From Podospora anserina (lineage: Eukaryota), in NCBI GenBank assembly GCA_017654855.1, contig CM030336.1, positions 4,030,001-4,094,000 of the forward strand: a stretch of 64,000 bases of DNA. Direction: 5' to 3'. Numbering within the stretch: the stretch's first letter is position 1; each line of letters begins with the position of its first letter. This document shows positions 1 to 64,000 of the stretch, piece by piece. The notes under the pieces were generated by a model. The model was not told where the DNA came from. It was given only the letters and a program-made list of their open reading frames with translations, and did not search any database. The position numbers were made by a program, and so were the translations under genes.

Positions 1-763
1 CGTCGTGGGTCCAGGCGTAGATTTTGTAGCCCTGCCAGGCGCGCTGGGCTTCGGCCTTGACTTTTGCCAGGCGGAGCTCGCGCTTCTCTCTGGCCTGGGG
101 GGTTTCGGGCTCGAATTTGGCCTGGATGGTGGGGATGGGCTTTGGTTTGCCGGTGGGGAGGGGGATGATGGATTCGGGGGGGATGGGGAACCATTCCGAG
201 GGTTTGGTCCAGTGGACTGCTGTGGTGGAGGTGGTTTCTAGATCAGGTTCGGAGGGGGTGTTGTCGTAGTTGTGGGAGCCGATTCCTGAGCCGAGGAGGC
301 GGTCGGGGATCGTGGCTGGGGTTGTTGATTTATCCTTCGGAGGCTGTTCTTTCTCGTGGGTGCCCTTGAGGGGGGGCGGTTTGGTAGGCAAATCGTAGGA
401 TCCCTTCCCCTTGCTTTCCTCCTTTAGGCTTGGGATCTTGACTGGTGTGTCGCCGTGTCCGTGGTCGTGGTCGTGGTCGTCTACCACTTCGGGCGTTGGT
501 TTCTCCTCAACTTGGACCTTGGGCGCCGGCGGCTTGACCTCCACTACTGCTGGATCTTCCTTGACAACGGGCGGTTTGGCAACAACGGGCGCCTGGGGTT
601 TCTCGGCCGGTTTCGTCTCGACCTTTGTCTCCCGATGTCTTGTGCTGGTATGCCATATCTCTTGCGTCCTATCCCATTGTGAATTCTTGGAGACATGGTA
701 CAGCAGGACGGTGATGACGAAGGCGCATATCAGGAATACGCGATATCGACGGAGTCGGAACAT
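1..763 (-). CDS. Class I alpha-1,2-mannosidase (GH47), 5' part; runs off the window edge
   Basis: Hand translation from ATG at 763 (missing from the ORF track because there is no stop inside the window): MFRLRRYRVFLICAFVITVLLYH (type II membrane anchor), a Pro/Lys/Glu-rich stem, then HWTKPSEWFPIP...RELRLAKVKAEAQRAWQGYKIYAWTHD, matching the GH47 N-terminal 'AW.GY..YAW.HDE' motif. Confidence 0.88.
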   Translation of the reverse strand, partial: MFRLRRYRVFLICAFVITVLLYHVSKNSQWDRTQEIWHTSTRHRETKVETKPAEKPQAPVVAKPPVVKEDPAVVEVKPPAPKVQVEEKPTPEVVDDHDHDHGHGDTPVKIPSLKEESKGKGSYDLPTKPPPLKGTHEKEQPPKDKSTTPATIPDRLLGSGIGSHNYDNTPSEPDLETTSTTAVHWTKPSEWFPIPPESIIPLPTGKPKPIPTIQAKFEPETPQAREKRELRLAKVKAEAQRAWQGYKIYAWTHD

Positions 764-2428
764 TGTAGCGGCGGCGGTTTAGCGACGGATAACCGCAGAA
801 GGTATGGGTATTTGCGGACAGGCGCGCGCGCACAAGCGTTCCGTTTAACTCGATGCCAGGATATATCTCGAAGTCGGGATGTATGTATGGGTGGAATAAA
901 AGTATCCAAAAAAGAGCCAGCCAGCCAAGGGGGGGGCGGGGGGTTATTCAAAAAGCCAATATCTCCGAGTGGATGGCATGGCGGATGACCGACCCTATTC
1001 AATATTCAGGAGAGCTATCGCTGCCCCATGGGAAAGGTCAGTAAATGCCAGCTTCTCAGGTGACAAGTGAATAGGAAAGAGCAAGAGGGAAGGCCAGAAC
1101 TCACTTAACCCAAGCCAAGATGTCCCGGAAAAATCATGGAAAAGAGAGCAATGGTCAGAAAGAGGAAGGCGGTTCATCAATCATTCAAGGGTTGTCTGGC
1201 CTGGTGGGTGGGAAAGCGCATGCGTGCCAAGCCGATGGCAAAGCTGCCCCCCTGTCGTCTTGAGGGGAGGGGGGCGTCTGCTTGGTGGTTGGATATTTCT
1301 TGGCATTGGATATGTCTTGCTCCAAACGGCAATCGGACACCTGTTGACTTCCTTGCGTCTTTCTGTTGTGAAGGATGAAGATGGGGGGGGGGGGATACAA
1401 CACTACAGCCGCGCAAATCCTCTGCCGTTTTAACATAACAGATCTTTAGCGGCCAGTTAGGCTACCTCGAGGTTGGGATGAAGCTTTGACATTCCCGTCT
1501 CTACATAACTTGCTTGACTCGGCTGATTCAAGCTGGCCTGGCGTAGATGCAGTATGTCATTCAACCGGTGGCTTTGACGATAGCGGGAATCGATATTAAC
1601 CCGGAGAATAAATAAATCAATTCACCCTCCTCAACACGTCCAGGTTCGTCAGCTTCGGCAATGCAAGGCCGGGAGTTGCCAAGTCACCTCGTCCCACTGA
1701 TCTGATATTGCGGGGTAGTTCCCCGCCATCAAGTTAGCGTCCTGAACTCACGATGCTGACATGCAGCGTTTCTGCTTGAGAGATGGACGCTTTGTTTTGA
1801 TTATGAGCCGGCTGACAAGACAATCATATTGTAAAGGCTCTCACCTAGATTAATACCATGTGGCTCAAGGGGCGAGCTCTTTGTGCAAGCCGAATCCGAG
1901 GCACAGGAACGAATCATACGGCGCTCAGATATCAGACCTTGAACACCGATAGAAACCTCACTCAAGGCAACAGAGATATCTGATGACAATAGATTGCACA
2001 ACGAATCAACTCACTGGATCATTCGAGAACTGCCGTAAACCCTCAGTTGTTCAAGACGATGATCAGGGTCCAGCTCCTGCATCTAGAAACGGAACTGATC
2101 GTCCGCCCACCTCCACAACCAAACTCAAGAACAACCAAGGAAAGCTTGTGCCGACACAACCGGGCCGTTCTCAACATCACCCGCAAAAATATGCCATCAC
2201 AAACAACCAGAGAATTAAATATCAAATCAGGGCTTCAAAAGCACTGCATCAAGTTGGGGGGTATCTAACACTCAAAAGAAACCTCGTTCAGAAACCTTTC
2301 CCTTAAAAAAACCATGGATCCCTCGTAGCGATGCCCGGAATCTACCATGTCCCCAAATTCGCCTATGAACATCTGCCCATGTTGTCCGAGACTTCCAGTC
2401 CCATCCTCCAATCCAACCTGGCGCCTAC

Positions 2429-2845
2429 CTAGTCCATCCGTGCATTCCGCCTCCGGCTCTTCATCCTCCTCGTCTTCCTCCAGCAAACGCATCCACCAAG
2501 ACCCTCATTCCACCAAACAAAAAACTCCCCTTTCTCGATCTCCATCTCACGCTTCAAGAGCCGGAAACGTCTCTTTTCCTCGGTCGAGATCCACATTCGC
2601 TTGCGCCAATCCTCGATCGGATTGCCACGCTTGGCAACTCTGACCTCGGGGGGTTCCCAAACCCCAGGAGTATAGGTATGAGGACTTTGCACCTGGGGCC
2701 TCTCTTGCTTAGGGATATCCTCCATGTCATCGTCCGAGTCACTCTCGGTGTCGCTTTCCACGCGTCTCCCTTCTCTGGTGACGAGTCCAGCGGTGGCTGT
2801 CTGAGTGGGAGGAGTGGCGGCCATTGTCTGATTGGGAGAGGGGTT
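2429..2845 (-). CDS. In-frame open reading frame directly after the TRM10 stop (candidate readthrough/editing extension, or a small separate gene from ATG 2824)
   Basis: After TRM10 TAG the frame continues AAC CCC TCT CCC AAT CAG ACA ATG GCC... for 138 sense codons to TAG at 2429-2431. It has an acidic patch (ESDTESDSDDDMED) and coding-like codons; no family recognised. Confidence 0.45.
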   Translation of the reverse strand, partial: NPSPNQTMAATPPTQTATAGLVTREGRRVESDTESDSDDDMEDIPKQERPQVQSPHTYTPGVWEPPEVRVAKRGNPIEDWRKRMWISTEEKRRFRLLKREMEIEKGEFFVWWNEGLGGCVCWRKTRRMKSRRRNARMD

Positions 2846-4177
2846 CTAATCCATCTCCGGCTTGATCTCAGTGTCGGTCGACTTGTCCGGCTCACCCTCC
2901 TTCTGATCCTCCTTGATATCCTCCTCCTTGACATTCCCCTCGTCATCACCCCCAGCTTGACTCCCACCACCCTCCTTCAGCACACCACCCTTCCGCTTCG
3001 GGATCACCTCCAAAAAGGCCTGGCCCCAGTCACCACACTGCAGCCACTTCCCCATAATCTCCACCACCTGGTTCGTCGTCAAGACAAACCGGCTCTGCAT
3101 GGCCATGAAATCCCCGATCGGCAACTTCGCATGGCGAACCTTGTGTTCTTGCGCTCTCTTGTAGCAAAGACCCTTCTCCCTGTTGCGATCGACCAACCCT
3201 CCAATGATGTACGCGGTCCCTGGTTCGAGTCTGTCGAGGGTATACGGCGAGTCGGAAGTGAGGTAGACAATGTTCTTGTGGACACTGTCCTCCTCGACAT
3301 CCTCGGTCGACTTGTTATCAAACTTCTCATCGAGACTCATGTGAGGGACGTTGCCCGTCTCCTTCGAAGCGACATGATCGGGAAGGTTGTACGCGGTATA
3401 AGGCTGAATAAACTCGTCGATAGCTTGCTGGGCGCAGTCGACAAAGTTGTTTTCGGTAATGATCACATTCTTCCAGTTGAGGTGGGTGTTCTTGAGCTTT
3501 GTCTCAAATCTTTCCTTGAGCTTGCCCCCAAAACCGCTGAGTGACAGATGGGCTTGGTTTTTCTCCTTGCGGTTCATTGCGTACGATCTGGTGAGCTGGC
3601 TCGACAGGGAAATCAGTTCTCCTTCGCGCATGTATTGCTCGAAGTCGCAGTCGATGACAATGGAGATGGGGAGGAAGTTGGGTTCGAGAGGCTTCTTGGT
3701 GGGAATGAGGGCCATTGGGTCGAGTCCTTTCTCGACAGCTTTAGCCATCAACTCCTCCTTCTCTTCTCGACGCTGGGCTTGCTTCTCGTGGCGCTTATCT
3801 TTGCGCTTCTGCTTGCGCTGCTCGGCGTAGGCTTCATAGGCGGCTTGTTTGCGCAACTTCTTGAGCTCGCGCTTGGAGGGACCAGGCTTGACCTCTTCGG
3901 TGGAAGGGGTTTCGGTCGAAGCCGGAGTCTGCTCAGCTTGCTCGGCCGGGATCATGTTGGTATCGATGGCAGCCTCGGAGGGGTTGGCTGGCTGCTCGTC
4001 GTTGTTGACAGAGGGGGTGTTCTTCTTGATGGTTCTGTTATCGAGCTCGCTGACATCGGTGTCGGCCTTGCGCTTGCCATTGGCAGTCGAGAGGTTATTG
4101 GAGTCGCTGGTGGTGGCCAGAGAGTCGGTCATCTCGACGTCCGGTGCGACGGTTTGCGGATTGGTTACGGTAGCCAT
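2846..4177 (-). CDS. TRM10: tRNA (guanine-N1 at position 9) methyltransferase Trm10
   Basis: 443-aa ORF with IVIDCDFEQYM, IVYLTSDSPYTL, YIIGGLVDRNREKG, AKLPIG and VLTTNQVVEIM motifs of the Trm10 SPOUT family. Ends in TAG at 2846-2848. Confidence 0.93.
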   Translation of the reverse strand: MATVTNPQTVAPDVEMTDSLATTSDSNNLSTANGKRKADTDVSELDNRTIKKNTPSVNNDEQPANPSEAAIDTNMIPAEQAEQTPASTETPSTEEVKPGPSKRELKKLRKQAAYEAYAEQRKQKRKDKRHEKQAQRREEKEELMAKAVEKGLDPMALIPTKKPLEPNFLPISIVIDCDFEQYMREGELISLSSQLTRSYAMNRKEKNQAHLSLSGFGGKLKERFETKLKNTHLNWKNVIITENNFVDCAQQAIDEFIQPYTAYNLPDHVASKETGNVPHMSLDEKFDNKSTEDVEEDSVHKNIVYLTSDSPYTLDRLEPGTAYIIGGLVDRNREKGLCYKRAQEHKVRHAKLPIGDFMAMQSRFVLTTNQVVEIMGKWLQCGDWGQAFLEVIPKRKGGVLKEGGGSQAGGDDEGNVKEEDIKEDQKEGEPDKSTDTEIKPEMD

Positions 4178-4495
4178 GTCGCTTGCTACGGGTAGTAGCT
4201 TGACGGGAGGTTTTGTAGCAAAGGGAAACGTAAAGATGGCAGGTGGAATTCCGAGAAAATAGGATGTGAGAACTGGAAAAGACGGTGCTTATATAGTGGT
4301 GGAAGGGTAAATTACAAGAGAAGTGAACAATGGCAAGTAATATTCACTTGGTCTGCAATTGTCAATTCACTTGAGCTGCTCCCGGAGGTGGGGTGGTGAC
4401 CGGAGCTTTAATTTTTTAGCGCAGGACAGTGGCAGAATTACCCCACCACAAGCTGGGGTTACCGGGCGGTGAAGGCTTAGTTGGTTGGTTGGACA

Positions 4496-4531
4496 GCGCG
4501 CTGAGGCGCGTCTTCTTTAATTGAGTCGCGT
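4496..4531. promoter_or_regulatory. MCB-like CGCG elements in the divergent TRM10/MSH2 promoter
   Basis: GCGCGT at 4506-4511 and TCGCGT at 4526-4531 (ACGCGC/ACGCGA on the minus strand), 140-165 nt upstream of the MSH2 ATG. Confidence 0.4.
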
Positions 4532-4670
4532 CTCCCATGACCAGGGGTGGGCAAGTCACCTAAATTGACACTCCCGACATTTTGGTTCCCCATCCATCTC
4601 AACTTCGGGATGTCACCAAAGCCTGTACAACTTTGAGAGTGTACAGAACCAAATCACAGCCACAGCCAAC

Positions 4671-7487
4671 ATGTCTTCCAGACCAGAGCTCAAGGTAATA
4701 CTGACCTTGTCTTCCTCAACTGCTGAACATATCTAACAAAGACACCAACAGGTCGATGATGAGCACGGCTTCATCCGATACTACAAGTCCCTTCCCAAGG
4801 TCGACGAGGACGTGATTCGCATATTCGATCGAGGTGACTGGTACACTGCACACGGAGAAGATGCCAATTTCATCGCGCGCACTGTCTACAAGACCACCTC
4901 GGTTGTCAGACAACTGGGCAAAAATGACCACACCGGCCTGCCATCAGTCACCATGACTGTCACCGTCTTCAGGCAGTTCCTTCGGGAAGCGTTATACAAG
5001 CTGGGAAAGAGAATCGAGATTTATGCCAGCCCCAACGGCCGCATGAACTGGAAGATTGTGAAGCAAGCCTCGCCAGGCAACCTGCAAGATGTCGAGGACG
5101 AACTTGGAGGGCAGTTCGAGGGAGCGCCAGTGATCTTGGCCGTCAAAATCACAGTCAAGGCATCAGAAGGCAGGACGGTTGGCGTGTGCTTTGCCGATGC
5201 CAGCGTAAGAGAGCTCGGTGTCAGCGAGTTTCTCGACAACGATCTGTACTCCAACTTTGAGTCTCTGGTCATTCAACTCGGCGTCAAGGAGTGCCTCATG
5301 CAGATTGACAAGGCAGAGAAAAACAAGGATCCAGAGCTGGCAAAGCTGAGACAAATCCTCGACAGCTGTGGCATTGCCGTTTCGGAGAGACCAGCAGGCG
5401 AGTTTGGCACCAAGGACATTGAACAGGATCTGGCAAGGCTGCTGAAGGACGAGCGGTCTGCGACGTTACTCCCACAGACCGACTTGAAACTTGCTATGGG
5501 CTCAGCAGCTGCTCTGATCAAGTATCTTGGTGTTTTACACGACCCTTCCAACTTTGGACATTATCAGCTCTACCAGCACGACCTTGCCCAGTTCATGAAG
5601 CTTGATGCCGCCGCGCTCAAAGCCCTCAACCTCATGCCCGGTGCCCGGGATGGTGCCAAGACCATGAGTCTGTATGGTCTCTTGAACCACTGCAAGACTC
5701 CTGTTGGTAGCAGGCTGTTGTCTCAATGGTTGAAGCAGCCCCTGATGGACAAGGCCGAGATTGAGAAGCGTCAGCAGCTTGTCGAGGTGTTTGTCAACGA
5801 CACTGAGCTTCGACAGACTATGCAGGAGGAGCACCTCAGGTCTATTCCTGACTTGTACAGGCTATCCAAGCGCTTTCAGCGGAAGAAGGCAACCCTCGAA
5901 GATGTCGTCAGAGCTTACCAGGTCGTCATCCGCCTGCCCGGCTTCCTAGGCACACTCGAGGGAGTGATGGACGAAGCTGCCCGTGACCCCCTCGATGAGG
6001 CTTACACCAACAAACTCCGCGAGCTCTCCAACAGTCTAGTCAAACTCCAAGAAATGGTCGAAACCACCGTCGACCTCGACGCCCTCGAAAACCACGAGTT
6101 CATCATCAAACCCGACTTCGACGACGGCCTCCGCATCATCCGCAAGCGCCTCGACAAGCTCCGCTCAGACATGGACAAGGAATTCTCCGAAGCAGCCAAC
6201 GACCTCGACCAAGAGCGTGACAAGAAGATCTTTCTCGAGAACCACAAAGTCCACGGCTGGTGCATGCGCCTAACCCGGACAGAAGCAAGCTGCATCCGCA
6301 ACAAGTCCCGCTATCAAGAATGCTCAACCCAGAAGAATGGAGTCTACTTCACCACCAAAACCCTCCAAGCCTACCGCCGGGAATTCGACCAGCTCTCCCA
6401 AAACTACAACAGAACCCAATCCGGCCTCGTCAACGAAGTTGTCGGCGTAGCAGCCTCGTACTGCCCCGTTCTCGAAAAGCTAGGCGGCGTCCTCGCCCAT
6501 CTAGACGTGATCGTCTCCCTCGCCCACTGCGCAGAGAACGCCCCCGTCTCCTACGCCCGTCCCAAAATCCACCCACGAGGTCAAGGACAAACAATCCTCA
6601 CCGGAGCCCGCCACCCCTGCATGGAAATGCAAGACGACGTCACCTTCATCACCAACGACGTCTCCCTCACCCGCGACAGTTCTTCCTTCCTGATCATCAC
6701 AGGCCCAAACATGGGCGGCAAGTCAACCTACATCCGCCAGATAGGCGTCATAGCCCTCATGGCACAAATCGGCTCCTTCGTCCCCTGCGAGTCGGCCGAG
6801 CTGACCATCTTTGACTCGATCCTCGCCCGCGTGGGGGCAAGCGACTCGCAACTAAAGGGGGTATCAACCTTTATGGCCGAAATGCTCGAAACAGCCAACA
6901 TTCTCAAGTCAGCCACCTCCGAATCCCTGATTATCATCGACGAGCTAGGCCGCGGAACGTCGACCTACGACGGGTTCGGTCTCGCGTGGGCGATTTCGGA
7001 GCACATAATCCAACAGATCGGGTGTTTTGCCCTGTTTGCGACTCATTTTCATGAGCTGACCGCCCTCGCGGAAAAGTACCCGCAGGTTCAGAACCTGCAT
7101 GTTACGGCGCATATTACGAGCGACAGGGACGTGAAGAGGGAGGTGACGCTGCTGTATAAACTCGCTCCGGGGATCTGCGACCAGAGCTTTGGGATTCATG
7201 TCGCCGAGCTGGTGAGGTTTCCGGACAAGGTTGTCAGGATGGCGAAGCGGAAGGCGGACGAGCTGGAGGATTTTACGAGTAAGCACGAGGCGGGGAGTGT
7301 CAAGTATGGGAAGGGGGATGTGGAGGAGGGGAGCGCGTTGTTGAAGGATGTGCTGGTGAAGTGGAAGGATCAGGTCAAGGGGGGGGGGATGACGAAGCAA
7401 GAAATGGTGGAGAGGTTGAGGGAGCTTGTCAGGAATGATGAGAGGTTGGAGGGGAATCCGTTTTTTCAGAGTGTGAAGGCTTTGTAG
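4671..7487 (+). CDS. MSH2: DNA mismatch repair protein Msh2
   Basis: Exon 1 4671-4694 (MSSRPELK), intron 4695-4751 (GTAATA..CTAAC..CAG), exon 2 4752-7487. Motifs IRIFDRGDWYTAHGEDA, Walker A ITGPNMGGKSTYIRQ, GVSTFMAEMLET, IIIDELGRGTSTYDGFG, ATHFHEL, SFGIHVAE. Confidence 0.97.
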
Positions 7488-8088
7488 GGGGATGATGGGT
7501 TCGAGGGAAGGGTTTCAGTGCGGACATCATAAGATTTTGTAATGCGTTTGCTTTCGGACACTGGCTGGGTTGGTCAAGGGTAGGGGAAGGGTTATGGGAG
7601 TAATGATTTACATTTTGAGCAATGGCAAAGAGGTTGTGTGTTTACATTTTGCCATGAGCAAAAGGCGGGGCAAGAGTCAGCTCATATGTTGCGAAAGACA
7701 ACTTGAAATAATACAAACCTTTTGCCATCCAATCCCATGTCATCACAGAGGCATTTTCCATGCCACTGCACTGACCGTCGAGATACATCAGCAACCACAA
7801 CTCTCACACCCCTCTATGACCCATGGAGGATTTCCATGTCAGATCACCGGAGGAACAGTATCAAAACAACGCTGCTCATATTTCTCACCGCGTCTTCGTC
7901 TAATTCTCCCCATCCCCCCTGCCCCCTTCCAATCTCTCGCTGCCTCCCCTCCCACCCTTCCCCAATATGGTAGTGTAAGTTGTAAAGGTACAAGAAACAT
8001 CAAAAAGAGAGACCAGAGACTGGAGCGAGAAAACGAGGTTAAAAAAAACTACAGTAAACGTCCCCGACACACGCACCCACCCCCCAAA

Positions 8089-9922
8089 TTACATCCCCTC
8101 AAACTCCCCCCCCAAATCATCCTCGTCCAGATCCCCCTCCTGAATCTCCTTCGCCATCTCCCTCTCCCTCTCCCTCGCCTCCTGAGCGTTCTTGAGTTCA
8201 AGACGGTGCTGGTTCATAGGGAACCTCATAGCCTATCATCATCATCATCATCATCATGTCAGCAACCTCATCCCACCCATCTCACAATCAGTCGGCGCAG
8301 ACGTACCTTGACACTCTCATCATGCAAACTCAAACAAGCCCTGATCCGATCGTGAAACGTCTCCCCCGGCTCGCTCGTGGCGTAAACATCCCCCACCTCC
8401 TTGCTTTTCATGTACCCCTTCTCCCTATCCAGCGTCGCCTCGATAACCCCATCCCGGATCGCCTTGGCCACGATATACTCGGCGCTCTCCTCGCTGCCAA
8501 GATGCAGCCGGATGCAGATATCCCGAAGCGAAATCCGGCTGTAGCTCAAGCTCATCATCCGGATCCCCGTCTTGATGACGTTCTGGCGCAGGCGCAAGAT
8601 AAGAGTATACGTCCCATCCCGGCGGAAGGTGTCCCCGTGCTGAGCAACAACGCTCTCAAAGTCCTCCAAATCACCCACCCGGACAGCCCGGACGAGCAAA
8701 AAGTAAGGGTGGAGCGAAGCCTCCATGGCAGGCTGTCGAAAGGTCGCGCGGTCCGGGATGTCGCCCATCAACAGCTCAACCACAAGCAACAGCTTGGTGG
8801 CAGTCTGGCCGAACCCAAGAGCACACGCGCTAGAAGGCGCCTTGCGTGTGGCGGCGGTCAAGTGGTTGTGAGCCTCAGTATAAAGCAGCTGAATGGCCCG
8901 CACCTTGCCGAGATAGTACAAGTACCTCGCAACCTGGTTATTCGCCGCATTCTCGGGAAACTGCGTGTGCGAAACCAACAAATCCGCCTGGGAAATGTGC
9001 GACGTCAACAGGTAGCTCCGGAGCAGCAGCACAATAACCGAAGCCTGCGTGTCCGTATCCTTGCGCAGAACCGCCGTCCTCAGCGCAGCAAGCAGCGTCG
9101 GCCGAATCGCCACAATCGTCGACTGCGACGACGGCGGCAAGGGCGCAAGCTGCTCGGCAAACAGCTCAAAGTAAAAGTACACCTTGGCCGAAAGCCCATC
9201 GAGCGTACGACGGTTGAGCTCCTGGATCTTCTCAATCAGGTACCTCGAAAACTCCAGCCCCTGCTGCCACTGCTTGCCGTCATGCAGCAACACCTGCGTG
9301 AGAATGCCCAAAAAGACACCAATCTCGGGAATAACCTCCTTCTGCTCCTTCTTCACCCCATTCTTCCCAGAACCAGCCTTGGTCGTCGGCTCACTGTCAA
9401 TCTCCATCTCCCCCCCCCCTCCTCCCACCTTCCCACCCAGCTGCACCTCCTCCCGTCCAATCGCCTTCAACAAACCAACCGCAATCTCGGCCCCAGACGA
9501 ACTCGCCATGTACGTCTCAGCAACAACCCTCGCCAAAACATCCCCCGTCAGCCGTTTCCGAATCGACGACACCGACCGCAGCGCACGAAGGGTGAATCGA
9601 GCATCAAAAAGCGCGACGGCACGGTCCAAGAGGGCAAAGTTGCTCTTGATGTCTGTTTTCCTCGTTAATCACCACCACCACATCACCACACGGGATGAAA
9701 CCTACCAGCAACAGTCTTCTCAACCGGATCCTCCCCCTCCCCCTCATTCTCAACCCCCTCCATAACCACCACATCCCCCTCCACATCCTCCTTCTTCTTG
9801 CTCGGCGGCACAACAACCGTCATCTTCTCATCCTCTCCCTTCTTTCCCTTGCCCTTCATTTTGTTGTTGTTGTTGTTGTTCCCTCCTCTGGCAGGTTCCC
9901 TGTCGGGTGTCTTTCCAGGCAT
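8089..9922 (-). CDS. RPN3: 26S proteasome lid subunit Rpn3
   Basis: Exons 9922-9706, 9652-8307, 8232-8089 with GT..AG introns. PCI-domain protein with ARYLYYLGKVRAIQL, VELLMGDIPDR, RLRQNVIKTGIRMMSLSYSRISL, AEYIVAKAIRDGVIEA and C-terminal AMRFPMNQHR. Confidence 0.95.
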
Positions 9923-10958
9923 ATTTTGTCGTTCGTCGTTTGTTAACTGAAACACCCGCCCGCCGGTTGAGTTCGGTTTTGATCGTCACGCTTGTCTGTA
10001 GTGTCGTTGTTGATGTCAGCCAAATCGAACCTGGGCAGTAGATAGATAGGTAGCTCGTGTTGGGAGGAAAGTGGCACGCACGCACACGTACTCGGTCGAC
10101 TGCTCTTCGTCGAAAATAAATAACTCGTGGAGAAAACTTCAAGGTCAATAATTTCTTGAAGAAGAAAGAAAGAAAAAAGAAAAAGTCGTCAAACGTCGAT
10201 GCAAGAAAGCTTTGCCTTGCCTTGCCCCCCAAAGATGGATTGATTGATTGTGATGAGCGAACAGTCCACACAAAGCAAGCAGTAGCCGAACGAACAGCGC
10301 GGCAGCACGGACCAACAGGCAGGCAAGGCAGCGGTTCCAAGTACGCAGCCCTGGCCATCGGTACCTGAGGTTTTGCCCGCAACTGGCAGGCGTGCGGAGG
10401 TATCTCATTGGGCGCCCGGTACTTGCCATTGCAGCTGGAAGCTCCCCGACCCACTTTCGGGCAGAGGCTGAACCACTGGGATCAGCTCTTGTGACGTTGT
10501 CGATTTGCTGCCTGCTGCCCCACCTTTTCCCTAATTGGGTCTTACAGCAACTTGACGTCGTCTTCTCCTGTTTTGTCTCGAGATGATGAGACATTGGATA
10601 TCACATATGTAGAAACACCCCCTCAGAGATGACAGCAAAAGCGATTGATTAACAGCCCGACCTCAGACAAGGCTACGCTGCTAACCTACATGACTAAGCA
10701 TGATGACTGGTTTCCTTTTCATGTAATGATCCCTCCCCTTATTCCCTCCAAAATCCCAAGGTATCAGTAATTCCCCCCATCCCATTCCATGCCTTGCCAT
10801 GACGCCCGAGACGAAAGAAAGAATAAAAATAAAAAATCCCGCCTTACAAAACCCATACCAACACATAAAAAAAGCGACTGTGCGCCGTCTAATTACTTTT
10901 GCTCAAGCCAAGCATGAAAACCCCTCTGTAAAAAGAAAGAACGAAAAAAAGAGAGAAT

Positions 10959-13296
<2,338 letters not shown>

Positions 13297-14608
13297 CTTG
13301 TCCGCTTTGTTCGGAATGACAGAGGGATTGTTCAGGTCGCTACTCTGGAGCCTGTACCGGGTCGCAGCGGCTTCGAGACCTTGTATCGAGCGAGTGTCTA
13401 AAGTAGGGTCAATTAGCTGCTGATATGGAAGCAGAAGTGTATGCCTCTGTGATAGAGAAAAAAAAAAGCGAAGCGTCTCCAAAGACAGAAGATTTCTCGA
13501 CGGGCTTGTTGACAGCCCTCGATTTGATGACGAGGGGAGATGGAGTTGAGGAAGATGAAGTCGAACAACCTGGAAGGGTGACGCGAGGCGTGTCGTTGAG
13601 ATCGTGTCGGAACTTACCGTGATATGGTAGGGGGACACTGGTCCGTGCGGTTTGCCATATATCAGAGCCTACTGCCAGCACTTTGCCGTGAACTCTTGCA
13701 AATATTTTGCCAACTTGCTGCTTGATCAAATTTGCAAAGAAAAAAAAATATCTTAGCATTGATTTTGGATAGTCTAGCCCTACGAAAAGGCGGAGTTTTC
13801 GAGACCCGCGCCGGCGCCGGCGCTCTTGTCTTCTGAGACATCAGGGGAAACAGGGAGCTCACAAGTCCTAAACAACAGAACAAAGCATTGAGCAGAAAAG
13901 AAGTGGCGGAATCTTTTGAGCGAGTAAAGGCATTGCTCTTCATAAAATCTCAGTCAAATCTTTTTCTCAAGTCCACGAACAATTCTTCTTGCCTGTAGCT
14001 GTTTTGCCAGTGTCTGTTTGGGAATATAGCACTCAGGCTTGTCGAGTGCCTCACCGAATTGTGAATAAAAAAAGGGGCACCAGATCATTACACATTAGAC
14101 GCTGAAACAATTCTTCAAGCTGTCTGATGACAATCCAGGGACCGTGACAGTCTTTTGAAGCCTCTTGGGCATAGTCTCTGAGTTGGAGTCTCCATTCTTG
14201 TCCACAATGTGCTCAGCTGCACACCTACTGAAACTAATAATTACGAGCTTCAGGGCCTGCATCAGCACATCTATCACAACACAACTATATCTTGATAGAG
14301 AAGGCGTCATTTCCCTTCAGCAAATCCACGATATTCAAACACTCCAATGATCAAGTTAGAGAGGATCAAGCAGCGGGATCCAGACACTCCATCAGGTATT
14401 CATCGTAAATCAAGCAAAGCAGTCATCATCACAATGTTCAAATCTCTTACCCCAACAAAAAGTAAATTTCCCGGGCAATGCTTCCACAATTCATATTCCA
14501 ATCATCAACTCATAATCATAATCATCAACATCGTCATCGTCATCATCATCATCATCATCATTAAATCTCTTCCCCCCTCTCCCCGCTCTCATTAAATTAC
14601 TTCCCACC

Positions 14609-15667
14609 CTAGGGCGAATCCACCTCCATGCTAACATACTCATAATAAGGCAACTCCCTCGCCAACTTCTCCCCCACCCCTCCCACCTCCAAAAAGACCC
14701 CATCATCCGACTCGGGCTCATCCAACTCCTCAATCCTCGACGTCCTCGCCTCATGCTGAAAAATCGAACTCCTCCTTCTCATGTGATGATCCACCATGCT
14801 AACCCGTCTCCTCATCCTCCTCCCCCCCGTCTGGTCCTCCGACGAATTTGGCCCCAGCCAAGGCTTCAAATCCTCCAAATCAGTATCACTCCCGATGCTC
14901 TCACTGATGGTCCTCTTCCCTATGCTCCCGCTCGTCATCCTCCTCTTCTTCTTCTCCTCCCTCCTCTTGATCAAAAACTCGCGATACTCGGCCTCGTCGA
15001 GGTCCGTCTCGTCAGACTCATCGTCGCAATTGAGGTTGTGGAGGCTGAAAATAAACGTCCTGTCTATTACCGCCGGCCGTCTCGTCCTTGAGCGGGAGCG
15101 GCTGCGGTTGGACTCGGCGTATTCAATGTAATCCGGCCGGAGAACCCCATCTCTCTCGTCGTCGCTGTCGGCAAAGTCGGAGAGCTCCTCAATGACGAAA
15201 TTGGAGTCCGTCTCGGCGATGACACGGCCGATTGTGATGGAGGTGGACCGGCCTATCCTGGCCGATATGTGTGGAATCTGGGGTAGAAGTGGGGATGGTT
15301 CTAGTTGTGGTTGTTCAGGGGTCGCGGACCGGGATGGCCCGGCGGGTTGGGAATCGTTGTCGGATTCGTCTTCCGACGACGAGGAAGAGGAACAGCTGGT
15401 GGTTCGTGGTGATAATTGATCTGGCCGACCGCCGTTGAACGCCATCGGAACTCCTCCGGTCGACAAGGGGGGGGGCGCCATGGGCCGGAGGTGATTATGG
15501 TGGTGGTGGTGGTGGTGACGGGAGTGTGGAAGCGGCGGCGGCGTGGGCGCAGACACCCCGGAGGGCGGGGGGCTGCTTTTGCGGCCAAAAACCGGGGAAG
15601 CCGTTCGCGGGGTCTCTGGCGGAGAGGTAGGCCCGACGTTTTGAGAGATTTTCCCGTTGGGCCACAT
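14609..15667 (-). CDS. Hypothetical Ser/Pro/acidic-rich fungal protein
   Basis: 352-aa ORF with coding-like composition, a His run, acidic tracts and a basic cluster (KRREEKKKRRMTSGSIGKRTISESIGSDTD). No domain recognised; the true start could be the later MAPPPL. Confidence 0.75.
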   Translation of the reverse strand: MWPNGKISQNVGPTSPPETPRTASPVFGRKSSPPPSGVSAPTPPPLPHSRHHHHHHHNHLRPMAPPPLSTGGVPMAFNGGRPDQLSPRTTSCSSSSSSEDESDNDSQPAGPSRSATPEQPQLEPSPLLPQIPHISARIGRSTSITIGRVIAETDSNFVIEELSDFADSDDERDGVLRPDYIEYAESNRSRSRSRTRRPAVIDRTFIFSLHNLNCDDESDETDLDEAEYREFLIKRREEKKKRRMTSGSIGKRTISESIGSDTDLEDLKPWLGPNSSEDQTGGRRMRRRVSMVDHHMRRRSSIFQHEARTSRIEELDEPESDDGVFLEVGGVGEKLARELPYYEYVSMEVDSP

Positions 15668-15946
15668 GGTAGGTCTAATAAGTATGGCGATGCAAGATTT
15701 GTTTTTTTTTTTGGACTTGCTGCAAAAACCGGTGACGGAATTTCTATGCCCTCCGTTTCGGATGGGTAAAACAAAAGATGCTTGCTGCTGGGGTAGGTAC
15801 TGTCACAGCGGTGTGTGTCGAGTGGTGCCAGTCTCGTCTGGGGAAACGTCTTATCGATTGCCCGCTCTCGTGGGAGAGAGTGTGGGGGTTACCGAGCAAA
15901 AGAAAAAAAGATGGCGGGGAAAAGATGGAATGGCGCGCGCGCAGGA

Positions 15947-15981
15947 CTGTGCTGTGCTGTGCTGTGCTGTGCTGTGCTGTG
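15947..15981. repeat. (CTGTG)7 pentanucleotide microsatellite
   Basis: Seven perfect CTGTG units read directly, upstream of the 14609-15667 gene. Confidence 0.9.
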
Positions 15982-17957
15982 ATGCGATGCAAGTAATGCT
16001 GGCGGGCGGGCGGAGTGGCGTGAGTAGGTAGATGTACGGTACGGGAACGGGGGGTTTTCAAGGTGTCAAGACCCAAAGAATGAATCTCCAACGAGGAGAA
16101 GATATCGGACTTCGGTTGGTTGTCATGATAATATCGATCCAGAGTCTAGGTGCGGTTCCGTGCAGCCCAGGCTGATTCCCGATATTGGGGAACGTGTCTG
16201 AGCAGGATCGAAAGCAAGCAATCGGGAATTGCGGGGTGCTCGATAAAAAAGGACTGGTTGATTTGCGCCGTTGCGCTACGCTGGTGGTGCCGACGAAGGA
16301 GCTGACTGATGAGGGACTGACTTTGTCTGACGGGTAAGCCAGTGTGTGGAAGCCGGCAGCTCGGAGGGGCGAGGTTGTGTGTCCGGTGTGTGTCGTAGAA
16401 TAAATGAATTGTCCGTCCGAGCAACAGAGGACAAAAACAAAGCAGCTGACAACTCTTATCGGATCCGGAGATGGCTTTTTATCACAGGGCTACTACATAT
16501 ATACTCGGAGTGGTGGGTTGGGCTCCGGACCGAAGAGCCATCCTATACAATTTGGCAAATATTTCTCCTGTGCCTGGCTGCCATGGGTTGCAGCAGGGGT
16601 TTCAAGCCCCCTACTACTAATAACGAAGAAGAGCCGCCAACAGCCGGTTCTTGTCTTGATGGCGGCGCCTTTGGGCAGCAATGCTCCGTCTAATCCCTGA
16701 ACATTTCCCTCAGACGAAATGTTACAGGCGGGACGCAAGCAATCGACATGACAACAAACCGGCCGTCGGTCAGAGAGCCGGATGTCTGAGTCCTCGGCTC
16801 CGTTAGGGGGCGAAGACGGTGTCTTGATGGTTGAGTTGTCACTGTCCCATCGTGTCATCACCACTGCGCAAACGAGCATGGAAGCCCTCGTGCAGCATTC
16901 TCCCGCTGTGTCCGTCCACAAGGCTTGATGTCCGGGCAGGCACCTTTCACAGGGACTGGCAACGAATCAGGGTGTAGAGGCCCACCAAGGTGGACATCAA
17001 AAATAGACTTGTTGTCCAATAAAGAAGACAGAAAAATTATTCTGCCGGCTGCAGGATGCGTGTCTGCTGCTGTGTACGTGGGTGGCAGGAGAGGGAAAAA
17101 ATGCTTGGATGAGCAGATCCCGTTGCCATCTTCGCCGATGCGCATTCATATGCTCACAGGCGCCGGGAGAACTTGGGCTCTGTCATTCCGCAGCTGAGCC
17201 AGATATTGAGGTGTTGTGCTGTGAGAATCCAGAGCTCTTCAAGAGCACCGTGGAGGTTCCAAAAAGGCTGTGGAGCGTGGCATATCCCAGTGCCGGTTGG
17301 GCGTCTCCGTTCCGGCACATGCAGGTCGTGAACAGGGGATCCTTCCATAGCCCTTCACGAGAGCGGGCCGTAGACATCGCCGGTGGAGTGTTGACAATGT
17401 GCTCATCTGTGAGAGGTATGGCATTCGGCCGTTTGAAAAAACGGTGTGTAAGGAATACACGAATACATGATCTCGCAGGAGCTCTTACCGACGAGCCGCG
17501 AGAGGTCCAAAGCTGCTTGTTGAGCGTCAGGTCCGGGTTATCGTAGCTCAGTTGCCATCCATGTGACGGAACCGCTACCGAACAGGCCGAGACAACTGCG
17601 TCATTTGCGACAGGCTGTGGTTAGTAACTCTCAAGCCGGGCACCTTGGATTTACTCAACGTGAGGGTCGTGTCGACTTCGAAAATAACTAAATAATTTGT
17701 AAGAAATGATAACGAGGGGCGCTTCAAGAATTGGTGCCTGTGCCTGTGCCTGTCAATCATTCCCGTCACGTGACAGCGGGGTGATTTATCGCGGGGTTTA
17801 TCGATCTGCCAAGAGATCGGATAACCACCAAGCCCAGCCCAAGCTCTCAATTGTAGATCGCATCTTTGTCTCCCATTCACACCAAAACCCGACGCGACAT
17901 CTTGCCTCCCAGACGCAACATCTTCTTCTCGTCCTACAAGCCCACAACATAATCATA

Positions 17958-18767
17958 ATGTCCTTGATATCAACCCACCTCGCCCAAATCGCCCTCTCCT
18001 GCGAAAGCATAGACAACCTCCCGTACGTCCCCCCCCTCTCCCAAAGTAAACAAAGCTGGAAAACCCCCCCCCCTTCCCCCTTTCTCTAACCGCCCTCCAG
18101 TTTCCCCCCACCGAAAATCTTCACCAACGCCCTCCTTTCCAACCCAGACATCACCTCCCTCATCCGCGACACCGAAGCCCACGAACGCGCCCTCTTCTCC
18201 GTCCCCGCACCCCCACCACCACCAACCACCACTCCCCATCCCGAGCAACCTAAACCCTCCAACCGCAGGCAAACAGTGTTCAACGTCGCCGCCGGAGAAG
18301 TCACCACCGGACCAGCACCCAACTCCTCCACCCGCCGATCCACCGCCGTCGCCGCCGTTTTGGGCGGTGATCTCCACGCGCATCTGACCCGTAGACACAA
18401 GGAAGGCGAGGCCGACATTGAACTACTACTACAAGGTGCCGAGAAGCTTTGTGGTGTCTATGCCTTACCGGGCGCGCTGGAGAGGATACCGCAACTAAGA
18501 AGAAAGTGGGAGATGCAAGGGCATACGCTCGCATATTACGAGCAAAAGGTCGCCGAGCAACAAGAGCAATTGCAGGCCATGAATCAACGAAACGAATGGG
18601 ATGAGGACGAGGAAATGGAGCATGTGGAGGAAAAGGGGGATTACATCACAGAGGAGGATTTGCGGCGGGATGAGGAGGAGCTGAGGAAATTGGAGAGGAA
18701 GAGGCGGGAGCTGCAGGCCAAGTTGAAGAGCTTGGAAGGTGATATTGGGGGGTTGATGGATATTTGA
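17958..18767 (+). CDS. SPC34: DASH/Dam1 kinetochore complex subunit Spc34
   Basis: Exon 1 17958-18022, intron 18023-18100 (GTACGT..CTAAC..CAG), exon 2 18101-18767. Sequence MSLISTHLAQIALSCESIDNLP/FPPPKIFTNALL..DITSLIRDTEAHERALF plus a C-terminal coiled coil. Confidence 0.9.
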
Positions 18768-18859
18768 GCAATGATTGCGCTTTATTCTCATGCGAACAAG
18801 GGACTCTTAGGTTGACAAGAGAGGTTCTATGCGGGATGATCGGCAGGGGTACGTTCAAA

Positions 18860-19662
18860 CTAGCAGCTTACTCCTTCGGAAGAAGCGCTGACAGCAGGAG
18901 CAGAAGCCTTTATCCTCTTCAGAACCTCCACCAACTTCTCGGGATCTTGGGCGCCTTCCACTCTGTACTTTCCATTGATGGTGAAATTCGGCACTCCGGA
19001 CACTCCATCCCGGTACGCCTCCTCAACCTCCTTGTCGACTTCGGGTCCGCCCCTGCCCTCATCGAGCCAGGATTCGACCTCAGCCTTGTCCAGCCCTCCC
19101 TTCTCGCCGGCGGCGATCAGAACGTCATGGGAAGTGATGTCTCCATCTTCCTCGAAATGCAGCTTGAAAAGCGCAGAGATAACACTGTTTTCGAGCTCGT
19201 TCGACTTTGTCTTTGCCAGCTGAACCAGCCGGTGGGCGTCACGGGTGTTTCCGATCCTGGCCTTGAACGAGAAGTTGATGCCCTCGGCTTCGCCGAAGCG
19301 CTTGAGCATCATGGTGGACATGGCCAGGCGGTTGGGATCGCCGAATTTCTTGAGGAGGTGCTCATCGCGGTCAACCGAGGTTTTGGGGAGGGAAGGGTCG
19401 AGGTAGAAGGGGTGCCAATGGATTTTGAAAGTGTCGGAGCTGGCGTTGGGAACGGAGGCTTTGTAGAGGTTGATGGCGCGTTCGAGGCGCTTTTTGCCTA
19501 GATAACACTGGGTTGAGGAGGGGGGGGGAAAGGGTTAGAGGCGCTTGCATGGAGACCATGTTGGTGATTGTGGAGGTGGTGGTCGTGGCATTTGTGTAGG
19601 GCTGAAAGACGTACCCATGGGCATATGGCGTCGGAGACGATTTTGATGTCGAAGGCTGTCAT
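18860..19662 (-). CDS. DsbA/FrnE-like thioredoxin-fold oxidoreductase
   Basis: Exon 1 19662-19615 (MTAFDIKIVSDAICPW), intron 19614-19508, exon 2 19507-18860 (CYLGKKRLERAI...NTRDAHRL...GVSGVPNFTINGKYRVEGAQ). The CPWC motif is split by the intron. Confidence 0.9.
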
Positions 19663-21292
19663 TTTGTTGGAGGTGAGTGGACAGTCACAGGTGTTTTGTA
19701 AAAAATGAAGGTATCAAATTTGGGAATGAGGTTTATGTGAGGAAAAGTGATGATGCCATCGCTGTCTTAAATTTGGAGGTTATCACCCCCTCACCTAATG
19801 GCTGACAAATCCGGATGCGGGCGGCATTTCAGTGAAGGAAGTCTCGACTGGCTGTTCTTTAAGTTGAATGGATATCTTTCTCAAAAATGAAGCTGACCAT
19901 GACCACGATATCCTCAATCAAGGCAACGACAACAAAGTTGACGGACGACAGCAAGTGTTGACGTCGGAGACGGAGTCTCGGTGCTCAGCCCGTTCCATGT
20001 TCCAATCCAGTTGGAGGGGCTGGAGAAGAAGCGGGCTCCATAGTAAGCGCGTTGCCCGTCGCGATTCCTTAACAAGAAAGTGTTAAGATTCAAGGGGAAG
20101 GAAGAAGGGAAGCAAGCGTTGGTCTTTTTGAAGGGGGTGACGCAGCTCTCTTCTGGGTTCTGTCAAAACAGAGAGGTTGGGGAAGCAAGCCCTCAACTGT
20201 GAAAAAGCAGCCAACAATGCGTCACCAGGTGGGACATCTTCCCACTTTACGCGGCGCATAACCCCTGTCTCTAGGCCTTTGCCAAGAGCCGCAAAGCCAG
20301 CTCAGCGCCCGCACCGCAACACCACCCATGTCTAGCTTTTTGCCCGGACAACGGATCCAATGTAAATAAAGTGCGGTGGTTGGGCAACAGGGGACGGGGC
20401 CAGACACACCAGCGACTGGTGAGAGCAGCAGTTGGAGCAGACAGACAAGAAAGCGAGAAAGAAGAGAGAGCGAGAGAAAATACAGATGGCTAACAACAAC
20501 ATCGTCGTCTCTTGATTTTTGGCCTTGTTCCATCTTTTTTTTTTCTTCCCCGGATATCATCCGCTCTTTAACTTGTCCCGTCTCAGAATATACCCTCACT
20601 AGTTAGCTGCCCATACCAGCCACCGACATTTCTGCGATTTTGCGCAAAGCAACATCCCATCCCATCCCACCCCCCCCCCCAATCCCCACCTTGTAAGTTG
20701 CGTTTTCCAGCCTCCATTCTTGTCTTGTTGGTGAAAGCACACACCACACCCACAGCTTTGGGACCTGCAGAATTCCTGACGGTTTTCCCGCCCTTGCATT
20801 CTCCTCTCTCAGTCTGTTGCTCTAACAACTCGATCTCTTTTTTTGCTTCCCACAGTATCACAGACAGACAGACAGACATACACGCCAGTGCAAGTCGTGC
20901 AGATTTTCAAGGGTCTGCCCCGTACATACTGGAGTAGTAGTCCCGTCGTCCCACTTCATTACTCAATTATACTGCAGGTGGTGTAGTCTACCTGTTTGTT
21001 TGTTGTTTGTGTTGTGTGAGAAGAGAGAGAGTACCTTGCGGGTCACACTACGAACGAGTGGCATTCCTAGCGAACTACATCGTCGACGACGATCTATCCG
21101 AGACCTACCAAAAAACAATAGGCGCCACTTACATTCCAACTCCGACAAAAACCAGACTACACTCCTCCTCCTCCTCCTCCTCCTCCTCCAACCGTCACTC
21201 CGGGCGTGTGTTCCTACCGTCGGAGGGCGGGTGTGTGTGGGTTTTATTCTTTGTGAGTGAAAGGGAAGTGTGTGTTGGACGTATAAAAAAAC

Positions 21293-22261
21293 ATGGCGAC
21301 AAGAGTACAATTAGGATGGTACCGTAAGTCTTTTAACCTCAACCAACTGGGCGCATGACCTACCTTTTGCGCTCTCACGGAGAGGAATGCCTCGCTGACT
21401 TCTCTCCCTCAAACCACCAGGATGGGTACCATTCCTCGGCTACCATCACGTGCTGATGATCCTCATCGCCGTGACGATAATCCTGCTCTCCCTCCTCCTA
21501 GCAGGCTGCTCCTCCTCCTCCCCCCTCATCCCCGACATCTTCCTCCTCTCCATCTACTACGAAAAATACACGGCCGTCCCCGACACGGCCCAGGTCGACT
21601 ACCGCGTCTCGGAGGCGATCTCCAACATTGTCGGCGACGCCAGCCTCCAGGCCAGGGTCGGCTACTTTGGCATCTGCATCTCGACCGACGGCGGGAGCTG
21701 GCTGTGCTCCAACAATGCGACCTCGCTGGCGAACGAGATCTCGGTGGAGCAGGACCCGCTGAACCTGATTTGGCTGTCGGCGCAGTTTAAGGATATGATT
21801 GTTTTTCCCTATCTCTTGTAAGTTTCTTCTCTTTCTCTCTCTCTTTCTTTCCCTGTTTTGTTTGTGTGTGCTGACGGATTGGGGGTAGGATCATCGCCAT
21901 CATCTTCGCCTTCATCTGCCTCCTCTTGCTGGCTACCTTTCCCGGCTGGCACGAGGAGGAAGATTCCGAGGGTTCAGAAAGAGAAGTCAAGCCTTTTCCC
22001 TCGAGACCGGTCAGCCAAGTCGCGCTGGCGATTATCTTCATTGCGTCGATTTTTGTGCTGGTTAGTGTGCTGTGGCAGCACACCGCGTCTGTGGCGGCGA
22101 GTATTATCGCGCAGGATTTCGGGAACGGGTCGGTGCTGGCGGGGGTTGGGTCGAGTGCCATGGTGATGGGGTGGTTTAGTTTTACGTTGTTGATTATTGT
22201 TACGATTGGGTTGTTGGTCATGATATTGAGCATGGCGGTTCTGTCGGATATTATGGCTTGA
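21293..22261 (+). CDS. FIG1: Fig1-family Ca2+ influx/membrane-fusion protein (claudin-like)
   Basis: Exons 21293-21323, 21421-21817, 21889-22261. Four hydrophobic segments; LLLAGCSS, RVGYFGIC..WLC, DPLNLIWLS..FKD, KPFPSRPV, LWQHTASVAA. Confidence 0.9.
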
Positions 22262-22615
22262 GGGGAAGGGGGTTATGAATTTATGTTGGGAGGGGATGGG
22301 GATAAGGGGGAGGAGGATTAAGTACATATTTTTACGACAAACGGCGACGACGACAACCTCCGACGGCAAATGATACCCACCACCACCACCACCACCACTA
22401 CCACATACCTAACTATGATTTCTGAATCTTGGGATGAGGATTTTGGGAAAGGGAAGGGAAGGAAAATGTCGTGGGGATATTTGTTCACTTGTTCATGTTT
22501 GGAAGCTCTTTTGTCTGGCTTTTATTTCTATCATGATTTATCTGTCTTTCTCAGCTTGCACATTTTACGGCATGGGTGGGGGGGTGGGGGTTGGCAACTC
22601 AGCAGCACAATATTC

Positions 22616-22635
22616 CTCTCTCTCTCTCTCTCTCC

Positions 22636-22691
<56 letters not shown>
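22616..22691. repeat. Compound (CT)n-(CAA)19 microsatellite
   Basis: CT run 22616-22634 followed by CAA units 22635-22691 in the FIG1 3' region. Confidence 0.9.
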
Positions 22692-22692
<1 letters not shown>

Positions 22693-23264
22693 AAACATGA
22701 ATGTAATGATGGATGGAATATGGAGAAGGAAGGGAGGAGGGAGGGGTATTTATACGAAAGGGAAAGAAAGCAATCATCACGATTACTTGGGATGGGACTG
22801 GATATGGGCGGCTTTTTATACCTTGCTGTTTTTTTGTGTATTGGGGCCGGGGAAGCAAGCGTGCGAGTTTAGGGGGTAAAGCAAGCGTGCAATGATTGCA
22901 AAGTTATGTCTCTGTGAGAGAGAGACGATGGCTGGTCGTGGGAAACTTATACTAGGTAGCGTTTATACAGGAGTTAAAGAGGAGTCGATATGGGCTTGGG
23001 CAAAGAATTGATTTACTGTTTTAGTTGCTTGATGCTGGAAATGGAATATGTGATGTCCTTTGCTTGATTGACTTTATAAATGTTTGTTTGGGCAGTGCAA
23101 CGTTGAAAATTATACGCAACTCAAGTCTCACGTGGAAAGCGCTTGGTTTAACTGCTCTATCAAAGTCGTACACAAAGCTGTACATAAACACATACAAAAG
23201 GGGTATCATCTCTACACCGAGTAAACACCCAAAACTCCAGCCCTGGTGCCGTTCAAAATACAGT

Positions 23265-24509
23265 TCACACATCATGCCTCCTACGACGAGACCGCTCATC
23301 TTCCCTTCCGTTGCCCACCACACCGCCTCTTCTCCTGCCGCTGTCGTTTCTTCCACTGTGCTGACCGCAGTGAGGTGGATCAGGCCTCCAGTGATCACCC
23401 GCCTTATCCTGCCAGCTATAGCCCCTTCCCTCTCTTTCTTCGTCATCCTCCTCCCCGCCATCATACCTACGCTTCCTCCCCTCATCAAGCGAAGGGTACT
23501 GCACCCCCCTATCCCACCCCTCAAGACTAACATTCCCTGGTGGCTCGCCCCGCCACCTCATCCAGTTCTTGAGTTCATGTAAAAAGAGTGCTGTCCTGTC
23601 ATCACCTGTGTCGGGTAGGGTTATATAATCTCTGAGTAGATTCTCGGCGTGGGCGGCTCCGGATGGAGACTGGAGGTCGACGGTTTTGAGCATGGCAATT
23701 ACGTACTCGAGAAGAAACTCCCTGTTTTGATGGATGCTGTCCCCCGCTGAGGGAGCTGCCGCAGTTGGGGGGAAGAAGACCTGCAGTTCTCGGCGGAGGA
23801 AGAGGCGGGCTTTGGATAGGAGATGGGGGGTGGAAGAGAGGACGGCTGGTGAGGGCACGGATGGAGAGTAGCTTGTGTGGGGGGAGGAGCCGATGTCTAG
23901 GGGAGGGGTGTTAGTACCGGAGGGGATACAAACGGGGCGGGGGTGCGGACGCAGAGAGAAGAGGTTGTGCCGGTAGATGTGCTGGCGTCGTTGGAGGGCT
24001 TGGTCGGGGGTGCTGGGTGGTGGTGGTGGCTGATGGTTGCTCTGTCTTCGGCGAAGGTTGCGCCGGACTGGGGGGACTTGGATAGAGGTGACGTCTCCGA
24101 AAAGATATCTCTCGAAATCCAATGGGCCCAATTGGAGAACGTCTGCCGGGTTGGCCGCTCGTGAGACTGTCTGCCGGGCAGGTTGTTCTGGTGTGGGTGC
24201 TAGGGGTGGGACGTTGTAGAGGTGTTCGTTTTGGGTGTCGGCGTCGGTATACCGGACTTGGGTGACGCCTGTTTTGCATAGGGGACAAAAGGGCCGTTGC
24301 TGAAGCCAGCTGGCGAGGCAGAGGAAGTCATAGTTGGAGTGGCCGCATGGGAGGGCGGTCGAGGGGGAGGTGATGGTTTCGAGGCAGATGACGCAGGGGT
24401 TTTCGTCGCTGTCGGAGGACTGGATCGAGGTGAGGGTTAGTTGGAGGACTTGGGATTTGATGTCGGCTGGATTGGCGTCGTCTGGGAGGGGTATTGGTGG
24501 TTCTGCCAT
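23265..24509 (-). CDS. RING-finger E3 ubiquitin ligase (C3HC4-like)
   Basis: Likely ATG 24509 (MAEPPIP). RING CVICLETITSPSTALPCGHSNYDFLCLASWLQQRPFCPLCK; probable 54-nt intron 23950-23897 with TACTAAC; downstream FLRRELQVF and REFLLEYVIAMLKTVD. Confidence 0.82.
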   Translation of the reverse strand: MAEPPIPLPDDANPADIKSQVLQLTLTSIQSSDSDENPCVICLETITSPSTALPCGHSNYDFLCLASWLQQRPFCPLCKTGVTQVRYTDADTQNEHLYNVPPLAPTPEQPARQTVSRAANPADVLQLGPLDFERYLFGDVTSIQVPPVRRNLRRRQSNHQPPPPPSTPDQALQRRQHIYRHNLFSLRPHPRPVCIPSGTNTPPLDIGSSPHTSYSPSVPSPAVLSSTPHLLSKARLFLRRELQVFFPPTAAAPSAGDSIHQNREFLLEYVIAMLKTVDLQSPSGAAHAENLLRDYITLPDTGDDRTALFLHELKNWMRWRGEPPGNVSLEGWDRGVQYPSLDEGRKRRYDGGEEDDEEREGRGYSWQDKAGDHWRPDPPHCGQHSGRNDSGRRRGGVVGNGREDERSRRRRHDV

Positions 24510-24729
24510 TTTGTGATGGGTGTCGGTCGGCTTGTTGACTTGTGCTGGAGGTTCACCCAACAAAATGTATTTGTATCTAGGTACAGAGTATGTATTAAAT
24601 ACATAGAGAGAGCTGCTCTCCTTGAGCGAATCTTTTAAAGCTGGGCTGCAGGGACCTGGAAGAGTCTTGGCGCGCCCCTGCAGTGATCTCATTGTGGGGC
24701 GCGGGGTGGACGTGCTTAAATCTGACAAG

Positions 24730-24745
24730 ACGCGTTTGGACGCGT
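24730..24745. promoter_or_regulatory. Two perfect MCB (ACGCGT) boxes upstream of SLD2
   Basis: ACGCGT at 24730-24735 and 24740-24745, about 105 nt before the SLD2 ATG. Confidence 0.6.
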
Positions 24746-24848
24746 CGAGGTACAAGGTACAGAGGTACCTGGCCATCCTTTTCAAGACAACCAAGACCCT
24801 CCCTCCTCACTTATCACCATCTAATTGCCACACAACCGCATTGCCAGG

Positions 24849-26429
24849 ATGGACGATCAGGCCAGAGCCGAATTCAAGCTCCAATCCCTCCAAGTGCGAG
24901 CCGAGTTGAAAAAATGGGAGACCGACTGGCAAGAAGAACACGGCGGTAACAAGCCAAGCCGCAACGACATTAAGCAGAATCCCGACATTGCCAAAAAGTA
25001 CAAGCAATACAGCAAACTCAGAGACGTCCTCTCGGGCAAGATCCCGCCAGAGGAGCTGTCAAAACCCTCAAGACCAAAATCGTCCTCCCACCGACCACCC
25101 CAGACCCCGTCGAAGCACTCCAAGACGGCACAAACACCACGAAAACATCATGACGCCAATCCATACATGCAGTCCCCAACTGCCCGAACTCCCGGAGCCG
25201 CGACCCCCTCGACAGCCCGCAAGCTCTTCAGCCCAGCCCTCCCAACCTCAATTGGACCAACTCCCCAGAAAGACGGCCGAGTCCTTGGCCTATTCGACCT
25301 CCTAGGCAAAACCCCCTCCAAACCAACCGAATCTCCCTTCCCCAAGCCAATAGGCTCAGCAACCCCCAGCAAACGCCGCACCTCCGAACTAGGCGACCTC
25401 ACAACCCCCTCTGCCAAACGAATCGCCCACGATGCTTCCACCCCTCTCGCCGGAAGAACCAACCTCTTTGGAGCTGTCACCACACCCCTCCACGAAAAGC
25501 CAAACAACACCACCACAACCCCCTCCACAACCCGCAGCAAACTATTCAATACCCCCGCCTTCCTCCGCCGGACCACCCTTCCTCCTCCAGTAGACGAAAC
25601 CGACGAAAACGGCTCCTGGAAAGTCGGCCCCCTCCGTCTTCCCCAAGTTCTAAGCCGCAAAGGCGTCAAGGTCAAAGGTCTCTCCGAAGTCGTCGCCGAT
25701 CTCCGAAAAATAGAAGACGAGGCCCACCAAGATGAAGAAGATGCTCTCCGGGAAATGGAAGCAGAGGAACTCGGCGTACCAGTCACCAAACCTGCCGTTC
25801 CCAAGTTAGCTACAGTACCAGAGGGCGTCGAGACAGAAATCGGGGACGGCCAGACAGTACCACCCCAACCAGCCCAACCCAGATATACCGAAGAGAAACC
25901 TGTCCTGCTATCACATTTCGACGACGAGGCCTACGATGACGAAATAGATCTCAGCAGGGAAGGGGTAGATACGCAAGGCAACCCCCTTCGAGTCTACAAA
26001 AAGCGAGGGCAGAAGCGCACCACAAGAATGGTCAAGATGAAGCCTACCCGTTTCCAGCGCCCTACCGACAACTCTCCCCATGATTCCGACGACGAACCCA
26101 TCCCTGAAACGCAATACCCCGACCAGCCACCTCAGGCTCCTCAAGACGACTTGTTACTCTCTGGCTCGGATTTTGAGGGCAACGACGAGGATGACGACGA
26201 TTTCGACACCCTCAGGCCCACCCCCAAATCTACTGGCAAGGGGGCTAGGAAGACCTTGGCCGAGACAAAAGGGAAGAAGAAGGAGGATGAGAGAGAGGAA
26301 GGGACGGTGAAGAAGGCGGGAAGAAAAGTCAAGGCGACTGCGCATGCGAATTTCAAGAGGCTGAAACTCAAGCAAGGCGGGGCGAAGGGCGGGCCGGGGT
26401 ATAATTCGAGGTTTAGGAGGAGGAGGTAG
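24849..26429 (+). CDS. SLD2: DNA replication regulator Sld2/Drc1
   Basis: N-terminal RAELKKWETDW..HGGNKPSRNDIKQNPDIAKKYKQY, SIGPTPQKDGRVLGLFDLL, many S/T-P CDK-type sites, YKKRGQKRTTRMVKMKP and HANFKRLKLK. Confidence 0.88.
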   Translation: MDDQARAEFKLQSLQVRAELKKWETDWQEEHGGNKPSRNDIKQNPDIAKKYKQYSKLRDVLSGKIPPEELSKPSRPKSSSHRPPQTPSKHSKTAQTPRKHHDANPYMQSPTARTPGAATPSTARKLFSPALPTSIGPTPQKDGRVLGLFDLLGKTPSKPTESPFPKPIGSATPSKRRTSELGDLTTPSAKRIAHDASTPLAGRTNLFGAVTTPLHEKPNNTTTTPSTTRSKLFNTPAFLRRTTLPPPVDETDENGSWKVGPLRLPQVLSRKGVKVKGLSEVVADLRKIEDEAHQDEEDALREMEAEELGVPVTKPAVPKLATVPEGVETEIGDGQTVPPQPAQPRYTEEKPVLLSHFDDEAYDDEIDLSREGVDTQGNPLRVYKKRGQKRTTRMVKMKPTRFQRPTDNSPHDSDDEPIPETQYPDQPPQAPQDDLLLSGSDFEGNDEDDDDFDTLRPTPKSTGKGARKTLAETKGKKKEDEREEGTVKKAGRKVKATAHANFKRLKLKQGGAKGGPGYNSRFRRRR

Positions 26430-27316
26430 GTGAGATGGGAATTGGATCTGGGGACCGGGAAGGGGAGGGAGTATTGTACACATCACTGCATTACATGGCA
26501 TCACTTGGCAAGAGAAAGGGGATGCAGACCACGGGCTGGCTGTTGGGTATGTTTTGCATGGACAGGGAAAGGAACGGAAATAGAACTCAGAGAGCATAAC
26601 TCGTTGTTGAAAGGTGTATTTTGCAGAAATAAGGGCAAGGGCAAGGAAAGGGAATAGCATGGGCATTCTAGCATAGCAATCTGCAGCATAGCATTCGTCA
26701 ACTGGTAATTCGCAAGTCATCTACATATATTTCTCCGGCTAACCTACCAAACGTGATTGACATTTATGCCTCTTAGCAGAGCATCAAATCTAGTGTTGAT
26801 ACCCAAGTGTATCATAGATCCCTCAACCTGTCTCGTCATTCTTACAAGCAACACCAGATGGCATATTCCATTTCACTGACAACCACACACCATTAAATGC
26901 TCATGAAAACCTACCAAATCGCTTGCTCAACCCCGACGTAATTCCTCCCTCTTGAAATCATACCTCCCCCCTTACCCCAACCAACCCTCTCGATCGTCAA
27001 GAATATAATAACACAAGCTAGACAGTCTCACCTACACCCATCACCTCACTCACACCTCACACAGAAGCTCGTGGTGCACATCCACCACAGTCCATCGCTG
27101 GGTCTGTTAGCTATCTTTCGAAGCCTTTTCCCTAATCAAACCCCCGTGAAAGATAGTCACCACGCCCCCCAAAACAGTCACCACCCTTCCAAAATTCGCT
27201 AGGTAACATGCCTCTTTCTCATTTTAAAAAATACCTACTTCTCAACAACTCACACACACCTCCAACCCAAACAAATGCTGCCCAATCATGCCATCGCCCC
27301 AACACGCCCACGCTGC

Positions 27317-30300
27317 TCACCCACCCCGTACCCTCTTCCGGAGCGGCGTGCTCACCAAGCCCGCCACCTTGTCAGCACGTACATAGGCCGCCCAGCAAGG
27401 CTCAGCCGCAGTCCCCGCCTGCTTCCTGAAATCCTCCTCGCTGTGCACCGTCACCAATTCGTCATTGTATTTGTGCCACGCACCCCGCTCAAAATCCTTG
27501 ATCCACACCCAATAGTGGCCGGATCGGGGGGTTCCAGTGTGGCAAAACACCGCGTGAAGCCTGTATTCAACCTCCCCGACCACAAGCCCCTGTTTCTCCT
27601 TGAGAAGCTCTGCCGAATCATCAGCCCGCTGGCGCTCCTCGAATTGCTTCAGCTTCTCGGGGGAAACCGCAACCCACCCCCCTTGAACCTCCTTGGTGGC
27701 AAGAGCAGTCCTCTCGTCGGCATCAACGAGCTCATAATCCCCATCAGCATCAATAAGACCATTCTCAGTCACAAGCCTGTCAATATCCTCCTCCGACAAA
27801 ATCTTGGCCGAACCCGGCTCGAACGCCCGTGGCTTGGTATTCAGCTCCTCCAACCGCTTGTTGAGAGCCCACAGCCTCGTCCGCTTCCCGTACCGCTCGT
27901 CCCCTGGGACAACATCCATGAAGAGATCCAAATACAACGGATCGTTCAGCTCCACTGGATTCTCGTTCTTCAAGTCGAGCGCACGACTCCTGGGGAATAG
28001 AAAGTGCAGAATATCAGCAGGCCTTTTGAAGACCGAATACGTCATCTTGTTTGTCTCTTCATTCAGCTGGACATCCATGCCGCGCCCAATGGCCTGGTAC
28101 AGATCCTCCTGGACCGCCTTTGTCTCATGAAGCGGTGCCATGATCATGCGGTTGCGGTCTTCATGTGTGGTCCAGCCCTGTACGTCGTCGTTCCCGCGCG
28201 TCCGGTTATAGATCCTAAAGTTGCTGTAAAAGTGATCGTCGATGGGATCGGGTATTTCCTCGCTTCCGTCCTCCCCGGCATTGCGGCGCGCACGGGCTAG
28301 CTTGAGGGCTGCTTGAAGGTGTTCCAGTATATTTCCCATGGCCTCGTCGACATCCTGTTGCGCAGTGCCCTTGACCTCGTCTTGGTCAAGTTCCTTTACC
28401 AAAGCTTCCAGGGGCCCCGCCTTCTCCATCTTCTTCCCCGGTCCCGTTGACGCAGCAGCTGGCGTCTCTCCCACCAGCGTCTGTGAACTAGATACACTGG
28501 CCGTCTCGACGTGCTCGAGTTCGGAGGTCTCCTCACCATTCACCATCTTGGCATCAGCGTCTGTAGATGTCGTGATCTTGAGCTCGGGAACCGCAGAGTT
28601 GGCAGCCTTGGGGCCAGTGGCCTTGGACTCAGCAGTAGAGCCTCCCTTATCAGCTCGGGCCATGGCGGCGTTGGCAAGCCGCTGGCGTGGTTTGACGTGA
28701 GTATATCGAGTCTCTTCCATCTCGTGGAACAAAGTCTTGAGCTCGCGCGCGAATTCATGGCCGAGGAAAGCTTCCTTTTTTTGGCCTTCTTCCACCCCGC
28801 TCACACTTCCACTCAGGATCTCGCCCACCCTGTCTGTACTGGCCTCGGGCGTGTCTAGGTCCAAGGTCCGCAACAGGTCCCTGATGACATCGACTGTGTA
28901 GAGATACTGCAGAATGCTGTTCAGGTAGCAAGTGTTGCGAATGTTGTCAAGCCCGACGGGCAACGTCAGGTCTCCGGCCCCGACCTCCATCTCTTGTCCA
29001 TTACTGACAGGATCGCAAAAGTCCTGGTTCTGGGTTTCGCCGCTCACGAGGCTCTCCAGCTGCCCGCTGATGGTCTCGAAGTCGCCCAAGGCCTCGTCAA
29101 AATCCTTGTCACCTCTACGCTGTCTGGCCATTCTCGCTCCAATGAGATTCATTGCCGTCACAACAACCGCCGCGTCCTTTTCATTGTTGTTCACACTTTC
29201 CAGGGCGGCATAGGCTATGGTATCAGGTGCTGTTTGGGCCGTTGAGTCGAGCACGCCATTGGCCTCGGCCTCGTCCATGTCGACCACGGCAATGTAGACC
29301 AAATCCCTTTGGCCTAAATCCCGAGCAATTTTGGCCAAGTGCAGCCTGTGCAAATGTCCTGCTTCGGGCCTGGTTTCTCTGTAATGCTTGTACCGCTCGA
29401 TGATCCGGTCCTTGGTCAGAGTTCGACCCTGTGCCCTCCAAAAGCCGAACCATTCCCAGTCCTTGTCATATTCACTCTTCTCGGGGCGAGGCAAGGCTTT
29501 TTGATCTAAGTGGACGGCGTACATCTGCATTTCCTCGTCCCCGTGGTAGGCCAAGCAATTGAAAGCCTCCCTGTAGTAGCGCTCGTGATCCCGGTCCACG
29601 GCGGCTTGCCGCTCATATGCCCAAATCAACATGGGTTCGGTTGTCTTGGAAGAAGCCCCCAGTAAATAGAAGTAGTGTAGATCGGATTCCGACACTTTCC
29701 AGTGCACGGTCCGCGTCTGGGCATCGTCAACTCCGAGTACCGTCTGCAGTTTTATGCGAGCAGGCGAATGCTGATGAACAAGCTCAGGTCTCTTCTGGTC
29801 GATCACACTCTGTATCTCGCTCTTGACGTTCTCAAAGAAAGATCTCTCCGAGTACAGGAATGTCCTGCCGCCGTTCTCCGGTGGGACCTGTGGGGAGATG
29901 TAAAATGTGTCTTCGGCCTCTTGCCTCTTGGTGAAGCCAAGGTAGAGGAAGAGCTCCTCGCATTCTGGACCGAATTGCACCATGAACGTCTTGTTGCGCT
30001 CCGATATCTTCTTCTCGGCACTGGTGGAATCATTAGACATGATGTTTGTAATGTACATGTTCAGTGTCATGAGGGCGCTGGACTCGAGTTTAGCGAGCTT
30101 CTCTTGCGTCATGTCCTTAAATCTGCCCGGGTCCTCGTCCATGGCCCTCTTGAGGTTTCTCTTGGCGCGCGACTCATCCGTGACGATGTCGATCCACCTG
30201 CTGGCCAGGCGTGGTGCTGACACATCGAGCCGGATGCTGAAGCCGCAAAAGCTGCACCGGTAGCTGGTCTTGCGCATCAAAGGGCCCAGTTTCTTGTCCC

Positions 30301-30664
30301 TACTAGGCCAAGTAACGAGGAGTTGCTTCCCCTTCTCCTCGCCGAAGGATTCGTCATCCCCCGGTGCCACGACAAAGTGATGTTGAGGATGGCCAGGGCT
30401 ACTAAATTCTGGCTCGGCCCAGGTGAAGACGAAGTGGTACCGGCAGTGCTTGCATAGACAAGCCATCTGGTGGCCGTGTGTCTGCGAGGGAATCATGATA
30501 AGGTCGTGGTCGTCGTTGGGACCGACTGGGCCGGGGCGGGCTCCTCGCAGATGGTAGCAAGACTGGAGTCGGGGTTCAGACCGGTTGGCATGCTGCAGAG
30601 CACCCCGGTACCAGTCCTCGATGAGCCTTCTGGCAAGGCGGCCACCTGTGTTGAGGGAGTCCAT
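27317..30664 (-). CDS. Ubiquitin-specific protease (USP/C19), Ubp2-like
   Basis: Cys box GLDNIRNTCYLNSILQYL, QQDVDEAMGNIL and His box YRLHAVFCHTGTPRSGHYW..YND. ATG at 30664 follows a probable 5'-UTR intron 30735-30682 (GTAAGT..CTAAC..CAG). Confidence 0.9.
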   Translation of the reverse strand: MDSLNTGGRLARRLIEDWYRGALQHANRSEPRLQSCYHLRGARPGPVGPNDDHDLIMIPSQTHGHQMACLCKHCRYHFVFTWAEPEFSSPGHPQHHFVVAPGDDESFGEEKGKQLLVTWPSRDKKLGPLMRKTSYRCSFCGFSIRLDVSAPRLASRWIDIVTDESRAKRNLKRAMDEDPGRFKDMTQEKLAKLESSALMTLNMYITNIMSNDSTSAEKKISERNKTFMVQFGPECEELFLYLGFTKRQEAEDTFYISPQVPPENGGRTFLYSERSFFENVKSEIQSVIDQKRPELVHQHSPARIKLQTVLGVDDAQTRTVHWKVSESDLHYFYLLGASSKTTEPMLIWAYERQAAVDRDHERYYREAFNCLAYHGDEEMQMYAVHLDQKALPRPEKSEYDKDWEWFGFWRAQGRTLTKDRIIERYKHYRETRPEAGHLHRLHLAKIARDLGQRDLVYIAVVDMDEAEANGVLDSTAQTAPDTIAYAALESVNNNEKDAAVVVTAMNLIGARMARQRRGDKDFDEALGDFETISGQLESLVSGETQNQDFCDPVSNGQEMEVGAGDLTLPVGLDNIRNTCYLNSILQYLYTVDVIRDLLRTLDLDTPEASTDRVGEILSGSVSGVEEGQKKEAFLGHEFARELKTLFHEMEETRYTHVKPRQRLANAAMARADKGGSTAESKATGPKAANSAVPELKITTSTDADAKMVNGEETSELEHVETASVSSSQTLVGETPAAASTGPGKKMEKAGPLEALVKELDQDEVKGTAQQDVDEAMGNILEHLQAALKLARARRNAGEDGSEEIPDPIDDHFYSNFRIYNRTRGNDDVQGWTTHEDRNRMIMAPLHETKAVQEDLYQAIGRGMDVQLNEETNKMTYSVFKRPADILHFLFPRSRALDLKNENPVELNDPLYLDLFMDVVPGDERYGKRTRLWALNKRLEELNTKPRAFEPGSAKILSEEDIDRLVTENGLIDADGDYELVDADERTALATKEVQGGWVAVSPEKLKQFEERQRADDSAELLKEKQGLVVGEVEYRLHAVFCHTGTPRSGHYWVWIKDFERGAWHKYNDELVTVHSEEDFRKQAGTAAEPCWAAYVRADKVAGLVSTPLRKRVRGG

Positions 30665-31470
30665 GGTTGATAGGCGGGGCACTGGTGGGATGTGTTAGAA
30701 CAATCTCGACATCAAGAGTCCCAAGCAAGACTTACTGGTGGATGATGCTGTATTCGTATGTATGGCTGTCTGTCTGCTGGATAAACGGAGATGATGGAGA
30801 TGATGAAATTATGGGGAACAGGTTGGGTTTGCGTCACAGCCGGCAACTAAGTTTCCCTTCGTTTTATATTAGACAGTGAGTCCGGAGTTCCTGATGGTAG
30901 CTCCTGCTACGTAGAATCGATTTTTGCCTCTGACGGCTGGCAGCTGACGCAGCCGTGGAGGGAGCGGTGGGAGGCACGACCTGTGATGATAGAATGGAGC
31001 AACTGGATGGATGGCACAAGGAGGGGCAGTTGGCAACAACAAACAAAGTACCGCCGTGACCCGACTTTGTTTGAAGAGCTAGCTTCCACGAGTTTCCACG
31101 TCATGATTGGCATGTTAAAATAATCAATAACCATCAATTCAGTCTTCAGCAGCCTCAATACTTCCTCGATTGCCATCACCCCCAAACTATAAGAACCCAT
31201 TTGTCCAGCCCAGACTTTCTTGTACAGACACACCTTGCTCCAGACTCCCAAATCCAACCTCCAAAAACCAACCAATCAAACCCTCTAAAATCCAATGCAC
31301 GTCCCCTTCCACGCCCCGTGCTCCCAGAAATCCAATTCGCAACCCGCAGCAGCAGCAGCAGCCGCCGCATCCAACTGACATAACGATATTCCCAAGCTCT
31401 CAACCCATACCTTGATAAACCTCCCACCACCCCCCTCAGCAACCCCCCCCCCCTCCAAATCCAGCCCAAA

Positions 31471-32327
31471 ATGGCGCCCCACGCCGGAGGGGACTCCTCC
31501 TCCTCCTCCTCCTCCTCCTCCGACCAATACAAGCCCCAAGATGCTGTCCACGCCGCCCTGACAATGGGTGCCCTCTTCGGCACCGGAGGTCTCTTCCTCG
31601 CCGCCGTCAAGACTTCCCTCGAGAAGAAGCACGTCGGTCCCTGGGCTGTCTTTTCCAAGCACGGCAACATCGCCGCTACTTTTGGTACCCGCCACCCTCA
31701 CCCCGTCATGTCAATCAATTGGTCGCATTCATACTGACATGGATATATAAAAACAGCCGCCGTCGGCTCAGTCTACGAGTTCTCCCGCGTCGCCTCCGCC
31801 AACCTCCGCGAGAAGAACGATCACTACAACAATGCTATCGCTGGTGCTTTTGGTGGTGCTGTCTTGGGGTTGAGAGGTAACCCAACCCCTCCTACTGCTA
31901 GCTAGCTAGACCTTGCATGGAAAGGAAAGGAAGGAAGATGTTGACAAAAACCAAAAACAACAGCCGGTCGCATCCCCGCCATCCTAGGCTACGGCGCCGT
32001 CATGTCCGTCACCTCGGCCGTCTTCGAGTACACCGGCGGCCGCATCCAAGGCGCCGGCCGCAACCCCGACGTGGACGAGTTCGAGCGCAAGGAGATGCTC
32101 CGCAAGAGATACAGAAGGCCGGTGGAGGAGACGATTGCTGAGATTGGGGAGGGGAGATGTGAGTCATATTTTTTCCTGCACCTTTGACAAAGGAAAAATG
32201 CTGACATTGTTTGACGCAAAAAACAGCCATCAAGCTCCCTGGATACGATGAGCGGAGAGCACAGAGGCTCAAGGAGGCCTACGGCTTCGAGGTGAAGCCT
32301 GTATGCGCGGATCCTGACCGTGCTTGA
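31471..32327 (+). CDS. Mitochondrial complex I 21.3 kDa subunit (NDUFA11-like, Tim17 family)
   Basis: Exons 31471-31684, 31757-31876, 31964-32158, 32227-32327. Contains YEFSRVASANLREKNDHYNNAIAGAFGGAVLGLR and RYRRPVEETIAEIGEGR..PGYDERRAQRLKE. Confidence 0.88.
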
Positions 32328-32775
32328 GAAATACGGGTATAGAGGTTTAGAGAGAAAGAGAGACAGACAGAGGTGGCTGGGTTCCCCGGAAAAGGCAAAC
32401 CATTTTTGTACACACATAGCCGAGAATGGGGGGCTAGCCGGTGGCTCACCTCGCCAAAATGAGAGGCGGTGTAAATGGAAAGGGCTTTTGAATTGTGGTT
32501 TTCAGCATCTTCAAAATTGGTGCTCCTTGAGCTTTCTGGTATGATTCTGAGCCAACACTGCAGCTTGAGTTCCCACCCCGTCTTCATCATTGAGAGCGAA
32601 TTAAACTAACAGGCAACAAATGAGAATCTGAGCTTTGCCTGTAGCGTAACTGGGAATGAGCAGTCAAGATGAGAACGGAAGAGCAAGCATCAAAGCGGAA
32701 ATCAAGTCTGATTTTCTAGGTTTTACGAATCTCTATCTCTTACCCCTTAGACCCCCTCAGAACCCAGCCTACCAC

Positions 32776-34760
32776 TCACTCCTTCTGCACCCCCTTCCCC
32801 GACCTCAACAGCTCCACAATGTTAGCCATAGTATGCTTCCTCTTCATCACAAGCCCCTCCTTCCCATCCCCCTCCTCTTCCTCCGTCAGCCCCCTACACT
32901 CCTCCAGCTCGTGATCCCACCTCCCCTTCGTCGCCCGTCTAGCAACATCCAACCAACTCCTCCTCCTCTCCTCCGAAGTCGCAAACGACAACCTCGACCC
33001 CTTGGAATCCCTAGTAGAAGAAACATCCCCCGACCCCGACCCAACCCCATCCTCAGGCCTCCAAATATCAGGCCTAGCATGTGTCTCTTCCCCTTTATCC
33101 TCCCCCTCAACCTCCTCACAATCCTCATGCCCCCTCAATTTCAATCTACTTCCACCCACCCCAGCACCAGACTGTAACCCCCCCTCCACAAAATAATGCT
33201 CTCCCGGTTTATACCTAGGCGTAGACTCCCCGCTCTCATACCGGTCCTCGCTGTGATCCCCACCATCAGGAAACTCAGGAAACGACTCAAGCCTATAAAC
33301 CGGCTCTTCCTCCGTCTCCCTCGCCCCCGGCGAAACCGCAGAGTCAGAAACCGACAGCCTTCTCACCACCTCCTCAAATCTCCGAACCTCCGACAGCTTG
33401 CTCGGTCTAGCCGCTCTCTGCTTTCCACCACCCAACCCCAACCCCGACCCCGACCTGCTGCTGGGCGTCACCGCACCGCTCCCCCCAAAAACAGGTGTAT
33501 TCGCCGGCGGAAACGGGGCAAAACCCCCCTCTTTTCTCTCCGCCGAAAGTGCAGACTTTAACTGTCGCCCCATGATACTACTATCCCCCACCCCACCGCC
33601 AGGACTCACCGGACTAGCTGGTGACCCAACAGCGGTATTTGGTGTATTGGGTGGTACTACCACTACACCGCCGCCACTCCCATTCCCATCCCCCGACCCG
33701 GGAGGAGACATCTGCCCACCATCACTCACCAAACCCACCCCCTCCCTCCCCCTCCTCACCCTCTCCACATCGTCCGCCCTCAAAGAAAGCCTGTCCAGCT
33801 CCCCAGCAGCAATCATCATGCCCGCAACAGCAATCAAATCCAGACTCGGCCTCCTTCCACACCCCCAGCGTTTAAACAGCGGACTCGCCCCCTGCGCCGG
33901 CTCCTCCAGCCGATCCCGATTAGCCCGCCGCCGTTCCCTCCCGTCTGCTGCGTGATGCTGCTCACTTTCCGGCTCTGTAGCAGGAAAGGAGACAGATTTC
34001 GAGCGCCTGATCTTCTGGCGGAACTTTTCAAAGGCGCCCCGCCGAGTTTGGGAGGGGGATGATGGGGAGGAGTTCTACTGGGTTGTTAGCTTGGGGGGGA
34101 GGAGAGGAAGGAGGGGAGAGGGGGGGATGTTACCTATTCCCCTGCTGGTTGGGGGTGGTCGAGCTCTGCTGGGCAGATGATCGTTAAGGCTGATGATTCT
34201 CTAAGAGGGGGGTGTTCATCGATTTGATGGAGGGATGATCCCGGATATTTACTGTTTTGTTCATCAAAAGATTTGAGTCGGGAGTCAGGCAGGGCGCTGG
34301 TGCTTTGGTTGGGGCTTTTTCCTTTGAGGTTAGGTCTTGAACTTGTTGGTAGGTTGGAGGCGCTTTGACGGCGGTGTTTGATGGGGGTGGTGTCTAAAAA
34401 GGGGATTCTGCTTGGTGACCGTTTGGGAGCTTCGTCGGGAGAGGACTGCTCGGGTGGTTCGGCGAGGTGCCCGTCGTAGCCAAATTTGGGTTTGCCTGGG
34501 TATCCTGCTCGCTAGGCTCGGTATTGTGAGGTTGTATCTGACTGGTTGCTGGAGATGAGGTTCTCGGAGGGGGAGTAGCGGAGTTGCATATCGAGGGCGG
34601 AGATCATATTGTTGGCTGGGAGGTGGTTGTAGGCGAGGTCAATGCCAGGGATGGTTGTCCAGCAGCAGCTGAGGAGACGGATGGCGGCGAAGGTGGCTAG
34701 GCTGTCGTTGTTGTTGGTGATGATGTCTTGGAACATATTCGGTTCGGCGGTATTGGACAT
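32776..34760 (-). CDS. Uncharacterised 641-codon gene with two in-frame TAG codons (candidate editing-dependent gene; pseudogene not excluded)
   Basis: Exon 1 34760-34134 (209 codons, TAG at codons 83 and 209), intron 34133-34075 (GTAACA..GCTAAC..TAG), exon 2 34074-32776 (432 codons plus stop), all in one frame that joins the 353-aa ORF in the track. Confidence 0.72.
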
Positions 34761-35415
34761 CGTAAGGTCTGCTGCTATTATGTGTGTCGAATATAAGTGT
34801 AGGTATGTCAGACACCGGGCGGCTGCCCGGTTCTGGAACAGAGTAAGGTATCGCCAGTGGCGGGATTACCTGGCGTTTGTGATCATGATAGCTAACGATA
34901 CTAAAAAGGCATGGTAAAAGGTAGCATGAAATTGGTAATGGTCACTCCGGAGGTCAGTGAAGAGAAGTTGGATGTTTTAAGTTTTTCAAGCCAGGTTCTT
35001 CGAGCAGAACGCTCTTGCTCTGCCAGTTGGAACACGCTGCGATGTCAAGCTCCTTCCTTTGAATTGGTTCATCACATGTCTCCATTTTACATTACTGTTA
35101 CCATTCTCAGATTGAATCAGAGGATGTTACTTGTCAACCTTCAAGGAGACATCTGCTCTCTATTCAGTTGTTTTCTTGCCCCTGATAAACCCCTGTCAGG
35201 GGCAACGGATATCCAGTACATAACCCTAACCCCCATAACTCACCAGCCTCGGCCCAGGTTATCCGTGGATCGGCTAGTGGCGGGGATGAGCACTGGGGAT
35301 CGGGAAGCTATCGGGGCCATGGACAAGGAGGAATGGGAAACACAGCGGGGAATGAAATACAAGGTGAATTCTGCTCCAGCCACCAACGTCAGTATACCGA
35401 CGAACCCAATTGACC

Positions 35416-36819
35416 ATGTCCAGACTCCTCTGCAGACGATTTCCCGCCCGGGCCCTTCTTCAAGCCCGGCCAGCGCTCCCGACCCGGAGCTATGCGTCGG
35501 CATCTCCAGCTGTGCAGTTCGACTGGGAGGACCCGCTCGGAGCAAAGGACCTGTTGACGGAGGAGGAGCTCGCAGTCTCCGAAACGGCTGAGCGGTATTG
35601 CCAGGAGCAATTGCTTCCCCGAGTACTACGTACGAACCGTTGAACCCGAAACCCTCCGAATCCGCCTGCTTGGGCTAACGGCACGATAGAGGCATACCGC
35701 GATGAGCACTACGATCCAAAGATCCTCCGGGAGATGGGCGAGCTGGGTCTCCTGGGAGCCAACCTTCAGGGGTATGGATGTGCTGGAGTGTCGGATGTGG
35801 CTGGAGCATTGATCACTAGGGCCGTCGAGAGGGTGGACAGCGGTTACCGAAGCGGCATGTCGGTTCAGTCGTCGTTGGTCATGGGTGGAATTCATGAGTT
35901 CGGTTCGGAAGAGCAAAAGGAGAGATACCTCCCAGACATGGCAAAGGGCAAGCTTCTTGGTGCTTTTGGACTTACCGAGCCGAACCACGGCAGCGATCCG
36001 GGCTCCATGGAGACGACTGCGCGCGAGCACCCGACCAAGAAGGGGTGCTACCTGCTCAAGGGGTCCAAGACTTGGATCACCAACTCGCCCATCGCCGATG
36101 TTCTCCTCGTCTGGGCCAAGCTCCAGGAGACTGGAAAGATCCGCGGATTTCTTGTTGACAGGAAGGACTGTCCTGCTGGCACACTCGAGACACCCAAGAT
36201 CAGCAACAAGACTGGACTCCGCGCTTCCATCACCGGAATGATTCATCTCGAGGACTGCCCTGTCCCCAAGGAGAACATGTTCCCTGGGGTGGAGGGACTG
36301 AAGGGACCGTTTGCCTGCCTAAACAGCGCCCGATATGGTATCTCTCTCGGTGTGATGGGTGCTTTGGAGGACTGCCTGGCGAGAGCGAGAACCTATGCTC
36401 TGGAAAGGAAGCAGTTCAAGGGCAACCCCCTTGCCAAGTATCAGCTGATCCAGAAGAAGCTCGCAGACGCCGCCACTGATATCTCATACGGCGTCCTGGC
36501 CTCCATCCAGGTCGGCCGGTTGAAGGAGCAAGGCAAGGCTACTCCCGAGATGATTAGCATGGTCAAGCGCCAGAATTGTGACAGAGCTCTGTGGAATGCC
36601 AGAGTTCTCCAGGAGATTTTTGGTGGCAATGCTGTCAGTGACGAGTATGGTATTGGACGCCATGTGGCGAACCTCTATGTGACTCAGACCTATGAAGGCC
36701 AGAGCGATATTCATAGTAAGTTCTACCACCCGAATGCTGACAAAAAGCCATGCCCTGGCTAACTGTGTATAGGTCTCATTCTTGGAAGAGCCATTACTGG
36801 CGTTCAGGCATTTGTCTGA
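35416..36819 (+). CDS. Glutaryl-CoA dehydrogenase, mitochondrial
   Basis: Exons 35416-35629, 35690-36715, 36773-36819. Arg-rich presequence, FDWEDPL, AVERVDSGYRSGMSVQSSLVM, GAFGLTEPNHGSDP, GSKTWITNSP, TYEGQSDIH/SLILGRAITG. Confidence 0.94.
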
Positions 36820-37675
36820 GATAAAGTTGGTCTGTGAGCATAGATAAGACTAGAACCAGCTGTCTCATCTGAATAGAGACTACGCTCGCAAACAATATGA
36901 GCAAACGGTTCGAAGCAGTATCGTTCTTCATCTTCGTCTTATACACATGTGACGGGTGCTGTATAAACTTTATACCAGGGCTGATAAAGAAACCTGTGAC
37001 TGCTTATCCAATATCTTTGAAATGGGGGTTTAATCGGGCTTTCCAAGTCACGAAGTAGAAAGCAGGGGTTCAAAAAGGAGGAGTGGACAGTTTGTACTAT
37101 CTAGACCCTCCCTATCGTGGCATAGAAAGCTGTTAGTGATGGTCACTGTGGCGGTGGGCTGGGTGGAGGGGCGGCAGTGACGATTGGGCGCCAAACAAGC
37201 AGCAGCCCAGCGGCTGGGTCCCGCCTGAAAATTCGCGGTGGTCCCAGCGTTGCGCCCCCCTCCCCTGCTCGCTCAGCTTTTGGCGTGGGCGTCCTCGGCA
37301 CCTATCGAATCGAAATCCGCCTTTGTCGACCCGCCCACTTTCCCCCCTCTTTCCTCTTGCAACCTAACTTGACCAACTTCGCATTCCTCTGTTTTGACAT
37401 CTCTAAACCGCAACCCCCTCTTTTTACAAAGTAAGCTCTTCGCGTGCCTCCAAAAAAACTCTTCCTCTTTACCTCTGCTGCAATCTCTGCTCTCTCTGCT
37501 CTCTGCTCTCGTGCCTTTGTACCTTGTCGCCACGGTGCGCCGTCAGAACCGACGATTCATTCGGCTTCCGTTTTCTTCCACAGCCAAAGCTGACACAGCC
37601 TTAAATTCAACAGCGCCCCGGCCTTCTTCGACGTAGCATCTCGTCGTCGAGACACACATCACACAAACCTCAGAA

Positions 37676-38625
<950 letters not shown>

Positions 38626-41600
38626 GGGGGTAGTTGAAGTTGTTAATGCGGGCGAGGTGGATGGTTGACTCGGTTAGCCCCGGGAGATCTTGGTCGGCAG
38701 CCTCAACATTTCTACCCTGGCTGTATAGCGCGAGCAAACGACGAATACTCTCTGGTGTTTGGTGAGCGTGCGAGCTGGCGATGGATGCTGGAAGAATCAT
38801 CTAAACTGGACGGTCGGCTGGGGATGGAGCGGGAGAGGTAGATGCGCAAGAATCAACAACTATTTCACTGCATCATCAGCTATTACTACACTCTGGGGAG
38901 CGGTTCTTGGGATTTTTTTCGGGATGCATTTGTCTTTGACTACCCTTCACATGTTCTCTTTTTCTTTCTTTCTTAGGAACACAGTTGTGTCACGTATTTC
39001 TCCAAATTGCTATTAGACACACGGGACGCGGCAAGCGAATTTGATCAGTGCTGTTTTTTTCAAGGTGATTGTGAGGTTGATTCCATGACCACTGTGACAT
39101 GTCCGAGTTTGGGAGGCAAACCGCTGTCAGGGAAATAGCCGAATGCATGCCTCCGGGCCAAGCCGGGACTTTGCTCCGAGGGAGCGGTTCCGGGTTTGTC
39201 TTGTGATAACATGATTTGTGACATGATTTGATAGGGAATATTTATGATGATGGAACATTTACGATCTGAATTTACCAAGGATCAAAACTCGGGTTACGGG
39301 TTTTGTGAGTAGGCCGGAGAGGGGCACTCTCCATCCTATTTCTAGAGGGAGAACGCGTGAAGGAACAGTAAGCTGCTTATGAGGGGAGGCGAAGATGGGA
39401 CAAGAAGGGGTGGAGGAGCATTTGGGTATGTTCAGAGGTGGGAAGATCTTGGGTTGGGTGGGTTGATTTGGGTGGGTGGCTTGGGGAGACACGTGTTGTT
39501 GGTGGCTTCTGGCTTCTGGCTTCCGGCTTCCGGGGAAGGGCGGGGGCACGGAAGGGGGGCTGAGTTGAGGGTGGTGGTGGCCTGTATGATGGGCTCTTTT
39601 GTGTGATGGGAGGGGATCTTGTCCTCTGGTGGTGGTGGGCTTGTGTAGATGGCCGGTTGGTGGTCATACTGTAGATCCGAGGGGATGGGAGTGGTGGGTG
39701 GTGGGTGGTTAGAGGTCTGGTCTGGTCTGGTTTGATGGAATGGGTCGGAGGTCGGTGTTCAAAGGGTTGGTTTGCCCGATGGTTGATTACGAAATATCGT
39801 CAGATGGTAAAACAGGATAGGGGAGAGGGAGGTTATGTTTTGTTGTTGTGTTTGTGTGTAAGCCAAGGTCTAGATGCAAGTTTGGGATTTACCTCAGGGA
39901 TGGTGCAGTTCAGGTAGTGGTGCAGGGCGAGAGATAAAGATAGGTAGCGAGTAGAGGAGATATAGGAAGACGACGTGGGTATGAAACTTTGAGATGAACG
40001 GGAGAGGTGCATGCGTTTTGATGCGTGATGTGCGTCAGGGTTTGGGTGGTAGGTAGGGCGGTTATGTATGTATGTTCGGCAGATCGAGACGGGAGTTTTC
40101 TTTGGGGAGGCTTGAAGTGGAATAATAAGGGTGGTGGTGGTGATGGTGGTAGATGAGGATGAGGTGAGGCATAGGATGAAGCAGAGGATGAGGTTGTTTG
40201 TAGATGCTACTGACTGATATCTCCCATCTGGATGTAGGATGTACGTAAAATACCATATCTACACGTGTGCCGTGACTGATTGTATGCAATATCTGCGCCG
40301 ATATCCGACTGGGCGTGAGACTTCAGATTTTCTGGGCAATCGTTGACATCGTGAACTTGACACTGACATCACACTTTTACCGCCGCTGAGTCAACGAACG
40401 GCAGGTAAGCATACATCCAGCCCGGAGGCTTGGGATTACACTTGGGGGCACTCGTGGGCTCAAATTATCAAAATGGTCTGATTTCTGCAGAAGGAATCGG
40501 CGGGCATTGAGGCATTGCTTTGCTTTTCTCTTTTCTGTGGCGAGACGCACTGGTTGGTCCCGAAACTGAACCGTCGCTTGCGTATCAGGATCCCAGCCGA
40601 AACAGCAACGACAACGCTCGGCCGCCCTCTTAGTTGAACATGTGTGTCCAATCAGGAGCGTTCCTGGTCCTTCAATGTGGAGCTGATCTGACCCCAGCCT
40701 TGGCACCCGCTCCTGACAAGTCGAGCTACCGCCGTTGGCTTTCTCTCCGACAGCTTGCAACGAAAGAATCTCTCTCAGTCTGTTGCGCGCGAATGGGAGC
40801 TGGCGGTTAATGACCCTCGAAAAGAGGTATCTCCGTACCTGCAAAACATCCGAACAATCTTGAGGCAGAGATGGTACTGCGGTCTCGAAAGTGGCGCCAT
40901 TTTCCACCGTGCCGTACCCTACCTCGACGGGTGATCGGTCTGATCACAGACTGCCGCTGGCCATTCAGCAGTTGTGTACGCTGCGAAGCCCTAGGTCAGC
41001 CAGTTTCGGTTTGGTCACACGGCGCAAAGGACGGAGTTATACAGCGTCAGGATGGGTGATCGGGATACACTTGACATGAGGTCTTCAGCAGCTAATGATG
41101 TGTCTAGAGAGCAGAACAGAGTCATCTGGGCTGGGCTTATTATTATGGCGTAGACATCCGATACTGACCTCTTCGAGCACAAGGCCAGCGGCGAGGAGGA
41201 CCCTTGCTGCCGTTTATAACATGGGTGAGCACCCGTTCGGCCCCCCTGCAGTGGTGCCGCAGAGCCCCGCCCCGAAGGACAGCGTTACAATTCTCTCGAT
41301 GTCGTTTCGACAACGTGGGGAGAGGCCGGCCGCAAGTTCCAGCCTCGTTCGATTTCTTGGATTTCCCTGAGCACCACCGCTACCTGGCCCCTGCTTGGCA
41401 TGCTGCACCTGCACAAGCCGTTGCCGCTGTCTCCATCTTGTGTGCCATCGTGGTTCTAGGCGCGCCTCCAGCTTCTCCTATCCCTCTCCCACCCCTGACA
41501 GGCTCCACGTTCTCTCACGACAAGAGCTCTAGGACGCGATAACCCCCTTGCCGAGTCATTTTGCATTCGTTTCTCTTTCTTACCTACTTCGAGTTCCCTC

Positions 41601-42196
41601 CTCTTTTCTCCCTCGTCTCCGGCAGAGTGGCCTAGATACCTAGCACACGCAAACTTGGGTCCCAGCAGCCGCCGTACGCAGGCATTTGTGGACAGGTATG
41701 ATCCTCACACATCAGCTCATGTTTCTGGTGACTTGCTTCGCTTGGCACCTCACATAACCACACTGGCTCCCGCACCTTTGGTGCTGCCGAACCTTCCCCT
41801 CTCCCTTCTCCCTCTCTTTTTGCTCGGCGAAGTGCAATCGTTTCGAGGTGTGTGGTTTTGCTAACCATACCGCCTCCCGGCCGTTCCTGGCATATGCAGG
41901 CTCCATATCCGCTCATTACTATTCTGTCTCACGGCCGAAGCCTCACATTCACGACTGTCGTTTAATGGGTCTGGTTCGCACGCTTTCAGCAGGTTCTGAC
42001 GACGAATTATCGACTCTTGGATATTTATAACACGCATCAACATCTTTTAATTGGGAATCGCTAGAGGAAAACGGGGATCGACTGCCCCAGTGGGAGGGTT
42101 AGAGAGACGAGGATTTTCGAAAAGGAAAAAGAATCAGGAGGAAAAGCAGGGCTGAATTGCTGGATTTAATCGAGACGACGACGACTATCACCCACC

Positions 42197-44056
42197 ATGT
42201 CGGGTTACGGAGGTTACGATGGGGGTTTAAGGAGCAGCGGGTCAATGAAGCAGTCGGAGAGATCAAGATGGACGCCACTTACACGGATGTTGTTGTCGGG
42301 CGAAATGACACAGGAAAGGCAAAAGGAACTGACTCCAAGGGAAAAGTTCGACAAGTGGATGGTGAACGAAGGATATCGCCGAATGTAGGTGGTTTGCTTT
42401 TGGATTGCGACGATGTGGTGGGTAGGTGAAGGCTGACATATCGCCAGTTTCGTCTTCGTTTTCATGTTCCTCCACGCCATCTTATTCGCCTTCAGTTTCG
42501 TCAATTTTGCGGTGAAGGAGAACTTACAAATAGCCCGAGACACATTTGGCCCGACGTTTATGATTGCCAGATCCGCTGCGCTGGTCCTCCACGTCGATGT
42601 CGCCTTGATTCTGTTCCCCGTTTGCCGAACGCTCATTTCCATGGCCAGACAAACGCCCCTGAACGGCATTATTCAGTTCGACAAGAACATCACTTTCCAT
42701 ATCACCACCGCTTGGTCGATCGTGTTTTGGTCCTGGGTTCATACGATTGCCCATTGGAACAACTTTGCTCAGGTCGCCGCTAAGAACAACTTGGGCATCT
42801 ACGGATGGCTTCTCGCCAACTTCGTGTCGGGCCCGGGCTGGACTGGATACGTGATGTTGATCGCGCTCATGGGAATGGTCATCACCTCGGTTGAGAAGAC
42901 GAGACGCGCCAACTATGAACGATTCTGGTACACTCACCACATGTTTATCGTCTTCTTCTTTTTCTGGTCGATCCACGGTGCTTTCTGCATGATTCAGCCC
43001 GACTTTGCACCCTTTTGTATTTCGATCGGCACCCAGGCTATCGGCGTCTTTTGGCAGTACTGGATGTACGGTGGTTTCGCCTACCTGGCCGAGCGTGTTG
43101 CCCGTGAGATTCGCGGCAGACACAAGACATATATCTCCAAGGTCATTCAGCACCCGAGCAACGTCTGCGAAATTCAGATCAAGAAGGAGCACACCAAGAC
43201 CAGGGCTGGACAGTACATCTTTTTCTGCTGCCCGGCTGTTTCTCTCTGGCAGTATCACCCATTCACTCTGACCAGCGCTCCCGAGGAGGACTACATCTCG
43301 ATCCACATGCGCGTTGTGGGTGACTTCACCAGGGCTGTTGCTGAGACTTTGGGCTGCGAGTTCGACAAGAAGAAGGGGGATGCTTCCAAGGTTGTTGGTG
43401 TGGATCAGTCCAACGATGAGGTTGATCCCGCTCTCCGCCGTGTGCTTCCCCGTGTTTACATCGATGGACCCTTTGGCTCAGCTTCGGAGGATGTGTTCAA
43501 GTACGAGATTTCGGTTCTCTGCGGTGCCGGTATCGGTGTTACGCCTTTCGCCTCGATTCTCAAGTCGATCTGGTACCGCATGAACTACCCTCAGAAGCGG
43601 ACACGGCTCAGCAAGGTCTACTTCTTTTGGATTTGCAGAGATTTCGGTTCTTTTGAGTGGTTCCGCTCGCTTCTTCTCGCTATTGAGGCGCAGGATGTGG
43701 ACAACAGAATCGAGATTCACACGTACCTGACAGCCAAGATCAAGGTTGATGACGCGACGAACATCATGATCAACGACGCCAACGCCGACAAGGACACGAT
43801 TACTGGTCTCCGGTCACCGACCAACTTTGGTCGCCCCAACTGGGATATGATCTTCAGAGGTATCCGGAAGCTTCACACGCCTGCCGAGGCTGGTGTGTTC
43901 TTCTGCGGTCCCAAGGGTTTGGGCAGCCAACTGCACGTCTTTTGCAACAAGTACAGCGAGCCTGGGTAAGTTTCGATGATCCCTAGACGGACAGTTTCAT
44001 CAGTTGCTGACAACTATGACAGGTTCAACTTTGTTTGGGGCAAGGAGAACTTCTAA
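42197..44056 (+). CDS. NOX1: NADPH oxidase 1 (NoxA, gp91phox homologue)
   Basis: Exons 42197-42384, 42448-43965, 44023-44056. Heme-ligand His pairs (FHITTAW..HTIAH; YTHH..SIHG), FAD motif HPFTLTSAP, IDGPFG, GAGIGVTPFAS, FFCGP and terminal KENF; no long N-terminal extension as in NoxB. Confidence 0.96.
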
Positions 44057-44864
44057 ACGCCATTGCCACATCTTTGCTTCTTTCCCATGATATCCTCTCC
44101 AACCAGCAACGGTGGACAACGTCGCGGAGAAAAGTTAGCCCTGCGACCATGATCTGAGTGCGCGGGACGCAATGCATAGCAGATCCCGGGCTGGAGGATA
44201 GCAACGTAGGGGCCAACACCGACGCTGGCCGCGTCCTCAACTCATCCCGCCGACGACCTGTCAGGACACCCGGTCGGGAGTCCTCCCCGCTCCACTGCCC
44301 GTACAATTGGAGAAGAGCCCACTTCATACATCCTGTTCGGATGGTGGATTGATTACCCATACGCATACCCATACCCTAGATATCCCACCCTATTATACCT
44401 CAGGGGCAGCCAACAGCAGCTCTCTCTCAGCTCGCATTTAGCGCTTTTGTTACATATTCTTCTTGCTATTTATATACACTTGTACCTAGTCTTTACAATA
44501 TTCCCCATATTCCCATTCAAGCAAATGGTTTTTTTTCTGGCTGTTTAAAAGACAGTTTGATAATTTGAGTTCTGGTAGAGAGTAAAGTGTAAATATTAGA
44601 CGTGGCTTTGATGGCGGAACCATGCTGAAGCGTGCTTTCCCTGAATTGATACCACAGAGAACACCAGAAAACTCAGCTCATTGGACTTAAACTTGGGTAG
44701 TTACAGTTTTCACCTTTAATAAGTTACCATCTACTGAATAATTCAGCGCTCCTTCCTACAGAGCATTCCGTACCTGCCAGTTCCCCCCACCTAACCCAGG
44801 CAGCACACTTCCTCCCCGACAGGGGTCTAAAGTGGGGGACCCACTTAAATTCTCGCTCCCAATT

Positions 44865-44905
44865 CGCGAAGCGCGTCTCACTTTACCTCAAAGAGCTGAA
44901 CGCGT
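44865..44905. promoter_or_regulatory. MCB/SCB-like elements upstream of FEN1
   Basis: CGCGAA 44865-44870, GCGCGT 44871-44876 and ACGCGT 44900-44905, 145-185 nt before the ATG. Confidence 0.55.
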
Positions 44906-45049
44906 CAAACTGCGCTCTCGTCCAATCTTCCTTGCTCTGACATCACGAAGCTTCGACCTCCCCTCCTCACTCTCGCAACCCTCGACAAAACCAGCGATTT
45001 TCTCACCACAACACAAAACAGCAGAGAGGACAAGAAAAAAGTCGCAACC

Positions 45050-46376
45050 ATGGGAATCAAAAACTTATTCCAGATCATCAAAGACGAGGCGCCCGATGCG
45101 GTCAAGGAGGGGGAGATCAAGAACCAGTTTGGGAGGAAGGTTGCGATTGTAAGTTTGTTGTCCACTCTTTTCAAACCCACCTGAGAACGGTATTTTTTAA
45201 TTCTGGGGCTGAAAAAAAAAAAAAAAACAGGACGCCTCCATGTCAATCTACTCGTTCCTCATCGCCGTCCGCTCCGACGGCCAGCAGCTCATGAACGAAG
45301 ACGGGCAGACGACGTCTCATCTGATGGGCATGTTCTACCGCACCCTTCGAATGGTGGACAATGGGATTAAGCCGCTTTATGTCTTTGACGGCGCGCCGCC
45401 CAAGCTCAAGTCTGGCGAGCTCGCCAAGCGGTTCCAGCGCAAGCAGGAGGCGCACGAGGGGTTGGAGGAGGCCAAGGAGACGGGGACGGCGGAGGAGGTG
45501 GAGAAGTTTAGTCGGAGGACGGTGAGGGTGACGAGGGAGCATAATGCCGAGTGTCAGAAGCTGTTGAAGCTGATGGGGATACCGTATATTGTTGCGCCGA
45601 CCGAGGCGGAGGCGCAGTGTGCGGTGCTGGCCAGGGCGGGGAAGGTGTATGCGGCGGCGAGTGAGGATATGGACACGCTGTGTTTTGACAGTCCGATTTT
45701 GCTGAGGCATTTGACGTTTTCGGAGCAGAGGAAGGAGCCGATTCAGGAGATTCATGTGGCGAAGGTGTTGGAGGGGTTGGGGATGGAGAGGAAGCAGGCA
45801 TGTTACGTTTTTGTCATGGTTGTGATGTTAGATATGGCTAACATTCGGGGATAGTTTGTCGACCTTTGCATCCTCCTCGGCTGCGACTACCTCGATCCCA
45901 TCCCCAAGGTTGGACCCTCGACCGCCCTCAAGCTCATTCGCGAGCACAAAACTCTGGAGGGAGTGGTCAAGTTTATGAAGGAGGATCCCAAGAGCAAATA
46001 TGTCATTCCTGAGGACTGGCCCTTTGAGGATGCCAGAGACCTCTTTTTCAACCCTGACGTTCGCCAGGCGGATGACCCGCTTTGCGACTTCAAGTGGGAG
46101 AAGCCTGACATCGAGGGGCTGGTTCAGTTTCTGGTCAAGGAGAAGGGTTTCTCTGAGGACAGAGTGAGGGGCGCGGCGGCGAGACTGGAGAAGAACATGA
46201 AGAGCAGCCAGCAGAGCAGAATCGAGGGCTTCTTCAAGGTGCAGCCCAAGACGGAGGAGCAGAAGAAGGCGCACAAGCGGAAGCTGGAGGAGCAGAGCGA
46301 GGCGAAGAAGAAGAAGCTGAAGGACGAGAAGAAGGAGAAGGCCAAGTTGAAGGCTAAGCCGAGGGGGACTGCTTGA
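45050..46376 (+). CDS. FEN1: Flap endonuclease 1
   Basis: Exons 45050-45148, 45231-45797, 45855-46376. [58 protein letters not shown] and PIP box QSRIEGFF. Confidence 0.96.
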
Positions 46377-47860
46377 TTTTGTATCCTGTCTATGGGGGGT
46401 GGTTTGCTTTCACGACATCTGGAGGGGAGGGGATCTGGTAATGGTCACATGGCTGGCTTGCTTTGGGTGGGAAGGTAAGCTGGGTCTGGCGTTTATGGTG
46501 TTGATACTGGGCGGGGAATTAGGTTGCTGAGCCTCAAATCGGGATTCTTTGCTATTATTGGGGAAATAAGGAGAAGCATATATCACGGTAGTAGCCTGGC
46601 AGTAACAATGATCAAGCACAATGCACTGTCAACATGACATGTTCGCCGCAAGCTGCATTTTGCATTTTTGCATCTCGACGGATCTCCGAGTTGGGGTTTG
46701 CATTGCACTGTCTTTTGGAGAAAGTGCATAACCTGGAGAGGGCTGTTTTAGTGCAGGGGTGGGTGCGTGCCTGATTAGGAAGATACCTCGGCTTGTTCTT
46801 GTTCGGTGGGTTAGCGGTCGAGCGGTAATCCTGGCGATGCCAATTGGTTCATCAATTTAGTTGCTTCGGGGTTGCATGACATCACAGCCGAGGGACCGTC
46901 ATTTGCTGCTGCTGCTAGTTGTTGAATATTTTGGAGGAGCGGGCTTGTTTGAATTTGTATAGGGAGCGGTGCATGTGACTGTTCCAAGGCGGGACGAGGA
47001 ATTGTTCTGGATTCGGGGGCTGTCTGGGGAGGGAGGGGCACATGACTCTTGAGCTGATAGATTCGACAATCATGTATCATCTTGGAATGGCTGTGATCCA
47101 ACGGACAGATATCATCCTCGGGGATTCCTTTCAAAAATGGAGGAAGCTCGTGAAATTCAAAACCACTGACGGGGATGGTGGATTGTCTACCCCACGTTTC
47201 TCCCCACTGATGGTTTATTCTACCCCACATTCCAGAACAACGTTGCCCCTTGTGTGTGTTGTGTGTGTGTGTGTGCGGTGGTGGTGTTCTTGTGCTTGCT
47301 CCGAGGCTTAAATGTTGGAGAGGGACTGGGTGTCGAAGATGTGTTCCTCATGGAAAATGTGGTACCTGGCGGGCAAGGGCAAAGAAAGACATGAATCCCG
47401 TTCAGACGTTAAGGCGTTGTCCGTTACGTCTAGGCTCGCAACGGCGCACGATAGAGCAAACGCGGCGCAACGGTAGCTGTTACAAAAAGTCACTTTCACG
47501 GGCATACTGTCAGGTACAATATGTACCCTACAACAAAACCCCGAAATCTGAAGAGGCTGGATGGGAACACAAAGACACGTGCCCCGGACTTTTTTCCTGG
47601 AACAAATTTCCGGGGTAGAGCATACGGTACTAGGATGGTAAAGGCGGGTTTTGCGGAGAGCTCGGCATGGTTTGCATGTGATTATCCTGCACCGCTGACG
47701 AAAGCGGCCCTTTATGGAGACACACCCGCGCCCGCTCATGAAGGGGGGGAGTAGTTAGTTTTGCTTGATCGCAAAAGCTGTTTCGTGTGTTTTTTCTTTC
47801 TCTTTTCCTCTCTCTCTCTTCTTCATTCCCATCACCTATCCTGGACTGTTTGAGAGTTCA

Positions 47861-47861
<1 letters not shown>

Positions 47862-47892
<31 letters not shown>
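47862..47892. repeat. (CA)n microsatellite just upstream of the b5/acyl-CoA dehydrogenase ATG
   Basis: About 15 CA units ending 13 nt before ATG 47906. Confidence 0.9.
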
Positions 47893-47894
<2 letters not shown>

Positions 47895-47905
47895 GAACCG
47901 CCACA

Positions 47906-49677
47906 ATGTCCAAGACCTTCACCCAAGCCGACGTTGCGTCGCACAAGACGACTGATTCCTTGTGGATCACCATCGACGGCGATGTTTATGACCTGACCAA
48001 GTTCCAGGATGACCATCCAGGTGTGTGCACATTCTTCTTTTGGCGCAATAGATTTGGTGTCTTTTGGGCGCGCAATGGTTGCTGACTGAGATGGTTTGAC
48101 AGGCGGCAAGAAGATCCTCCAGAGAGTCGCCGGCAAGGACGCCTCGAAGCAGTTCTGGAAGTATCACAATGAGGGTATTCTCAAGAAGTATCAGAAGCTC
48201 CAGATTGGCTCGTTAGATACCAAGCCCAAGAAGGAGGCACCCCCTGCTCCCGCGCCCAAGAAGGAGGCCCCTAAGCCTAAGCCTGCTGCTGCTGCTGCTG
48301 CTTCTTCTGCCCCTGCTGGGGAGGCTGAGGCTCTTGAGCCGTTTGGAGAGCAGATTCCTTTTGGTGATCCTGCGTGGTACCAGGGCGTAGGTTTTACTCA
48401 TGCCATGGCTCTCTGTGACAGCAGCTAACAGAATAACCTAGCACCACTCCCCCTACTTCAACGAGACCCACGCCGCCCTCCGCGCCGAAGTCCGCGAGTG
48501 GGTAGAGACCGAAGTCGAGCCCTACGTCACCGAATGGGACGAGAAGAAGGAGGTCCCCGCCCACATCTACAAGCAGATGGGCGAGCGCGGCTACCTCGCC
48601 GGTCTCCTCGGCACCCACTACCAAAAGGACTACGTCAAGAACCCCATCAAGTCGGTCCCCGCCGAGAAGTGGGATCTCTTCCACGAGATGCTCCTCACCG
48701 ACGAGCTCTCCCGCGTTGGATCCGGTGGCTTCGTCTGGAACGTCATTGGTGGCTTCGGCATCGGCTGCCCCCCCTTGGTCAAGTTCGGCAAGAAGTCTGT
48801 CGTCGACCGTGTCCTCCCTGGCATCCTCAACGGCGACAAGCGCATCTGCTTGGCCATCACCGAGCCCGACGCCGGTTCCGACGTCGCCAACCTCACCTGC
48901 GAGGCTAAGCTCTCCGAGGATGGCAAGCATTATATCGTCAACGGCGAGAAGAAGTGGATCACCAACGGTATCTGGTGCGACTATTTCACCGTCGCCGTCC
49001 GCACCGGCGGCCCCGGCATGAACGGTGTTTCCCTCCTGCTCGTCGAGCGTGACTTCGGCGGTGTCTCCACCCGCAGGATGGACTGCCAGGGCGTCTGGTC
49101 TTCGGGCACGACCTACATCACGTTCGAGGACGTCAAGGTCCCCGTCGAGAACCTCATCGGCAAGGAGAACCAGGGCTTCCGCGTCATCATGACCAACTTC
49201 AACCACGAGCGCATCGGCATCATCATCCAGTGCCTCCGCTTCTCCCGCGTCTGCTACGAGGAGTCGGTCAAGTACGCCAACAAGAGGAGGACGTTTGGCA
49301 AGAAGCTGATTGAGCACCCCGTCATCCGGCTCAAGCTGGCGCACATGGCGAGGCAGATCGAGGCGTCGTACAACTGGTTGGAGAATGTGATTTACCAGTG
49401 TGAGAAGATGGGCGATACCGAGGCTATGCTTCGTCTCGGCGGCCCCATTGCCGGTCTCAAGGCTCAGGCTACCGTCACGTTTGAGTTCTGCGCCCGTGAG
49501 GCGTCGCAGATTTTCGGCGGCTTGTCCTACTCTCGCGGTGGGCAGGGTGGAAAGGTCGAGAGGCTGTACCGTGATGTGAGGGCTTATGCTATCCCTGGCG
49601 GTTCCGAGGAGATTATGCTTGACCTCAGCATCAGGCAAAGTATGAGGGTTGCCAAGATGTTGGGTATGAAGCTTTAG
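47906..49677 (+). CDS. Acyl-CoA dehydrogenase with N-terminal cytochrome b5 domain
   Basis: Exons 47906-48020, 48103-48386, 48442-49677. b5 motif WITIDGDVYDLTKFQDDHP/GG..GKDASKQFWKYH, an Ala/Pro linker, then CLAITEPDAGSDVA, NGEKKWITNG, QIFGGLSY, ERLYRDVRAYAIPGGSEEI. Confidence 0.93.
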
Positions 49678-50351
49678 GGGAGGGTTGTTGTACAAAAGAT
49701 GAGTGCTGTAAGAATGGTGTACCAGTATGGGTGGTCGGCGGTAGACGGCATCGTTTCATATTTCTCTCTCTTTTGGTTTTTCATCATCTGTTCTTAGCAT
49801 GATATCAACAACAGATTTGTTTTTTTTTCTATTTTTTTTTCGGTTATAAGAATGGCATTTGGATAGGATGTTCTGGTGGTGGAGCTGTCATGGGGTGTAG
49901 CGGGAGCATAGAAATATATCTGATCAACATTAAACTTGTCTTCAACTTGCTCGCTGTTGTATAGTGGACTTGCGCATGGTTTCGATGGCTGTGCCCCCTT
50001 GTAATCGTGAGAAATGCCAACACAAAGCGTCCAAAGGCCCCCCGTCCTCTAAATGTCATGGCTGAGCTCCCAGCAAGAATCCCACACAGTGACGAAGAAT
50101 GCCTACTATATTCTCCCTCTCCGCATCCACACTAGAAGATACCCCCAAATATACATCTACCCCTGTTCTTCAGAGCGCCATCCATTCCAAATTATCTATC
50201 TCCCGATTTCGATAATCATGCATTTGCAACCCCCAAACGCCAACCAAACAAAAAAACCCCTGCGCTTTCCCATCTATGATACCAAATAATACAATTCTTT
50301 TTTCCCGGTGTTCCCTGAGCACGAGAGAGAACCCACCCTTCCCTTATATCA

Positions 50352-51105
50352 TCACCTCATGCCCGACCCCTCCCCCGGCGGCATATCAACCATCTCATAC
50401 CCCCCCCCACCATCCCTCCCCCTCCCCCTCCCCCGTCCCCTGCTAAACCCCTGTTCCAGATCTTCCTCCCCGTCCCCCGCCCCCCTCACATGCTCATTCG
50501 AGTTCCTCAGCTCCCCAGGCTGCGACTGCCCCCTCGCATGCCCGTTATTGTTGCCGGCACCATTCCCCCCAAACGAAATCGGCTTCAGCTCCCTATACCT
50601 ACACCCCCAAGTCCCGAGCACCACCCCCAGCACGCTAGCGCAGGCCATGCTCACCCACCAGGCCATGTGCTTCGGGAGCTCGCCCGTGTAGAAGGTGACG
50701 ACGACGAGGTGGATGAAGTGGAGGGAGAGGGCAAAGTCGGTGACGAGTTTGGATCGGCCTATCAGGACTACTATCGCGGCGCCCCTGTGCAAACAAACAA
50801 ACGTCAGTACCGGGTTGAAAATCAAAATGGGGGAGAGGAAAGGGGAAAACAAACATCAACACCCCCCCGTTCAGCATCGCGAGGAACCCGCAAAGCCACC
50901 CCTGCGTCGTGTCCCCTCTTATGCTCTGCCATCCTAGCACCAGGTCGATGGTGAATGCTGTGCCCGCTACCAGGGCGGAGAAGAGGAGGAGGGTGAAGCT
51001 GAAGGTGTAGTACAGCGCCTGGAGGGCGAGGATCTGGGAGGCGATTTTGAGGGGGGGGAGTTCGGAGAGGGAGCCTGGGCGAGGGGGGCGGCGGCGGCGG
51101 GCCAT
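50352..51105 (-). CDS. SYS1: Sys1-family Golgi integral membrane protein
   Basis: Exons 51105-50855 and 50784-50352 (intron GTTTGT..ACTGAC..CAG). PPLKIASQILALQALYY, IGRSKLVTDFALSLHFIHL, LPKHMAWW, GTWGCRYRELKPI. Confidence 0.87.
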
Positions 51106-51663
51106 TTTGTTATCGTCGTGTACGGTGGGTATGGAACGTCTCGCTATCGGGGCATATCTCGAGGAGGGAACGCGCGCGCGGTCGCAAAAGTCTGGATGGG
51201 ATCCGTGTACTCGGTAAGGAGCTCGGAATGCTCCTGGGGGTTTATTATGATGGGGTTGTGTCGAGCCAGTCGTCGATTATCTCTCTATCGTTTGTATCTT
51301 GCTTCTTCGATATACCTGTCTCTCCAAGCAGAGTGTTTCAATCAAGTCCCCGTCGTCAAGCCCAAGGAAATGTTTTTAAAAAATTAAATGTCTGGCGCAT
51401 CAAATGTCAAAGAAAGATATCTGGCTGTGCTGTGCTTCCTCCACAGGCGCACCGCTGCAGCCCCCCGTCCCGTCCAACGGTACGTAAGATTACATAATCT
51501 AACCTTGAACATTAGTAGCCCGCCCACCCCCCCACCCCAACCCCCTGGCTCCCCACATTTTCCCCAATCCCTGTTTCCGGCCGGCAACTGCCATCATCTG
51601 CAACCCTCCACCAGCACCACCACTATATCCCACCACCCGACGACAGCAAGCAAAACCGCAACA

Positions 51664-52205
51664 ATGGGCTGGCTATCCTCCTCCTCCCCCGAAGACCAAC
51701 GCTCCCAAGAAATCCGCGCCGGCACCGTCGCCCCCTCCCGCGCCGAGCGGGCCCGCTGCTGGGAGGCCCGCGACGGGTATTTTGCCTGCCTGGACAAGAA
51801 CAACATTGTGGACGCGCTGAAAGAGGAGAAAGCCGCTGGCAAGGCTTGCGGGGCGGAGGGCAAGGTTTTTGAGAGGGATTGTGCTGCTCAGTGGGTAGGT
51901 TTTTGCAGCCTTTTTATTTTATTTATTCTTTTACCTTCCTTCTGTTACTGGGATGGGGTGGAGGGGGATACACAGGATATGTCTCTCAGGAGGATGGGTG
52001 GAAAGAGAAGGGTTGGAGGGAGGAGTGGTTATGAACTTTTGTTGGGTCTCGGAAGAATGTTTTACTGATACGACCGAAAATATAGGTAACATACTTCAAA
52101 AAGTGGCGCGTCCAAGACATCCAAAAACGTCAACGCATCAAGGAGCTCGAGGCCCAAGGCGCAAACAGGCTGGACGTGCAGACCGACTTCACGCCAAGGG
52201 GTTAA
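51664..52205 (+). CDS. COA6: Cytochrome c oxidase assembly factor Coa6 (COX6B-like)
   Basis: Exons 51664-51894 and 52086-52205. PSRAERARCWEARDGYFACLD..C.......FERDCAAQW/VTYFKKWR, a CX9C..CX10C pattern. Confidence 0.88.
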
Positions 52206-52619
52206 TAGGGGGACTTGAGAGCAGGGGAAGGGAGAAGCGTGACGATAGAAGGAAGTGTAAATGTACAATATGAACAACCTCACCAGGTTGAACGGATATC
52301 AAAATATGGAGACGGAAATACCATAGGGGAAGGAAGGAACAAGGCGTTTACAGGACCATACCCATAACAAGAACCACAAGATAAATAAGGGAACATCCAC
52401 AACTCATCATCCAGAGCCAATAATATCAAATGATAAATGTAGTAGTATAACAACATCTATATACAATCCCCTCTCCTTCTCCCACTCCCCCCTCCCCCAT
52501 CTAAATAAGCACCACCACCCTCTCTCTCCTCTTTCAAAGAAAACCCAAACAATGTAAACCCACTCTCCCAAACAACAGCACCAAGTAAAAAAAATCCTAT
52601 TTCAATTCCCATACAACAA

Positions 52620-52651
<32 letters not shown>

Positions 52652-53434
52652 GACATCCCATACATTTCTCCCCATCAACCCACCCGACCATCCAAAACAT
52701 TCAATGCAGAGAGGCGGTAACAAAACGTCTAAAGCACTACTGAACAACACCCCTCTTTCTAACGATAAACCTCAACCATCAACCAAGCACAAACTGTGTC
52801 TCTGTAATGAATGAAAAGTGAATGAGAAAAAAAAGAGCGTCCATAATCAGGGTCGTCAGTCAGCCTCAGTGTAATAGTAGTCCCCTCCAACAAACATACC
52901 GGCCCGTTTGGTTGATTGTAAAAAGAATAATGTGTGTGTAATGTCTGATAAAAACTGTATGTTGAATAAGAAAGCAAGAAGAAGAAAAATGAGTTTTTGT
53001 GTGTGTATGTGTCCTTGTAAGAGAGAGAGGTGTTTTGTGCAGTTGGTATCATGAGGTCTGGTTCTTCCAAGATAACGACACACAGAGAGAGACAGAGAGA
53101 ATGAAAAGAAGGAGAGAGAAGAAAAACGACAAGAAAAGGGGGTTCCTGATCCACCCCCACTGAATTCAATCAAACGCAACAGCAACAAAAAAAACGCAAA
53201 GAAACAAAGCCAAATCCCAGTTTCCATCCATCATCCTTCCCCTTAGTAATCATTAAGCCGCTCGCTACACAACTTTCCCTTTCCTACTTCCCCCTCCTCC
53301 TTCTCATCCTCAATCCTAATCGTGACAATCGCCACCGACGAACCCGAAAACCACATCTCCCTCGTCCTCTCCCAATCCCTCTGATCAGGCGTCACCACCC
53401 TCTTGCCCTTTTCCATTGTCGAGCCGTCATCCCT

Positions 53435-56400
53435 CTAAGAACTCCCATTGACCCTCGGCAGCGGGGGCAGCGCCTTATCCAAACTATCCCTACTGATCTG
53501 GTTCTTCACATGCCCCTGGTCCAACCGGCTCTTTTGGCTCCCCGACACGCTCCTCAACCCGCCACCTTGACCATACCCGCTATCCACGCTGTCTGGCTTC
53601 ATCATGGTGTGATGCGAGACGCCGCCATAGCCATGGCCTGTTTTGGGCGGCGTCGGTGGCGGTCTCCCTGAATCGCTGCCCCTACTCCTACCACCCATCA
53701 AATGGCTGGTAAAGGTCCCTGTGCGGAAATCATCACCGTCCTTTGCGGGGGTGGGCGGTCGGTGGTCGTCTTCTTGACTGAGACGACTCGTGTGTGATTT
53801 CTGACTGCGGCGGGACTTGGTTGACTGGCTTTCAGCCGCTTCCTCTACCACCGGCAGAACTGCTGTGTCTCGACGGTCACCAAGCGGCGGGGACTGATGT
53901 TTCCCGCTGCTGGAACCAGGGTTATTGGACGGAGAGGCGGTAGTTCGGAGAGTTCGATCAGGTATGTTCTCCTCGCTCGGGCCGCAATGCTCGCTTCTCC
54001 TTGCTTGCTCCTCAGCCTTTTGCATCGTGAGCTCAACCTCGGGAGATTTCATGCCCGACGACGAGGCTCCCGGTGGCGCTGGAGGGAGGTAGCTTGGTAC
54101 TGGAGGAGCTGCATTCGACGAGCGGCCCCGGAGACTATTCCAGCTGCCTACCCGTTGTCGTTCCTCCGAGGCGGCAGCAGCTGCTTGGGCTGCGTCTCTT
54201 TCTTGAGCTTCTCGCAAAGCCTCCTCCTGTGACATTGTTACGCCGTTGATAAAGTTGATGAATCTCTCGCCGTACTCATGTGGCGGGAGGGCCGAGATCT
54301 GCGTGCGATCGCTCGACAGGCCCTTCCAAAAGTGCTCGATCTTTTTGATCATGCCGTACTGTGGTCATGTTAGCACACCCCCTCCTTCAGTCTGACGAGA
54401 AACTTACGTGAGTGAGACAATCAATCACCCCCAGGTAGTAAATCTCATCCCCCGGTGCATTATCCTCATGCGTCGCCCTGAATCCTCCATCATCCTGGTT
54501 AAACACAAAGCCGGACTTCTGCCCGTCCTCAAGCTCATCCGGCATCCGGCTACTAGTTTCGCCCATGGGCACTGGCTTCTCCGTCTGGATCATCTGCCTC
54601 AGCTCTCTCGCCTTCCGCTGGTTCTCCAGCTTTGACGGCGTCCTCATCAGAACCGAGTGAGGGTTCTCATCCTCCGGGACGCCATTGCCCCCCGGGTTGA
54701 ACACCCGCAACGTCTTATCCCGTAAGTTTTCCTCGTTCCCTCTCTGAAGATCGTGGATGCCTATCAGCAGCGAGTAATCCATGATGTGCAGCTTCTGCAA
54801 CAACCGCACATCCTTCTGCAGTTGCTCCAAGAACATCTTCTTTTTCTGAATCCCCAGCTCAAGATGTCTCTTCCGCCGCAGCCAGTTCAGATCCTTCAGC
54901 GTTGCCCTCGGGTTGTTCGCCAGCTCCTCCTCCCTGTAGTCTCGCCCAATCGTCGAGCCCTTCAAGTCGAAAGTCTGGTGGATGTCCCGGTGTGGCGGGA
55001 ACAGGTTGTTCATGACGACAAAGTGGATCTTTTTGCCGTAGGGCATCTTGACCCGGTGAAGACCGTAAAACTGCGAAAGCAGAGTGTTGGGGTTGTTGGT
55101 GACATGCTGGTAGTAATCCTTCAAGATCTTCCTGAGAAACTTGTGCTCGGCGTGGTGGATCGTCTTGATAATGTACTTGTAGTCCCGCGAAAAGTAGAAA
55201 AAACTTCCACTCTTGCCCGGCGACCCAAGCTCTGACAAGATGTACTTACCCGTCAAGGACATGAGATAGTCGGCAGGATCGAGGCGGAACAGTGCTCGCA
55301 GGTGGCGGAAGACCCACGGAGCATAGTCCTTGAACTTGAAGTCGTACTTGGCCGACGGCACCAGTTCGTTTCCGGCACTTTCTGAATGTTAGCTTAGCTT
55401 CCTGGAGTTGCCGATCGTTCCACTCACATATCGAAAGTAGACTTCTGCTTGACGTCGAAGTCGGCGTCCGTCAGCTGCCGGTCAAGTTTCGCGTTGGTTC
55501 TCGACACGGCCACACGGATGCCAGTCAACATATTGTATGCCGTCACCCAGTTCGCGTGCGTCTCATCCACCTTTGTCCCGACCAGCACCCTGTCATCATC
55601 CTCAATTTCCCTCCTTCTTCTCTTGGTAGCGCGCTTTTGCCTGTACGCTTCGGCCCACCGCATGGCATCTTCATCCGGCATCACCTCATGGTGGGCCTCC
55701 GAGTGCAGAGATCTCGTGTTCCTCCTAGCCAAACTCAACGATGCTCTCCTAACTCCGCCGCCAATGGTGGGCGAGAATCTGCCGCTAGCATAACCTTCGG
55801 CCCCATCCCGCGATCCGCGCCCTTGTGTTACCTTGGGAACCTCGAGTGTGTGACGGTGCTTGATCCCAGGGGCAGGTGGTGGTGGTGGTGCTAGCGGGCC
55901 TGAGGCAGTCGGGCCGGGAAATGGAGGGGAGGAATATCTGTGTGGCGCCTTTTGGTTTTTCGGTTCCGGGCTTAAAGAATCGGACGTCGCGGTCGAGGCG
56001 TTGACAGGCAAGGTTGCTACCGACGACTCGTTGTTATCCTGAACTGTGCGAATGCCCCCTTTACTTATTGGCCGCGCATATGGGTCGGCCTGCGCGGTAC
56101 CGTTACCGTCGAGTCCTGAACTGACAGATATCCGCGGAAAGGCCTCTTGCGGGCTCGATGTTGTTGAATCATTCCCCCTTCCATTAGCCTTTAGCGTCCT
56201 GTCCACCAACACTGTCGAATTGCCATTCGGTAGTGGTTTGCGGCTCGTCGAGTCGATCGTGGTGTTGCCCAATCCGTTCGTCAATCCTCCAGCAGAACTG
56301 CCGTTTGGCAGCGTGTTCATACTTGGGGGAGCCTTTTTCGGATATTCCCCATTCACGTCGTGGTTGAGTCGCGTTCGCGGGTCGGCAGAGGCCTCGGAGG

Positions 56401-56596
56401 TTTGTGAAGAATTAGACGAGTTGTAGGAGCTCTCGTCGAAGCTCTCGTTGGATGTGTGCGAGTGTGGCTGGCGCGCAACGTGTACATTGACTTTGCCGGG
56501 GTTCGACAGGCCGTACTGGGCGGCTTGATCGAGGTGCACGAGGCCCGAGGATTGGGAGTCGATTGCCGCACTTCCGTCCGGCAGGAAGGAGGGCAT
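53435..56596 (-). CDS. MSS4: Phosphatidylinositol-4-phosphate 5-kinase Mss4/Its3
   Basis: Exons 56596-55428, 55377-54408, 54358-53435. [74 protein letters not shown]. Confidence 0.95.
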
Positions 56597-57145
56597 CGCG
56601 TGTCGGGTCGTGAGATTGGGGGGCTTCTGGCTGTTCCAAGATTCGATTGATATTACGGACGGTCGGCAGTGGCGCACATGCTCTCTCACACTCTCTCGAT
56701 AACTCGATACAGACACGGGGTGTTTGGCAAAGGGAAGGGGGCAGGGGCAGGACAGCGTCAAACAGGAGAACAAGGAAGTGTAGTCGGAATTGATGATGAT
56801 GATGGATGGGTTCCGCCGCGTCGGGCTCGATTCGTCGGCTTTGGGATGCGAAATGGAGGGAAGGGCAAAAGCAAGGCCGAGTTGGATTGATTGTGTCGAC
56901 GGTCGGTTGTGGTTCAGCTGGTCTGGGCGGGAATCTTTGCTGCGCAGGGGCCGAAAGAACAAGCAGAACGCCGCTTGGCGGTACGGTACGGAGCAACAGA
57001 GTATGTACGCTGTCGTGGCATTCGCTCTCAGGCTTTGCTTGTTCTCTTCTGGTCCTCACAGCGTAGGTAGATCAACAAATTGGAAGGATTCATGAATATT
57101 TTGATTATGGACGAAAAGAAAAAGGAAAAAAAAACTCCGTCGGTG

Positions 57146-57188
57146 CTGTGCTGTGCTGTACTGTGCTGCGCTGTGGTGCTGCGCTGTA
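57146..57188. repeat. Imperfect (CTGTG)n repeat upstream of MSS4
   Basis: ctgtg ctgtg ctgta ctgtg ctgcg ctgtg gtg ctgcg ctgta. Confidence 0.75.
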
Positions 57189-58811
57189 GCCAGGCGCAGT
57201 GCTCTCGGTTTAGGTAGTTACCTGTAAAAAGCCCAGACCTCCCCGCCATTTCAAAACTCCAGTGGTCAGCAACAACCCCGTTGCGAGGCGACACGGGACT
57301 CGGCGCCGAGACAAACGCACCCCGTTGCTTTTGACCTTGCGACGATCACCAGTTTTCAAAGAGTGCATTTCCGCTGGCTTTAGGGAATATTCCGGGATTT
57401 TCAAACTATATGTCTTCCTTTTCTCCTGATCAGTCTGCCTACATAGAACTGAAATGGCTGGAAAAGAGAGGACATTCCCAGAGCACCATCCCCCTTATCT
57501 CTCTCCAAAACTGGTCGGCCGACCCATTGCCCGACCTTCCGTTCAAAGGTGATCTCCCGTGCTTCGCGTTTTTCACTCTCCCCCCCAAGCAATTACATCA
57601 TTTTTGTACATACTTGGTCCCCAAATCAACCGGGCTGCCTCTCGTTTATTTACCACCATCATCAACAAAACAGTGGGTTTTGCCGTGTCAAGTTTGCCCA
57701 TAAAATCCCACTTGCTCATTTAAAGCAACGGCTTCCCCTGTCTCTGGCTGCTCCGTCCGTCGGGCCTTCGGCGCCTGAAAAGGAGGCTTGGTCCCTGGCA
57801 TTCCTGGGTACAGGATATATGTAGCTAGGCCCAGTGTCGAGACGACTATTCTGTCCACAGCCCAGCCATACAGAGCCCTTTGTTCCCACATGGCAGATAC
57901 CAAGACGGAAGACGGCAGCAGCGGCAACAAAACCCTCCTTTTGCACACATTGTCAATCCCTTCTCGCCAAAAAAGTCAGCTGTTTCAAAACCTTCAAAAT
58001 CATCTGTCATGAGTATTCTCTCCTTTCTCAGCGGAGTTTCCCGTCAACCCCGTCTGCGCTCTGCAGAAACTGTTCTCGCTTGCCTGTCCCAAATTCCCGG
58101 TCGTGCAGCTTGTTAGCGTCGCCATGGAGGCTGAAGGCGGAGTTTGTAAGATTGCAGAAGGGAGTTTCTATTTCTGGCATGTCAGTCAGCCAGCCCCCCT
58201 GAATACTATCGCAGCCTTGTTTTCTTTTGGGACTTCCAGAAGGTTTCTTGATCAGGCCTATGAAAAGAATGAGACACATCCTGGATGAAGACAGAAAGGA
58301 TATAGTATCACAGGTGTCCCGATTTGCATTCATCTTCACAAAACAATTAGTATAAACTAGCCATCTTTTCAGCCCCTATCGGCCACGGTGTCTACATATA
58401 TATTTATAACCATCCATTGACTGATTTTCTCACCATCCCTATTCCATCCACAGCATACAAGTCCAAGAATAGTGTCAACTTCAATCATGAATTCAATTTG
58501 CGTCTGTCTCACTAGGTATCTCGTGCTCATGCTCCCAAATCCCGTGCTTTCGCTCGTCATCCCATGCAAAAATGTTGCCAGTTACAATGAAGAAAAAAAT
58601 GAAGAAAAAAAAAAACCATCCAATCCAATCAAAAAGAGTCCCGGTGTTCCCATTCATGACTTGACCACCACATATTCTCCCATCGCGGGGTATCCCGCCA
58701 AAAAGAAACAAAACACATCAATACAATGCAACCCAAGATGCAGATGTCAACATGCAGAAAACAAGGTATGCCCATCATCACCCATCATGCCATTCAACCT
58801 CACCCCAACCC

Positions 58812-60689
58812 TTAAGCAGTCCTCCTCTCAACAATCGCCTCCCCCCTCGGCTTCCCCCCGACAAACCCCCCTCCCACGGCGCCAAGCTGGAAAACCTTCT
58901 CCCCCCTAACCCAACTCTCCCTCACCCGTCCAACAAACTGCCTCCCCTCCCACGGCGACACCTTATTCTTCCACCTCATCTCCCCGCTCCTCAACACCCA
59001 CCTCTCCTCGCTATCAAACACGCAAAAATCCGCGTCGTGCCCGACCTTGATCGCGCCCTTGCGGTGATACAGCCCCACCTGCTGCGCCGTGGCCTGCGAG
59101 CACATCCTTACCATGTCCACCAGATCCGGCGCCGGTAACCCGTGAGCGGTTCTGTCAGTGGCGATGGTGTGCAGGATGGGAAGACCAAGGCCGACAGAGG
59201 AAATCCCGCCCCAGGCGGCGAAGAAGTCGCCTTGGTTGGTGTTTGTGATGGGGAGGAGACGTTGTTGGGGGGCGGGGTTGGGGTGGTGGGTTGTGTCGGC
59301 GCAGCATGTGGTAGCAGTGGTGGTGGAAAGGGGGTTGGTGGGCTGCTCCTCGATGGGGGAGGGGGTTTCCGACGCAAGAGTCATCACCACGCCTGAATCC
59401 GTCGGCTTCAGCTCTGGCCGGGAGGAGGCGTGGGAGCAAGACTTGTCGTGGGTTTGATCAGAGGGCAAAGTCATATCAACACCCGAGTCGGAGTGATGCA
59501 TATTCGGCCTCAGCGAATCATCATCCACCGTCTGAAGATGCGGAGGCAGCAGCTTCAGCTCTGGCGTGCAAGGGCTGTGGTCAGAGACAATAGTCTTGAT
59601 GCACCCCTCCCCTTGCGCCTCAACAATCTCCTCCCACAGCCGGTCTTGGTTGGTCTGCGACCGGATGGGAGGGCAGCACTTGTGACGAGTGTCGCCGTCT
59701 TCAATGTCATCTGCCGCGAGGCCGAGGTAGTGGAAGCATGTCTCGGCCGTGATGTTGACGCCTTCCTTGCGAGCATTGCGGAGGATGGGGATCGCCTCTA
59801 CGGCGGAGAGGTGGACGATGTGGAGGTGCAGCTTGGGTGCCAGCTCGGCCAGGGAGACGATCTCCTCGATGGCATACGTCTCAAAGGCTGGGGGGCGAGA
59901 CTCCAAGAAGGTGCTGTAGCTGAAGAGATCGCCTTTGGGGGCGAGAGGTGGGTCAGAGATTTGGACGTAATCGCCCACGGACTCGGTGATGGGGGGGAGC
60001 ATCTCGGCATGGAACATCAAGGTGGTGGGGGAGTCTTTGAGTGTGGTCATGGCCAAGGCGATGTCTTTGGAGGACACGGCTGGGAACTCATCCACCTGTG
60101 ATTGGGTTAGCTGACTGACTGGATGGCTGGACATAGATCTGATAGGGAATAGGATGGGGTGACTAACACCAGAGTCGATAAGGAAACCCTTGAAGCCACG
60201 CACACCAGCCTCGACCAGCGGGAGCAGCTCGCCTGCGTTGCCGGGGATGACACCTCCGTAGAAGCCGACGTCGACCCAGCATTGGCCCTGGCTAGCACGA
60301 AGCTTCTCTTGGAACCCTGCTAGGGTGGTGGTGGGCGGGATGGCGTTGAGCGGCATGTCGATAACGGTTGTGACACCGCCAGAGGCGGCTGCCTTAGTGC
60401 CCGTGTTGAAGCCCTCCCACTCGGTACGGCCCGGCTCGTTGAGGTGGACATGGGCGTCTACCAGACCGGGGAGTAGGAACTTGGGGCTGAGGTCATTGTA
60501 TGTGGTATTGGGGGGGAAAGAGCTCCCGGGCAAAACTTCACGGACTACGGAGAGAATCTTGCCGGTCACCGGTGATACAGTGACGGTGGCTGGTGTGAGA
60601 AGGAGGGTGTCATCTGGGAGTGTGATGATGGTGTTTGTCGAGGCCAGCACCACAAGGGGCTGCTCGTTCTGTTGGAGCGTGGTAGCCAT
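58812..60689 (-). CDS. DAL1: Allantoinase (amidohydrolase superfamily)
   Basis: LLPGLVDAHVHLNEPGRTEWEGF, AAASGGVTTVIDMPLNAIPPTT, GVRGFKGFLIDSG/VDEFP (72-nt intron 60167-60096), MFHAE, HIVHLS, ETCFHYL, KCCPPIR, SDHSPC, AWGGISSVGLGL. Confidence 0.95.
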   Translation of the reverse strand: MATTLQQNEQPLVVLASTNTIITLPDDTLLLTPATVTVSPVTGKILSVVREVLPGSSFPPNTTYNDLSPKFLLPGLVDAHVHLNEPGRTEWEGFNTGTKAAASGGVTTVIDMPLNAIPPTTTLAGFQEKLRASQGQCWVDVGFYGGVIPGNAGELLPLVEAGVRGFKGFLIDSGVSHPILFPIRSMSSHPVSQLTQSQVDEFPAVSSKDIALAMTTLKDSPTTLMFHAEMLPPITESVGDYVQISDPPLAPKGDLFSYSTFLESRPPAFETYAIEEIVSLAELAPKLHLHIVHLSAVEAIPILRNARKEGVNITAETCFHYLGLAADDIEDGDTRHKCCPPIRSQTNQDRLWEEIVEAQGEGCIKTIVSDHSPCTPELKLLPPHLQTVDDDSLRPNMHHSDSGVDMTLPSDQTHDKSCSHASSRPELKPTDSGVVMTLASETPSPIEEQPTNPLSTTTATTCCADTTHHPNPAPQQRLLPITNTNQGDFFAAWGGISSVGLGLPILHTIATDRTAHGLPAPDLVDMVRMCSQATAQQVGLYHRKGAIKVGHDADFCVFDSEERWVLRSGEMRWKNKVSPWEGRQFVGRVRESWVRGEKVFQLGAVGGGFVGGKPRGEAIVERRTA

Positions 60690-60831
60690 ATTGAAGAGAG
60701 AGGTGTGTCGATTTTTCCCCCAAAGCCACAGCTCGAAGGGGTGAGGGAAGTGAAGTCAGAAAGAGACAGGGGATCAGGATAGGATGATGCTAGGCTATCG
60801 GGACCCGGCGATATGGTTTGGTAGTTTGCAG

Positions 60832-61527
60832 GATAAGGCGTCTGGGCTTCCTATAAGGGAGGGGAGAGAGTCTTATCTCTGGGTTGCGGGATGGGTGTGC
60901 GGCGGTGCGGGACAGTTTTGATAAGTAGCCGTGAGACGAGTGAGAATAAAGGTTGCACGGCGCAATGTGATCCGTAGGCGAGAATGGGGGGTGTGGTGTG
61001 GTGGTAAGCAAGATACAGGGTCTTGGCCGGTGGGAGCAGTCAAAAGATGAGATGTGAAAGTGAAGATAAGATATCGAGTCACCAACGAGGACAGACACAA
61101 ACATATATATATATAAAGAGAGGGAAGGAAAGGGAAATATCCGGCACGGTTTCTTTCCGGCCTTGTTTCTTTGCTTCCTTTTGGCAGGCAGTCAAGGCAA
61201 TGGCCTCAGCAAAATCCACTCCATCCACCTTGAACACACCGTCAGATTCCGAGAATTCTCCCAGGCATTGGAACGGCTGCCATGATCCAGACCGCCCCCC
61301 CCCTCCCTCCCGGGAGGGAGACAGATTCCCATACACCCATATCACTTGTTGCGGTCTCGGAATCGCATTGTCGCATGCAGCAGCACAGGAACGAGGTCAT
61401 TATCAGAGGATGGCCCACCGAGCTGATAAGGCGCTTGGTGGATCTCTTTTTAGATGCCAGGACCCTGGCGCCACGACCTTATCTCTGGCAGCTGACTGGC
61501 CGTGCTGATTAGATCGGATGCGGCCGG
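60832..61527. promoter_or_regulatory. GATA cluster plus CGG-N6-CCG site in the allantoinase promoter
   Basis: GATAAG at 60832, 60920, 61065, 61425; CTTATC at 60872, 61478; TTATCA at 61400; TA-rich box near 61103-61117; TCGG-ATGCGG-CCGG at 61514-61527. Confidence 0.6.
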
Positions 61528-63290
61528 GCTGTATTGGGTTCACGCCCTGCCGATCAGTGGCTGAAAGTGACGGCACGCCCGTCTTTCAGAGCATGGGCCA
61601 CCCTTCTAGCCCCGCACATTCTAGACCCCACCGGGGTGCGGCAGGCAGACCTGCTTCCTTTTTTGGCGGGGATCCGAAGCTATCGTGAGAGAGTTCACGC
61701 TTGTGAGTTTTGATCGAGTAACGATCGAGTAAGCTTCTAGAAGGATGCGGATCTGATTCGCTGGACCGGTCTTTAAGCACTTTTCTCTCCCTTTTTTGTC
61801 TGTCCGGCATCGTCCGTATGGTCTTCGTATCTGGCTCTGGATGATATCCCTCACCAATGAACGAACCTGGAAGTTGCTCACCTCACCTCGGCCTCGCTCT
61901 CCGGCCATACCATCCCCGCAACGCCCCCCAACCTTTCTTTGTTCGAGCCCCGAGGTGAAGTCATCTCGGTTTGCTGTCTCCAGGTCTGGCCTGTCTGCTT
62001 GTTGTTCTCTCGCCAATTCTTTCGCCCATCAGAGAATTGTTGAATATCAGGCGGTGTAGCTGCTGACCAGACCCAGCCAAATATGGTCACGATGGCGATA
62101 CCGATAATGTTTCCAGAACCACTCGGCACGCCACGTATCCATCATCGATGTGTCATATTAAGTCCGATTCAAGCCAGAAAGCTCTGCAAGCTCTGGTGTT
62201 GTCTTTTTTCATGCTTTAAGCTTTTCGACCTCGCTGACTCGGCAATGGTTCCGCGGACCGAGCACATCATCACCGGCAGCGGCCTGCTGGGTTGTTTCTT
62301 TTGAGGCTAGCCCAGCGGCTGTCACCGGTGCTCCCAAGAAACACCAAGCACCCGCAGCTCGCCTACGACGTTTACATTTGTCATAATTGAACGGTTTGGC
62401 CTCTGGGGTGCAGCGGGTTGACCGGGACGTGGAGCGGTTCTGGAGCAGGTCGTGGTGGTGGTGGTGGTGGTGGTGGTGATGGACTGCCGGACAGGGCATT
62501 GTGTGTGGCTTGTGGATGCTACCGTACCTTATGTTCCGGGGGACCCTGAGTGGCAAAGCTTTTCTCCGAGAAAACTCCCGGTGAGTCCGGCCGAGATTGT
62601 CGGTGCCGCTCCGGAGCCGAGGTGCTTGGGCATTGCTTGTCTTGATCCGTGTCTGAGTGATGTGTAAGTTGGCGATGGCTTCATTCAGTCATATAATTCT
62701 TCAGCGTACTTGGGTGAGAATTAGAAAATGTGTTGGTAAAAAGCCCAGCATGGTTGGAATATCAATGACGCTAAAGCCCCAGAAGATAGCACATAGCTTT
62801 TTCAAGCTGTCTCAAAGGCATGTACTTTTTCCAAGGCCATCTTTCATCAAGGCCTATCGTCCATGTCAGAAGTTCTACCACCTTCTTACAGGACCTATAC
62901 ATCATCCTGAAAGGATTCCTAGCTACTATCTTGAGGTCTGCCCAAGATCTTATTGTTCTATTCTGACAGAAGGTCAGATGGCATATCCAAGTTGTTTCCC
63001 AGGTACCCACATTTTTATTTATGAGCTAAGGACATCTGTAGCTCAATGGGAGACATTGAAGGCTTAGAGAATCATTCATTGACGAATCTAAAGGTACTTC
63101 CAAATCAGAGATGGACATCCTTCTTGATTTCCTGTTTGCGGTGATAATTCGCCAAATAAGGGGCTTCTTGAAGGCTCTCTTTGATGAAGCTAAGGGTCAT
63201 TTTACTTTCATCTTATAACGTCCAGACATTCTACTTCCTGGCTGATCTCATTGTGCCCAGGTAGCTGGCCAGCTCAGACTTCGCTCTCGA

Positions 63291-63453
63291 GAGCAGACAC
63301 AATAGCAATTCGCACAGCTTGCTCCCGCCTCGCAACGATGGAGTTATCTCTGCTTCCGCCTGTTCAGATGCTACTGGGGAGCACACACAATAGCAAATTT
63401 CCACAGATTGTTCCTGCCTCAGATCAACAAAGCTCTATCTGTTTCCGCCTGTT
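63291..63453. repeat. Diverged two-copy direct repeat (about 75-nt units, 88-nt period)
   Basis: 63291-63364 and 63379-63453 share GAGCA.ACACAATAGCAA, CACAG.TTG.TCC.GCCTC and TCTG.TTCCGCCTGTT. Confidence 0.8.
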
Positions 63454-63488
63454 AGAAGTCCAAGAGCCTTGTGACTTCATCCCATCTA

Positions 63489-63584
63489 TTCACTTGTTCA
63501 CTTGTTCACTTGTTCACTTGTTCACTTGTTCACTTGTTCACTTGTTCACTTGTTCACTTGTTCACTTGTTCACTTGTTCACTTG
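63489..63584. repeat. (TTCACTTG)12 octanucleotide tandem repeat
   Basis: Twelve perfect 8-bp units read directly. Confidence 0.95.
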
Positions 63585-64000
63585 CTCCTGGGCGGGTACC
63601 TGGAAGTGGACGGAAAAGCCACCGTCCCATCTGTCCCCGGCGTCAAACCCTATTTATTGCCCGTTGCTTGGTTTTTTGCTCTGTCATCTCTTCCTCTCGC
63701 ACAACAAACGACCAACGGCAGAATACTTCCAACTGCAGGTATTCCCAGTCACAACCTCGAGTTTCCGCTACTGATCTGCCAAACCGCTTGGTGCCAACCT
63801 ACCAATTCAAGAAACTACAAATTTGGAACAGCACCGCACAACAAAGGTACGTGCAAATATTCACCACCCTCCAGAGTTCCGACTCCAACAACTGTACAAC
63901 CCGTTCGACTCTCTGGCACCTTCCTCCCAAGATCCAGGCGCCCCTCCCTGCCCCTCTCACATATGCCCTCCTTTTCCCAACCATTACCCATGGCGCAGTC

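Follow-up and report, generated by a model that had tools for sequence, protein, structure and literature searches.

The TRM10 gene of Podospora anserina raises the question of whether a stop codon that is placed in the loop of an RNA hairpin, and followed in the same frame by a long open stretch, is simply the end of the protein, or whether it may be recoded by RNA editing in part of the transcripts. The gene lies on the minus strand of the window, i.e., the whole stretch of 64,000 nucleotides analysed here, and a preliminary description of this DNA had proposed that editing of the stop could give a C-terminally extended Trm10 in sexual tissue. The host belongs to the Sordariales, an order which includes the mRNA-editing fungi Neurospora and Sordaria. 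The features on which the argument depends are the following.

2846..4177, minus strand: TRM10 coding sequence including its stop, 443 aa, tRNA (guanine9-N1)-methyltransferase, intronless (open reading frame, Pfam and contigs)
2846..2848, minus strand: canonical UAG stop of TRM10, with the candidate edited A at 2847 (a T on the plus strand)
2835..2858, minus strand: hairpin GGAGAUGG / AUUAGAAC / CCCUCUCC, with the UAG within an 8-nt loop and a stem of 7 of 8 bp (ViennaRNA)
2825..2845, minus strand: linker from the TRM10 stop to the next ATG, 21 nt, 7 in-frame codons
2429..2824, minus strand: ORF2, 131 aa and a TAG stop, in the TRM10 frame, start context ACAAUGGCC
2170..2428, minus strand: AT-richer 3' tail beyond the TAG of ORF2, with a GC of 0.46 that drops to 0.40-0.44
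2170..4537, minus strand: single RNA-like contig of run X11 over TRM10, ORF2 and the 3' tail

The TRM10 gene and the hairpin around its stop

Judged from both its Pfam match and its full-length similarity to named proteins, the minus-strand ORF of 443 aa is Trm10, of the SPOUT class. The tRNA_m1G_MT family (PF01746) is matched at 98.3 bits against a gathering cut-off of 27.3 (E = 6.3e-28), and the protein is 97-99% identical to five named Podospora Trm10 proteins, each of 443 aa, and 72-86% identical to proteins of Cercophora and Triangularia, the name Trm10 in these relatives being that of the source annotation and not of an assay. The length of 443 aa is found in all eight sequences of the P. 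anserina complex, and the C-terminus of Trm10 lies at the homologous position in 10 relatives; in the more distant Cercophora samala, Triangularia setosa and T. verruculosa, the protein likewise ends at the homologous position. The RNA-like contigs described below have no joint within the TRM10 coding sequence.

The 24-nt hairpin that holds the UAG has a minimum free energy (MFE) of -8.3 kcal/mol in ViennaRNA, and the same hairpin is recovered when its 46-nt and 101-nt contexts are folded to their MFE structures. The 24-mer has z = -1.74, with 9 of 200 shuffles equally stable, and the z values of the longer contexts (46 nt, 101 nt) are -0.9 and -0.8. The window has 865 TAG triplets on its two strands, of which 13 (1.5%) have a 24-nt MFE of -8.3 kcal/mol or lower, and two, the TRM10 stop included, share this geometry with 7 or more of the 8 pairs formed; the stability of the hairpin is thus moderately unusual among the TAGs of the window. 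At the protein level, PEMD is kept at the C-terminus of Trm10 in seven of the eight complex sequences and is replaced by PAMD in the eighth, a change which would necessarily alter one paired base of the 5' arm. The tRNA scans of the window and of the fetched loci gave no tRNA gene, and Rfam gave no match at E up to 1 for positions 1000-4700.

The enzyme reported for fungal mRNA editing is the tRNA A34 deaminase Tad2/Tad3 (PMC11156358). For a UAG stop, the preferred site of this ADAT-type editing has U at -1 and a purine at +1 and +3 (PMC11156358), and hairpin loops are favoured (PMC11156358, PMC4817773). For example, in Fusarium graminearum, 62.4% of the sites lie in hairpin loops, the stabler loops being edited more, almost 9% of the UAG and UAA triplets are edited, and stop-loss events are counted in 323-403 genes (PMC11156358, PMC4817773, PMC13123824). 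At TRM10, positions -1, +1 and +3 are occupied by U, G and A (AUUAGAAC), and A2847 is found in the hairpin loop of the 24-, 46- and 101-nt MFE structures, the significance of which is modest. Given that the hairpin follows both the sequence and the structure rules of fungal editing sites, it is a candidate stop-loss editing site. As in the tRNA A34 deamination performed by Tad2/Tad3 (ADAT), a short stem carries a loop with a U-A step, but the anticodon loop of a tRNA has 7 nt, of which the A is the third, whereas the loop predicted at TRM10 has 8 nt, of which the A is the fourth. According to the preliminary description, the loop sequence would also match the anticodon loop of yeast tRNA-Ser(IGA).

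The open frame beyond the stop

Past the TRM10 stop, the frame stays open for 138 codons and closes at the TAG at 2431-2429, and if the TRM10 TAG is read as W the product has 582 aa. The preliminary description had claimed this frame of 138 codons down to 2429, with an ATG 21 nt on and a product of about 582 aa, all of which is confirmed in the sequence, as well as the 7-of-8 bp stem with the UAG in its loop, which the ViennaRNA fold reproduces.

An open stretch of 138 codons arises in 0.2-0.7% of composition-matched first-order Markov sequences (p = 0.002-0.007), and for the sense and codon-aligned antisense frames to be open together p is 0.0004. Of the window's 19 sense ORFs that reach 250 aa, TRM10 has the longest post-stop extension, the median being about 14 codons; open frames of at least 120 codons number 150 in the window. 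The GC3 of ORF2 is 0.64, compared with 0.51-0.55 at the other codon positions, and its codon log-likelihood per codon is 0.176, compared with an intergenic mean of -0.01 and with 0.39-0.42 for TRM10. This score is reached by 0.2% of the Markov sequences, likewise among those that are open, and by 1% of the 306 window-frames that make up an empirical null; it ranks 20th among the 150 open frames, and the antisense frames of real genes reach 0.19. With p = 0.010 for the synonymous-codon score and p = 0.016 for the GC3 excess, the downstream frame has a modest coding-like signature, at p of about 0.002-0.016 overall.

At the protein level, Pfam returned nothing at E up to 1 for either ORF2 or the 138-aa extension, and the ESM Atlas gave no usable match for ORF2, with low recognition. 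The single-sequence AlphaFold2 model of ORF2 has a pLDDT of 53 and is mostly coil, which is too poor for a fold search. A gene caller chose ORF2 on 34 Logan contigs.

As far as is known, ORF2 appears to be restricted to the P. anserina species complex. Its relatives are two close variants, which makes three distinct sequences in total, all of them Logan-derived ORFs of close relatives. At NCBI it is annotated neither in the protein set of the window's own genome nor in those of the five named species that belong to the TRM10 cluster. A phmmer search of 1.84 billion representatives gave P0003 as the sole match to ORF2 (55 aa, 78% identity, E = 2.8e-16), which was rejected as a distant homolog: translating ORF2 codons 77-131 after replacing each C by T gives exactly P0003, which is therefore a conversion artefact of this very sequence. 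No protein of 231-2000 aa matched ORF2, the exact 582-aa read-through product was absent among about 15 billion proteins, and in the search for a fused Trm10 the best 120 of 1698 relatives (320-1021 aa) cover at most 78% of that product. Seven overlapping ORFs in other frames were looked up in the protein collection, where the 75-aa ORF at 2265..2492 was the only one present.

In one relative with a 99% identical Trm10, ORF2 is cut to 105 aa by an indel, with a second indel nearby, and in another relative 9 of the 131 residues differ from those of the window's ORF2, at a Trm10 change of 1-3%. By our own codon reading, these nine changes fall 3/5/1 on codon positions 1/2/3, a pattern which seems unlike that of purifying selection, and the rate of change of ORF2 in this relative is apparently close to neutral. 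Neither distant homologs nor purifying selection, which would mark ORF2 as an independent gene, was found. Farther afield, a metagenome scan gave eight TRM10 loci of 47-58% identity, which serve as distant controls only, and one of which (L008) ends before its stop; in the seven other fungal loci, the stops are TGA in four, TAA in two and TAG in one, the hairpin is present in none, and the in-frame extensions have 0-28 codons.

Transcript coverage of the locus

Four of the 24 listed runs, none of which is catalogued as RNA, were examined. Three of them, from three studies (X2, X11 and X16), are treated as RNA-like, given that the X16 contig skips the MSH2 intron at 4693-4749 and that all three are without the intergenic stretch covered by the fourth, X17, which is likely DNA. 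In each RNA-like run, one unspliced contig covers TRM10 together with the downstream frame: that of X11 is listed above, that of X2 spans 2236-4355, and that of X16 extends to 1962 and is merged with MSH2. An intron that would remove the stop was also considered, and is rejected because the interval 2236-4355 is without a joint in all three contigs.

Past the second (ORF2) stop, the contigs of the three runs continue for another 193-467 nt, these being assembly contigs, which cannot show where an RNA starts or ends. The tail in X2 and X11 reaches 193-259 nt past the ORF2 stop, i.e., 610-676 nt past the TRM10 stop, and a tail of this length after the ORF2 stop agrees well with the median given for the 3'UTRs of P. 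anserina, 212-239 nt (PMC9801653, Table 2). The available text of the same source describes 1732 novel transcriptionally active regions in this fungus, and 3'UTRs of up to several kb (PMC9801653), with which the TRM10 locus has in common an unannotated transcribed stretch adjoining an annotated gene, and from which it differs in that the stretch carries an in-frame ORF of 131 codons with a modest codon signature. The contigs of X2, X11 and X16, RNA-like runs of unrecorded growth stage, have no T>C at 2847, and neither has that of X17, contigs being prone to drop minority variants.

The readings of the locus

The reading favoured here, which is held tentatively, is that TRM10 terminates normally and that its long 3' region holds a young ORF. 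TRM10 would then be an ordinary intronless gene, the protein of which ends at the conserved UAG, and its transcription unit would continue for about 610-680 nt beyond the stop, in a long 3' region that carries a young frame, weakly constrained or unconstrained, of the P. anserina complex only. The downstream frame would be in the frame of TRM10 by chance and would probably go untranslated to any useful extent; in the RNA sampled here, the stop would be unrecoded and the downstream frame would lie outside Trm10, while any editing at the UAG would be a minor, unselected by-product and not the cause of the frame. Normal termination is supported by the conserved end of Trm10, the lack of a fused product and the lack of an edit in the RNA-like contigs, and also by the fact that ORF2 has no true homologs, is weakly constrained and was never annotated at NCBI. 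Against it weigh the coding-like signature of a frame in the register of Trm10, the improbability by chance of an open frame this long, and the position of the contig ends, which is near the median 3'UTR distance from the ORF2 stop and not from that of TRM10, as does the need to put three things down to chance, namely that the stop is a UAG, that its hairpin loop is stable (top 1.5%) and that the frame is shared. ORF2 resembles the orphan or de novo small ORFs in its restriction to a young complex, its disorder, its approximately neutral change and its truncated allele; it differs from them in that, with its translation putative, it stands directly behind the stop of another gene in the same frame, which is unusual.

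Plausible too, if rather short of probable, is that a sexual-stage Tad2/Tad3 (ADAT) deaminates A2847, turning UAG into UGG, so that a share of the TRM10 mRNAs would yield a 582-aa Trm10. The resulting tail of 139 residues, predicted to be largely disordered, might add a module or lower the stability of the protein; in the Dbf2 of Fusarium, a stop-loss extension lowers protein stability (PMC13123824). With the stop-loss A-to-I editing of Sordariomycetes, as in DBF2 of Fusarium graminearum (PMC13123824, PMC4817773), the TRM10 site has in common a UAG that lies in a hairpin loop and has U at -1, an in-frame, disordered and poorly conserved extension, and a Sordariomycete host, but the TRM10 site is known here from sequence, with no edit observed, and its extension has a well-placed AUG of its own and a coding-like signature. 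The match of the UAG context to the published site preferences, the presence of the hairpin in all three fold contexts and in the top 1.5% of the window TAGs, and the RNA-like contigs that span the whole extension argue for editing, which would also account together for the shared frame, the modest coding-like signature and the tail of normal length after the second stop; the poor conservation of the tail is no bar, given that stop-loss tails are reported as disordered and poorly conserved (PMC13123824). On the other hand, the contigs of the three RNA-like runs (stage unrecorded, minority variants hidden) show no T>C at 2847, no fused protein is present in the collections searched, the tail is truncated by indels in one close relative, PAMD for PEMD in one complex species would change a paired base of the 5' arm, the seven distant TRM10 loci are without TAG bias, hairpin or long extension, and the extensions described have 11-27 aa (PMC11156358, PMC4817773, PMC13123824), compared with the 138 codons here. 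Against editing it also counts that the best-ranked literature on Podospora anserina and A-to-I RNA editing gives no Podospora editing sites, and that one Podospora-focused paper names ADAT genes and goes no further. No paper was found that joins Trm10, A-to-I editing and perithecia; the site lists in the supplements may include TRM10 orthologs. Of the editing-extended Trm10 proposed for sexual tissue in the preliminary description, the sequence and fold prerequisites and the contig coverage have held, whereas no T>C, no fused protein and no wider homologs have come to light. As to what was to speak against it, the RNA-like contigs run unbroken from TRM10 through 2429, and they therefore do not bear out a polyadenylation of TRM10 before about position 2800; of the frameshifts in relatives coupled with no editing, a part was found, with the indels of one relative truncating the frame at codon 105. 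A bolder version, which is rather improbable, would have the hairpin mimic an anticodon loop and thereby let Tad2/Tad3 edit the mRNA stop of another tRNA-modifying enzyme in fruiting bodies, fusing Trm10 to a 138-residue module of the Podospora lineage, as a stage-gated switch for which selection keeps the ORF open and codon-adapted.

It is unlikely that ORF2 is a young orphan gene with an mRNA of its own, starting inside the 3' coding end of TRM10, the overlapping transcripts having been merged in the assembly and the shared frame, the UAG and the hairpin being coincidences. Its start context ACAAUGGCC, with A at -3 and G at +4, is a good one for fungi, and the modest coding-like signature, the 3' tail of typical length after its stop and the picks of the gene caller on 34 Logan contigs all suit such a gene, but as only 21 nt separate the TRM10 stop from the ATG, the promoter and the 5'UTR of ORF2 would have to sit inside TRM10. 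Moreover, ORF2 has no homolog outside the complex and no annotation in the NCBI genomes of the complex, its rate of change is apparently about neutral and one allele is truncated, its Atlas recognition is low and its model mostly coil, and neither the hairpin (1.5%) nor the shared frame (1 in 3) would be explained. Very unlikely, finally, is an explanation in which the RNA stays unchanged and either the ribosome reads through the UAG or, on a dicistronic mRNA, it terminates and reinitiates at the AUG 21 nt on, even though both ORFs lie on one RNA-like contig with matching frames and a short spacer. Readthrough is promoted by contexts such as UGA-CUA and UAG-CARYYA, which the AAC CCC that follows the TRM10 stop does not resemble, and the known fungal cases are motivated by a C-terminal signal of peroxisomal type, which the extension does not have. 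Reinitiation after a long ORF is inefficient by the established scanning rules, and the upstream ORF here has 443 codons; moreover, no fused protein is on record.

Two cautions arise from this locus, given that open frames this long are common in GC-rich fungal DNA (150 of at least 120 codons in the window), and that C-to-T-converted (bisulfite-type) translations in large protein collections pass for distant homologs. Without editing of the UAG, the locus amounts to an ordinary gene that has a long 3' region, together with an orphan ORF. If it is edited, the extension would be among the longest of the stop-loss extensions described, and a rare one with a codon signature and its own start codon, and TRM10 would then offer a case, open to test, in which RNA editing joins a young ORF to an old enzyme.

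The TRM10 stop, its hairpin and the open frame beyond it

The tRNA methyltransferase gene TRM10 carries a tRNA_m1G_MT domain (PF01746, E = 6.3e-28 in a Pfam search), and its product shares 97-99% identity with proteins annotated as tRNA (guanine9-N1)-methyltransferase in five Podospora species, i.e., P. comata, P. bellae-mahoneyi, P. pseudoanserina, P. pseudocomata, and P. pseudopauciseta. The next-closest relatives are those of Cercophora samala and Triangularia (72-86% identity). These matches place the window in the Podospora anserina species complex, order Sordariales. The features concerned are the following:

4177..2846, minus strand: TRM10 ORF, intronless, 443 aa
2848-2846, minus strand: TRM10 stop codon, TAG
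2824..2429, minus strand: ORF2, in the same frame as TRM10

Around this stop, the mRNA reads GGAGAUGG-AUUAGAAC-CCCUCUCC. The preliminary description had placed the UAG in the loop of a hairpin with 7 of 8 bp paired, followed by 138 in-frame codons, with an ATG 21 nt past the stop and a read-through product of about 582 aa, and all of its factual elements on the stop were borne out. The hairpin folds at -8.3 kcal/mol and recurs identically in the MFE structures of the 46-nt and 101-nt contexts, the next TAG lies at 2431-2429, the ATG starts the 131-aa ORF2, and reading the TAG as W gives a sequence of 582 aa. The second stop (2429-2431, minus strand) is also a UAG with U at -1 and G at +1 (ACUAGGU), and its recoding would add about 21 further open codons, counted by eye.

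The hairpin is moderately unusual. Equal stability was reached by 9 of 200 dinucleotide shuffles of the 24-mer (z = -1.74), with z dropping to -0.9 and -0.8 in longer contexts. The window has 865 TAG triplets, counting both strands; 13 of them (1.5%) have a 24-nt fold of equal stability, and two of the 865, the TRM10 stop included, share its geometry. The open frame is less common by chance than the hairpin, given that 138 codons stay open in 0.2-0.7% of first-order Markov sequences of like composition. The window has 19 ORFs that reach 250 aa, whose reading frames continue past the stop for a median of about 14 codons; among the sense genes, TRM10 has the longest such extension. Open frames of at least 120 codons number 150 in this GC-rich window, mostly overlapping real genes.

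The extension also has a modest coding-like signature. Its GC3 is 0.64, whereas codon positions 1 and 2 have GC fractions of 0.54 and 0.51. Its codon log-likelihood, referred to the long ORFs of the window, reaches 0.176 per codon in frame 0 and is negative in the other frames (-0.13 and -0.07); the frame 0 value stays above zero in each third of the stretch. TRM10 itself scores 0.42, so that the signal is about 40% as strong, and intergenic windows, at -0.01 on average, go no higher than 0.087. The value of 0.176 is reached by 0.2% of Markov sequences (an equal share among the open ones) and by 1% of 306 window-frames of unmasked DNA; the synonymous-only score has p = 0.010 and the GC3 excess p = 0.016. 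The frame is free of TTA, CTA, and TCA codons, which leaves the codon-aligned antisense frame open as well; the two together have a probability of 0.0004. The GC content is 0.55-0.60 across the frame, and 0.40-0.44 only at 2170-2320. Given that the signal is weaker than that of TRM10 and that antisense frames of real window genes score similarly (up to 0.19), the signature is suggestive, and not proof of translation.

RNA-like contigs and strain differences

Four of the 24 listed sequencing runs were compared with the window, and their RNA or DNA nature was judged from their behaviour, the records carrying no RNA label. The runs X2, X11, and X16 behave like RNA assemblies, given that they are without most of the intergenic stretch 1050-1960, which is spanned by the DNA-like X17, and that X16 skips the GT..AG intron at 4693-4749 of the divergent MSH2. 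In each of the three, a single joint-free contig spans TRM10, its stop, the linker, ORF2, and the tail:

2236-4355: contig of X2
2170-4537: contig of X11
1962-4692: contig of X16, merged with MSH2

These contigs end 193, 259, and 467 nt past the ORF2 stop, respectively, and 610, 676, and 884 nt past that of TRM10. In P. anserina, the 3'UTR is given a median of 212-239 nt and a mean of 288-314 nt (PMC9801653, Table 2). A single contig would also arise from two overlapping transcripts merged in assembly. The runs carry no growth-stage record, and assembly contigs show neither RNA starts or ends nor minority variants, which are thus invisible at 2847, the candidate edited A, where the contigs of the four runs hold no letter other than the genomic one.

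The window differs from the runs at 1274, 1613, and 2235 only, and these are strain variants, since they are also present in X17. The difference at 2235 is T>C, or A>G in the mRNA sense, and its G at -1 together with its presence in DNA rules out editing; the X2 contig end at 2236 directly adjoins it.

The MSH2-like gene, on the plus strand, has its 57-nt intron near its start, skipped in one RNA-like contig (X16), and a long ORF at 4953..7487. In X16, the TRM10 and MSH2 contigs are merged, which indicates that the 5' regions of the two genes adjoin or overlap. At about 1385-1400 there is a homopolymer of about 11 nt, C on the minus strand and G on the plus. The DNA-like contigs break there (1394/1397), leaving a loose end of 25 C, so that its length in assemblies is probably uncertain. 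The start of the next downstream gene lies at 2-763 on the minus strand, and the gene runs past the window edge; its product begins with a hydrophobic anchor, then a proline- and lysine-rich stretch, and RNA-like contigs cover positions 1 to about 1014-1049.

Evolution of the TRM10 end and of ORF2

Trm10 has 443 aa in all eight sequences of the complex, and three more distant named relatives terminate at the homologous position, which indicates that the stop is old and that the canonical product ends there. In one complex species PAMD replaces PEMD at the Trm10 end, a change that, to judge from the sequence, must alter a paired base in the 5' arm of the hairpin. Seven distant fungal TRM10 loci from metagenomes (47-58% identity) stop at TGA (four, two of them identical), TAA (two), or TAG (one), with in-frame extensions of 0-28 codons, and none has a hairpin.

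No Pfam family was found in ORF2, and Rfam and tRNA scans of the TRM10/ORF2 region were empty. A word-indexed search returned one cluster, whose three distinct members come without exception from Logan assemblies; they are ORF2 itself (34 contigs), P0001, and P0125. The intact P0001 carries changes at 9 of the 131 ORF2 residues (6.9%), where the Trm10 sequences of the complex as a whole differ by 1-3%. Going by the window's codons, these changes would fall 3, 5, and 1 at codon positions 1, 2, and 3. Purifying selection spares position 2, and the pattern would thus be the opposite, roughly that of unconstrained sequence.

The second relative, P0125, lies on a 19,528-nt contig together with a Trm10 99% identical to the window's, and equals ORF2 through residue 102, save one change, before a frameshift and a stop at 105. 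The last 29 ORF2 codons are therefore dispensable in at least one lineage. Among the findings that the preliminary description named as refuting its proposal are frameshifts of the extension in relatives combined with a lack of editing, and this is borne out in part, by the frameshift in P0125. On the same contig, the differing N-terminus of P0135, a neighbouring 73-aa ORF, points to a second indel a few codons past the first. The indel marker used in relatives was a 75-aa acidic ORF in another frame (2265-2492, minus strand), which overlaps the ORF2 end by 64 nt and was picked by the gene caller on nine Logan contigs, with two close variants.

A full phmmer scan of 1.84 billion representatives with ORF2 gave one match, P0003 (55 aa; 78% identity, E = 2.8e-16; counterpart at 2432-2596, minus strand). 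It was rejected as a distant homolog, as it equals ORF2 codons 77-131 translated with every C as T, and is a bisulfite-type artefact of ORF2's own sequence. Assemblies of bisulfite-type libraries seem to have passed through the gene caller into the protein library, and such C-to-T-converted translations can pose as diverged relatives.

No protein of 231-2000 aa matching ORF2 was found, none of the best 120 of 1698 Trm10 relatives (320-1021 aa) spans more than 78% of the read-through product, and the exact 582-aa product is absent from a collection of 15 billion proteins. The ESM Atlas gave no usable match for ORF2, with a recognition of 1327 where the mark is 2300. AlphaFold2, run on the single sequence, models ORF2 largely as coil (pLDDT 53), apart from a helix at residues 81-94 and a short strand hairpin.

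Fungal A-to-I editing and the competing readings

In F. graminearum, U occupies -1 at more than 70% of editing sites, with a preference for A or G at +1 and +3 (PMC11156358); 62.4% of the sites lie in hairpin loops, stabler loops being edited more, and almost 9% of UAG/UAA triplets are edited (PMC11156358, PMC4817773, PMC13123824). By these rules the TRM10 site is a good candidate, as it lies in a loop and has U at -1, G at +1, and A at +3. UAG-to-UGG stop-loss genes number 323 (PMC4817773), or 403 on re-analysis (PMC13123824). The extensions described for such genes are disordered, poorly conserved, and 11-27 aa long (PMC4817773, PMC13123824), in contrast to the 138 codons of the TRM10 frame; that of Dbf2 works as a destabilising tail (PMC13123824). 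Among the best-matching literature on A-to-I RNA editing and Podospora anserina, no report of editing sites in Podospora came up, and a Podospora-focused preprint lists differentially expressed ADAT genes. No article joining Trm10, A-to-I, and perithecia was found in a search of article texts.

The probabilities of the possible readings lie close together. The leading one, tentatively held, is that TRM10 terminates ordinarily and has a long 3' region with a young, effectively untranslated ORF. The conserved stop fits this, as do the lack of ORF2 relatives, the near-neutral change and truncated allele, and the unedited contigs together with the lack of any fused protein; however, the codon signature, open frame, hairpin, and 3'-end position then become coincidences. 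Sexual-stage stop-loss editing at the candidate UAG, which ranks next and is possible, would account jointly for the shared frame, UAG, hairpin, signature, and 3' end, through a mechanism known in the same fungal class, and may be called plausible, the prerequisites being present at the site.

It is rather unlikely that ORF2 is an independent orphan gene: such a gene would account for the coding-like signature, the context of its start codon, and where the 3' end lies, but its promoter would have to sit within TRM10, and the hairpin and the common frame would then be chance features. Least likely, and very improbable, is readthrough or reinitiation at the TRM10 stop. If the editing reading is true, TRM10 would represent a known mechanism with an unusually long extension; otherwise it is an ordinary gene whose long 3' region holds an orphan ORF.

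Follow-up and report, generated by a model that had tools for sequence, protein, structure and literature searches.

A candidate premature-stop-correction gene with two in-frame UAG codons in Podospora anserina

Do two open reading frames that are separated by stop codons in the genome of Podospora anserina encode the two ends of a single protein, and if so how might the full-length product be made? The question arises on the minus strand of the window, by which we mean the whole stretch of 64,000 nucleotides of DNA that was analysed. An initial annotation placed both pieces in one frame that runs through a first TAG codon (TAG1), 125 methionine-free codons, a second TAG (TAG2) and a canonical intron, and proposed that both UAG codons are corrected in the mRNA by A-to-I editing. 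We have therefore examined the gene, its transcript and its relatives.

Structure of the gene and its transcript

The proposed arrangement was borne out in every coordinate, and comprises the following features.

34761..34922, minus strand: 5′ leader of the transcript; a contig (run X1, record 2) spans 34307-34922 with zero differences
34912 and 34886, minus strand: ATG codons of two very short upstream ORFs in the leader, of 3 and 6 codons respectively
34515..34760, minus strand: segment 1, 82 codons from the ATG at 34760-34758, with the conserved N-terminal motif LATFAAIRLLSCCWTT
34512..34514, minus strand: TAG1, an in-frame stop in the sequence GCC TAG CGA GCA; the candidate edited A is 34513
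34137..34511, minus strand: segment 2, 125 codons, open and Met-free
34134..34136, minus strand: TAG2, the final codon of exon 1; the candidate edited A is 34135
34075..34133, minus strand: intron of 59 nt, with a GTAACA donor, a GCTAAC branch-like site and a CAG-TAG tandem acceptor
34138..34142, minus strand: 5′ arm (GGGGA) of a predicted hairpin around TAG2, in the RNAfold minimum free energy (MFE) structure with flanks of 15, 20, 30 and 50 nt
34064..34068, minus strand: 3′ arm (UCCCC) of the same RNAfold hairpin, within exon 2
32779..34074, minus strand: exon 2, 432 codons, of which codon 86 is the first ATG
32776..32778, minus strand: terminal stop, TGA
34251..34264, minus strand: MNKT start (ATG 34264-34262) and GTAAAT donor (GT 34252-34251), by which sister-species models bypass TAG2

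When both TAGs are read as sense the frame contains 641 codons, with no further stop and no frameshift. The claim that both interruptions are TAG, with no TAA, TGA or frameshift, thus holds over the full length, and so does the description of exon 2 as 432 codons with more than 80 ahead of its first ATG.

Contigs from four sequencing runs support segment 1, segment 2 and exon 2 being parts of one transcribed, spliced gene. The transcript was found in all four runs examined (X1, X2, X3 and X7; tissue not given). These were chosen from 24, one per study; none is on record as RNA, their RNA nature being guessed, and X7 is the sole run for which it is backed, by a spliced junction. The 59 nt intron is real. 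TAG is joined directly to AAC in one X7 contig of depth 2 (record 13, covering 34134-34270), where the splice evidence is a 14-letter loose end, reverse-complementary to the opening 14 bases of exon 2. This loose end is the lone evidence of splicing among the 13 contig pieces from the four runs, which have no differing letters and no listed joints; uncovered parts and contig ends are uninformative (record 6 of X2, for example, ends at 34509). The A of TAG1 is present in two contigs (X1 record 2 and X3 record 10) and that of TAG2 in one (X7 record 13), i.e. all are unedited, in consensus sequences from runs of unspecified stage.

Significance of the open frame

The 125-codon stretch remained open in 380 of 20 000 mononucleotide shuffles (1.9%), and both open and free of ATG in 134 of 20 000. 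Given that the stretch is poor in G and T, and that exon 1 is also open for 102 and 69 codons in its two other frames, openness alone is modest evidence. The identity of the stops carries little weight too. TAG is the result of 105 of the 209 single-base changes that would create a stop in this frame, and of 15 of the 33 that are transitions; a pair of random nonsense mutations would thus both yield TAG about once in every four or five cases (0.2-0.25). On comparison of the sequences it is homology, and not openness or stop identity, that raises the finding above chance.

Segment 1 is strongly coding-like. C occupies codon position 3 in 55 of its 82 codons, against 46 of 164 at positions 1 and 2 combined (Fisher p = 9e-9), and the fraction of C at position 3 is 0.67 compared with 0.09 in exon 2. 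The part of exon 2 that precedes its first Met is invariant in four Podospora species (0 of 81 columns variable, against 29 of 347 after the Met, p = 0.0026), and translation must therefore enter exon 2 from upstream.

Relatives of the gene

The relatives point to a single ancestral gene covering all three parts. Segment 1 is homologous to sequences in two metagenome relatives, the Cladorrhinum-like L002 and L003, and in the Lasiosphaeris hirsuta protein P0022. L003 has a single 472-codon ORF spanning parts like segment 1, segment 2 and exon 2, and the 648 aa P0022 carries the N-terminal motif together with the exon-2 family region in one protein. The P. australis and Lasiosphaeria hispida proteins have a colinear extension upstream, and residues 128-183, in segment 2, are 44% identical to P. 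australis P0006. The initial annotation would have been undermined by a lack of protein-level conservation between the TAGs; what we find there is an in-frame match to both P. australis and L002. In-frame conservation flanks both TAGs.

The exon-2 family shares the motifs MMIAAGELDRL, PPNTP, FPPxNTP, ESFPEF, AHYF and a C-terminal KRKHT..IVELL, which the window protein has in common with hypothetical proteins of Podosporaceae and Lasiosphaeriaceae (P0001-P0008 and P0022). A profile search with this family, using word-seeded, length-limited searches, found nine proteins, with no Neurospora, Sordaria or Fusarium member among them. Pfam gave no families at E up to 1 for the three window pieces, nor for P0022, the L003 ORF, P0008 and the L002 N-terminus, and Rfam gave none within 32000-35500. 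The Atlas model of P0022 has a mean pLDDT of 0.37, and its structure comparison returned no family (scores ≤0.89, TM ≤0.26). The product is most likely a protein of about 641 residues in the P. anserina complex, largely disordered and belonging to a small Sordariales-specific family. The locus-tag stem in the sister species is 509545.

Conservation of the first UAG

In L002 the same codon is TAG (489-491), with the sequence GCC TAG AGG GCA against GCC TAG CGA GCA in the window, and the two are 36% identical in exon 2. A single BLASTP alignment of window and L002 passes through TAG1 (E = 7e-14), with 23 of 59 residues identical before it and 26 of 60 after. Replacing the stops with a neutral X left X aligned to X, and the score was 128 compared with 22-44 for other frame pairs. 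In a third lineage the ORF of P0025, which by manual count is 81% identical to that of L002, ends at the same residue as TAG1. TAG1 is old, since it is common to the window and its Cladorrhinum-like relative. Had the TAGs been private to this strain the initial annotation would have failed; for TAG1 this is not so, there being a TAG in L002 and a stop in P0025.

A tryptophan stands at the TAG1 position of L003 in BLASTP with TAG read as W, while MAFFT with X placed that tryptophan elsewhere. When representative proteins were searched with exon 1 (TAG as W) the one match was the 82-residue ORF of the window itself, and the called proteins include none with a longer ORF carrying W at TAG1. A manual reading against Cladorrhinum P0007 puts two TGA stops and one frameshift in the 3′ part of the L001/L002 copy, which may thus be undergoing decay of its own. 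At the L002 junction the donor with the consensus sequence, GTGAGT, disrupts the frame, and the one donor that preserves it, GTCAAG, is poor.

The second UAG and the exon junction

TAG2 is most likely younger than TAG1. Among the relatives compared, no conservation of it was seen beyond the P. anserina complex; P. australis, L. hispida and L002 have neither a stop nor W there, and the position falls in a variable linker. The public models of the locus disagree with each other, having lengths of 347, 431-436 and 473 aa (the last marked 'low quality'), and each avoids the stops differently. A UAG-interrupted frame explains this disagreement. The sister-species models P0001, P0010 and P0011 begin with MNKT followed by NSSPSS, and the donor at MNKT is unspliced in all three contigs covering the site. 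The frame-shifted 'LOW QUALITY' model P0012 from P. pseudopauciseta has a sequence compatible with TAG2 in that species but, AAT and AAC being synonymous in the frame read by P0012, does not prove it.

In the predicted fold of the spliced RNA, TAG2 lies at loop position 3 of a hairpin with a 5 bp stem, with a probability of being unpaired of 0.91-0.93. Loop position 3 on a 5 bp stem is found for 13 of the 865 UAGs in the window (1.5%). The MFE loop has 10 nt (-7.8), and an alternative with 7 nt is less stable by 3 kcal/mol (-4.8). The 3′ arm is in exon 2, so the hairpin would form only after splicing, and RNAfold predicts that the unspliced RNA folds differently around TAG2. TAG1 is predicted to lie in the internal loop of a weak fold, with no hairpin loop. 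For fungal edited sites a hairpin loop around the A is preferred statistically and is not obligatory. A long-range duplex of exon 1 and the intron (C-rich) with exon 2 (G-rich) was considered and rejected, as there were only low-complexity matches of 71-93% over 14-28 nt.

Candidate A-to-I editing

Fungal mRNA editing prefers U at -1 and purines at +1 and +3, and the same preferences are described for deamination of the anticodon loop (U33-A34) (both PMC11156358, in the text available). The initial annotation held that both sites fit, and we agree. The context is U-A-G-C-G at TAG1 and U-A-G-A-A at the spliced TAG2, with U at -1, G at +1 and a purine at +3 in each, the first two being automatic for any UAG. 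The hallmark of a premature-stop-correction (PSC) gene is a genomic in-frame UAG that has conserved coding sequence on either side and is set in an ORF with no other damage, and this is what we find here. We put the probability that this is a fungal A-to-I PSC gene with both sites edited at about 0.5, and have greater confidence in TAG1 as an edited site than in the two together.

On this reading A34513 and A34135 would be deaminated by the tRNA deaminase ADAT2/ADAT3 during fruiting-body development, as in other Sordariomycetes. The ribosome would decode UIG as if it were UGG (Trp), and only then would the full-length protein be made; unedited mRNA, as seen in the contigs, would give the 82-residue N-terminal peptide only. 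The hairpin substrate at TAG2 would become available only once the intron had been removed. The two sites would then form a stage-specific 'double lock', as the initial annotation proposed, on a presumably functional protein.

A more elaborate form of the proposal seems unlikely to us as it stands. This would be an ancient editing switch by which one mRNA gives two products, the 82-residue peptide whenever the gene is transcribed and the 641-residue disordered protein only if both UAGs are deaminated. TAG1 would have been kept since before the split of Podospora from the Cladorrhinum-like lineage, and TAG2 added later, with splicing licensing its editing. The drop in C at position 3 from 0.67 to 0.09 would then reflect different translation regimes, the 82-residue peptide being codon-optimised.

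Other explanations of the interrupted frame

The TAGs might be ordinary nonsense lesions in a decayed N-terminus, so that exon 1 is a long 5′ leader and the protein starts from MMIAAG (347 aa) or through the MNKT splice (436 aa). The public models of sister species and four related genera do begin at one or other of these points, TAG2 is unconserved, the L001 copy has suffered further damage, editing is not seen in the consensus contigs, and two TAGs are not improbable by chance. We nevertheless regard this explanation as doubtful. It has to account for TAG1 at the identical codon in a relative that is 36% identical in exon 2, with the frame conserved on both sides, and neutral DNA would not remain alignable at that level of identity. 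Nor would it lead us to expect that the 81 columns preceding the Met are invariant while 29 of the 347 later columns vary, that an extreme codon-position bias is kept in segment 1, or that 641 codons contain no frameshift or extra stop. All three contigs at the MNKT donor are unspliced, contrary to the second of the proposed starts.

We find it improbable that there are two translation units, with TAG1 the genuine stop of a protein of 82-130 residues and the remainder expressed by internal initiation, reinitiation or from another transcript. The conserved peptide resumes in the same frame right past the stop in both species (A-stop-R-A), both parts are fused in the L003 ORF and in the P0022 model, and segment 2 of the window is without any ATG. 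L002 has an ATG seven codons downstream of its TAG, and the small ORF has been called alone three times (P0020, P0024 and P0025). A genuine stop codon would be expected to occupy one position across lineages, as this one does in three, and the extreme codon bias of segment 1 does fall past TAG1.

Translational readthrough, in which a near-cognate tRNA bypasses one or both UAGs, is very unlikely. Programmed readthrough would likewise leave a conserved in-frame UAG with coding sequence beyond it, and TAG1 in the window is directly followed by C; UAG then C is a leaky stop context. The base 3′ of the stop differs, however, being C in the window and A in L002, and we know of no readthrough motif that matches either TAG1 or TAG2. 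Two successive events would yield very little product, and the purine at +3 and the loop position of TAG2 match the preference of a deaminase instead.

A pseudogene inactivated by RIP, which the initial annotation offered as an alternative source of the TAGs, is rejected on its ordinary dinucleotide indices, TpA/ApT and (CpA+TpG)/(ApC+GpT) being 0.57 and 1.34 in exon 1, 0.71 and 1.16 in exon 2, and 0.59 and 1.27 in the whole window, where the usual thresholds for RIP are above 0.89 and below 1.03 respectively.

Comparison with known edited genes

The PSC genes of Fusarium graminearum (PUK1, AMD1 and the 71 genes of PMC10776026) likewise have an in-frame genomic UAG in an intact, conserved ORF, with U at -1 and purines at +1 and +3 as at TAG1 and TAG2. 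[quoted passage not shown] PUK1 also has two UAGs (PMC4817773, as far as available), which are in tandem there and 126 codons apart here. Editing in Fusarium has been demonstrated by RNA-seq and by TAA and TGG alleles, whereas we infer it in Podospora. A further difference is that TAG2 ends an exon, and that the next exon supplies the rest of its predicted hairpin.

A closer relative in taxonomic terms is rfk-1 of Neurospora Sk-2 (bioRxiv 10.1101/2020.12.30.424869, in part), which is also from the Sordariales. Its early UAG limits translation to a short product, and only in the sexual phase, when this codon is edited to UIG, is a longer product with a different function made. rfk-1 is a spore-killer poison of 102 or 130 residues with a single edited stop. 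The extension in the window gene is about 560 residues across two stops, with no link to meiotic drive.

The editing literature, in the passages available (PMC11156358 among the sources), names Neurospora crassa and Sordaria macrospora from the Sordariales, not Podospora. We found no catalogue of edited sites for Podospora in the papers searched, which have passing mentions only. If confirmed, the gene described here would be a PSC gene in the genetic model P. anserina, for which we found no published list of edited sites, and an unusually old one, given that TAG1 is retained in a relative with only about one-third protein identity. If true, it would bear on the dispute over whether PSC stops are selected or merely tolerated (PMC10776026, PMC13431901 and PMC13684035, each in part). 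The junctional UAG also provides a simple test of the order of splicing and editing.

The tRNA substrate of ADAT2/ADAT3 (Tad2/Tad3) offers a final comparison. TAG1 is without such a hairpin. The spliced TAG2 is like A34 in its loop position 3, in the U before it and in the purine three bases after, in a predicted MFE loop of 10 nt compared with the 7 nt of the anticodon loop.

Structure and transcription of the interrupted gene

The gene lies on the minus strand of the window. The frame, read from the sequence, comprises the following features.

34760, minus strand: ATG of segment 1, a frame of 82 codons
34514-34512, minus strand: TAG1, which ends segment 1
between TAG1 and TAG2, minus strand: segment 2, 125 codons in the same frame with no ATG, open until TAG2
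34136-34134, minus strand: TAG2, directly abutting the intron donor
34133-34075, minus strand: intron of 59 nt, with GTAACA, a C/T-rich stretch, GCTAAC and CAGTAG
34074-32779, minus strand: exon 2, 432 codons in the same frame
32778-32776, minus strand: terminal stop TGA

Counting both TAG codons as sense gives a protein of 641 residues, matching the initial annotation. The first ATG in exon 2 is codon 86.

We compared the gene with four sequencing runs presumed to be RNA, one per study, out of 24 listed. Pieces of the gene are present in all four, as 13 contig pieces with no differences. Run X1 has a contig over 34307-34922 with a word depth of 239, and another in exon 2 with a depth of 137. 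Record 13 of run X7 covers 34134-34270 and carries on for another 14 letters, which match the reverse complement of the start of exon 2 (its first 14 bases). The splice junction is therefore exactly TAG/AAC. This spliced contig is the sole proof that any of the four runs is RNA. The donor GTAACA is non-consensus, yet is used nevertheless, and the donor of the public 'MNKT' models (GT at 34252-34251) is unspliced in all three contigs that cover it. No edited base is found among the contigs covering TAG1 (two) and TAG2 (one), which have A at these sites; they are consensus contigs from runs of unrecorded tissue, so that editing is neither shown nor excluded.

At its 3' end the intron has two acceptors in tandem, CAG-TAG (34075-34080, minus strand), and the lone spliced contig uses the distal one. 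Use of the proximal CAG would place an extra in-frame UAG directly after TAG2, making UAG UAG as in PUK1 of Fusarium. The 5' leader and its surroundings (34884-34927, minus strand) contain short upstream ORFs, from an ATG at 34912 with 3 codons and one at 34886 with 6; an ATG at 34927 is just beyond the end of the longest contig.

Coding character and protein family

The region upstream of the internal Met of exon 2 is coding by several lines of evidence. In four Podospora species none of the 81 aligned exon 2 columns before the Met varies, compared with 29 of 347 after it (Fisher p = 0.0026), and these residues can also be aligned to P. australis, L. hispida and L. hirsuta. The initial annotation looked to protein-level conservation between TAG1 and TAG2, and this is seen: residues 128-183 match the N-terminal end of the P. 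australis protein at 44% identity (pairwise E = 2e-6), and this match is colinear with the one in exon 2. Segment 1 favors C at third positions (55 of 82) over first and second positions combined (46 of 164; p = 9e-9). No significant codon-position bias is seen in segment 2 (p = 0.11), and 125 open codons are expected by composition alone in 1.9% of shuffles.

The third positions of exon 2 are extreme (C 0.09, G 0.53, T 0.28), and those of segment 1 are opposite (C 0.67, G 0.10). All 19 other ORFs of at least 300 aa in the window have third-position C of 0.23-0.56, so that exon 2 is unlike every one. The GC skew reverses sign at ~34070, at the intron. Relatives are without the skew of exon 2, with third-position C 0.19 and G 0.26 in metagenome locus L001 and C 0.45 in locus L003. 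Antisense frames are open opposite exon 2, of 218 codons (33299-33955, plus strand) and 175 codons (32650-33177, plus strand); most simply these are a by-product of its skewed composition.

A hypothetical protein of Podospora pseudoanserina shares 97% identity with the exon 2 translation. At E up to 0.001 the family numbers 8 proteins, and a profile brings it to 9; all come from Podosporaceae or Lasiosphaeriaceae, and no Pfam family matched. The Lasiosphaeris member of 648 aa is largely disordered, given a mean pLDDT of 0.37 in its Atlas model. The public gene models conflict, each evading the stops differently. That of P. comata has 347 aa and starts MMIAAG, as do models of Cercophora samala, two Triangularia species and Apiosordaria; three sister species have MNKT models of 431-436 aa, joined by the alternative donor; and that of P. 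pseudopauciseta has 473 aa, is frame-shifted and is labelled 'LOW QUALITY PROTEIN'.

TAG1 in relatives

The family profile picked out three loci in JGI metagenome contigs, two of which, L001 and L002, belong to one organism. The third, L003, is GC-rich and distant, and has one continuous ORF of 472 codons, with no intron and no stop, spanning a segment-1-like motif LADFAAMQLLKDCYT to GMMIAAGELDRL. The ancestral gene therefore encodes one protein. The exon 2 region of L001/L002 has 51% identity to the Cladorrhinum sp. protein P0007 and 36% to the window. L002 has, in order and in the same frame, the segment 1 motif ARWAAIHLLSSCWTT, EVA, a TAG at 489-491, RAEYGG and YGFDGP. The DNA around TAG1 is GCC TAG CGA GCA GGA TAC in the window and GCC TAG AGG GCA GAA TAT in L002. 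With TAG as W in both, a BLASTP alignment crosses the stop (33% identity, 151 columns, E = 7e-14). With the stop as a neutral X, the local alignment pairs X with X, scoring 128 compared with 22-44 for the four other frame pairs, and identity between the window and L002 is 23/59 before TAG1 and 26/60 after it.

A profile search among short ORFs recovered P0024, which belongs to the L002 organism, and P0025, taken from a Logan assembly; they differ at 17 of 90 residues, counted by hand. P0025 ends at the same residue as the TAG1 site (AFQAA). Three lineages, those of the window, L002 and P0025, thus share a stop at this codon, which reads TAG in the two with readable DNA (the window and L002). 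BLASTP of L003 with the window places a true Trp opposite TAG1 (RTWRG and RA-TAG-RA, E = 6e-4). MAFFT with X aligned this stretch of L003 otherwise, so the Trp is only suggestive. The L. hirsuta model is without ~45 residues just around the place of TAG1; judged from the protein model rather than the DNA, the gap may resemble a gene caller hiding a stop.

The TAG in L002 could be a mere lesion if the L001/L002 gene is dying. Compared with P0007, L001 1200-1392 has a TGA after SGADV, a frame change and a second TGA (ETGY-TGA-MSRGW), so the gene of this organism may be dying; these 3' changes may stem from decay, from faulty assembly or from further recoding. Yet a lesion at the very same codon as in the window would be a coincidence. 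Alternatively, segment 1 could be a free-standing small ORF with TAG1 a true stop.

TAG2 and its predicted hairpin

TAG2 lies within a variable linker, where neither a stop nor W occurs in P. australis, L. hispida or L. hirsuta. The L. hispida ORF P0021 (558 aa, called from raw DNA) runs through this site uninterrupted and therefore also lacks an intron here. The L002 intron has its acceptor at the same position as the window, before AAC, and a donor without TAG; within 798-880, splicing from the consensus donor GTGAGT (802) would lose the frame, which would be preserved with the poor donor GTCAAG (813) alone. TAG2 is thus young or lineage-specific. In the orthologue comparison that the initial annotation proposed, L002 shares the TAG of TAG1, and TAG2 has no comparative support.

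In the predicted fold of the spliced RNA, GGGGA (34142-34138) pairs with UCCCC (34068-34064), closing a loop of 10 nt in which U-A-G takes positions 2-4. The A of TAG2 has a predicted probability of being unpaired of 0.91-0.93 with four flank lengths, and an alternative with a 7-nt loop is predicted to be 3 kcal/mol less stable. The unspliced RNA has a different predicted fold. Among all 865 UAG triplets of the window, counted on the two strands, 13 (1.5%) are predicted to have their A at loop position 3 in a loop of no more than 10 nt with a stem of at least 5 bp, and 28 (3.2%) with a stem of at least 4 bp. TAG1 has no comparable hairpin in the predicted fold.

Editing as the proposed explanation

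Sexual-stage A-to-I editing in fungi is reported to favor U at −1 and A or G at +1 and +3, and also hairpin loops, as for A34 of tRNA; the enzyme is given as Tad2/Tad3 (PMC11156358). The same source describes editing in F. graminearum, F. verticillioides, N. crassa, S. macrospora and P. confluens, and 71 Fusarium genes that require UAG-to-UGG correction. Disordered regions are reported in 50 of these and 43 encode hypothetical proteins; their TAGs derive mostly, not always, from TGG, and lineages have lost and regained stops of this sort (PMC10776026). A P. anserina preprint names editing only in passing and reports ADAT genes that are differentially expressed.

The present gene would be completed only by editing of TAG1 and TAG2. 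We regard this as the best explanation, with a probability of about 0.5 for both sites together, because the gene matches the published description of the Fusarium genes on every tested point. Editing at TAG1 alone is rated higher, since its conservation requires some means of decoding. That both interruptions are TAG holds as a fact, but is weak as evidence for editing. The initial alternative, an origin of the TAGs by RIP, is not supported, judged by the usual thresholds.

Genes of this kind, with UAG corrected by editing, are already known. This candidate adds a new species, a first UAG of apparently great age, and a second that is the last codon of its exon and is presented by a predicted hairpin dependent on splicing. 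It also adds the abrupt contrast in codon usage that sets exon 2 apart from the part before TAG1.

The gene and a divergent neighbor (35410-36762, plus strand) have ~500 bp of upstream region in common. Judged by eye, the neighbor is a putative mitochondrial acyl-CoA dehydrogenase of glutaryl-CoA type, split by an intron. L003 also has a putative acyl-CoA-dehydrogenase-like ORF upstream, yet on the same strand.
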